64,000 nucleotides of DNA from Novakomyces olei. Taxonomy: Eukaryota. Each line of letters opens with the position of its first letter. The stretch's first letter is position 1. The notes beneath the pieces were generated by a model. That model was given only the letters and a program-made list of their open reading frames with translations, had not been told where the DNA came from and made no database searches. Below, piece after piece: positions 1 to 64,000 of the stretch. The translations under genes and the position numbers were made by a program. Location of the stretch: positions 930,001 through 994,000 of the forward strand of contig JADEYG010000007.1 in assembly GCA_016906335.1 (NCBI GenBank), read 5' to 3'.

Positions 1-304
1 TTGCGGGGCGACGTTGAGTAAGTAATAGTATGGGAGTGTATGACTGAAGGCGAAAAGAACTGAGACTAGAACTGATGATGATAATACTGAGAATAATAAT
101 TAATTAATTAATTAATTAATTAATTAATTAATTAAATAAAAAATCAACTAATTAATTATTAAAGTGCAATAGCTACAACTATAGTGTCCATGGACTTAAT
201 ACTATCGGATGCAATTTCATATGTAATAGTAAATTCAATGCGCGCAGAAAACAGTTCTATCATGTATCAAACGTCTGTAGGCAATGCATTTTATCATGAA
301 TGTA

Positions 305-2794
305 TCAAAGATCCCAAGCTACTCCGGCGAGTCCTGAAAGCAGCATGTAATACCACGCGAGACTGGCGCCATCGTCAATAAATGCTGATGTTCCCTGCGG
401 CCCCATTTTTTTCTCAGCCTGTTGCAGTAAACTGTAAGCCTCCTGAGGTCTAGAAATTCCGAGGTTTGTGATGAGTACGGACCACCAGCCGTGCATGACC
501 TCGGGCAAAAGACGTCCCTTTGTCTTTTCAACAATAATAGCCCATTCACGCTCTACGTATCCCTTATTACGCATATATACGGAGACAGGAAGGAGTGGAA
601 GCATATGGATCCCGTGTATGAACTCTGTATTGATACCGAAATAAGTGGCATAATCAATCTTGTTCATAAATCGTATACCACAAACCATATTACGACGGTA
701 AAACGCCTCCGGGAAGAACCGTTCCGGCCGAGCATAATCGAGTTGGTAATAAATCTGATTGCTGTGTTGCAGTATGGCCAATTGCACGGCCGCACGTGCC
801 TCTATAACTGTGTCGCCCACGACTTGGCCCCACAGTTTTTGAGCGTAGACTGACATGTAATCTTCAGAGCTGGATTCCTGGTCTTTTCCATCGCCCGACT
901 GTGTGATGCCCTGGGCCCACGAATGGCCGTTGTACCAGTCAAAGGACCTGGAGGCAGGAAAAGCAGTGTCTGTCTCTGATATATTAGCATAATCACGAAG
1001 TAATAGAGAGATCCATGGCCGGCAGACTTGAGCAAGAGCAGGGTCCAGTCTCACTGCAATTGCTGCGGCATAGACATAATATCCAAAGTGGAAATGATGG
1101 TCATTGTAAATGCCATTGCCGAAATCTGCACCAGGATCGTGCATGCCCTGCGTAGAGACAATCCCCCTGAACCTGTCGTCATACACAAGTGGACTATTGT
1201 CCGATTTATTAGCGGACAAGAGAGCAAACTCATGTCTCAAGGCTTCCATGGCCGACTGGTAAAGATCATTCAGGCCGACCGCGTGAGCCAACTGGCAAAG
1301 CTGTGCGAACCTCGCCAGTACTTTACCGGAAAAGTACCAACTGTGCCTGTTGCAAATCCCCCCACCGCCACTGGGGATTTTTAGTTCTATGCTGACCATC
1401 CGCCGAACATCTTGATAGGCGTTTTTTATATCGTCAACGCCCTCTGTCTCCCTGGCCGGGTCAGTTTGGTTTGCGGGACCAAAGCTGAGCGCGGAGGGCA
1501 CTGTGTGTTCAAAGGACCAGACATTGCCACTGATGCCACGGCCGTACCCAGAGGTGGGGGTAAACAGCTGCAGATCTGTTTGCTTTGCCCCCACCAGAGA
1601 CGGGGTCTGGTGGGGTAAAGCAAAGAGCAAAAGAGGCCTTGATGCATCACGCAAGGGCCCGGCAGCCGTCCAATTAAACTCGTAGGCAGCACGTGATCCA
1701 TGGACCCGGCCGGTAAGTTTGCAGCCGGCCGGATAAACGCCTGCGTGCTGATCGTAAACGGATTCAACATTGGGATTGTCCTTTGGCACTTTGGCAAACT
1801 GCACAAGACCAGAGAACCCAGATCCCTGCATTAACAGGCGCGAGCCTTGGCTAATGGCGAATTTGGGAGCAGGACGGCCATCCTCGCTAATGACGTACAC
1901 GACACAGATCTCTCCACTATTTAAACGGACACGGTACTTGTTACCGGACTGAGAGGCGGACCAGGGCAAATTCTCGAGGGACAGGATAGCGTGAGAGGTG
2001 ACAAGGACAGGTGTCAGATTGGAATACGTGGCAGAGGCAAAAGCCTGGCCCTGTACGAGGGTGAAATCAATACCCCCTCTGCCAATCTGCCATTTGGCAG
2101 AGACGGCAAACTGATCAACAGCTGCCACCTGCAGCCGGCCAAGATCGTGCTCAGCCTCGGCGGCAGAAAACCCCAGCATATTCCGTCCATTTGGCATAAA
2201 GCAGTATTGCGGATCGCCCTTACTGTCGTAACCCACAGTTTGGTCCTCCTTGTCGCTATGGCAAAAAGCAAGCGAGGGCAGAAACGTGTTGCCCGGATCA
2301 CGGCTCCAAAAAACCCTGTACGGCCCAAGAAAGGCGCACTGGTTACGGTCGGCGAGCAGTAAATTTATATAAAACTTGTTTGTCTCCAGAGGCCGAGCGC
2401 TGCTGAGCCAAGCCTCGTCGTGGAAGATGGGCGTCGGGTGCCGTTCGCGCTGAAGGTTAAAAGCCCGGCAGAAAGTCTCGGGAGTATCGACCGGGAGTGT
2501 AGGCTTAAAAATGTCGTCACAGTCCAGTTGAGCATTAGCTAAAGACGCGTCGCTAGAGTCTGTATAGTATGACATCCTCTCTACACTCGGCTGTGCCGGC
2601 TCTTCCAGCTTCGACTCCGTCTTGAGCATAGTCTGATTCTGGCCGGGGTAGTGGGAAAAGTGTTCAGCGTGCAGTCCCGCTTTGGCCTTTCGCCAGATTC
2701 GCGCCATTGTGCCCTCTGTCGGCGACGGCTTCGTGGCCCGTGGAACTTCAGGCGGAGTCTTATGCATAATTTCAGGCATAATATTTTCGCTCAT
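305..2794 (-). CDS. Endo-1,3-beta-glucanase, glycoside hydrolase family 81 (Eng1/Eng2/Acf2-like)
   Basis: Single-exon 829-aa ORF with GH81 motifs LETNKFY, DFGNGIYNDHHFHFGY, FDWYNGHSWAQG, DGKDQESSSED and FIHGIHMLP. No signal peptide, so more like the cytoplasmic Eng2/Acf2 type. Confidence 0.95.
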   Translation of the reverse strand: MSENIMPEIMHKTPPEVPRATKPSPTEGTMARIWRKAKAGLHAEHFSHYPGQNQTMLKTESKLEEPAQPSVERMSYYTDSSDASLANAQLDCDDIFKPTLPVDTPETFCRAFNLQRERHPTPIFHDEAWLSSARPLETNKFYINLLLADRNQCAFLGPYRVFWSRDPGNTFLPSLAFCHSDKEDQTVGYDSKGDPQYCFMPNGRNMLGFSAAEAEHDLGRLQVAAVDQFAVSAKWQIGRGGIDFTLVQGQAFASATYSNLTPVLVTSHAILSLENLPWSASQSGNKYRVRLNSGEICVVYVISEDGRPAPKFAISQGSRLLMQGSGFSGLVQFAKVPKDNPNVESVYDQHAGVYPAGCKLTGRVHGSRAAYEFNWTAAGPLRDASRPLLLFALPHQTPSLVGAKQTDLQLFTPTSGYGRGISGNVWSFEHTVPSALSFGPANQTDPARETEGVDDIKNAYQDVRRMVSIELKIPSGGGGICNRHSWYFSGKVLARFAQLCQLAHAVGLNDLYQSAMEALRHEFALLSANKSDNSPLVYDDRFRGIVSTQGMHDPGADFGNGIYNDHHFHFGYYVYAAAIAVRLDPALAQVCRPWISLLLRDYANISETDTAFPASRSFDWYNGHSWAQGITQSGDGKDQESSSEDYMSVYAQKLWGQVVGDTVIEARAAVQLAILQHSNQIYYQLDYARPERFFPEAFYRRNMVCGIRFMNKIDYATYFGINTEFIHGIHMLPLLPVSVYMRNKGYVEREWAIIVEKTKGRLLPEVMHGWWSVLITNLGISRPQEAYSLLQQAEKKMGPQGTSAFIDDGASLAWYYMLLSGLAGVAWDL

Positions 2795-3433
2795 TTTTTA
2801 CTGCCACAGGCGTAGAGCACTCAGTAGCAGACATTGGTGCTTTTATTCTCTTCGCTGTCCATTAGCTCACACTGCTTTACCAGATCTGCAGTGCCGTACA
2901 TTATAATCACGACTGTCTCACCGCGATTTAACCTTGTGACTCTAATTTAGGGTATTGCGGGAATATACGATAAGCCTGCACATGAGATGTATTGGTCTGT
3001 TATAACTTTTATTTAACTCATACTCATTTGCCAAATTACTGTCTTTACATGGATAATTCTGTCTCTACTTTACTTTCTGAAATCTCTTCTGAATTCTATA
3101 TTCTGTCTTTACCAGATCTATGTTTATATTTAATATATTGAATAATATATATATATCTCTCTAATCGCGCCTCTAAGCTTTGGGGGACCTTTATCGTTCG
3201 TTTCTACAGTCACATTGTTAATATCAATCAACCGTTCGAACTTTAAATATCACTTTAATAATTTATCAAGATGCATAATGTGTGTGAGCTATACGTCAGA
3301 GCTATATAATACGTGTGAGCTATAATACGCGTTGGTCATGTTTTACATATAATTAGAACGAGATCAGCGATGCATTACCATCGACAACTATAAAATCACG
3401 CAAAAACAATAAACCCAATTACGCTTGTAAACG

Positions 3434-6400
3434 CTAAGCAATTCCAAGCTGCAGTTTCAATTCTGCTACACGTTTGTTTAGCCGTTTCTGCTCGGCAAAC
3501 AGCTTCTCTAGTGTAACGCGTCCCGACGCGTCAGACACTAGCGACAAGAGTTGATCATTGATTGTCTGCCGTTAGCCAAGGACGAGATTGCTCATGCATT
3601 CGATAGCATGAAATTAAACAAAATATAGTAATCAAAATAAACACTCTAGTGGGAAGTAAACGACCAATTAAGAGATTAATCAAAATTAGAAAAGACTCAA
3701 AATTTGACAGGAATCCATGTCAACAAAGACAATTATTACCTCGTATAAAACCTCCATTTCCTCTGACAAATCTTCGTATAGCGAAATAAAAGGATTGGGT
3801 ACAGGCGCAATATCCAGCACATTTGTAATGTTCGATGGCCCAAGTCGCTCTGCCGGCTCTGCCGATGGTTGTGTAACCTGTCTTGCCTCCAAAAACGGTT
3901 CGCTCGGCAGTAACTGCCGCGATAGATTAGACATAGACCGTTTTGCACTTTTCGGCGAAGGCGAAGGCAAAGGCAAAAGCAACGTGTTGGACGACGGCTC
4001 CGGCAGCACTTTGTTCAAGTCCTGGAAACTATAAGATCGAGGCATACTTGCCAAGGGAGCTACCTGCGCCGGGTCAGGTAGAGATTCACCGTAGCTGCTC
4101 GTAGACGAGCCTGAGCGCGATAATACTATATCAGGTCTTTCTATCAGCAAATTCATCAAGTTTATCTCAACAGCATCAGTAAGACCGAGTGCTTCAAAAC
4201 ACATGGAAAGAAGTAGATCGCGCTTGCTTGCCGGCACTTTTGAGCTGAGAGAGTTTATGGATTCGGCCGTCAGTTCGATCATACGCGCTGTCTCTGATGG
4301 GATGAGCTGTAACGCTAATTTTAATTTGTTTGTTTGTGCATCAGATAAATGTGGCACGCCTGGGGATTAGTTTAAAAAGACAAAGAAAAAATCTAAAGAA
4401 TAACACAAAAAGGACGCAACGACGGAAGAATAACGGAGAATAAAATTAGAAAAAGGCTCCACATACTCGCACGAATTTCAGGCTCCAAGCTATCAACACC
4501 CAAATCAAACTTGCATTGTTTTGCAATCACTCGGCTCAAGAATATGACAAAAGAGTCCAAGACTACGGAGGGCGGGCTACCAACAAGGGCATAGTCTCTT
4601 TGCGGGTCCTTGGCTATAGCGTTGCAAAGCTGCAAACTAGCATCTTGGTCATTTGCGGTTGCTCCAGACCAATCAAAATCTCAGATTAGCACTACAAAAA
4701 GTCAATATTTCAATATTCACTTACCGTGCATCTCGAGGAAAGAAGTCAAGTAGGTGCGTAAGCATATTACTGCTTTCTCAGTGCGCCTTACAAGCGTGAA
4801 GTCAGTGTAAGCCAGACCGGGTGTACTTGTCTCGATGGAGAAAGTAGGCGAAGGTGAGCGCGAGTCTCTCCGTTGAGTGGGTGAAGGCAAAAAGGCCGAT
4901 AAACGTTTTACTGGCGAAGACGGCCCATTAAAGGGAACCTTGCCACCGTCTCCGTCCCTCAATAACTGTAGTAATTTATCATTCCATTTTTTGGAGCGCT
5001 CATTGTTGAACAACGAGCCAGGACTGAATATTGTCGACAGTATTTTCAAAACTATACGGGTCAGTCTTTATTCAAAAGTAAAATACTAGGAAACAACTAG
5101 GCAATCAAATCAATAGCAAATAAGCGAAACGAATTAACAAGAGTTATTAAAATTATTTAAATAAAGGGGTAAAAAGGAAAAAATAATAAGTTAATAAAGG
5201 GAAAAAAATTAAAATGAAAGTCAGGTATTGTAAATTAATTTGTTTAGCCATATTGATTAAACTTCATATCGCTCAAAATCGACTCACTTTCTTGATGTAG
5301 CAGATCGCCCATACGCTCGCTATCGATAAAGGTTGTACTAGGCTGTGGAATATGAGCATTTTCGATAGCGATACTCAGTGTATCAGCGTCGAGATGGTGG
5401 CACACAAGGAAAATAGTATTCTGCCTACTGTTCACCAGCGCAGAAAGAATATCATCCGTAGGATCGATCAGCACTGTGAACTGCGGTTTCGTTAGTCCAT
5501 CATCTTCATCCTCTATATCACTAAAAGTCTGATGTGCGATAAAATAAGTCCTTGGGTCTCGTGCGACTGTGGTGATGGTAGAATTTGGGTGTGAATGTAC
5601 TGCTTCAGCACGCCAAAACGCTTCAGCAAAAGAATTCAATAATTCTGGTGCGTCTAGTACAAATCTTGCACATCCTAATCCCAGAATCTGGTTCTTTTGA
5701 GAGTGCAACCACAGATTATCGCCGCCATTATCGGAATGAAAAGCTTGCAGGCCGCTTATATCGTGATATTCTATAAAAGAAGCAAAGCGTATAGAATTCC
5801 GTCTGCGTCCAACAGTAGTGCCTGACAACGACGATGGCTTAGAGCTTATTAGCGGCGCAAAGGCTGTATCTTTCCGTCGCTTTAAAACGCATAAATAATC
5901 ATTAAAAAGTAGGAGAGTTAAATGGCCATATGAGCTTATTGTTTCCTCAACGTCTATTGCGCTAAGCAAAGTACGCGAGCTGGAAACTAACTCTGGTGGG
6001 AAATCCGTGACTGTAGAGGTAAGGAAGAAAAATATGCTCGATCTTTCACCTGCACCCATTTCCTGCATTTGCGCAATGCTGCGTACGGCGACTAGCGCGC
6101 TTTTGCAAAGGGGCATCATGTCTGAATTTTGAGAGAGGTTTCTCTTAATGTCTAGGTTCTCGTCAGTTTCTTTTTGGAAAAAATCAAGAGTTTATTCTTT
6201 TTATTTGTGTATTGAAGGACGAGGAAAAAGAAAAGAAAAAGAAAAGAATGGCTTTGCTTACTCTCAAAGAACAATGAGTAACGCGGAATACGTTGCACTG
6301 GCTCCATAATAAGCTCTCTAAGGCTGACGTGGAGCTGAGATCCCTTTTTCCGGCCATCACAGAATCTTTTCATCTTTTTATTGTTAAAGCAAGCCTTAAG

Positions 6401-7620
6401 TACCTGTTCAAAGAGGAGACTTTGCTCCAGGTACTTTGAGTATGGGACTTTGAACGATTCAAACTATTGGATTTGTCAGTATGAATAAGATACATTGTAC
6501 TCACGTATTCCTTGCACACGGTCAGAGCACGGTCGTCTGTAAGACAATTCTGCAAGGCATCAAGAAAAGACTGATTGAGCTCTAAAATCTCAGATATAAC
6601 AACGGGGAAAAGGCTGTTCAACTCATAGACGCTCAGCATGGCCGTCTTTGTAGATCGCACACTTTCACGCAGCGGCACTGCATAATCCTGGACGAGATGG
6701 TTCAACTTCCTCACATAGTTTGCCTCTGTAACTATTAGCTCTTCAACAAACTCGTGCACCCGCTCAGCCGCATCTTCGTCCGGAGAGCCTTTAGACAGTT
6801 TCCTTGAATGCCCTCTGTGCACTTGGCCGACTCCCGAATTCTCGCAGGAATATCCCAGCTCTTTCAAAAGCTGCAAAATTATAGGCGGACTTGTATCACT
6901 TTCCTGCCGTAGAACAGCAAAAGCAGCGTATCTTGTAGCCCGGCTCTCATAATACTCGAAAAGCTTTGCCGTTACCCTTCTTTGTTTCCTGTACATACAC
7001 ATATGGCGTACAATTTCAGCAGCCCGGGAAAGAGCAACAGCACTTTTCCCATGGCGGCCCAAGTAGTAAGCAACTGCTATAGCCAAAGCGCCAAATTGTT
7101 CACGTAAATTTTGTGGCAGCAATCCTACTGCCGCTGTGAAAGGCGCCTGCGCTTCGATACCGAGCGGAGATATCGCTTTCTGCCCAAGACGCGATACAAT
7201 AAAAGCGTGAATTGTGCCATCATCATCCTGCTTGATTGTAACATGTATATGGCCGAGATCAGAGTCAGTTGCATAGTAGTGAACGTGGCCTACCAATTAG
7301 AAAAAGATACAAAGCTGTAGCGGCAAACGATTAAAGCGAAAAACAAAAGAGAAAACGTCTATTAGTTTTTAACCTGAACTATATGCAATCGTGTTCGATG
7401 CTAGAATACCTTCATAAAACCCGCGCACCCTTTCAAAGAGCCGTGGAAGTGTCTGCTTTGGTGTAGCGTCCATTAGCCCATCAAACTCGCGTGGCTCTGT
7501 TGCCATGGTAGAATTTGTCCTTTCTGAGGCTGTATCAGTGCGGTCGAAAAGGCGATTACCACGGACCGGCCGTGGTAATTCGCCACGGCCTGGTGAGAGC
7601 GAGGCGACAGACAAAGGCAT
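3434..7620 (-). CDS. gef2: DH-domain RhoGEF, Gef2/Bud3 family (multi-exon)
   Basis: DH motifs ELIVTEANYVRKL and LRELIMEPVQRIPRYSL. About 7 GT-AG introns join ORF pieces 7369-7620, 6370-7296, 6152-6373, 5244-6119, 4717-5049, 4393-4635 and 3686-4357 to a final coiled-coil exon ending in TAG at 3434. Confidence 0.8.
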
Positions 7621-8504
7621 TTATTTCCAGCCTACCACGCTCATTGTCTTTGTTTATTTAGGGCCGTTGCTATCGCGCCCCAGTGTTACTTGAATATCGT
7701 GTTTCGAGCTATACGCGTTGCTGGGTAAGATATGTCATACAGTAACTGGAACTGTATACATGTATAATATGGGATATGTTTTATTATGGGGCACTCGCTC
7801 AATTAACGACTTTAAATTGATTTGAACGAGACACCTTGGGAAGATTAATTGTCGATGTGCGGTATATTTTGTTTGAGATCCGAGGTATCTAGTCAGGAAA
7901 CCAATCATTTTAATCCGCGATATATAGAGCGATATATTAAAACAAAAAGTTGACGTTTTTAATTCTGTAAGCATGATAAGCATGCTTGGAATACTTTTAT
8001 ACATTTAGCTGCCAAAAGCAGCTGAGTTTATGTTTAAGATAAAATCAATGTCAATTGTAGGCGTTCCGGCTTGTAGAGTTGTCGGGACAGCTGGTCCGTG
8101 AAGAATTTTATGTGCCAAAGCCATTGTGCCATAAACATATAAAACAGTTTTCCTGCTGTAAAACAAACTGAATATAATTGTGGATTATTAGGTCTGAACA
8201 AGGTGATACACACAATCGCCACGTAGACTTGCCAATACCCCAATCAAATTATAGCAACAATTTTTATACATCCAGTCGTGTTCTCTTACCAAAAACTCAG
8301 CAAAGAGTAACATCAAATTAAAACAATTAATCGCATTAATCGCACAAGAAGCCTCGCGTACCACGAATATTAGACTATTTGATTAATTATAATTATATTA
8401 ATTTAATATTAGCATCAGCGCGCAGACGTATCAATGTGCACAAAGGCATGACGCCGCAATAGCCAACTTTTGTCTTTGCAAAATGTGACAAATCACCTGC
8501 GGTA

Positions 8505-10358
8505 ATGAATCGGTGCATTATTGCTCTTGATCTTGATTTTTTCTATGGACAGGTGGAACAATTGAGCGATCCGCGTTTGGTCAATGTGCCGTTTGCTGTT
8601 CAGCAAAAGCATATCATTGTCACCTGTAATTACCTGGCTCGGGATCGCAATGTTCGTAAATTGCAGCTTCTAACGGAAGCAAAGAAATTGTGCCCTGAGT
8701 TAGTAGTTGTAAATGGAGAAGATATTTCGCGTTACCGTACAGCGTCACGCGAGATATTCCATCTTTTACAACAAGAGCTTGGCCCACGAGTGCCTATTGA
8801 ACGACTGGGACTGGACGAGTTTTTCCTCGACGTGACTGCCGTTTGTAGGAGCTTGGCAAGTAGCGACGAAGGCAAATTGGACCTTGGTCAAAACCTGTGG
8901 ACTCATCTCGATCAGACTTGGGGAGAAGGAGACGTGAGTGGGGGCCGTTCAAGGAGGGGAAGCCTTAGTGAGACCGATCAAACTGACGGCAATTATGATG
9001 CAGATTTGCCCGAAAAGCCAGTTTCCAGACAGGAAGATGATCAGAGGATGGATGCATTTGTATTGGGAAGCGCCATAGACGCCGACTACTCCAAGGCAGG
9101 GGCCTTGGCAAGGGCCATACGCAAAATGGTCCGTAAAAGCCTTGGCTTCACGATGTGTGCTGGTATTTGCCACAATAAATTATTGGCAAAGCTAGCATGT
9201 GGTTTTCATAAACCTAATTGCCAAACTCTTTTGCTAGCAGACGCGGTAAATACGATACTGCAGGACACTGCGGTCAAACGCCTCAATGGATTCGGAGCTA
9301 AAAGTCTCAAAGTCCTCTATGAAAGGCTATTGGGTCCGGCTGACCGGGGTGCGCATGTTCTTGTTGATATTTTTGATGAGCAGGATTCGAAACCAATGTC
9401 TAAAGAAAGACATGAAGTAATACAGAGCTATACTACAGAGCTTACAATAGGCCGTGTTCGAAGCGAGACAAGTATGCACGATTTTTGCTCTTGGTTTGGA
9501 GATAAAAAGGGCCACGAGCTATGGTATCTGCTCGAGGGAATAGACGAGTCACCGGTTGTTCATGCTCCACCTTTTGCCAGTACTGTATCCGTAGAAGATT
9601 CCTTTCGGCATTGCTCTACAATTGGCGAAGCAAGAGAACGCTTGTTCGACTTGTGCAAAGCATTTATTATTCGAATAGGTCAAGAACTGACGAGCAAAGC
9701 GGATGGAGACGCGGAAGCAGATCAAGAATCAAATTCGATTTCTGTCGAAACTGTTCATAATAGTTCTCCTGCTATTTCCTCAAACTGGGCCAGGTACCCA
9801 CAAAAGTGTCGGCTTACTGTACGGACCCGTGACCCTACACTATCAGAGGAACGGCAGTGGTTTGCCCGTCGGCGGAGCTGCTCTTTACCTATGCCGGCCG
9901 ATGTTTTTGTCAGGTCACTACCCGTCTCTAAAAGAGCTCAGATTCTTTTACAAGGCCCTGTTATGCGATGCTTTCGGCGATTAGTCTCAGAGCCTTTTGA
10001 TATATCTTTGTTTAATATTGCTGGCACTTCAATGTCGCTTGAACCACCATACTTTATAGCAGCTGCTTTCACTTCACGCGATAGCAAAGCAGGCGCTATC
10101 ACCTCATTTTCAAAGCCAAATGGAATTGCTGTGGATGTATGGGAAAGTTTACCGCAAAGTATCAAACATGAACTGACAAGAGATCGCGATATTGCCGCTC
10201 TTAACGGGGCAGACATAAAAGACAATGAAGGAGACAATTGCAGTGGGGATAGCGGTACAAGTGAGGCGGATGACGCGGAGTTCGTAAAGTGTCGGGGTTG
10301 TGGATTGCGAATTGAGAGGTACCAGCAAGAGTTTCACAACCAGCTGCACCGTCATTGA
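8505..10358 (+). CDS. Y-family translesion DNA polymerase, iota-type
   Basis: IIALDLDFFYGQVE, VQQKHIIVTCNY, VNGED and IERLGLDEFFLDVT are Pol iota-like IMS motifs. The C-terminus has a UBM-like PNGIAVDVWESLPQSIKHEL and a UBZ-like CxxC...HxxxH. Intronless. Confidence 0.9.
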   Translation: MNRCIIALDLDFFYGQVEQLSDPRLVNVPFAVQQKHIIVTCNYLARDRNVRKLQLLTEAKKLCPELVVVNGEDISRYRTASREIFHLLQQELGPRVPIERLGLDEFFLDVTAVCRSLASSDEGKLDLGQNLWTHLDQTWGEGDVSGGRSRRGSLSETDQTDGNYDADLPEKPVSRQEDDQRMDAFVLGSAIDADYSKAGALARAIRKMVRKSLGFTMCAGICHNKLLAKLACGFHKPNCQTLLLADAVNTILQDTAVKRLNGFGAKSLKVLYERLLGPADRGAHVLVDIFDEQDSKPMSKERHEVIQSYTTELTIGRVRSETSMHDFCSWFGDKKGHELWYLLEGIDESPVVHAPPFASTVSVEDSFRHCSTIGEARERLFDLCKAFIIRIGQELTSKADGDAEADQESNSISVETVHNSSPAISSNWARYPQKCRLTVRTRDPTLSEERQWFARRRSCSLPMPADVFVRSLPVSKRAQILLQGPVMRCFRRLVSEPFDISLFNIAGTSMSLEPPYFIAAAFTSRDSKAGAITSFSKPNGIAVDVWESLPQSIKHELTRDRDIAALNGADIKDNEGDNCSGDSGTSEADDAEFVKCRGCGLRIERYQQEFHNQLHRH

Positions 10359-10638
10359 TGCCATCTATAGCCGGTTCAAGGCAATTATATGTTTTCTTTT
10401 GTAATTATTTAAGACTAGACTGTGGATAAATTGGCTTGATATTGGTATTTCTGGCGATTGGAGTGCAAATGAGTAATGCCTTGATTTGTGCTATTGAGCT
10501 TTACTTTTGCATTAGTGTCACTTTGAGTTTGGAGTAGTAGTAGACAGCGTACTGTACAAGTTCAGTATAAAAGTCAGGTTAATCAGGGTGTACAGGCGTT
10601 TCAATTACGGTGTATTATAATTATACGAAAATAATTCC

Positions 10639-10950
<312 letters not shown>

Positions 10951-11035
10951 ATAAATTAATAAATAAATAATAGTTAATTAATTAGTGATATGCTGAATCG
11001 CTATCGTCACGGTCCTTTCAGCCAAGCCTAAGCAG

Positions 11036-12369
11036 ATGGACGCGACGCCTTTGTTGGTAAACGTGGGCTATATTGACGAATATCAACTATTACAGATTCC
11101 AGAAGAATTGGTGCAAGACTTGGAATCTGGTTCCCAGTAACGTTGCTCTCGCTTATTTATTTTCATTTTGCTATTCCAGTCTTTGTGCTCTCAACTTCTA
11201 ATCTTTGGAAAGAATAGTACTAAAAGGCGGTCGCCAAGACGGTCAGGATGGAACGGTACTCTGCACGCGCGAGAAAACTTATAGACTGCGCGATATAGTA
11301 CAGTCAAATGCATTATTGCTGGCTTCTCCCCGTCAAAATGGCCTTTTGATGCGTGGGATTGGACGCGCGTATTTGGAGCTCGAAGATCCAGTAGGGACGC
11401 GTCTTGATGTCTTAAAGGTTTTGCCTGTTTACGAAGGAGCCATTAGTGATCGGACGCGTAATACAATAACACGAACGTTGCTATATGATGCGCTACCAGC
11501 GTCGGCTCGAGAAATCGACAATGCTCTGCGGCAGCACTGTATTGCAGAGTTTGAGGATGGTAAGATGAAGCGGCACGTAGAGTACTGCTGCAAATGATTT
11601 CGCCGTCCAATTGAGCTCAAGTACCAAATAAAATTTCAACCAAAGGGATCTGATTTCTGGAAGAGCATTTATCTGCTTTGTTTCAAGCTCATAACGATCA
11701 ATTTTAATCATTTTAATTTAAATTTACACTAACGTATCAGAGAGTCTATGGGTTATAAGCGACAATTGCACGAGTGAATGCTTACAGAATATTGTACTGT
11801 CACTGTGTGCCGCTCAACTCTCTCTATCCGCTTTCACATTAGAAAGCGTATTGGCTGCCTGCAAGGACAGTGAAGAATCGCCTGCTGTTTTACGTGCAGT
11901 AGTATCATACTTTTCGCAGACAAATAGTCCCAAAGGTATAAGCCCATCACTTGCGCTTGACACGCTGCGTATTAGCAGTTGGACAGGTATCCGGCTGCTC
12001 AAAATTCGATGCCGCTCCTCTCCATCAGTTGGAATAGACGAGTTTATGGATGAATGGCGAAGACAATTGCCTCCGCCTTTAAGGGACGAAATCAAGCTAG
12101 AAATGGTCCAGTTGAGTGGACAGTACCTCGTCGATTCAAGTGGGAAAGTGATCTACTTTCCCACCACAGCACTGCCCAACGAAGCATCAGCCCGTTACGC
12201 ATTTCTATTCCGAAAATGTGAAAAATGGCTGCTCAGTGATCTGTGGCCATACGTCTCTGACTTAGGGCCTACAAGAGCCCGTGCTGAGGCTTTAATGTTA
12301 AAATACGTAAGAAAACATTCGGAACATGGCCGACAGTACGTGACGGCTCGTAGCAAATGGGTACATTAG
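11036..12369 (+). CDS. dcc1: Sister chromatid cohesion protein Dcc1 (Ctf18-RFC subunit), 3 exons
   Basis: ATG at 11036 (YQLLQIPEEL), then VLCTREKTYRLRDIVQSNALLL, and a C-terminal LPNEASARYAFLF..W..DLWPYVSDL. Introns at 11137-11212 and about 11560-11720. Confidence 0.9.
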
Positions 12370-12667
12370 GGGAAGGGCATGGATGATTTGCATATTATCA
12401 CGGGATACTACTGTTGTATTGTATGCTTTTCCTTTCCTTTCTTTGAAAATATTTACATGTATATTTAGCGGGGAACAATATATGAATATGCGATGACTGG
12501 GTTTTTGATGAACAGAAAATAGTCGAATTGGTCTACAACACTAGTGTTAAAATTATATATAAATTGCATTTTAATATTGGCCTTTTACCATCGCTTTAAA
12601 CGAAACTCGATGCATCTTGCCATTGCTGATACTGTTTGAGAATTATAATTGCCTCTCTATGTACAAA

Positions 12668-16495
<3,828 letters not shown>

Positions 16496-16685
16496 TTCGT
16501 CAGGCGCGCGACTGTTTTCCACACACTTGGGCCGTTGCGGGATGTGTATCCTATACAGAATAGTATGTCGAGTTAAGTGAGTGTTTATAAATTAGTATGG
16601 GGCGAAATGTTAGTTAATACTAGAGCCGTATAGACGTATTCAGGCGCTTATGTACAAGTTTTAGTTTTATTTGTAATAGAGACAG

Positions 16686-16845
16686 TAAGGTACTTTTTAG
16701 TGTACTTTTGTAATGTACTTTGTAGCGTACTTAGTGTACTTTGTAGTGTACTAAAGTGTACTATGTAGTGTACTAAGTACTTTGTAGTGTACTAAAGTGT
16801 ACTTTGTAGTTGTTAAAGTGTACGTTGTAGTGTACTTTAGAGTGT
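16686..16845. repeat. Degenerate 10-12 bp minisatellite (GTGTACTTTGTA / GTGTACTAAA)
   Basis: Roughly a dozen GTAC-core units upstream of bun107. Confidence 0.9.
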
Positions 16846-17282
16846 GACTCGTCAAATGTAACATACAGACTTGATTTGTGGCATGTTTACTTGATTGCCG
16901 TCTTGGTACTTTTCTTTTTCACAAGTATCGCGCTCTCCGTCCCACTCACACGAAGGGAACGTGTTTCTTGGCGCAAGCGTCTCAGTCCTGTACAAAATTA
17001 AAGTATTAAACAGGACTCCACGCGTATAAAAGGCGGGGTAATACTAAGCGAGGCCACACGTCCAAAAGTTGGCTTAATATGGGAACCCGATTAGCAGTCC
17101 AAACAAAGATGTGTCGTCACAAGGCCTCTACGGAGGCAGCAATGGCGCTGGGCTTTAGTCTATAGTTTGAGAATGTGTTTATTCTACAAGACACGTATAG
17201 TGTAAACGAGCCAAGAGCTCATACATAGGCACCCAGGATATGGTGACAATTTCAAGGCAACTGTTGGGCCCTAGAGTCATAA

Positions 17283-17852
17283 TTACAACCCAATGCTGTC
17301 CAGTTCTATCGCAGTCCACACCTTCCAAAGCCCAGTCTGCTTTGGCGTACAGTCAACGAGCCATATAGCTCCACCAGTCCATCCACCATGCTCACCAAGC
17401 TGCCGCTCTAATGCAGCACGTGTTCGTGCCGGTGCCGCTGTCCCTAATAGTCCGTCGCACGGCTGATCGGCATAGACGAGGCTCACATGGGGATCGTACT
17501 CTCCGCTTTGTATTCCAAATTGCTCGCGAAAGGCAGCCGACAGTTTGAGCAATGGCTCAGTGCGTTCCACACCAAGGTAGACACGTTTAAAGTAAAAATT
17601 GTTGACCTGCAGAACCGTAAACGAAATCGAAATATTACGACCGCAAGTTTTGACTGCATTGACTACAATGTCCCGTACTTGTGCGACGTCATGCACTTTT
17701 GCCAGACCGGCCACTAGCGTACAGTGAGGGGGAAATGCGTCGGCCACATCAAGATTCCGACCTCGCTCAGCACAGTCGCCGATAATCCAGTCAAGGTCGG
17801 CTTCAGCTGTCGAGTCCCTGGGCGGGACTAACCACAGCGCAAAATCTGCCAT
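17283..17852 (-). CDS. cpd1: 2',3'-cyclic nucleotide 3'-phosphodiesterase (2H family)
   Basis: N-terminal ALWLVPP and two HxT/S motifs (FPPHCTL, YDPHVSLVY). Confidence 0.9.
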   Translation of the reverse strand: MADFALWLVPPRDSTAEADLDWIIGDCAERGRNLDVADAFPPHCTLVAGLAKVHDVAQVRDIVVNAVKTCGRNISISFTVLQVNNFYFKRVYLGVERTEPLLKLSAAFREQFGIQSGEYDPHVSLVYADQPCDGLLGTAAPARTRAALERQLGEHGGWTGGAIWLVDCTPKQTGLWKVWTAIELDSIGL

Positions 17853-19266
17853 AAATTGCTGGCGAAGGCGTTATGTATGTGCTTAGCTTTTGCTAATCGA
17901 TTGCAAATCAATTGGCATACACGTGCATTCCTTGAAGCGACGTGCACCACTATGTGTACATTATATTTGCTCTGTACATAAATTGGCTGAACGATAAAAG
18001 GATTACGGCTAGACTTGACAGTTTGTGATCTCGGGCTGTCAATTAGCTTCTATAATATTGTTTATGTTTGCCATTCTACATAGTGATGATCAGCGTTCCC
18101 GGCAATGAACAGTCAGTAGACAAATAGATCCTCAATAGTATCTAAAGCTTCTAGTTATGCGATTAACAAAATATTTTGCAATAAAGGCATGTGCCTTTTA
18201 TTTAGATCACTTTGTAAGTTGAGTGAAAAAGAAGTACTGCAGCAACACGACATTTGCGTCCCAATATGGTTCTTTTTACGCATTGCTCCATGTCATTAAT
18301 GGCGAATCATGTATTTATGGAAGAAGAGACAAGATGCATAATGCAACCAAAAATCAATCAATCAACTCGTGGACCGATTAGCATCTGCTTATAATTCAAT
18401 CTTTATTTTTACTTCCTTCAGCACGGGTTTTCTATCTTATCGCAAGCCCACGCAGCCGGTGGGCGGCAAAATTATAAGCAGATTTCAGATTTCCGAAGAG
18501 TCGACTTCCGACAATATTCAAAAATATTGGGAGAGTCAATTACGTTATCTGACTGCGTGAACACAATGGTGATTTAATTCGAATTGAGTTTAAATTTCTA
18601 ATAGTATGATAGATAATTCCAGCGATATCTGCCATAGAGAATGTAGTTTAATGTTTTTAGTTTTGATGAGAATTAATTTATTTAAAAGAGTAGACCAAAC
18701 AGACAGTAATAACCAAAACAAGAAAAACAAATAATGATAATTATCGAGACTAGACATACATGTGAAGGATAAATAAATTATTAGCATGATATTAATGAGC
18801 CCAGTTCGAGATAGACCGCCAAACGTGCATTTCTTCGACAATCTACAAATCTGGATGGATACATTTGACAACTATTTCGTGCCATTGACTACGACAAATC
18901 GCTCTTGCCGGCCGGAAAATGTTCCGGTTCGAGTAATCCGGCATACATTCTCATAAATAAATCTGGCCAATTTTCCTAAACTATGTGCATTGCAACAAAA
19001 ATCTTTTCGTAGTGTGCCTTTATGCTTCAGACAGATTTTACAGTTACACTTGTTACGGCGTGCATCCAGCCTGGACTGCCAATCTGTGAAGCAAAACTCA
19101 ATATATCTTGACTTTAAGACGGAAGCCAAGCTTATCCCATCAGACTCGTGCCCATCAAACTTGTTTCGCCCATATTGTCCGTCCACATAGAACAATAATG
19201 TACAAGCCATAAAAAAGTTTAAACAAAAATAATAAGAGTCCCTAAAGAACAGGACTACACAGTGCA

Positions 19267-21217
19267 ATGCTACGTCAATGGTACCGGCGACCGTTTAGGT
19301 CGCTGAGAACATTGGCTGACTCAAGGCTGGTTTCCACCGCACGGTCTTTACCATCAGTGCAGACAAAACGATGCTTTCACCAACGGCTCGGGCAGCCAAT
19401 TCACGCGACTCATCCATGGTACATTCGTAGTGAATCAGACTGTAATACACCTGCCAATCTTCTGCCTAAGCTGACTGTTCAGTGACCCGCGGAATCACTG
19501 CGAAGGAATATGCTGCACGTCGCGAGCGATTGGCTCAGTCGTTACCCGAGTCGAGCAGCGTCGCAATAGTATTTGCGAATAGTGTTCAGTAAGGTTATGA
19601 AGGTTAGATGTTTGCTAATGTTAGATACATGGCCGGGAATATATTGTATGGACTATGCTTTTGATCTTTGCTTGCGTTCGCTGTGCCAAATGGTTTCTAA
19701 CTTGTCTAGTCATGAGTTTTACCAAGATCCAAACTTGTATGCCTGTTAATTTTGAATTTTCACACTAACTTGACCAGCAAATACCTTACGGGTCTAGACG
19801 AACCGGACGCGGCAATGGTAATCGTGAGGAACGGGCGCGCTCCTCGAGGATTCTACTACCACTTGTTTGTGAAGCCCAAGCAGCAGGATGAAGAGCTTTG
19901 GAGCGGGCCACGTACCGGCCTTGATGCGGCCAAAGAAGTCTTTGGGGCCGACGAAGTAAGGGTCATGCTTTTTTGGTTTATTATTTTTTTTATCACTATC
20001 GATTCTTCGTCTCTTTTTGACGATTGCCTGCGGAACTGAATGCATCTGGGCAATTCAAGGAATGATTCTATACGTTTTCTGTTGCTCTTATTGGCCTTGT
20101 ACCTGTTATCTTTCTCTCCATTTATATGGATTTTTTTTTCAGTCAAAAGCTAGCCTTTCCCCTTGCACTGGAAATTTCTCTCCCTGTCTTGCCCGTCAAA
20201 GACTAATGCCAGGCGTTCCCAGTCAGCGATTTAGCAATACACATTGCCAAACTTACAATGGCTGCTACCACCGTGTACACCGATATCGATCGTATTCCCG
20301 AAAAGTACTACAGCGAATTGCCCGGGGTCAAGTTGCGCGATATTGCTCCTATTGTTCATGGACTACGTATCATTAAGTCACCGGCAGAACTGGCCTGCAT
20401 GCGCCAAGCGGGCGCTATCTCGGGCCGCGCAATTAATTCTATAATGGCTCGTGATTTCGAGTCTGAGCACGAATTACAGGCAGAACTAGAGTGCGCATTC
20501 CGCGTCGGTGGATGTGAAAAATCTGCTTATGTTCCAGTAGTAGCCGCTGGAGAGGTAATATTATTCAACTTTTGAAAGCGCCTTTCTAATTACCAGAATG
20601 GGTGTTGTATTCATTATACAATCAATGACGATGCTATTCGGCCTGGAGACAGTATAATGGTGGATGCAGGCGGTATGTACGGCAGTTATTCCACGGATAT
20701 TACTCGCTGCTGGCCGTCAAAACGTAGCTTTGCCTCTAACCCAGCGTTTTTTGACGTTTATTGTGCGGTGCTAAACGTACAACGAAAATTATTGTCTTTA
20801 TGTACGGAGAGATCAAACGTTACGCTACGTGAACTGCACACACGAAGTGTAAAATGGCTCGAGAGAGAACTGCGCAATCTCTCTGTGCATCTCGATTCCG
20901 TGGCTCTTTTCCATAGATACATTTACCCACATTATGTGGGCCATCATGTAGGGATGGAAATACATGATGCTCACCAGGCGCCAGCTGGCACTGGCTTGCT
21001 GACTAAAAACATGGTGCTAGCTATTGAGCCAGGGCTTTACTTTCCTTCCATTCGAGAGAGCGATAACTGCATCCCTGAATGGCTGCGTGGAATCGCTGTT
21101 CGCATTGAGGACACAGTCGCTGTTGGTGAGGATGTGCATACAGTTTTGACCGCTGAGGCGGCAAAGGAGCCTGAAGACATTGAGCATATTGCCCGCAAAA
21201 GGCCAAATGAGCCGTAG
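19267..21217 (+). CDS. icp55: Mitochondrial intermediate cleaving peptidase / Xaa-Pro aminopeptidase (M24B)
   Basis: Arg-rich presequence, GQPIHATHP, FYQDPNFKYLTG (built from micro-exons), IKSPAEL, VDAGG.Y..DITR, HYVGHHVGMEIHD and IEPGLY. About 6 introns. Confidence 0.92.
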
Positions 21218-21361
21218 AAGGCCAAATGATGATGACTAGAAAATGGATAGACGAGAAATAGAATTTTAGATTTGAATCATAACCCTAACCCTAACAGTAT
21301 TTTATTATTCAAATAATAAACAAAAAACCATACGAGCATTGGACCACTATCGCCGTCGCTG

Positions 21362-22069
21362 ATGGTACCAGGTCTGACGTACTACCGGGATGTGATTGCC
21401 GACTTGGACGCGCAACTTATTCTTTGGGAACTTCCAGACCAATTGTTTACTGCGCAGTCGAACGATGGCAGTGCTTCAGGGCAAATGCATTTCTTTCCGC
21501 CTTTACCTCAATGGCTTTCATCACTACAGAGATTAATTCCTGTTCAATGGGCACAAGATTGCTGGGACGGATCTTCTTTTGACGCCGTGATTGTGCAACG
21601 TTATGCCCCGGCACAGGGCATACGCCCACACGTTGATTTGGACATGTAAGTTACAATGGATTGGGGCATTAAATCTCCATTTATATTGGGTTTGAATCTT
21701 TAAATATTATCAAGGTTGCGCTATCCATTCAATCTAGTTTTTAAAAAGGATTTCCACGGCGAGTGTTGATCGTTTAAGTGTGCCATTTTCTTTTCCATTT
21801 GTATTATTTCATTGCTGCTTTGTTATTCCGACTCATCACCCATCAGGTTTGACGATGGAGTCGCTGTTCTGTCACTTCTTTCCGATACTTGCATGCATTT
21901 CGCATCACTAAAAGATCCTACATTGATATACAAACAAGCTCTACACGCCAACAGTCTGTTGCTCTTGCGTGACGAGGCGCGTTACGAGTGGACGCATTGC
22001 CTTCCCGGCGTCGCGTCCGAGCGTGTCAGCATTACTATGCGCAAAGTAAAACAGCATACTTTTGGTTGA
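21362..22069 (+). CDS. AlkB-like 2OG-Fe(II) dioxygenase, 2 exons
   Basis: PGLTYY start, Y...QGIRPHVD (HxD), RYEWTH and RVSITMR. Intron at 21647-21846. Confidence 0.82.
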
Positions 22070-22292
22070 CGGGAAACCAGCGCGTTTGTGAGAGATTCGG
22101 CGGACAATTACTGGCCCGTAAATTACAGGTTTGGATTTCTAGAGACGTATATTAATTCCCGTATATTAGACGAGCCGTTCGTTACATTCAACATCGTACT
22201 ATAAATTTATGTAGCATTGTGCAGAGTAACTCTGCATACGTGAACCCACGCTGAAACCGGTAGCAGCTGAAACCGGTCACATTATCAAACAG

Positions 22293-22991
22293 TTACCCGC
22301 TGCGAGACTGCATGTAATCCCAAACGGCCCGTTCATACGGTGGTGACGGCCCTCGTGCTGTTTCCTTTACCGGTGGAGCGACTTTTCTTGCTGCGGCAAA
22401 TGCATCCATCAGCCGCCGGCACTCTGCGTTAGCAGCCCGCATGGACTTTAGCCTGTCTTGCTGAGCTTCCAACTGTGCCGTCATTAGCATGACAAGTGTC
22501 TCACGCGTCTGGTGTGGGCGATATTGATTTAGGAGAAAGTGCATGTTGAGAAACAGTGTCCGCATTCGCGCAATAAGCTCCGGGTAGGGCTGAGGCCGGC
22601 GGGCACTGGCGACGAGTAGTTGCAGGAATATTAATAGGACACTGTGTAGCATAGACTTTAGAGCAACTCCACAGGCTCTTCGCTCTTCCGCAGAGTCGAG
22701 AGCGTACACTGGCGCAAGTTGCTGAATACCGAAATCTTTTAGCTGCGGAGCAGTCTCCTCTACAGGCCACACATTTCCAAAACTCGTGTAAGAGCCTTCA
22801 CGCGGGACCGCAGGCGGAGAGAACTCCTCGGGAAAGTCAGCTGCTGCTTTGCTTCCTTCATCTTTTCGCTCCTTAAACGCAGACCACTTTGCGGTCTCAA
22901 ACTTCTCAGAGTATACAAGCGGCGGACGTGGGAAAGTGGAATTGAGCTGCTCTTGAGGCAGCTGATCTCCCGCGGGTCCCTGCTGCGCCAT
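22293..22991 (-). CDS. med7: Mediator subunit Med7
   Basis: STFPRPP, PPAVP..GSYTSFG and LFLNMHFLLNQYRPHQTRETL. Confidence 0.95.
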   Translation of the reverse strand: MAQQGPAGDQLPQEQLNSTFPRPPLVYSEKFETAKWSAFKERKDEGSKAAADFPEEFSPPAVPREGSYTSFGNVWPVEETAPQLKDFGIQQLAPVYALDSAEERRACGVALKSMLHSVLLIFLQLLVASARRPQPYPELIARMRTLFLNMHFLLNQYRPHQTRETLVMLMTAQLEAQQDRLKSMRAANAECRRLMDAFAAARKVAPPVKETARGPSPPYERAVWDYMQSRSG

Positions 22992-23059
22992 TGCTTGCGC
23001 TGCTCGCTACCATTGATCCAAGAGAGGATTGCCGATTGTTCAATAATCGATACTGCCCA

Positions 23060-23460
23060 TATAAATATAAATATAAATATAAATATAAATATAAATATAA
23101 ATATAAATATAAATATAAATATAAATATAAATATAAATATAAATATAAATATAAATATAAATATAAATATAAATATAAATATAAATATAAATATAAATAT
23201 AAATATAAATATAAATATAAATATAAATATAAATATAAATATAAATATAAATATAAATATAAATATAAATATAAATATAAATATAAATATAAATATAAAT
23301 ATAAATATAAATATAAATATAAATATAAATATAAATATAAATATAAATATAAATATAAATATAAATATAAATATAAATATAAATATAAATATAAATATAA
23401 ATATAAATATAAATATAAATATAAATATAAATATAAATATAAATATAAATATAATATAAA
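23060..23460. repeat. Perfect hexanucleotide microsatellite (ATAAAT)~65
   Basis: Fills most of the divergent med7/cap1 intergenic region. Confidence 0.99.
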
Positions 23461-23575
23461 TATAAATTATATAAGCATTTGCATAAAAATCCTGTTATAT
23501 CATTAAGCCCTCTGTAACCGTGGCCAGACTTTTGTTGTCTCTTGTCGCCCCGTATTGTACGGCAAAGTACGCGAA

Positions 23576-24826
23576 ATGGATCAGCTGCTGCAGGTGATTG
23601 CTCAGGCGCCGCCAGGCCAATTACAGGACGTTGAGCAAGGTAATCAAGGTTTAATAGCAGCGCAAATTGACCCTTTTCCCAGATATCCGCACATTGACGG
23701 ATAGCAATATTGGCGAGGAAGATCTTGTTAAAGAACTGGCCAATTATCACAAGAACCAGTATACGGCAGTCTCTTTACCCGACTCCGATCGACGCGTAAT
23801 TCTTCCATTAATTCATGGCTATGCTAACAAAACAGGTTGTGCTTTCACCCCACAATCATCTGGAGGGCTCGACGTTTGTTGACGCGTTGTCAGGCAAAAA
23901 GTTTACCGTCGATTTCCACAACCTGGTAATAAATATATTTAAAAACTGGAATTAAACCCTGCCATGTTTGAAAGGATCCACTAATTCTTAAAGGATGTCT
24001 CAGACGTTGCAGACTACACCGAGCCTTTTGAAGACACGGAGTTGTACAACCAAGTCGGCGAATACGTGGCCGAACACTACCCGTCCCATGCCTCGTTTGG
24101 GGTAATCCGCGGAACAAATAACGAGATCAAAATCGCAATTGTAGGCAGCCGATATAACAGACAAAACTTCTGGTAATTTACAAATTTGTTTGCATCGTTC
24201 AGGCAAGCTTGCCTTGCCCTTATGTCGCTTAGTCCTCTACGCCGTTTTCTTGTCCGTCGCGCTGTCTTGTTTGCAATTATACTGTGATTTGCAGAGGATA
24301 TCTAGTTGCTTTTGTCTCTGCTTAGCTTGCTTTAATCTCTATTTTTTAGTGCCTTTATCAAGATTGATTTATCTCCTTTAAATTTCATTTTTTCAGTCCT
24401 TTAACTTGTTCTTTTGGTATAATTCGTTTTCAATCTTTCCAATACAGTCGCAAGATTCGCTTTAAATTGCGCTAACAAATCAGGAGCGGTCGTTGGCGCT
24501 CAGAGTTTGTTTACGACGGTAGCAATGTGCGAGGAAACATTAATGTGGACGTGCACTATTACGAAGACGGAAATGTGCGCTTGCTGACGTCACGTACGGA
24601 AGAACGGCCGGCTGGCAGCAGCAGTGCAGGGGCAGCCGGAGCTATAGTACCTGCGATAGACCAATTGGAGACGGCTTTTGAGACCGAATTAAACAACGCC
24701 TTCACTGCTTTGTCTGAATCTGCATACAAGCGGTTGCGGCGCCAATTGCCAGTCACACGCCAACGCATTGACTGGGACCGGGTACAAACTTTACGGGTTG
24801 GCCAGGATGTAGCTGGCGGTAAATAG
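23576..24826 (+). CDS. cap1: F-actin capping protein alpha subunit, 5 exons
   Basis: [30 protein letters not shown] and [16 protein letters not shown]. Confidence 0.95.
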
Positions 24827-25081
24827 GAAGAGTCCAGTAATCTTTAAATAAAGCATTTGCGATATATTTTACGTTTGCCTTGCTAAATAACTTTTGCCAG
24901 TTATGATCCGGAGACCAAGGCTTATCCGTGCAAATTATTTGCTCTCTATTAACAGACGATCATCATTATAGTCTGCGTGTAGCAGGAACCATCACCGCCG
25001 TCAAAAACGCGCCATACAAGTATTTATATAAAGATAAAGATCTCATAAACCCATTTTCGCCTTCCAAAGACACGATAAATG

Positions 25082-25445
25082 TTATACAAATCCCCACAGT
25101 GTCCAGAGCACAACGACAGAAACGACCATAATCAAAACCATTTTGAAAATGCTGCGCTGCCCCCCACTCGCTCCAATCCGGGTAAGACGGTTCAATGAGC
25201 CGCGTACAGAGCCGCTAAAAGTCGAAAAAAGATCAGTCTGCATTAGGGCCATTAGCAAAAAGTCGTTAAAGAGTGTCGTATAAGCATAATTTATGACTTA
25301 CGCTGCGATCGATGTACGACTGATCAGAGGCCTCTCTATGAATGTCTGCTGTAGCACTGCGCAGACTAGAGACCTTCTTGGCTAAACTTTCAAGCTGAGC
25401 ATTATTCTGTTGCTCAAACGCATCGGCCGATGCGCCGCCCGACAT
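25082..25445 (-). CDS. sft1: Golgi Qc-SNARE, Sft1/Bet1 family, 2 exons
   Basis: About 100 aa: EQQNNAQLESLAKKVSSLRS SNARE motif and a C-terminal transmembrane helix (MVLIMVVSVVVLWTLWGFV). Intron GTAAGT...CTAATGCAG. Confidence 0.85.
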
Positions 25446-25569
25446 TGCGTGAACACAGATAGATACTCGCGTCTCGACAACGATATATGAGAATAAGCAA
25501 ATACGTAGTATATATTTATAAAGAATCGCAATTTGGCACTTTGTCTTATACAATGGTCAGTCAAACCCT

Positions 25570-25641
25570 GTTGGCTTAGCTCAGGGGTAGAGCGTGGGAT
25601 TGCAGATCCTGATGTCGCGTGTTCGAATCACGCAGTCAACT
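25570..25641 (+). tRNA. tRNA-Cys(GCA), intronless
   Basis: Cloverleaf: acceptor GTTGGCT/AGTCAAC, D-stem GCTC/GAGC, anticodon loop TTGCAGA, T-arm GCGTG-TTCGAAT-CACGC, discriminator U, followed by an oligo-T terminator. Confidence 0.95.
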
Positions 25642-26126
25642 CATAATATTTTTCTTTTTCCCTTTTTTTTCCATCTTTTTTTTCCCTTTTTATGTCGCTA
25701 TTTTCTGAATGCATAGACTACTTGTTCTTTCATACACTACTTGGTCTTTTATACATGTAAGTGATTGCCCTTTATTCTGTGGAGCAAACGTTCTCACTTA
25801 TCCGCCAACAACTGTGTATTGGAAATTACTCATAATGGAGGGCTTACTGCGCTCGGCGAACTTTACATTGGCAAATTTACAGGGCAGTAAAGGTAATAAA
25901 GCCAAAAATAGTCCAAGTAAATACGATAAAATAGATATTTATTTTAAAACTACAAAACAAAATATAGTGCACAAAATACAAGGACAAAAATAGAGCCAAA
26001 AAGATTCAAGACAGAGCAAAGGAGCTACCAAGGCATCGGCCAGCCTGCCAGAGGAGATACGGCGAGCACCTTATTTTTCGAGCTTTTGTGAGCAGATCAA
26101 CCACCTCTTCCCACTCTTCCCTTTGT

Positions 26127-29100
26127 ATGGCAGCAGATGATGAGCGCTCATCGGTGGAATTGCCGGCTCCTAGCTTGGCTTTTCGTAAAGCGCCCAAAAT
26201 CAAATCTGCTTCCATCAATAAAACTTTTCTGAAAACTGCAGCGGCGGCCTCCGGCGGCTCTTCTAATGTCTCACCTACTCCCGCAGTCGCAGTACTCTCC
26301 ACCGTATCTCCGTCCCGGACACCTCTGTCGTTTGATAAACGTAAGTTGACCTTCTCGACTGGTGTATATTGTACCAGTTGTACTTTGCGTTTCACCCATT
26401 TGACCAGTCTAACCTTTATACAAAGAGAAGCAAGCAGCGTCTACATCAGCACAGGCTTCCGTCGCGGGCGGTGCAGCTGCTTCGCCACCAGTTTCGGGCT
26501 CAGCGCCTTTACACTCCTTCCAGTCTGATCCACAGCGCGTGCACCAGCGCACCCCTCCTCTGCCTCTGAGTGGGAAGCTCAAGCTCAATGCTGTCGGTGG
26601 ACGTGCAATAAAAACTCTGAAAACTTCAGACACGGGGCCGTTTGGTGCTGATCGTCCGTCAAGTCGGTTAAGTACAGTAGTCACAAAGCCGAATGCTCAA
26701 TCGGTACCCAAAAATGTATGGAACCGGACAGAGACTGCCCCGCCGAGCGCTCAGTTTCCGTCTCATTCACACCAGCAAAATCAGCAGCAGCAGCAGCAGC
26801 AGCAGCATCGCTTGGACACGGCAAATTTATCGGACGAACAACTGCAAAAGGTTCTTGGGATTCATATGGCTCATCGGCTTAGCAGTACGGAGCACCGACC
26901 AGGAGGCGGTTGGGACGAAATGGATGACGACGAGGACCAGCTGGATAATGTGATTGAGTTTGCAGATGGGACTAGAGTCAATTTAGAGGACATTCCAAAA
27001 CCTGATCCAGAACGCCGATTTGAGGGCTATGAGCAGTTTGACAGAGCCTGGAACGGTCGGCCGCGTGGGTCGAATGCGAACACTACGTCTTCTACTACTA
27101 GTACTGATCACGCTCCCCCGTCTGCGGGCATTTTTAACGAACGCACTGGACAACGTGAACCCGTTACCGAGGCCAGTACACGCAGACGAAGCTCTAGCAA
27201 TTCCGCAAAACGGCCTATCTCTGTAGGTAATGGAGACAGAGCGCCCGACCGGCCAGTATGGGGCCAGGATGCTGATCATGGATTCGTGCAAGAGCCGATT
27301 CATACACGACGGCCTTCTCAGTCTCACGACCGGCCCGCTCTTGGCCACGGGGATGTAAGAAGGTCTATGCCCACAGTTTTACTACACGCTCCCAAGGCAA
27401 AGCCTGCTACGTCTACATCTACAGCAGCAGCAGCTAATAATACTTATCCTCTGCACCAGCCAAGACCCTCGATGGCAGTTCCGCAAGACCTTTCCTCACA
27501 ATCACAGCTCAAGACGGATTCATTTGCTACAAAAGTCCTGAATGCAACTGCGTCTCAGTCCATAGCCACTAAAACTGGTGACGTTGGCCATATTGTACCC
27601 AAAATCATGAAACGAAATGAACCTGGTACCAATGGTCCTATTCGTGCAAGTGAAAAGAGGGAGGCCGAAGTTCACGATAATGCAAATGATAGTAGTATTA
27701 CAAGCACGAGTACCCGTACCAGTAACAATGACACGAGTATTACTGGCTTACCAGCACAAGTCGTGCCGGCACAGGCAGAGCAAGAGGCTAAAACTGTGAT
27801 TGCGGAACCATCAACAAAAGACCTGGAGGCCATGAAACGAGCTTACGCGTTGGATGCTCGAGAAAAGGCGATTGAACGAAGGCAGAAAGACGAAGCTGAA
27901 CGGGTAGCAGCACAGGAACGTGCACATAAGCGGGCAGAAGCAATGGCTCAGAAGGCCGAGGCTTTAAAACGGGATGCAAAAGCAGTAGAAGCTATCCCAT
28001 CAGCGCCGAATCAAGCAGAGACGAGCGATTCAGCTCGGGCGGCCAGACTGAAGCATGACAAGACATGGGCCCCACGGATACTGCGTACACAGGATCAGCG
28101 AGAAGGGCAGAGTGAGGAGGAAGAAAGGTCTGCAGGTCAAGACAGAGCTTTGCCTGAGCAATTACAATCCCAGGTCACGAATCAACAAAGGAGACCGCCT
28201 CTACAGTCCCGTCGTCGTCAGTCAAAGCACGAGACCAATCGAGACCAGCCTGTTGAATCTGGGTCGGCTCAGAGTCAGAGCCAAATATCCATATCAGCCC
28301 CAGGCTCAGCAACTTCAGCAGTTCCCGATATCCGTCTTCCATTCAATCTTAGACAGATGCAAAGGCAGGCAGAACAAGGACCGGGATCAAAAGATGCTTC
28401 TACTTTATCCCATCTTTCAAGTGACAACGCTAGTTCTGCACCGGAGGCAAGGCCGTCATCCTCGCCTGCAGTCTTTTCAAAGATTTGGTCGCCCTCTGAT
28501 GCTGCAAAGACTGGGACGGCTTCAGTCTCTTCAGTAGGAGGAATTGCTTCTGCTGGAGATGCCTTGCTCTCTCAAACGAGGGCTACTTCACGCTTCTTTC
28601 CTCCCACACTGTCGTCGCCCTCGTCAGCATCATCTTCGCCGCCTTCTAACCGTGAGCCTGGACTCCTTTCAGACTCTGGCACCGCATCAATGACACCGAG
28701 GCAGGAAAGGAGGTTTGTTCCTCAGTCTAATAATACGAGCACTGCGAGTCCGAATGTGACGCTTGTTTCCCTGCCCAAAACACGACACGATCCTGCTTTT
28801 TCGACAGTTGACGATAGAACTGCAAACGCGGTGCAATTTGAACCGCCCGGATCAATGCCAAGATCAGTGACGATGAAGCCTGCTGGCTCTGCTCAGAGTG
28901 GTAGTTGCGGCAATTCACATATTGGCGCGAGAACAATAACAGTATCCCTACCAAAAGGCAAGAGCCAAAGAGCGAGGGAGCCTGTGAGAGAAAGGGAGAG
29001 GAGAATAGTGACAAGACTGCCTCCTCCGTCGGCGGACATGGCGGTAGCAAAAGGCCAGCTACAGTCTCGACTAGATCAGTCAAAGCATAAGCAGTACTTG

Positions 29101-29445
29101 GGGAATATAATTGTCAGCACTCCAAGGGGTAGATCGGTCAGAGCACCGGCTCACAATACAGCAGAGACTGGTTCAAGGCAGCAGCATATTATTGCTCAGG
29201 GTACAGTCAAGCTGCCCAAGGCTACAACGAATCGTGTGGCGGCCGGTGGACATGGTGCTAGTCCTGGTACGTCTATCAACCGCAATAGTTCAGGCGCGTC
29301 TTTTTCCTCTCCGATACCCGAACAGTCTCCTCCACAGTCACGGGGCGGCACTGACTCCCCACGCAAACATCCGGCAGCGTTCAATAAAAGCACTGCTAAA
29401 GTTGTAGTATCCTTACCGCCACGTACTGTCCCGAGCCTGTCGTGA
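26127..29445 (+). CDS. Large low-complexity protein with BAT2/PRRC2-like N-terminus (conserved fungal protein of unknown function)
   Basis: ATG at 26127 and KIKSASINKTFL. Intron 26341-26425 joins it in frame to the 968-aa ORF, which has WDEMDDDE...VIEFADG and a charged coiled coil. Confidence 0.7.
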
Positions 29446-29580
29446 TTGATTGCTACATCGTCGGGCCTGCACATACATAACATAATATTTTAATATAATT
29501 AAACATAAATATGTGTACAAGTATGTATATATATCGTACATACTACATCCCATAGTCAGGATGCACAGTAATGTAAATAT

Positions 29581-29641
29581 TAAATATTGAACTAAATTAA
29601 ATTAAATTAAATTGAATTGAATTGAATTAAATTAAATTAAA

Positions 29642-29673
<32 letters not shown>

Positions 29674-29680
29674 AAATAAA
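29581..29680. repeat. AT-rich compound microsatellite (TAAAT/TGAAT/TAAA)n
   Basis: Immediately upstream of trm82. Confidence 0.9.
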
Positions 29681-29714
29681 AAGTGCAAAAGCACTCAATT
29701 ATTTTGCGCCGTCA

Positions 29715-31265
29715 ATGGGACATCCTGTGCAGCAATTGGCTGGGCTTGACTCAGGCCGGCTAGCATGTGCCATCGATACTCGGATATACGTAATTGATCA
29801 AGCCAAGGCGGCTTTGCTATCAGAAACGGATCTTTGCAAGGACACGGCGGTCGCTGTGGCTTTAGATACTAATGCGCAAGAAGAAGAAGCTGATGATGAC
29901 GAGCCCAAAATTAATGGTAGTGCGGGTGTAGCAGACAATACGGACGTGCCCCAGAAAGAAGGGTCACAGGGCAAGAAGACTAATGCTGAAAACAAGGGAA
30001 AAAACAATTCAAAATCTGTTTCTGGAAAGGAGAATCCGTCTGTGCCAGTGCCTTTTGTTTCAGCTCTTGCTGCTGCTGGATCCCGACTGGTGTCGGCCAG
30101 TGCAGATAAAATCATACGCGTTTGGACAATTGACCAGCATGGATCTTTAAAGCTACAAAATTCTCGGTAAGATATCAAAATTAGAAAATAATAGAGTAAA
30201 AAGTAAAAAGGCCCATTAACAAATTAGGCGCATCAGCAAACGGATAGCCGTACTAACGGTCGTGCAAGAGCGAAACAAATTACTTGTTGGGGATTTGTCT
30301 GGAGACGTATTTGCTCTTGATTTAGATTCAAACGAGTTTGATGGCCAAAGTCCTATCATTGGACACGTTTCAATGCTTACAGATATCGCCTACTACCCAC
30401 ACGTAGATCGTTCAAAGTCTCTAATAATCACCGCTGATCGAGATGAGCATGTGCGGTCTTCATTCTATACCCATCCTTATGTTATTCACGGCTTCTACCT
30501 CGCTCACACCGAGTTTGTCTCTCGTCTATGTATTGTCCCTCGAGCGACCAGCGCTGGTGCGCCCACAGTACTCGTTACAGCGGGTGGAGATGGAAGGATT
30601 TGTGCATGGGACGTCATTTCAGGTCAGCTATTATCACAGATTGAACTGCCTGCAGACTACCGACTAGATACTGCGACAAGCAGCGGTGGCCGGCCGTATC
30701 ACGCTGTGTCCCACCTAGCTTTGCTGCCAAATACGAGGCTGCTCGTTGTCGGCTTAGAAGGGTAAGAAATTGGTATATTAATTTAAGTGCGCTTTAGCGT
30801 TTTCGATCAAATACCGAATCGCGTTGAAAAATAATAATCGAATAAGCAAACTAACTGTTTAATTAAACGAAAAGAATAGCGCTAATCCATAGTGTTTCTC
30901 GCTTATTGCTTTTGGCGGTTGATGACACTGGTCTATTGAGCCTTAATGGCACTGTTGAAACGGACGGATACGTGCTGGATATCGTGTTCACTACTGGCAA
31001 CGATGCCTCACAATTGCTTGTAGTCGCGCAAATGCCGTTACAGAATACAGATGAATCAGTAGCACCTTCAAGGGTGTACGCTTTGCGCGACGGAGAACTG
31101 CAATCGGACGAGCAACTGCAGACAGCTCTGAATAATCTCTTACAGCCACTAACTGAGAGTGAAGCTAAAAGCAGCAGTAGTAATATGTACAATAGGTTGG
31201 AAACACTTATGCGCAAACGAGCTCCGCGGCATGGTGTGCAAAACGCCGCTGAAGTTTCAAATTGA
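29715..31265 (+). CDS. trm82: tRNA m7G46 methyltransferase WD40 subunit (Trm82/WDR4), 3 exons
   Basis: GDLSGDV, IIGHVSMLTD, IITADRDEHVR, HTEFVS and TAGGDG. Confidence 0.93.
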
Positions 31266-31705
31266 GTTTCCCTAGTCGCTGATCATACGAATGATTTACT
31301 AGTAATTCATCATCGACTCTTACTGTGCTCTTTAATGTTGAATTTAAATATTTTCTTGTCTTTTTAATCCTAGTTACGCTTTTGGCCTATTTATATTTTC
31401 CTTTTAAAATTGACAATATTAGACAATATTTATTATATGTGACCTGCCTATAGTAGAAGAGCACTAGCGCAAGTGTTACAGTTCACTCAAACTATAGTTT
31501 GTCATAGTGACGTTTCCCGCCTAATAGTGTAAACTCAAGCACTCCTTGACATCCATTCGGGAGCACAATAATCCTGCATTTCAATCACTATTCTAGAGCC
31601 GCAGTGAGTCGGTTTGTGATATTATATAGATACATCGGGTTTGGCAAAAAGTCTCCATATTATCAGCATTGCTTTCCAGTATTGCTTTCCTGTCGGCTAT
31701 ATTAA

Positions 31706-31790
31706 ATATCTGCTATATATTAATCGTATCTGCTGTATATTAATCGTTCCGCTATATATTAATCGTTCTGCTATATATTAATTGTGTCTC
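31706..31790. repeat. ~20-bp tandem repeat (CTGCTATATATTAATCGT.) x4
   Basis: Visible upstream of creC. Confidence 0.85.
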
Positions 31791-32097
31791 TGCGCTTATT
31801 TCTCTAATATTATTAGCTATTACGATGGCTATATTCAATCATCCCCCCACCTGGCTGGCGCACTCAAAGACAATCGGGCGGTAGAAGAGACGGATCGTTT
31901 GTGTGTTGAGTGGCATATGTACGAATTGCCTTTATTTTATCTCCACTTTTTTGTTTAATTCAAATTACCTTAACTTTGTCTTTCTCTGCGTACTGATCAA
32001 AGCACAGTTAAAGTGTCCGTCGCTTGGCAATCAATCCCACTCGCAGGGAACTGCGCTTTTGCCTTTCTCTCTTGGATCGTTACACGAAAAACGCACC

Positions 32098-34282
32098 ATG
32101 TTTGTCCCAATCAACACGACGAATATAAACCCGCGAATAACACAGGCGCGTATTGCTCATACAGCGGCAATTGAAGCTCACAACCGAGTTTTCCGACCAC
32201 AAAGCAGCAGTTCCTCTGCCGCTGCTGCTGCCGCTGCCGCTGCTAATGGAGACGACTCGCAGCAGTTACCACCAGAGTCCTGTTTCCTGTCCAGCGAGGG
32301 CACTTATACTCTGCGTGAACGAATCCATGTGGCTATTCCTCCTCAGCATCCGAACGATATATCTTCACAGCCGCCGAACGCTCTTGAAATTTCAGATCGG
32401 CCAATGTCGCGAGGCTGCCAGATCAGTCTCGCGACTGTAGCGCGTGAGGATACTACGTCATTGCTACACCGCGGATCGGATGGGGCTACAACAGCAACGG
32501 CTTCTGCAGCAGCCGCTGCTGCCGCTGCAGGATCTAATAATATGGGAGCTTTAGCAGAGAATTTATCGGACTCTCTCTCTTTTTCCGACGATGGGCGGCA
32601 AGAGCCTGAGGAAGCGTACCCGAGTACTGCAGGTCTGTCGGGCGCAGTTGGATTGTCGGGTCGGGCTATGGATAATACTACACCAACGTCGAAACGGAAA
32701 AAACCGAAAAACAAGCTTACAAACACGAGCTCGAGCTATGTTTCCCGTATTATTCACCATCGAGACTTTGTCAAGAAACTGGCAGAGCGCGACGTTCACG
32801 ACGTATACATGATCACCAATACTTTGCGTGCTCTTAACTGGATCGATGTCTCCCTGTCTGATACAGTGCCGAGCGACGAGGAGTCAATGTCTCGCGTACT
32901 CTTCACCCGTTCCTCGCCTTTGTCCCATCATATCAACCCTCTGACCAAGGACGCAACCCATTTGGATGTTATTATTGGGTTTGCTTCGGGTGATTTTTTT
33001 TGGTATGATCCAATAACGTCAAAGTATAAACGCATGAACAAGCAGGTACGTGGTACAATTTAGAGATTATTCAACACCCTTTTACACTTATTTTGGCCAT
33101 ATGGCTTTACTTTGTCTTGTGTTTGCCATAGTTTGTGTTCCTGATTATTTGCTAATAATAGGCGGCTATCTGTGGGAGTCCTGTTGTGCAGGTCCGTTGG
33201 ATGCCGCGATCCGAGTCGCGGTTTATGGCGGCGTTTGAGAATGGCTTATTGGCAGTTTTTGACAAGGATAAAGATGATCCAAGCAACAGTGCGTTTGGGG
33301 ATAGTCTAAAAAGGCCTCGAGAAAGTTCGTTTCAAGTAGTCCTCTCGCACCAGTCAAAGCCGGGCAAGACGAACCCTGTGGCTGCTTATTGGGCGTCCAC
33401 AGCCTGTGTAAACGCTTTTGCTTTTGATCCCTCCTGCACGATGTTGGCTACCGTAGACGAGCTAGGATTATTACAGATTATAGACTGGCGGACAGAGACG
33501 GTTACCGACGTGTTTTCCACTTATTATGGAGGTCTGAATTGCGTTTGCTGGTCGCCTGATGGGCAGTATATTTTGGTAAGTCCGCATTTCTATACAATGC
33601 AATCCAATTCATGTTTTCAACATGGATTTTAGTGCAATATTTTTTTTCCCCAACTGCTTGTGCTATCAATTATGTTTCAAGACATATTTCGTATTTAGAT
33701 ACATTATCTTGTATTTCTTATTATATATTATTCTTCGCCATTTTCTACTATTCTGTTTCTCAGCACTAATTTCAGACTGGCGGGCAGGACGATATTGTAT
33801 CAATTTGGTCGGTAACGCAAAAGCGGCTGATTGCACGATGTGAAGGGCATCAGTCGTGGGTTCGAGGCGTGGCCTTCGACGAATGGCGGTGCGGGCACCG
33901 TCATTATCGGTTTGGCAGCGTTGGTGACGACGGAAGGCTTTTGCTTTGGGACTTCGGTCCTGGAGCTGTACAAAAACTGAAGCCAAGCAGGTCGATGACA
34001 GCTCTGGCTGGAACGGATGGCCGTTTGCGGCGTACAGGCACAGACAGTTCTAATGGGTCATTGGATGGGTCTCCGTATTATGCGCACCAGCAACGTTCTG
34101 TGCAGCACACGCGTCCACATGTTCATCGGGTTGCTTCGCGCTCAGATACTGTGGTAATGTACCCCGTCGTTTCGAAAGAGATAGACGGAGATCCACTGGA
34201 GAATATTATATTTCGCCCTGAGGCTATTTACTTGTCGAGCAAGAACGGGCACGTATCAATTTGGAACCGGCCAGACAGGTGA
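32098..34282 (+). CDS. creC: WD40 catabolite-repression protein CreC / WDR20 / Bun62
   Basis: EGTYTL, KRKKPKNKLTNTSSSYVSR, LDVIIGFASGD, YYGGLNCVCWSPDG, TGGQDD, GHQSWV and YRFGSVGDDGRLLLWDF. Introns at 33046-33161 and 33576-33776. Confidence 0.93.
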
Positions 34283-34993
34283 AGTGTATATACTGTAAAC
34301 GCGTAGCAACCAGGCTTGAGTATTATTAGTGTATAAAGCGACGAGAGACTGCTGGAGAAGGGTGGAAAGGCGGCTGGCTAATTCGAGGCGGGACTGGTGT
34401 ATATAATTTATACATATTAAACTTTATCCTACAGTCTCAGTTTCGCCAATCACTAGCCCACCCTTGGTACATATTAATTGTTTTATTAAATATTTATCCT
34501 GTCAATTATTAATATAATTCTGTCAATTATTAGTATAATCCTATTAAATTTTCTCTGAATAATTGATTAATTATAAATCAATTGGCAATTTATATGAGCC
34601 CCCTCAATATGTATATTTATCAAAAAGTCTTGTATATCTGCGCGCTACACATACCTTTGAGTGTCTTTCCTTTTATGCCGAGAGTATATAATAAATGTGC
34701 CATACCTTATTACATGTGCGAGTAGTCGCGCTATAACATTAGCACTCTGCTAACGGCACAGCAGTATTGCACAATTTAATATATGGTTAAATACTCATAG
34801 TAGTGTGTAGCCACATCGATCGACTAATTCGATGTGCAAAAAATCCTGAAACATTCGCCATACATTTTTCGAATAATCATAAAATCAGAGCGGTGCAGAG
34901 ATCTGGGACTCTGGACGGCAGTAGTGCCTCGCGCAGGGAAGCACTTGCACGCATTAACGGCCACAGTGCCATATTGACAACACTGCGACAAGA

Positions 34994-37023
34994 ATGAATG
35001 TGTTGAGTAGAGGCAGCTCAAGTGTGGCGTCACTATTCGACATTCGGTAAGCTTTGGGCGCAAGTACCGTGTGCCATTCACACAAGTCTCTAACCCGTTT
35101 CACGATAAATAGAATTTCCTCGTCGGATCGCGATGTTGTACTACTACGGGGCACGAATGCCGATGACACGGCTCTCCTATCGGGATCTGTGGTCCTGTCT
35201 GTTGTGGAGCCGATAACAGTGAAAAACATTACGTTAAAGCTCTATGGCACTCTGAGCGTACAGTACGTTGAGCCAAATCGCGGCAGTAATCGCTAACAGG
35301 ATAGCTGGCACGAGACGATAACTACAAGCTCACGCGCCCAAACACAGCGAACACAAAAGCAGGAGCAGAATATATACGAGCACACTTGGTCGTTTCTGCC
35401 CACTGGACACAGCAAGACGTTTGGGATCGGAAACTATGAGTATCCGTTTGAAGTCAACCTTCCGGGGAGTATGTGTCGTCCGTTGAATCTTTTTTCTGTT
35501 TTTTGTTTTTGTTTCTGTTTTGGTTTTTCTATTTTCTATTTTCTATTTTCTATTTTCTATTTTCTATTTTTTTGTCTACTTTTAGATACTAATTCCAGAT
35601 ATCGCCGAGTCTGTGGAGGGCGTTGAAGGCGGCCAGGTATCTTACCGGCTGAAAGCAGTCGTTGAACGGTCCGGGTTTGCACAAAACTTGGTGAAACGAA
35701 AGCATTTACGAATAATTAGGGCCGTTTCCCCTGACGCTATTGAGGTTTCGCAAACAATGGTGAGTTTGCTAGAGCGTTGCACTTGTCACGACTAACATAG
35801 TGTAGAGCGTGGAAAACACGTGGCCCAACAAGCTCGAGTACAATATAAACATTCCGACAAAAGCGTACTCCATCGGCACAGGAATCCCTATAAACATTCT
35901 CATGATGCCGCTCATGAAAAACATTTCTATCCCCAAAATTGTGGTTGTACTCAAAGAGTACATAACCCTGAATGTATCACACGGCTACCACGGACTCCCC
36001 GCACATCGTGAGCAATCGCGGACGGTCAAAACACTGCGGGTGGAGAGCTTGAACAATGACACGGATCAGTGGGAAGTTCACAAGTATATGGAGCTGCCAC
36101 GGTCTCTCTCCGAGTGCACACAGGACATCGAGCTAGAGCGTATCAAAGTCCGGCACAAGCTCAAGTTTACAGTGAGCATTCGTAACCCGGACGGTCATAT
36201 TTCAGAATTACGGGCAGCTTTGCCCGTAATTCTTATTATTCCACCAAACTTGTTTGGCGATAACTCTGCCGGTATGAGCGAGTATAACCAGTTTGACCCG
36301 GAAAACCAGTTGCCGAGCTATGAGAACAGCGTGTACGATCGACTATGGGATGGGCTGAGGTACACTGAGACTCCACTGGCTTCAGGAGCCGCTACTCCGA
36401 TTGGACCTTCGAGTCGAAGAAACTCCTTCACCGGCGAACCAGATCAGTCCGGCCCGATGGACTCACACGGCCGGCGGCTCATGTCGGGACTGGAAGCCCT
36501 GCAAGCAAGCCAGCAGAGACGCGATGGCCAGACTGCTGCTGCTGGAGGAGCAGTTTCTCCTCTACCAGGCCATGGACCTGAGACAGACTATTTCTCTTCG
36601 CACCAGCAACCGCATGCGCCTTTCCATAACCCCGAGTCTACTCAAAGCCACCCTGCCAGTCCGAGCAGGACCCCGGAGCACAGTATGCAGATCCCTAGGA
36701 ATCTGAGTGAGAATGATATGGAACAGCTCTGCAAAGTACCGTCTTATGGTCAGGCTAATAGGGTCAATCCCCTTTCCATGGCTCCTTTGGCTCACGGATT
36801 GCCCAGCTACGACGATGTCACCCGGCTCAATCAGAGCCAGCCTTCAACGCCTATGGAACCCGTTCATCAGGAACACCGTGGAACGCCGAGCTCGGCTGCC
36901 TCTTCTTCGTCTAATCTTGGTGGACTGCCGTCTCGGCCACCGGCAGCGCGTATAAACAGCGTACGCAGTTTCGACGCGTTCCGTCGGTCCGCGCGTCTTG
37001 GTAATAACTCGGGCCACCGATGA
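34994..37023 (+). CDS. creD: Alpha-arrestin Rsp5 adaptor CreD/Rod1
   Basis: LFDIR..DVVLLRG, GNYEYPF..LPGD.AESVEG, ENTWPNKLEY and HKLKF...NPDGHISELRAALP, plus the PY-like motifs LPSY, VPSY and LPSY. Four introns. Confidence 0.93.
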
Positions 37024-37221
37024 ATGGAGGTTTTATTTATTTATTTATACATATATATATCTATATATCTATATGATAGAATAGCATAATGTTTATAATT
37101 GGGTCGGTTTCGAACAGTAAACGATAGTGATAGCCACGACACGGGAAAGCGTACGTCACGAATAGCCTGTTTTACGTGTTGTTTGAATAATGCTGTTTAT
37201 TTGTTTTTAATAAATATGCGT

Positions 37222-38679
37222 TTAAAGTACTCGTTCAACTCTAAGAGCCTCTACCAATGCGCAAACAGTCTCGTCTGAAACCCCGTACTCGTGCTCAGCA
37301 GCAGGAAACTGCCGCCCTTTAACCTCGCGCACATAATCAGCGATAGCCGAATGCTGAAGAGCGCCAATGCGGGCAAACTGCTTTGAAAATTTAGGTACAA
37401 ATCGATCATAAACCCCGAGCATATCGTTCTGCACAAGCACTTGGCCCGCGCAGTCGCCACCGGCTCCAATACCAATAAACGGCAGTGGCACATTCGCAGT
37501 GAGCAGTTTAGCAATACGCGCTGGTACCGCTTCTACCACGGCCGCAAACACGCCTGCTTCCAGAAGCGCCCGAGCATCTTGCACTAGGGATTTGGCCTGT
37601 TTTGTCAGTATGCGAAGACAGGCTGGAATATAAACGAGAACAAATAGCACTTGACAAGAGATAGCAATCAAACTTAAACAAGCCCTAGCAAATACAGAAT
37701 AAATGAAAAGACGTTTATAAATAATAAATAATAAATAATAAATAATAAATAATAAATAATAATAAATAATAAATAATAAATAATATATTAATAACCAAAA
37801 TCAAACTGGCAAACCAAAAGACTAGACCAAACTTACAGCACCGACAGTCTTGCCCTGGACACGAAACCCGCCGATGGTATGAGAGTGCTGGGGCAAAAGA
37901 CCAATGTGCCCCATAACAGGGATACCCGCATTGACCAGAGTCTGAACAGTCTCTGCACGAGCACGGCCTCCTTCTAACTTTACTGCGTCCACTGGAGCCT
38001 GCTGCATTATTTGAACAGCAGAGGCCAGAGCCTGTGCCGGTGAGGATTCATACGAGCCAAAAGGCAGGTCGACCACAATCATGGCTGCACCATGAGCTCG
38101 AGCACGGCACACCGCCTTTGCATGGTGAATCATGTCCCCCAGCGTAACATGCATAGTAGTGTCGTAGCCCAGGGCAACCATCCCCAGCGAATCGCCTACA
38201 AGGACGAGATCCACGCCGGCTCTCTGTGCGTACAGTCCCGACGGATAGTCGTGGGCAGTCAGGCAGGCAACAGGCTCACCCGATCTGAACATACGGTCGA
38301 TATCCCGCACAGTTCGCCGCCGGAGAGGCTGCTTGTTGCCATAGGGCGAAGCCAGCGTCTCGTCAGGCAGCTTGCTTGCCTGAGCGTCTACCGCTCTTGT
38401 CCCAAGGTCGGGACCTTGGGCGGCCACTGCCGAGTCTGCTGCGGAGTCTGCTGCAGCCGGTTTGGCTAGAGGTGAATAGAATCGGGCTCCAGTCACCGAG
38501 GGATCATGTAGTGCCGCGCCAGCGACTTGCAGACTGCCGCTGTACGTATCTGCCGTCCGCTTGCTGGCACAGCAAATCCGTCGTGTTTGAGCCGTAAAAG
38601 GCGGCAGCTTTTGGCTTGCGTAAGCGCTCTGCCGAACGCGGCTCGCTGCCGCTATTGCCGAGCGTGATGGCCGCGCCAT
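37222..38679 (-). CDS. ecm31: Ketopantoate hydroxymethyltransferase (PanB), mitochondrial, 2 exons
   Basis: LTAHD, LVGDSLGM, DLPFGSYE, VKLEGG, VMGHIGLLPQ and IGIGAG..CAGQVLV. The intron contains (TTTATTA)n. Confidence 0.96.
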
Positions 38680-38800
38680 TGACTTGTCCAGATTTCCTCA
38701 TGTGGTCATGTCGCAGGTATTACATTAATATTCGTTGTAATAACGGAAAATGTTTTTTTGGTGCAAAGGATAGATTTTTTAATACTAGATTTGCTGGTAT

Positions 38801-38859
38801 TTAGGGTTAGTAAATAAATGTCAGGTTTAGGAAAGTAACCCTAACCCTAACCCTAACCA
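38801..38859. promoter_or_regulatory. Telo-box (TTAGGG/CCCTAA) cluster in the divergent ecm31/gid8 promoter
   Basis: TTAGGGTTAG at 38801 and TAACCCTAACCCTAACCCTAACC at 38837. Confidence 0.6.
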
Positions 38860-39067
38860 TCGCCTTGGAGGATTTTGGCTTTTGCTATAACGCGATTACT
38901 GTAAACTAGCTGTGTCAAATAATATCATTAATATCATTGATATTATAACCAATTAAAAAGGCAAATATACTAGCAATTTTCTGGAGAAATGTAATCCTAT
39001 ACATTAACGTAAAAAACCCTAAATCAACTATAAAAGATCCAAAATTTCACAGGAAAGGCCATAGCCC

Positions 39068-40287
39068 ATGGCAGAATCGCGATATTCGCGAACTGCCCAC
39101 GGTGTACTGGTCTCTTCCGGTTCAGGTACACAGTTTTCCTCTATGTCTGGTCTTCGCGGCTCTCCGGCGGCAGAGAACGGCTCTGCTGAAGCAAGCACCG
39201 GCACCGGCACCGCAGTTACTGCCGGAACTACTATTGGAGCCGCAGAGTGGAATACCCTACTGGACCATGTCTCCATTGCTAAAAGGTCTTTGCCTTTTCA
39301 TTTTTGTTATTTTTCTATGGCTTAATGGATGCGATATGGCTACGCGGTGATGTTAAAAACAAGCAATGGGAATCTCTCTGAATCTGCCAATGCAGACGAG
39401 TGTTGACAAAGCTTAGGACACCTCTGAGTGTGGTCTTTTCAATGTTCCATCTTGATTTCGTATTGCCTTTTCTAACTTTTACTAGTGATCTCAACGCGGT
39501 TGTTCTCAACTTTTTGATAGTCGAGGGCTATGAGGCGGCAGCCCGGGAGTTTGCCAAGGAAACTGGCCTCGCTGTGCCCGTGTCTATGGCCTGCATTGAA
39601 GAACGCATGGCTATACGTGCAGCCATTCTAGGTGGCCGAATTGACACTGCAATCGAGCTGATTAACGATTTTAACCCTGAAGTAAGCCTTTTTAATTTAA
39701 TTTAATTTTATTCTGTTTAGTCGTGTTTGGCAATGATGATCTCGGTATCATGCACCACTCTCAGCACACCTTGTGCATTGAGGAGAGCAATTCACCTTTA
39801 AATATCTCGAGCCGTAAAACACGATTTTTAAATAATTATTATGTGTATTTCTCTTGCTAACGTTCAGCTACTGGATACAAACAGCACATTGTATTTCCAA
39901 TTGCTTCGGCTGCAGCTTATTGAACTCATACGCAAGACGCTTACAAACGGCAATGAGTTGAATGATGTTACCCCCTGCCTAGATTTTGCCATGAAAAACC
40001 TTGCAACTCGGGCTCCGTCAGAGCCTGGATTCCTGCAAGATCTCGAACAGACTATGGCATTGCTATGCTTCCCGCCGGATGCCATTGCCCCCCAGCTGGT
40101 TCATTTACTGCAACCTGATCTGAGGCGCGTAGTAGCTAATGAGGTCAATGCGACCCTCCTAATGTCGCTTGGCGAACGGGACGAATCTGCCCTAAAGGGA
40201 CTCGTCCAGCTTTGGGATTGGGGTGAGCGACGTTTGCGAGAGGAAAAGGTTGAATTTCCGGGATTACGGCTTTGTGGGGATGGTTGA
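39068..40287 (+). CDS. gid8: GID/CTLH E3 ligase subunit Gid8 (LisH-CTLH-CRA), 3 exons
   Basis: DLNAVVLNFLIVEGY..AA..FAKE, IR.AI..G.ID.AIE.IN and LYFQLLRLQLIELIR. Introns at 39286-39485 and 39682-39868. Confidence 0.93.
39342..39432 (+). ncRNA. Intronic box C/D snoRNA, double guide (U79-type and U58-type)
   Basis: Box C GTGATGT at 39347, guide TGGGAATCTC then D' CTGA at 39378, C' TGTTGA, guide CTTAGGACACCT then D CTGA at 39424. Terminal stem GGCTACGC/GTGTGGTC. Confidence 0.88.
39728..39815 (+). ncRNA. Intronic box C/D snoRNA, snR40/U32A-type (18S Gm)
   Basis: Box C ATGATGA at 39733, guide CATGCACCAC then variant D' CTCA, C' TGAGGA, variant D TCGA. Flanking stem TCGTGTTT-GGC / GCC...AAACACGA. 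Confidence 0.7.
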
Positions 40288-40639
40288 TGACGTTTGCATT
40301 GACATATTGCTTTTTAGGGTTTAGGGAGCGTTTGGGTTTGTTTTGCTACAGATCTTTTGGTCTAGATTTATGAATAATGATATCGTTAAAAAGGCTTTCT
40401 TGGGTTTTGAGCGTTTGGAAATAGTTGTGTAATATTGCAGATACGTTTGTACTTGTAAAAATCCTCAATTTATGGCGAAAGACGTGCAAACATGTTTTGT
40501 ACTCATACTTCAAAAAGTTTTGTTTTTATATTAAATTCAAATGCTATAAATGCCGGATGTATCGAATATTTGTATAGCTCTTTATCTTCACTTCATGCTC
40601 TTTTGTTTTATCCAACTTTATCTTATTCTGCTTTGGTTC

Positions 40640-42092
40640 TTATTCTGCTTTGGCAGCAAGCCGTGATCCTTGAACACTGGCCTTATCAATCCCACTCCAG
40701 CGCCTTGCAAGCCAGTAAAGTCGCACCGGTAGAGCACGCATGAGAGGAAGCAAACGTGCGTAAAAGGGCATAGCGATCAGTGTGCCGTTTGGTGCAGTGG
40801 GCAGAGCGTCTAATAAAACCTGGGCCACGTTTTGTGGAGTCAATTCCGGCGCCAAAGTAAGAGCAGGCGTCCTAAAAGTAGAAAACAGTTTTGTACCATG
40901 CATTTGACCCAGAACTGCACAAAGAGATCGGATATTGCACTTTGCCATATCCAGCTCACCAGCGAGGCTTTCATGCATTGCAAGCACAGCTGCCTTGCTC
41001 GCACAGTATTCGCCTATATGTTAGGCTGTGATAGATAGGCGGAGAGCGACGTGTGAAACAGATTAAACAGGATTAAACAGATTTGACAGATTTGACAAAT
41101 TAAACAGAATGAACAGATTAAACAGAATTAACTGAACTAACAGAATTAACTGAACTAACAGAATTAACTGAACTAACAGAATTAACTGAACTAACAGAAT
41201 TAACTGAACTAACAGAATTAACTGAACGGAATTAACTGAATTAACGGAACTAAAATAAAGATAAAGTAAAAGTGAAGATGAAACCACAGATAAACGAGTA
41301 CGCCGCTATGTCATTATACAATACTCATACCCAGGTAAGCGGCTCCAATGTGGGCAAGGGAGGAGGATACAGACAAGATAACGGAACTATCGCGAGACGG
41401 TTGGGCGCGCATGTGCGGCAGTAGTGCACGCACAAGCCGCACATAAGCAAACAAGTTGACGGAAAAAGTACTGCCAATTAGAGTCATTGTCGTAAAATGG
41501 CTTACTTTTCAAGCACCGTATCGCTCTCTGATAAGGGCAAAAACATTGAACGCATGGGCGCAACTGCGGCATTGTTTATGACTACAGTTGGGATACCGAC
41601 CTGAGCACTGTATTAGTAATTGTGTGATTCAAGGCGGCAAGAAGAAAGCATAAACTGAACTAAAATCAAATAGATATAGGCTCTAAATGCAAAGCTAGTC
41701 TTTAGACTTATTGGCAGGTGTATAAAAAGCACGTTAGCTCCACGTACCTTTCTCACTACTTGTGCTGCCACATCGTATAGCTGCTCAGCATTAGAAACGT
41801 CACACGAGAAAAAGTGGAGGCCATGTTGGTCATCGGGGTCTTTCATCGGTACGCGGTCAATCACCACGACTTGAGCTCCACGCGCCCGCAATTCAGAGAC
41901 CAATTCAGCGCCGAGGCCACTGGAGCCGCCCGTGACAACAGCCAACTGCCGCGACCAAAACTCGGGCGAGGGCCGTCGGGCCAAAAGGCCCAGGGAGAGC
42001 ATTATAAGGAACAGTAGCAAGCATAGCACCACGAGAAATATAAAAGAAACCACCAGCAGTAAAGAGATCAGGGGCAACAAGAGCAATGGCAT
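40640..42092 (-). CDS. Membrane-anchored short-chain dehydrogenase/reductase (Tda5/RDH10-like), 4 exons
   Basis: N-terminal transmembrane segment, VVTGGSSGLG, CDVS, VINNAA and the catalytic YCASK after splicing. Confidence 0.9.
41062..41250. repeat. Intronic minisatellite, 18-bp unit AACAGAATTAACTGAACT x~6 plus degenerate 9-10-mers
   Basis: Visible inside the last SDR intron. Confidence 0.95.
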
Positions 42093-42306
42093 TGTTGAAA
42101 AGTTTTTGAGCGGCTACATTTAAGCAGCGGCTCAATACAAGTGAAACATTTCGTTAAAGTTCAGGGTGCAGCAGTGAAAGGATAGAGACGCTAGTGGTTA
42201 TGTTGAGTGGCAAGCTATTAATCAAGACTAGCCTCTGCTTACGCTACTACATACAATATACCATTTAAACCCTAAAATATCTATAAAACCCTAACTAATC
42301 CTAACC

Positions 42307-43304
42307 CTAATTCTGATTTGAGGCAGCAAAGTCTACGAGCATGTCAAAAACGGCGCTGCTCTCTGCTCGAATATCGATACAATTTTGAAACCCGGCTTCC
42401 GCTGTTGCTTGATCAAGGACGCCACTGGCCTCACGCAGTTCGATATACGTCCGAACTATACCTGCGTCAAACTCGGGGTGTCCTGTACGTAGTTAGTATC
42501 CCGTAAACTTTGCTCCAGTCTTTGTACCTTGCATTGTTACCACGCGGCCCGGTTCATAGAGGGCGTGGACACTACAATTATTGCTGCTCGCGACTACCTG
42601 TAACGCTGCCGGTGCCTGCAGCACTGCGTCCCTGTGCATTTGATGCAAGTTCTGTATGGTTAACACGAAAAGCAAGTCAATGGTGAAAGAGCAAGCAAAA
42701 GCCATCAAGGCAAAAACAATTTCCCATCAGCAACAGCTTTAACCGGTAAAATACGCATAATTCGTAAATAGATTACTTTGCTCTGCACGTACCAGGAAAG
42801 GCTGCTTTGTATGGAACATTTCGCGGCCAGCCGGTGTCAGGTTCATACGGATAGCACCCAGCTGATACATCAGCTAACTTCTCCCGAGAAAACTCACCTC
42901 CCACCCGCCCGGGTTTCGGGCTACATTGCCGCCAAGCGCACGTGCAATTATTTGGTGTCCAAAGCATATCCCGATCAGTTTCCGTGTCGTGTACACGCGG
43001 GCAGTGAAATCAACGAGGTCCACGATCCAGGGATCATTATCAAAACTATTGTATTCTGCGGATTAGATTCCAATAATGCCTTTTGCCTACTTGATCCTGT
43101 TATCAGAACGGCATCAATGCCCGTCACCTCGGTCGGCAATGCCTGAGCGCCCAGTCTGGCGTCAAAACACCGAGTCGTAACTTTTATACCGACACGATCG
43201 CCTGCGGCTTTCAATGCTTTTGTAAAGATTTCGCCATAGCTGCCTCTGCTTTGGCGCACTTTTTCCACCGGCTCATCGCACTCCAATATCGCTATAGTCA
43301 CCAT
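42307..43304 (-). CDS. Class I glutamine amidotransferase-like protein (YLR126C family), 5 exons
   Basis: IAILECD, VLITGSK, LIGICFGHQIIARALGG, GWE, HQMHRD and QGHPEF after removing 4 introns. Confidence 0.92.
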
Positions 43305-43635
43305 TACGAGTACGTCACCATCGGACTTTGCTGTACTATAAAATATAATCCTACACTGCTGTTTGCACATTATATAATTAATTCAATTCTGTAGAGAGCG
43401 GATAAGAGAAAGCAACAACTATGAACAAATAATTAATAACAAATAATTAATAACAGATAATTTATAACAAATAGCTGAAAATATTAAACAAAAAAGAATC
43501 GAATAATGATATCAAATGATATCAAATGATGTCTAATAATTATAAACAAAAATATCAGAATTATAAACAATTAAACGATCGACATAGAGTGGGATAGCCC
43601 TCCTTTCACAGCTCTAAGCTCCTTTTAAATAAATC

Positions 43636-44388
43636 TCAGGCGGCAACTTTTGTTCGAGGCTCGAGTAGATACTGCGGCTCACGACGCGGAGTACACAGCA
43701 TACGTTTCACGCTTACTGTCGCGAAATAAAGAGCGCATATAATATTGGCGGCACAAAACACAGATGACAAGGCAATAAAGTGTCTGCCATAGTCGCCGTA
43801 AATCACGTGTACAAATTGCGCCTGAATCCACGGCACGAGTGGTGTAATGTAGGCAATTGCCGATAGTATTGCTGTAAACAGCAGAAAGCGCAACAGTTTT
43901 GGGGGCAGCAGTTGAGCAAGAATAGTAAGCAGCAAGTTTAACAGGCTCGCCTGGGCTCCGATTACTCGCATGAGCAGTTCCATACTCTGCAGTAAGACTG
44001 AACTGCTGCTTACATTGCTCTGTGATTGAGAGGCGTCGCGTAACGACGCCACAGAGTCGGCAACTCGTTCATGTGACGCGGTCAGTCGCCTAATCGCGTC
44101 TAGCAAGTGTGTAAGCACGCGCGCAGTGGCCTCTGATTGGCTCAGTAACGCTTTAAATGTTTCCGGTGGCAGGGCTTGCAGTACGCGGTCTGCACATTCA
44201 TCGTCTAAATCTGATAGTAACGTATGCAGCTGACTGCGTACATTGTCGGAGAATAGTTTTATTGATTCTGGTGAGACTGTCAGTCGAGGAAAATATTAAA
44301 AGCATTCAAGGATTGAAATTATAATTAGGATAATCAAAAGACTACTGTCCATTGGCAAAGTTGAAAAATAATCCAAAAAAATAAACAA

Positions 44389-44427
<39 letters not shown>

Positions 44428-45283
44428 CAAGAGATGCTCACCCGTCTCGGATCGAGCATTCTCAATTGTATTTTGAAGCAAATGCATATCGATTTTCAGT
44501 CCCTCAGCAGTTCTGCTCGTTTCTGTTTGTATTTGCAAAAGGTCGCGCTGCGCTTCTGCATGCAGAACAAACCCCTCTAAATTTCTGTGTAAAGTGTTTG
44601 CCAATTGACGAAGCTCTGTTGCTTGGGCTGCATTTGCAGATCGTGTGTTGGCCAAATGCTGCTCTGCAGCATCTGCGGCCTCTTGCCACTGCTGCAACAG
44701 AAAATGTTGCACCAAAGTGAGGTTACGATGCAGCTCAATCAATGTCTCTAGCAATTAATTTAGCTGTGTATTTATTTAATTTTAAATGTTTTTGGAAATA
44801 GATATATGGCACATGAAAAATGACAAGCACTACCATATTCCAAATCAGACTGCGCCTGATAGCAAAGTTGGTCTGCTTGCTGAAGGTAGCCATGAAAAGA
44901 AGTCCACCATTGTGGTCGTTTCTGCAGGGCGCGTAGGCATAGGGCTCCTGTATTGTTTTCGCAGTCCTTTGGAGGCGGGAAATGTGCCAGTTCGAGCTCA
45001 CACAGGGTTAAACGTAGAGCATAGGCGGTTTTAAGCTCATCGGTAAGCTCGACTTTATGTCGGCTGGAACATTCATCCGCCAGTGCACTTGCTGCAATTC
45101 GAAAACACGAAGGCTGAAGGGCAAAAGTGTCCAAGTAGGCAAGCATCTTTATTTCGTTTAGGCTTTTTTTGGTTTTAAATTAGGGCTTACTTTCTGCGAG
45201 AGCTGAGTACTGTCGTGCTGTCTATTTCCACTGCAAAACGCAGATAGAGCAGTAAGAACACCAAAGCCTGTTTTCCACTGCAT
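43636..45283 (-). CDS. kar5: Nuclear fusion (karyogamy) protein Kar5/Tht1/Gex1 family, 4 exons
   Basis: Signal-like N-terminus, Cys-rich domain (CFRIAA...C...YALRLTLCEL...C...C...QWWTSFHGY...C), coiled coil and C-terminal transmembrane helices. Confidence 0.88.
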
Positions 45284-45818
45284 TTTGTTTGTCTCTTTTG
45301 CGTTTCCAAGACAATGAACTGCTTTATTAAAACCTCCCATGCCTTGCGTGGGCTGTTTCAGGTGGAACAATGTAAACCAATGAACATTATAATATTTATT
45401 GTATGTAAAGTAATAATAATAAAGGGAATAATTTATTATTATTATTATTATAATTAATTTTATTCTTATTACTACTTATCTATTTACGGTTTAAACTCAT
45501 GGACAAGCGAATATTTGTAATTTAATCTATATTTATTGTCTTTTGCCCAGTCTAACAAATCTCCACTGAATAGGCGTGGATCATATTGAACCCACAGGAA
45601 CTATTATAAACTTTGCATCTGTGTACATTCACTGCTTTTGCAGTGAGGGCAAAAGTTGAAACAACATCCCTGAGATATAGAAGGGTTAAAATAATATATG
45701 ATTTTATCATTAAAATAAAGAAAGCATGAAACTGTGAAAAGACAAGCTTTTGAGATACACATAAATGAACAGCGTGTATTCATGCTTTGGGTATAACAGG
45801 TCTGCCACACGCTTTGAG

Positions 45819-48796
<2,978 letters not shown>

Positions 48797-50365
48797 CTAA
48801 CGCGCACGCGTAAAGACGCGGATCAACTGACGCGCTGACGCAATCCGGACCGTGTTGATCACGATTGGCTCCTCTAATTTCCCTGTTTTCCGACAATTCT
48901 TATTAATGGAGACTTGTGGGTCCTCTTATTAACGCCTGAAAACTTTAAAGCACGTGTCTAATTATATTATTGATTGTGGACGTTGCGGGTTCGATATCGA
49001 GCGGGGGTTTAGTAATGAATAATATATATAGGAGATTCGAAAAGTGAATGAATGAATGAATAAATAAATAGATATAAATATAAATATAAATATATAAATA
49101 AATATAATATAATATACAGGTACATAGTACACTAACGAAAGCCTGTGTCTGACTATAACCTTACATAAGCCTATCACTTGCATCATCCTTAAATATGTAG
49201 GCGGTTTTGGTGTAGAAATTGACGACCGAAATTGTCAATCTAATTTACAATCAATTAATAGCTTTAAACTTGACTCGGTACGCGTGATGTCAATTTGAGG
49301 TGAACGCATTGGAGCCAATAATTATGTGTTTGTTTAGTGGGAACGGAGATATACCGCCTTCGGCACGGAAATAAGTGAAATATAGTAACATTAATTAAAT
49401 CATAAATATCTTGGCACTCGATTTGTCAATTTGATTACAAAGTTTCCGTCCCATAAACATCCGACCGCAATTTGCACCATCAAAATTGTTCACTATACAA
49501 ATTCATAGCAAAACTATGCGAACATGAAACATTTCATAAAATCTAAAGACATGCACATAACTGTTTTTTTTTCCTTTTTGACATAACATCTGACTCAATT
49601 TTCCTCGCGTAAACCTTCAAGTTCTATTTCTCTGCGAGTTTTCGCTACCATCAAATGAAGGCGTTCGTAAATTTCACAGTTAGATTCGAATTTCTCTCGT
49701 TAAAATTCCTTGAATTCGTCAGTAAGAACAGCTAAAGCAAAACACAAAAACCGGAAACAAGGAAGAGTAAGATAAATAATAAACAATATATCGCTTCTTT
49801 CTCATGCAAACGCGTCAGGGGCACGCATAGCGTAGTTGTTTAAAGAACGCGCCCGGCGCATGAATCAATCATAGCGACAAAATGTCGTCAGACTGGTGCC
49901 AGCGATAGTTTCATCATTGCAGAATGCACGAGAAAGAGTCGTTTATATATCGTTATAAAGGCCGAATTGATTATTTGAACTCCGACCTCGACAAAAGGAC
50001 AAGGCAAATACTCGAAAAGACATGATTAGGGCCAATCATATCACCAAAACAAACTTGTATAAATCGTACTAGGAGATTTCTTACCATTCGATATACCACG
50101 AACTCATTTGAACAAACATGAAAATAATATACATATAAAGAATAACGCCGTCGAGCGGAAAGGACAAAACATAATCACAACCTTAATCCACATAGAAGAA
50201 CAAATAAAGAGCTCTATCGCTTAAAATACATCTTGTTCCAAACAACATACCGTTTGTTGAACAAAAAGATTAATATATAGGATATCAATTCAAGAAAATA
50301 GAAAAATACACGAAAACCGAAAGAAAATCAACTTCAAATAAACATGTTTAGAATCTGAGTAGAGA

Positions 50366-53314
50366 CTACTTTTCCCTCCCATCGGTTTTGCGCACAGAAC
50401 TTCGTCGAAACAAGCCTGTAATCGACTTTTTCCAGGGCGACTTTGGTGGTTCCAAAGATGAGACGTGTTCTGTATGCAAAGCTTCTTCCGAACCAGCCAA
50501 ACTGCCTCTAGCACCATCAGTATCCTCTTGCTGCCCAGCCCCAGGAGAGTCTGGATCCGACTCCCATTTTGAAAGAGGACCCGGATCACCGAGGTGGTCA
50601 TCAGCAATACTTGTCTGACTGAAACGAGGCTCCGCCAGTAAAGGACCCGGCTCACCCAACAAACCTGCCGGCAATTTGGGTAATTGCTCGCCTCCCATTC
50701 TGCCGCCTTTTGACCCGTGAGAAAACCCTGGTGATGAGGGTGAAAGAAGCTGCAAACTGCTCCGTGACGGGGCGCTCTTGGAGTCTAGTGTATTAGCCAC
50801 GCTAGACCCAGTCTCGAACTGGTCAGACGCATCGCGATCCAGACCTTCAGTCTCGGGATAAACGTGCATATGATTTGTGTCATAAGGCCTCTGTTCAAAC
50901 GTGTCCACTTCATGTTCTTCCCCAATGCCAATGAGCCCCGGGTTAAACGATGTATTAGCAAAAGGCTCCATGCGCACAGACATTTTGGCCTTGCGTGCGC
51001 CAGGCAGGTAAGTGTCTGGCAAATTCTTTGGCTCATTTGCATCTGAAGGCCAATTCAGACCTATACTTTTGTGCGTACTTTTGGACAAATTAATGGTGGG
51101 CGTTGATATACTACTGCTGCGCCGACGAGTACCGTACTGCTGCGAGGATCGCTGGTGCAAAAGGCTATGCGACCTTGTATGTCGAGCATCATGTTGGATT
51201 GACGTCAGTTTCTTTGAATGGTCAATAGGCAGCTGGTCCTTGTCATCTTCACCAGGCGGCTTACGCTTCCGCAGTCCTCCTGAGCTTGAAAAAGTGAGTC
51301 CTAACCCAACACCCGCTGCATCGGTGAGGGGAAGCGTGTGCTGAGACTGTATACTGGGGCCTTTATTGTTTAATGTGTCTGTGTACGGCACTTTGCCGGT
51401 ACTGATCAAATGTACAGGCTCAAGCATTGGCTCATCAACCAGCGAGTCCTGTGACCGTTTCGCTAAAGGAAAAGCGTCCCTCATCGGCACATCACCTGCC
51501 GCCGCCCTGTCAGGATCAGCACTGCTCAGACCAATACTCGTGCTTGTGGGGGCAGAAGCTGCAGTGGGGTAACGCGTCCTCGAGCCTAAAGCCCTCTGAG
51601 GCGAGAGCACCACCTTCTCAAAAAGCGCTTTGATTGGCGACTTTTTCTTCCCCGGACTGGCAGTAGACGCTGTATCGGGCGAGTTTGACCGGTTAGTGCA
51701 ATTGTTGTTGGTAAAAAGATGGTTTGTATTCTTGTTGCTTTTATTGTTGACACTGGTCCGCCAACTGTGATCGTCTTGGAACAGGTGGTCCGGCCTGCGA
51801 ACGCCCGGTTCTTCAGAAAACGAAGACCTCCAGCGCCAGCGGTTCTGGTGCTGATGGCTGCTTGAAGACGTAGGCGAGAGCGAAGGATTAGACGTGGCCA
51901 TAGCCGACATAAACGGACTAGCCAGGACAGAGAGGCCGTGCGATAAAGACCGGACATGAGAGGAGACCCGGCTCGGAGAAGAAGAGGAGGAGGAAGCTGA
52001 CTGGTTCTGCGCATTCTGCGGTGAATGAAGATTGTGCTGTTTTGTAAAATTAAGACTCGAAGGGGAATTGCCTCTGGAGTCAGGGCCAGCAACACTGCGG
52101 CTTTTCCTGTGAGAAAAAAAGGAGAGACGTCTCGGTGTTGACGGCGGCCCTTTTGTCGGAGACTGAGCCAAAGCTGCCTCCGAAGCTGCCTGCTCAATTT
52201 GAGTAGGGGAAGGCAAATCCAAGGTGTTTGGTGGCATTGGCCTGTCGTAGTCCGTTAGCCGGGGAATACTTATTGTGGGGGGACTATCGTTCAAGGCTGC
52301 AGCCGCAGATAGACGCGGATTCAGCCTGGCCGGCGACCGTAATACAGTTCGAAAAGACGGGTTAAAGTTCAATTCAGCAGAAGCGGCTAGTTTAGGAAGA
52401 GTAAACTCTTCGTCTAACCCCTTAACTGCATCACTGCCCTCCCGTCGATGGCCAGTGTGAAGAATCTCATCATCCGCGTCTTCCAGCAAGTCATCTTCGT
52501 CTTCCTCGCCATCGAGATCAATTGAATCGGCATTTTGCTTTATATCCATATCCCGTTTTGCGCAGGCCAATTCTGACTTTGTCCCATCCAGGCAGGTTAA
52601 ATCTTCACTGTCCATTCGATCGTGGTCTCGGCCATCTTGCTCCGTACTTTCATATACTTTTGCGTCCAGTAGGTCATCGGAATTGCTGCTATTTGACTCC
52701 TCTGTACCAACCCCATCACTTTCGCCTTTTCGCAGCAAGTAACCACCTTCGGCCGCCTCATTTCTCTGCCGATTACTAGAGAAAGCTTTAGCATCAATCC
52801 AGCCCGATTGGCCCTGCACTTGTGTTTCCGGAATTATTTGATGTGAATCAACAAAGGAAACAGCTTTTGCTTTAGATCCACGCGACGAAGCCAATGAGGC
52901 CGCATCCGTACGCGACTGGTCTCCGCCTCCTCCAGCGGACGAAGCAGTAGCAGCAGCAGATGTAATAGAGGAAGCAGAAGAAGAAGGGAAAAAAGCGGGA
53001 GCTGCCGGAGCCGATGAGGGTACAACGTCATTGCTGCCGACTGCTGCCGATCCCAAGACGGGGATCTGTAAAGCCTCAGTCTCCCGGGCGTTATTGCCCA
53101 ATATTTCATTATTTATTTGGTCTTTATCCTGACTTGCAGCGCCCGCGCTGGAAGAAGATATAATCTGACCTTTGAGCCGTAAATTGTCGATCGGCCCCGG
53201 CTGGCTCGGAAGGGGAACTGCCGCTGCCTCGTCAAGACATATATGTGACCAGTCAAGAGAGACTGCCTTTGAGCGACGGTGGGCGTGCACGCGTCGAGGC
53301 GGCCCCGAGGCCAT
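50366..53314 (-). CDS. Uncharacterised Ser/Pro-rich, largely disordered protein (982 aa)
   Basis: Long single ORF with N-terminal HAHRRSKAVS and a KAVSF motif; no recognisable folded domain. Confidence 0.8.
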   Translation of the reverse strand: MASGPPRRVHAHRRSKAVSLDWSHICLDEAAAVPLPSQPGPIDNLRLKGQIISSSSAGAASQDKDQINNEILGNNARETEALQIPVLGSAAVGSNDVVPSSAPAAPAFFPSSSASSITSAAATASSAGGGGDQSRTDAASLASSRGSKAKAVSFVDSHQIIPETQVQGQSGWIDAKAFSSNRQRNEAAEGGYLLRKGESDGVGTEESNSSNSDDLLDAKVYESTEQDGRDHDRMDSEDLTCLDGTKSELACAKRDMDIKQNADSIDLDGEEDEDDLLEDADDEILHTGHRREGSDAVKGLDEEFTLPKLAASAELNFNPSFRTVLRSPARLNPRLSAAAALNDSPPTISIPRLTDYDRPMPPNTLDLPSPTQIEQAASEAALAQSPTKGPPSTPRRLSFFSHRKSRSVAGPDSRGNSPSSLNFTKQHNLHSPQNAQNQSASSSSSSPSRVSSHVRSLSHGLSVLASPFMSAMATSNPSLSPTSSSSHQHQNRWRWRSSFSEEPGVRRPDHLFQDDHSWRTSVNNKSNKNTNHLFTNNNCTNRSNSPDTASTASPGKKKSPIKALFEKVVLSPQRALGSRTRYPTAASAPTSTSIGLSSADPDRAAAGDVPMRDAFPLAKRSQDSLVDEPMLEPVHLISTGKVPYTDTLNNKGPSIQSQHTLPLTDAAGVGLGLTFSSSGGLRKRKPPGEDDKDQLPIDHSKKLTSIQHDARHTRSHSLLHQRSSQQYGTRRRSSSISTPTINLSKSTHKSIGLNWPSDANEPKNLPDTYLPGARKAKMSVRMEPFANTSFNPGLIGIGEEHEVDTFEQRPYDTNHMHVYPETEGLDRDASDQFETGSSVANTLDSKSAPSRSSLQLLSPSSPGFSHGSKGGRMGGEQLPKLPAGLLGEPGPLLAEPRFSQTSIADDHLGDPGPLSKWESDPDSPGAGQQEDTDGARGSLAGSEEALHTEHVSSLEPPKSPWKKSITGLFRRSSVRKTDGREK

Positions 53315-54298
53315 CGGTTGCCACGCGGCCGCCGTTAGAATAGAGGCAGCAGCCGCCGCGTAAGCAGCCTGTAATTAAACCTCGGAAATAGGGTAAGAAT
53401 AGAGAGTAATATGCGGGCGGATGGTGGCACAATTAGTCGGAGAGAGAGGGAAGAAAGAGAGAGGGAAGGAAAGAGCGCGTAAAAATAAGAGGAAGAAAGA
53501 CAAAATTCTGGATACTGAACCAGTCGTAGTCAAGATTCCCAACGCCTTGATACAATGAATTCAGAGTGTGAGCAACGCAGGGTCAAAGATCAAACGAATG
53601 TATGCAGAGAGGCAAAGCTCAATTTTTCAAGAGGCAAATGGAAGTAGTGTGATGAAGGTTTCAGGATCAAACCCACAAGTAGAATTGAAGCAGGCGACGG
53701 GAGGGTGTTGTTGTATAGACGAAATCAGGCAGTCTGCCCAATCTGCGCCCGACAGAAAAAGGCAAAATGCCAAGTGAAAATGAAATGAAATGCCGAGAAA
53801 TGTGTCGGCCGTCCAGCGGCTTTATGTACACGACTAATCTCTGCGGCACAGGCAGCGAGCGTGTGCCCCGAGGATGGAAAAGAGTTTATTTATGTAGAGC
53901 GAGTGTTTTCCTCGTATTTTATTAGCCCTACTTTATTTACGAGGGAACGTACAAACAGGGAAGGTGGTGGTGAATATTGGCAACGAGCAATTTCTTCGTA
54001 TATGGATGATGGATAGTGGAAAGTAATCCCAAATTAAATGTGAAATAGTGGGCGACAGAGTGGAGCGCGCAAACATTTGCAGCCCCAGAAAACTGGAATT
54101 GGGAATGTGGCCCGGAAGAATATTATTTGTACAATTAAACGTTTGCCCAATGCCGGATGTACTACTATTCTCGCACAGTTCGCATGACTGTCCTGGGCAA
54201 CGGCGTCTGTCTATTCCTAGTCGCAGATAGATAACGTGGGTACCTGGCCAGGTACGTATAACTTTTGCGCATCATTTATTATGTACTCACTGTACATC

Positions 54299-54375
54299 AT
54301 ACAATTGTCGCACGTACAATTGTCGCACGTACAATTGTCGCACATACAATTGTCGCACATACAATTGTCGCACAT
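54299..54375. repeat. 15-bp tandem repeat (TACAATTGTCGCAC[A/G]) x5
   Basis: Visible; each unit contains the palindrome ACAATTGT. Confidence 0.95.
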
Positions 54376-54699
54376 TAGTTTGTTTATCGCTGCGTTTGCA
54401 TAGCACATACAGTACCAATCATCGTACATTACACGCTCCATTCTGTAGTGCAATCACACCCAACGCGAGACGCATCTGGTAATGTAGAACAGTAATTCAA
54501 CATGCTTGAAATTTTGAGATTATTATACTGTTTGTGGACGGCACACGTAAACACCGACCTATCGTTTAACAATTACATTAAAACTCAAAGTTACCCTGCC
54601 TCACACGGGAAAGACAAGCTATCTCGCCCTATAAAATTCACAGCAGAAAAATACAGCATTCCAATTTTTCGCCACGTTACGTTCCATACACTTTCCATA

Positions 54700-55319
54700 C
54701 ACAACCTGGCTGCACCCTTCCCTCGCCGTATTTACATGTTAAAACCCCTATAGCCCAACAGTGCCATTTCTCCGAGCGCGTTGTCCGTGCGTAATACGTG
54801 TGGTGGGGCATCTTATCGCGAAATTAATTAAGGAACGGTGGACTCGTGCCGCCATCGCGTTCACCACTCGTAACCCCCGATTTCGGCAACATTAGCCCCC
54901 TTTGGTCAAGAGTTTCATCTCGGCTAGCATTGGTTTAGTTTGATTGTTCCTTGGACGAACAGGGTTTATCTCTCCGACTTCACTATACTGCACACTGCGC
55001 ATGGTAGATACACGATGAATCTTTTTACTGGCGCCGTTGGTGACTCAGTCGCACACGGCTTAGCCTTGGGCTTGAGGCGATGTTTTACACACTCTTACAA
55101 CGTTGCCTGCAAGTTTAATTGTTGCATACAATTTTTACTTTATGTATCAAATGTTTTAGTGTGAGGCGACAAGTAGTGAACGCCGAATTTAAGTTTTTGT
55201 AACGTAAATTTTCCTAATGAAAACAATGTTTCGTAATGTAGGTTTTACCGCTTTGCCAATCGCGTATGGAAGGGGAAAAAGGGGCCGCGGCTCATTACAG
55301 CTTGGCCGTTTTCGGTACT
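54700..55319 (+). ncRNA. Candidate large structured ncRNA (family unassigned)
   Basis: Six or more nested collinear helices with G-U pairs, TATAAAA at 54630, and an intron-like sequence with no recognisable coding context at 55320-55460. Confidence 0.45.
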
Positions 55320-55605
55320 GTATGAATTTGTTTGCACATCCAGTCTTCTTTGCCATTCTGTATTTGATTGATTAATATGCCGCCATTACAACTGTTCTCT
55401 TGTATTTCACATTTTGTGCACTACTCTACTTTCCCAAAGACTAATGCTTTTCATTCGCAGACCTGAAATTAATAGGCGCCAATTTTGCAGATTATGAGAA
55501 ACTTTGTATAAAGCCAGGATTTTAATTAGATTTCAGGAACCGCATGTAAAATGAATTAATAATACAGAAATGGAGGTGTCAGGCCAACGAGGCCGGTACC
55601 GTCGG

Positions 55606-55631
55606 TAGCGTTAGCGTTAGGGTTAGGGTTA
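55606..55631. repeat. Interstitial telomere-like repeat TAGCGT TAGCGT TAGGGT TAGGGTTA
   Basis: Directly visible. Confidence 0.85.
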
Positions 55632-55876
55632 CTCTTTTGTGCAAATCACGATACGAAGCAAGTCTTGTCGAGCAAAGAATAGCAAGCCTTCAATTCAGCC
55701 GGAATATATTCTCCTCTGCGACAGCTCTCTACTCGTCTACCATACGCCTTGTTTTGCACAAAATACATCTCTGCACATCTATAAGTCTGTTTGCAGTGCC
55801 GGCATTCAATTAAACAAATGTAAACCATCATGGAAGAAGTGGATTGATTATTACAAAACAGCCTAAACTTTCCACC

Positions 55877-57598
<1,722 letters not shown>

Positions 57599-58362
57599 TA
57601 CGATTCGATGGTACCTTACGGACGGATAGTGTCGTAATATGTATGTATTTACGTAGCCAATACCAACGAAATGCGAGCTATATATAGTTTACTGTGTATG
57701 TGTGGTAATCCACCTATCATATACGACAGTATATTGGGGCCGTACCATTATTGTATAAAAGATTAGCTTTACAATAGTTGGGGCCTGAATTTTATACATG
57801 TCCGCCCTTGCAGGGTGGGATTTTGGTGGGATTATTGGAGAAGCAAGTAGTGCTGAGGAGGGCTATTTTACAGTACACTTTAGATTCGCTCTCATTGATA
57901 CGTATTAATCATTTCGAGCAATCGCGATTGTGTATAGATGTAATATCGTCCGTACGAACTTCCCTCGTGCCCTTACAGTACAAGTATGCCGCCACCTTAT
58001 ATTTGCTAAAACTTTTGGTATAAAATCCGAAAATAAACCCTAAATAACCCTTAATATATAGCATTGCTTACGAGATTTGTAATGCCACAGACCAAAATAT
58101 TTTCGTTACACTGTAAATGACATAAAATGTTCACGGTTAATAAATATTTTGTGATAAATAAATTTGATAGCACTATGATGCCAGCAATAATATAGTACAG
58201 AAACGATAGCAAAATAAAAATAATAATTATAATAATAATAAATAATAAAAAATAAATAATAATAATAATAATAATACATAAGCCAGAAGAATAACAAAAT
58301 TAATATCTTCTACATGGATAGAAAGATTTGATCAAGAGGCAAATAGCTGCCCATCATCTACA

Positions 58363-61004
58363 ATGCAGGCGACAGGTCGCCGGCTTAACTTGCCGCCGTC
58401 AAAATGTGCTTACTGTACATTTAAATGGCAGCCTCGGCTCCGCCTTCGCCGACCATTCTCGAGCGGCAACGGGGACAGCAGCAACAAGGACACTCCTCAG
58501 CCTTTGAGCCTCAAGGATAAAGTATGAATTGCGCAATGACCTGCTCATGTACTAACATCTAGAACGGTGAACCCAACAATTCAGACTCATTAGCTTCCGA
58601 AGCTCCTCCGCAAATAGTTCCCTGGTATCTTCAGTCTACACAAAATTTGGCACAAGAATCATTTGCTGCTCTTTATCAACGGCCGGAAGAACCGATCCCC
58701 GAGCTACCGGAGGACGCTACTGCAGAAACCCAAAGACTGGCAAAATTCCTGGCACGTGATCAAGGCGTGTCTGACTTGCGCGCGTACGATAATCGCTACT
58801 TTGAGCCAGAAAGTATCGGATGGCGTGACTCGTCATTGACGCTTGTGGGAAGCACTCGGTCCAGTACTCAACTGGCCGCAACTGCTCAAGCAGTACGGCA
58901 GTTTTTAAAACATGAATTACACATTACACCCTCGATTCATGGATTGCCAAAGTCACAAAACATAAAAGTACTCCGGAGACGCCAACGCAAGAAACTGGGC
59001 CGATCTGGTGGGACTATAGAGCGGGAGCCACCTCACTGGGTTATCGTTCAGCCGCTACAAGGACCCTATGGCAATGGTCTGGACAGTGTTGTACTGCACC
59101 TTTTCACACAGGAAAGCAGAGAATTATGGGATTTGGACAGTACGTTGGCTCAGGTGAAGGAACAGGAAATTGACCACGGTCAAGAAGAGCCTTACTCTGG
59201 ATTTGAAGATTTACTGGCGCCCTTACCAAGAAGGCAACGAGGGCAAAAGGCGGATCCATCAAGAGAACAAAGTCGGATTCGGTTCCTTTCGCCGAGGCAA
59301 ACAAGGCAGTACTCTACGCAGACAGATCTACAAGGGCCCAAGTTGAGCAGTATTGAACGTGTTGAAACTAGACGGTCTGAGCCCTCCGGCAAAAGACACA
59401 AGGACGTTCGGCTTATTGACTTTGCTGCTCCGTTCCGGCCGTTTGGTTTTCGAACACGGACAAGCAAATTGACCTCTGCCGAGTTTCGAGACCTTGTCAG
59501 CCAAGTGCGAGCCGCTAAATCCGACCATGCCCCGCTCGACGAGGCAACCCGAATCCTGGTGGATAATGTGCTGGACTATGGCAATTTTGAGAGGGCTACA
59601 CAGCTGTACCATACAAATGCGAGCGCAGTCCCTCTTGAAAAGGCACTCGCCTGTCATGTACGTTACTTGCAGAATTACGACGACAAGACTGAAACATTGG
59701 ATAAATCTGCGGTCGAAAGCTCGTTTAATGAGCTCTTCCGAATTGCAAATAAATTTGGAGCAGTAGAAGGCGGCCAAAATGACCATGTAAACTGGTCACT
59801 ATGGGCTCTGCGTGTCCAGTTTTATGCACTGCTTAATTTCGTATGGCCAAGGCAGTTTCCAGCACAAGGCTTGCTACAGATTCTGGACGAAGCTGAGACT
59901 GTAGGAACTGCGGTTCCACTTGGTATATATTACATGGTAATGGACGCAGCATCATTGGCAAAGACTGTTCATTTAAAGGCAGATAAATCGAATGATACTT
60001 CGGGTCCAGGCTCTCTTGCTGACCGTAATAAATGGCGAAGTCGCGTCCGCAAAAGCATCACAGATAATCGCGTTGCCCTAATATTGCAAGTACTTGAACG
60101 CGTCGAGTTTGATGCAGCAACGGAAACCCGTGACGGGTACTCGGCCCGGATTTTTGTGGCGCTTTACCGTGCTTGCATGCCAGAGGCAGCCAGTTTGCGG
60201 TACCTTTTACCTCAGAATAATGTGAATGATCTCGAAAATGATGGTTATAATTACGACAATAATCATAATTATGCCTGTAACGGATTAGAACTGGCAAAGA
60301 ATTCTTTTGAATTCAGTACAAACTCATCGCTAAGGCTGAACCCAGCTTCATCGCCAGCGTACCGCAAAATAATGGATCCAAGAGCATTTCTAGTGGAAGA
60401 CACAATGGCCTACTTTAATATTCCATGGACTTCAGCCATGGTTTCTGTAGCCATGACGGGTCTGGCCGGGGCTCACAAGTTTGTTGCTCTTTACCGAAGG
60501 TTTCAGCATATGCGTCAAGCCGGAATGAGACTGACTCCACAAATGTGGACGGCACTTTTTGCTCTTGTTGCCGATACCGGTAACGCAAAAGTTGCCATAA
60601 CTGCTCTCGATTATTGGTACCGTGAAATGTGCGACAGCTTTGCTTTTGAGGGCAGTGTGGGAACAAATGACGGAAACAAAGATGACAATACTAATGTAAA
60701 ACTGACACCGGAATTGGCACAAGCACTCGAGGCTTTAGTGCTGCTTGTCGACCCTGATTCACGCATGTCTGGGTACAATAGGGTTCGTCGACATATTAAA
60801 CCGTACATTTCGAACAAGGTCCGCTTAGTGCCAGAGCCACACGGGGAATTAGAGAATGGTGAAGCTCTGAATAAGGATTATTTCAGCGGGAACAAATCGT
60901 CGTCGGGTCGAAATAAAAGCGAAGAAAGCAAAGCGGTAAGAAAGGCGGGGACGGATCACGTTTCAAAGCAGATTAGTATTTTGGAGCAATTGCGGACTGT
61001 TTAA
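58363..61004 (+). CDS. atp25: Mitochondrial ATPase synthesis protein Atp25 (RsfS-like domain plus mRNA-stabilising region), 2 exons
   Basis: Presequence exon from 58363, then PWYLQ, LRRRQRKK and WVIV...VVLHLFTQESRELWDLD. Confidence 0.85.
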
Positions 61005-61122
61005 ACAAACGGAATATGATGATAAAGAGATTTCTAGTCTATATGTATTATGAACATAAATAAATATAAATACGGCCTGAATAATAAAATATTTTTTGAG
61101 ATCGTCCAATGTGTACAACAGT

Positions 61123-64000
61123 CTATTCACTCTGTGCGAGCTGCCTTAGAGTGCGCAACAATTCTGTCATTCTACGCGCCTTTAAAGCCAAACGAAGAGC
61201 CTTTGTTGCAAAATCTTGATCCGTGGTCTGTAGCAAATAAGCTCGTAAAGGTTCTGCAGCCTTACGCGAAATAGCAAAAAGCGTTTGAGCACAAGCCTGA
61301 ACAATATCCTGGTTGGACAGCAAATAATGCTTAAAAATCCAGCAGCTTTTAAGAGCCAGCTGTACCGTGAGAATAGGACTGAAAGGAGACGGATCTGCGC
61401 TTTGCTCTGTAAAGGCAACTGCGACCAGTTCAATAATGGTCAAACTCACAACGGGGCCTTGAGAGTAATCGAGAAATTGGCTGCTGGCGCCCAAAATCTT
61501 TGGACGAAGAGCATTAAATTTTGTAGTGTTTTTCCCGTATAAAGTAAGCAAGCTTTTAGCATACGTAAAGATCTGTGCAATTAACTGTTCGTCCTGAACT
61601 GAAACATTTGTGATATCCAGACAAGCCATCAGTATTTCATAGTGATATTCAAGGCAAGCCGGGTCTAGAGTTTCAGTCTCTAAACTGATATTAGTTGCAG
61701 CGCGAAGAAAAGGCCATTTCAGGCCGTGTTGTCCAATTAAACCGGACACAAGGCGCAACGCTTTTTCAGAACCAAAACAACGGGATAGGGCAGGGATCTG
61801 TGCACATGTAGAAACAGCTTCCATACTGTTTGCGAGTACACTGTCCAAAAGGCCCGGATTTTCTACATTGTGAGCAACTTCCCATAGTTGGGAAAGAAGG
61901 CTCAAAAAAGCATCAAAAAACGTTTCTGTAGCACTAGCTCCATCACTAACAGACATGGAACTGTGTTTGACGCGTTCAACGATTACAAGTGCTAGTTTCG
62001 TCATATAAGCAGGACTGTTTAAGCTCTCAGCCGGCGCCGAAGGCTGCAGTTGATTAGCTTCGCGCACGAAAAGTACAAGGTCGGTGAGGCCTGTAAATAC
62101 AGAGCCACAAGATTCCTGGTTGCAAATTGCTGTTGCCAAAGCTTCAATCAAATTTGCATAAACATCGGTATCATGAGTGTCGGCGAGCGTTGCAGTTATG
62201 CCTTGAACATTGTTCAAAATACAGTCTTTGTCGTGCAAAGCGAACACTTTAAGCGCCAGGGACGCAGTGTAGACTAGTGCGGCTTGTTGCTGGCCGGAAA
62301 AATTCAAACATTGAAGTAGAAAAGGCAGAATTCTTGAGGTTTGTACTGATATTTGGCAGATTTCTGCAACTTGTGTTCGCACAAGATCGCACAAGGCCAG
62401 TCGACCAATGGGGACTGTGAAATTTAATGCTAATTGGAGTACAGATTCGCTTGTAACATAATCCAATAATTCTGGCGGTAGTGGCTGTAGCTGTGCCGCT
62501 ATTTTTGTGAAGTATATTACTCCATCTAGTATCTAAATTGACATTAGAAGGGACAATAAAGAAATAAATAAACAAACAAAGGAATCGATTAAATAGATAT
62601 ATCTGTATTAATCAGGAAAGAATATCATACATAAACAGAATCGGTCGCGACACTATTCTGCAACATGCTAACAATATTCTCGTAATACATTCTCGGGGAC
62701 AGAAAATAAATATTTTCAATCAACTCGGCAAACGATTCTCTTGCGTCGTTAAGAGCCTCTCTTTCCGCTACATTAAACGGCCCCAAGGGAGTAAGTTTCA
62801 GGGATATACAAGACAACAATATTTCAACATCATCTTGTACATTCGATCTTTGTAGCTCGCGGTCATTTTCAAAGCAATCGACCCAATATCCTAGTGAGGT
62901 AAAAGCAATCTGCATATTGTCAAGAGCAGGCCGGCGGATGAATTCAATCATTAGCCTTTTCAATTCCGAGAAAATCTCAGGACTTTCTCGAGCCAGATCT
63001 GATCCATATTCTGTCAAAAGAGATGTAATGATGCATGCAAGATTATAATCCTGAATATCATACTCACCAGAGTCCGATTTCGAAAGAAATTCTGTAACAG
63101 GCTGAAATTCTGTGGATTGAACGCAAATATTCTGTGTAATTTTCATCGCATTGGCCTTTGTTATAGAACCCGACTCTATCATTTGAGTAAGAGCTTGGCT
63201 TGCGCTCTCAAATACATCGCGTTGTCCCAATAGGTCAATTGAACGATCGATAAGGTCCCTTTAAAGTTTAACAATGAACAATGAGCATTTTTCAGTTTCG
63301 TACCTATCTGCAAACTGACCTGAAAAAGCAAGCTGCAACAAACGATAGGTCTCAATGGCACTTGTTGAGTATTCAGGGCTCGATATTGTCTGCCTAACGA
63401 GATCGTTTAACTGTGGTCCCGTACTTTGCAAAAATTCAAAGGACGCGAGCCGATAACCCTTGTCCTTTGCGGTCTCAGGGTCAACTTCGTAGACGATAAG
63501 CCGTAAAATCTCTTCCCAAACCCAAAGAAGGCACTGATACAACCGAATAGCAAAATTGACGCTTTGGCTCAGGTTTTCAGGCAAATCACCAACTGCCTTA
63601 ATTGCATCTTCTGTAGTCATCTTTAATACGCTCTCGGCCAAGTAAACACAGCATTTCTGCAGAGTATTCTGACTCGCCTGGTCAGCAATAAGTCTTACAC
63701 AGACCTGCACAACGAGGCCAATATGCTCAGGCAAAACATGCTTGAAAGAAGTGCTAAAGACAATTAGAAATCTATTTTAATAAAAAGCCGTACACATAGT
63801 TTCCTACAAACCAGACGACAATAAACCTGACTCGTTCGTCCTGTCGATTAACAAATGGATCAAGAGTATTTCATTTACATTATTTTCCAGAGCAGAAAAA
63901 GCTATGTTGAAGGCTTCTGGCGATCCGTTATTGCCAAACTCCGTTAGCGCGTTCGAAATTTTTGCAATGAGCTCTGTATTTGCAGCGTTATACGGTGCAT
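61123..64000 (-). CDS. Importin-beta family karyopherin (Imp13/Kap122/Kap111-like), 5' end outside window
   Basis: Leu-rich helical HEAT-like sequence over four or more exons, with an LGYWVDCFE...DARESFAELIENIY pattern. Confidence 0.6.

Follow-up and report, generated by a model that had tools for sequence, protein, structure and literature searches.

A GID8-like gene with predicted snoRNAs in both introns

The window analyzed here is the 64,000-nucleotide stretch at positions 930,001 to 994,000 of Novakomyces olei contig JADEYG010000007.1. On its forward strand lies a three-exon gene (39068..40287; exons 39068-39285, 39486-39681, and 39868-40287) that encodes a 277-aa GID8-like protein with LisH and CTLH/CRA regions. 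Exons 2 and 3 match the corresponding Pfam models (LisH, 3.8e-08; CTLH/CRA, 5.6e-23), and a language-model look-up places the nearest protein clusters of the host gene in the Ascomycota. A small protein that contains only LisH, CTLH, and CRA regions, as does this product of 277 aa, is what we take to be GID8/TWA1; the name is based on this architecture rather than on an orthology test. This LisH and CTLH/CRA protein is a non-ribosomal host, as had been proposed in an earlier note made by a model from the sequence without database searches. The divergent upstream neighbor of GID8 is a ketopantoate hydroxymethyltransferase gene. The promoter region of GID8 contains a TTAGGG and three tandem CCCTAA repeats (38801..38856, no strand assigned), with one more CCCTAA at 39017, and these repeats may represent a Tbf1-type element.

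Intron 1 (39286..39485, + strand, 200 nt) begins with the donor GTCTTT and ends with a canonical branch site, CTAAC (39472-39476), and a canonical TAG acceptor. Read-through of the donor leads to a stop after 85 codons, so this intron must be spliced for GID8 to be made. A box C/D snoRNA is predicted within the intron at 39338..39435 (+ strand, 98 nt including the terminal stem), leaving 52 nt of intron on the donor side and 50 nt on the acceptor side. The donor distance fits the 41-60 nt from the 5′ splice site that a section of PMC2780460 describes as typical for intronic snoRNAs of N. crassa. A 7-nt repeat, GGTCTTT, which is found at the donor and again just past the snoRNA, was rejected as likely chance.

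A second intronic C/D snoRNA is predicted in GID8 intron 2 (39682-39867). This RNA (39728..39814, + strand) has the C box AUGAUGA (39733-39739), a guide, AUCAUGCACCACU (39747..39759, + strand), that is followed by the D′ box CUCA, and the D box UCGA. Its Rfam matches, to snoZ221_snoR21b (23.5 bits), SNORD103, and Me18S-Gm1358, are all sub-threshold, and it is also present in intron 2 of GID8 homologues. DNA contigs that cover the locus, derived from the likely source run and from one further study, are identical to the window and show no variation.

Anatomy of the intron-1 RNA

From 5′ to 3′, the intron-1 RNA is laid out as GGCUACGC-G-GUGAUGU...AUGGGAAUCUCU-CUGA-A-UCUGC-CAAU-GCAGA-CGA-GUGUUGA-CAAAG-CUUAGGACACCU-CUGA-GUGUGGUC, with all features on the + strand. 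In both the MFE and the centroid folds, the 5′ arm GGCUACGC (39338..39345) pairs with the 3′ arm GUGUGGUC (39428..39435) to form a terminal stem of 8 bp, three of which are G·U. The C box, GUGAUGU (39347..39353), agrees with the consensus at six of seven positions and carries a U at position 7. The U79-type D′ guide (39367..39377) consists of UGGGAAUCUC (39367-39376) and a 1-nt spacer, which separates it from a canonical CUGA D′ box (39378..39381). Next is a hairpin (39383..39396) in which UCUGC (39383-39387) forms five base pairs with GCAGA (39392-39396). The U58-type D guide, CUUAGGACACCU (39412..39423), directly abuts the CUGA D box (39424..39427). The 39338-39435 segment therewith carries the C box, D box, and terminal stem by which a box C/D RNA is generally recognized. 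The C, D′, and D boxes, the 8-bp stem, and the TCTGC/GCAGA hairpin are all located where the earlier note had placed them, as judged from the coordinates and the fold.

The C′ box that the note had described is present as a motif, but its identity is ambiguous, as two degenerate candidates are observed between the D′ box and the D guide. The first, UGCAGA (39391..39396), overlaps the 3′ arm of the hairpin and has the ancestral spacing that is seen in orthologues. The second, GUGUUGA (39400..39406, with UGUUGA at 39401-39406), lines up with the SNORD58 model's own C box in a sub-threshold match of 13.3 bits and was probably the motif chosen by the earlier reader.

The overall fold of the RNA is no more stable than those of shuffled sequences (z = −0.65). 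Since C/D snoRNAs are defined by their boxes rather than by stable helices, this value is expected. The two 16-mers that are formed by a guide and its box each occur once in the 64-kb window, where approximately 0.00 to 0.01 occurrences would be expected with up to two mismatches allowed.

Both guides are complementary to conserved LSU rRNA segments

To evaluate the guides, target segments were taken from eukaryotic LSU rDNA fragments that belong to eukaryotes other than this species. These fragments (L001-L011) were retrieved from prokaryote assemblies with a pattern made up of the two target words and a gap, and all score as LSU_rRNA_eukarya (398-1067 bits). Among the matches listed, all 11 carry both target segments, as the pattern itself demanded, and the one base that the pattern left free is a G in 11 of 11. 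The fragments read AACGAGATTCCCACTGTCCC, followed approximately 310-330 nt later by CGCAGGTGTCCTAAG or CACAGGTGTCCTAAG, and both target words are also contained in the Rfam LSU_rRNA_eukarya consensus.

On one of these fragments (L007), the D′ guide forms 10 contiguous Watson-Crick pairs that start 1 nt from the box (−18.1 kcal/mol), and only 4 of 1000 shuffled guides do as well. In this duplex, guide position 5 lies opposite the A of GAG-A-UUCCCA, within the segment GAGAUUCCCA. The D guide forms 12 contiguous Watson-Crick pairs on the same fragment that start at the box (−21.1 kcal/mol), which is matched by 0 of 1000 shuffled guides, and its position 5 lies opposite the G of AGGU-G-UCCUAAG, within the segment AGGUGUCCUAAG. 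On the rRNA of other eukaryotes, both guides therefore provide at least 10 nt of antisense next to a D or D′ box, with a known 2′-O-methylation site at position 5.

By their sequence context, the predicted targets appear to be the positions of human 28S Am3809 and Gm4198, which are methylated to 100% and 92%, respectively (PMC6182160). This placement is in line with four further human sites: the offsets of Am3804, Cm3820, Um4197, and m6A4190 (sites from PMC6182160, with the mapping derived here) fall on A, C, U, and A of the retrieved LSU sequences. In the portion of PMC8393311 that concerns this site, SNORD58 is paired with 28S-Gm4198, and a part of PMC8053127 assigns Arabidopsis 25S A2327 to SnoR44 and U2651/G2652 to SnoR10. 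For N. crassa, Table 1 of PMC2780460 gives an intronic 75-nt RNA, Nc CD14, as the guide for 26S-Am2288, with a 10/0 D′ match. The same table lists U79 of Arabidopsis and human as homologues of Nc CD14 and none for S. cerevisiae or S. pombe, and it contains no U58 counterpart.

Comparison with Rfam families

At gathering thresholds, the only Rfam match in the window is a tRNA. A scan of the whole window at E ≤ 1 recovered neither the intron-1 nor the intron-2 snoRNA, which indicates that the SNORD79 model fits poorly here. In a permissive regional scan, SNORD79 (RF00152; gathering score 47 bits) is matched by the 5′ part of the intron-1 RNA at 22.9 bits, and SNORD58 (RF00151; gathering score 42 bits) by the 3′ part at 13.3 bits, with an E-value of 1.9 on 106 bases. 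Neither score reaches its threshold, but the guides themselves are identical to the family consensus sequences: 16 nt of D′ guide and box, AUGGGAAUCUCUCUGA, agree with SNORD79 letter for letter, and the 12-nt D guide CUUAGGACACCU is the SNORD58 consensus guide. The assignments made in the earlier note, a U79-type guide for the A of GAG-A-UU and a U58-type guide for the G of GGU-G-UCC, agree with these identities and with the 10 and 12 pairs formed on L007.

The similarity to SNORD79 extends to the target A and to an intron-encoded origin. The likeness to SNORD58, and to Arabidopsis SnoR10, lies in the predicted target G (human Gm4198, Arabidopsis G2652) and, for SNORD58, in the shared 12-nt antisense element. 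The placement differs, however. The SNORD58 consensus has this element behind the C box, as the 5′ (D′) guide of a short RNA with a single guide, whereas in the window RNA, which is 98 nt long, it occupies the 3′ (D) guide position. From the guide position and the score, the intron-1 RNA is not a member of SNORD58, although it is U58-like at the D guide.

The U79-type part is conserved in GID8 intron 1 of other fungi

To identify relatives, metagenome contigs were searched with a pattern in which a C box precedes the U79-type guide and its D′ box. The homologues therefore share an identical D′ guide because the pattern required it, whereas the differences in their 3′ regions were not imposed. 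The search yielded at least 124 stretches, which come from 120 loci and comprise 131 matches and 106 distinct sequences. In a local tblastn with the window GID8 protein, 29 of the 120 listed loci match, always on the strand of the snoRNA, and this number is a lower bound, since many loci have only 300 nt of flank. The LisH exon, which starts SD(I/L)N, lies 81-119 nt past the D′ box in 28 of these 29 loci (104 nt in the window), and in the remaining one only exon 3 was matched. The homologous proteins are 34-53% identical to that of the window, which indicates distant fungi. Some tblastn rows also contain GID8 similarity upstream of SD(L/I)N; this similarity was rejected as a run-on into the intron, because one such row contains a stop.

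The exon boundaries and the RNA itself are likewise comparable. Exon 1 ends with AA(A/G)AG|GT in most homologues and with AAAAG|GT in the window, and the SD(L/I)N start of exon 2 is conserved in the homologues. The arms of the terminal stem vary yet stay complementary (GGCAA/TTGCC, GCATAT/ATATGC, AACAT/ATGTT, and GGCAAG/CTTGCC). A profile of 19 GID8-hosted homologues has a single match in the window, at 39348-39397 (E 7.5e-08, a rough E-value), which covers positions 8-54 of the 87-position model and thus runs from the C box as far as the homologues' C′ box. The orthologous C′ box, AUGUAGAG or AUGCGGAG, is aligned opposite AUGCAGAC in the window. The presence of a U79-type snoRNA before the LisH exon in 29 of the 120 listed loci indicates that both the host gene and the intron are conserved, and by this comparison the intron-1 RNA is an orthologue of the U79-type snoRNA carried in GID8 intron 1 of many fungi. 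In a literature search, supplementary host-gene tables aside, no paper that links GID8 to a snoRNA was found.

These results also bear on whether an RNA gene is present at all. If short motifs had come together by chance in this AT-rich intron, sub-threshold Rfam matches and a fold z-score that is not significant would be unsurprising, but chance is difficult to reconcile with the rarity of either 16-mer in the window, with the profile match, and with the occurrence of this RNA at the corresponding position of the GID8 gene in 29 other loci. Such a coincidence is considered extremely improbable.

A different concern is that the intron-1 sequence could be a decaying or poorly expressed copy, in which a snoRNA-like sequence is kept and the RNA no longer accumulates because of defects in the donor or in the C and C′ boxes. 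The donor does stand out. Among 16 homologous donors, GTAAGN is found 10 times, GTACGY three times, and GTATGT, GTAGGT, and GTCGGT once each, and two other introns inspected in the window have the donors GTAAGC and GTAAGT. The window donor, GTCTTT, is aberrant beside these, in agreement with the weak donor reported in the earlier note, where a coupling of snoRNA release to GID8 splicing was conjectured from it, and it could be a limit on snoRNA production. The U at position 7 of the C box and the degenerate C′ motifs point in the same direction, but position 7 is also variable in orthologues, being C or U in L037, L038, L039, L068, L074, and L090. In addition, the D′ guide, both CUGA boxes, and the 8-bp stem are intact, the branch site and acceptor of the intron are canonical, and splicing of intron 1 is still required for GID8. 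Decay or poor expression is accordingly regarded as improbable, and a stable C/D snoRNA is very likely to be produced from this intron.

The 3′ third of the RNA and the U58-type guide

In contrast to the 5′ two-thirds, the 3′ third of the window RNA has no alignment to the homologue profile. None of the 131 listed U79-type copies contains the U58-type guide within two mismatches, so that the 3′ third is lineage-specific. The exact two-guide pattern (U79 guide, gap, U58 guide) was likewise found zero times in viral contigs and zero times in metagenome contigs. Of the element that the earlier note suggested looking for in gid8 introns of related fungi, the listed GID8 loci contain the U79-type snoRNA and not the U58-type guide.

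The sequence that precedes the D box falls into several unrelated types when 20 distinct homologues hosted by GID8 are compared. The commonest type contains 7-10 nt that are complementary to the rRNA segment GAUUAACGAGAU, which lies beside the D′ target and overlaps it. The register of this complementarity varies and places position 5 between 5 and 8 nt to the upstream side of the A, which looks more like accessory pairing than a fixed methylation guide. Among the GID8-hosted homologues compared, only the window RNA has a full-length D guide in perfect register.

Separate U58-type snoRNAs, in which the guide follows the C box as it does in the SNORD58 consensus, were found at four loci (L086 and L033/L067/L071). 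They are located 0.36-1.4 kb upstream of a U79-type snoRNA, and none is in a GID8 locus. In L086, the U58-type copy is shifted by one base and would target the neighboring U.

Two origins of the 3′ third are equally compatible with the data. Capture of half of a U58-type gene is possible, given the resemblance between GUGUUGAC-AAAG-guide-CUGA in the window and GUGAUGAC-UUU-guide in the SNORD58 consensus, and given that the window sequence follows an ancestral-looking C′ box. Alternatively, an existing 27-nt spacer could have changed stepwise. The view that two guides residing on separate vertebrate RNAs have been fused here therefore holds insofar as the RNA is a double guide; fusion is one possible origin, and only the 3′ third is new.

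The U58-type D guide has no comparative support of its own, given its absence from all 131 listed copies, and it could be young or inactive. It may therefore be asked whether the RNA is a genuine snoRNA with a single guide, in which only the U79-type D′ guide directs methylation and the 3′ antisense element is inactive or aids docking on pre-rRNA. Conservation restricted to the 5′ two-thirds would agree with this, as would the single D′ target that is listed for Nc CD14 in Table 1 of PMC2780460. The 3′ regions of the orthologues are either unrelated or have short complementarity in a register of −5 to −8, which suits accessory pairing, and the idea of extra pairing has been put forward in a part of PMC3116282. 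The D guide, on the other hand, forms 12 of 12 possible Watson-Crick pairs starting from a canonical D box, places a known Gm site at position 5, and is not equaled by any of 1000 shuffled guides. No part of the RNA is better formed than the terminal C/D motif that would serve this guide, and the target G is methylated in both humans and Arabidopsis. A single active guide is thus judged unlikely, if the least unlikely of the alternatives weighed here. An active D guide is somewhat favored, and activity of the D′ guide is expected with good confidence.

Discussion

The intron-1 RNA is probably an orthologous U79-type snoRNA in GID8 intron 1 that also carries an active U58-type D guide. If it is processed like other intronic snoRNAs, splicing of the GID8 pre-mRNA and debranching of the intron 1 lariat would be followed by exonucleolytic trimming of the intron back to a snoRNP that assembles on the C/D kink-turn and the terminal stem. 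The D′ guide would then pair with GAGAUUCCCA of 25S rRNA and direct 2′-O-methylation of an A, the counterpart of human A3809, Arabidopsis A2327, and N. crassa A2288. Pairing of the D guide with AGGUGUCCUAAG would direct methylation of a G, the counterpart of human G4198 and Arabidopsis G2652. In this scheme, the 5′ two-thirds of the RNA, which begins with the C box and ends with the ancestral C′ box, is inherited, and the last third with the U58-type guide is lineage-specific and replaces the differing 3′ regions of the orthologues.

The closest published fungal counterpart is Nc CD14, which, as described in Table 1 of PMC2780460, is the U79 counterpart of N. crassa and is intron-encoded like the window RNA. 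At 98 nt, the window RNA exceeds in length both Nc CD14 (75 nt) and 18 of the 19 profile orthologues (79-92 nt), and it has a 12-nt second guide, in contrast to the one target listed for Nc CD14 in that table and to the lack of a U58-type guide in the listed U79-type copies (131 of 131). Arabidopsis SnoR44, as presented in a part of PMC8053127, is a double guide for the same A site (25S A2327). Its partner guide, however, is of the U74/snR64 type and serves a C site (C2338) rather than the U58-type G site, which indicates that U79-type guides are combined with different partners in different kingdoms.

Well-documented fungal cases exist in which guides are re-assorted between single- and double-guide snoRNAs: N. 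crassa CD5 combines the functions of snR72 and snR78 (PMC2780460, in part), and a ‘lineage-specific target’ class of fungal C/D snoRNAs was delineated by Canzler et al. 2018 (PMC5824354, in part). The RNA described here resembles these re-assorted double guides in that one guide is conserved and the other provides what is elsewhere the function of a separate snoRNA. In the available text of PMC2780460 and PMC5824354, supplementary tables aside, a pairing of U79-type and U58-type guides is not mentioned. Similarly, a search for papers on U58 and U79 snoRNAs in fungi, supplementary target tables aside, found none, and a paper on ncRNAs of A. fumigatus mentions neither U58 nor U79. A paper on snR107 deals with another site.

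A broader reading would join these observations, and as a whole it is considered rather unlikely. In this reading, GID8 would be an ancient and conserved double snoRNA host in ascomycetes, with a U79-type snoRNA in intron 1 and a guide for the 18S GAGUGG-UGCAUG site in intron 2. The intron-1 snoRNA would have captured the C-box-plus-guide half of a U58-type snoRNA, with the tandem UGCAGA/GUGUUGA motifs as the scar, and an ancient Gm site near 28S m6A4190 and Um4197 would have moved to a new carrier. The donor GTCTTT would, in addition, make GID8 output depend on the snoRNA-bearing intron.

The more limited reading preferred here, of an inherited U79-type snoRNA with an added U58-type guide, concerns an ordinary kind of gene and would hold no surprise for a snoRNA specialist. 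It would add two unannotated snoRNA genes to the genome, both of which are missed at Rfam thresholds. The intron-1 RNA would be a natural example of a C/D snoRNA in which one guide is fixed together with the host intron and the other position has been turned to another ancient methylation site. The reading also predicts that this fungus methylates two 25S rRNA positions that are methylated in animals and plants. Finally, the conserved presence of two predicted ribosome-biogenesis RNAs within a gene of the GID/CTLH ubiquitin ligase may offer a small lead on co-regulation.

Noncoding RNA matches in the window and rRNA references

At Rfam gathering thresholds, the sole match in the window is a tRNA gene on the plus strand (25570-25641, 60.7 bits). 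A RUF3-like match on the minus strand (22937-23123) scores 40.5 bits where the gathering threshold is 80 (E value 0.15), and is probably a compositional artefact. The intron of the minus-strand ketopantoate hydroxymethyltransferase gene (37695-37795) is filled with a long (TTATT)n-like microsatellite. The eukaryotic LSU rDNA fragments used as the rRNA target reference (L001-L011) are small pieces of 375-940 nt that come from publicly available assemblies and MAGs of bacteria, where they are evidently contamination.

Variation among the U79-type snoRNAs

In many GID8-hosted U79-type snoRNAs, the region preceding the D box is complementary to the rRNA segment GAUUAACGAGAU, which adjoins and overlaps the D' target of these RNAs. 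This complementarity is observed in the 3' part of the snoRNA at metagenome loci L019, L020, L025, L035, L054, L055, L073, L077, L085 and L129, and its register relative to the D box varies from locus to locus. The pattern resembles accessory pairing; alternatively, it may represent a second guide that is drifting, close to the equivalent of human Am3804. At other loci, a separate U58-type C/D snoRNA is present, at about 1620-1725 of the reverse complement of L086 and at about 600-715 of L033/L067/L071. These RNAs lie on the same strand as the U79-type snoRNAs and 0.36-1.4 kb upstream of them; therefore, the U58- and U79-type guides are cluster neighbours in at least two other lineages. A search of the same contigs for GID8 gave no match.

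Upstream repeats and a second snoRNA in GID8

The 390-bp gap between GID8 and the divergent pantoate gene contains TTAGGG and three tandem CCCTAA repeats (38801-38856) and a further CCCTAA at 39017, which places these motifs 50-270 nt before the GID8 start codon. The motif is one recognized by Tbf1, and the repeats may be Tbf1-type promoter elements. Such elements are known from snoRNA and ribosomal-protein genes of some ascomycetes (PMC4138321). Similar repeat pairs occur elsewhere in the window (21283/21289, 40314/40321, 42270-42305 and 55617/55623), and the motif is missing at nearly all of the homologous loci listed.

Intron 2 of GID8 (39682-39867) contains a second C/D snoRNA on the plus strand (39728-39814), with the C box AUGAUGA, the guide AUCAUGCACCACU, and odd D' (CUCA) and D (UCGA) boxes. 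Its Rfam matches, to snoZ221_snoR21b (23.5 bits), SNORD103 and Me18S-Gm1358, are all sub-threshold. This RNA is predicted to act on the GAGUGG-UGCAUG site of 18S rRNA, which is of the snR40/U32 type. The same snoRNA is found in intron 2 of GID8 homologues at no fewer than 13 metagenome loci, with D' boxes (CATA, CTTA, CCGA and CTGA) as degenerate as that in the window. Because the intron-2 snoRNA recurs at this position, GID8 is a conserved host of two snoRNAs.
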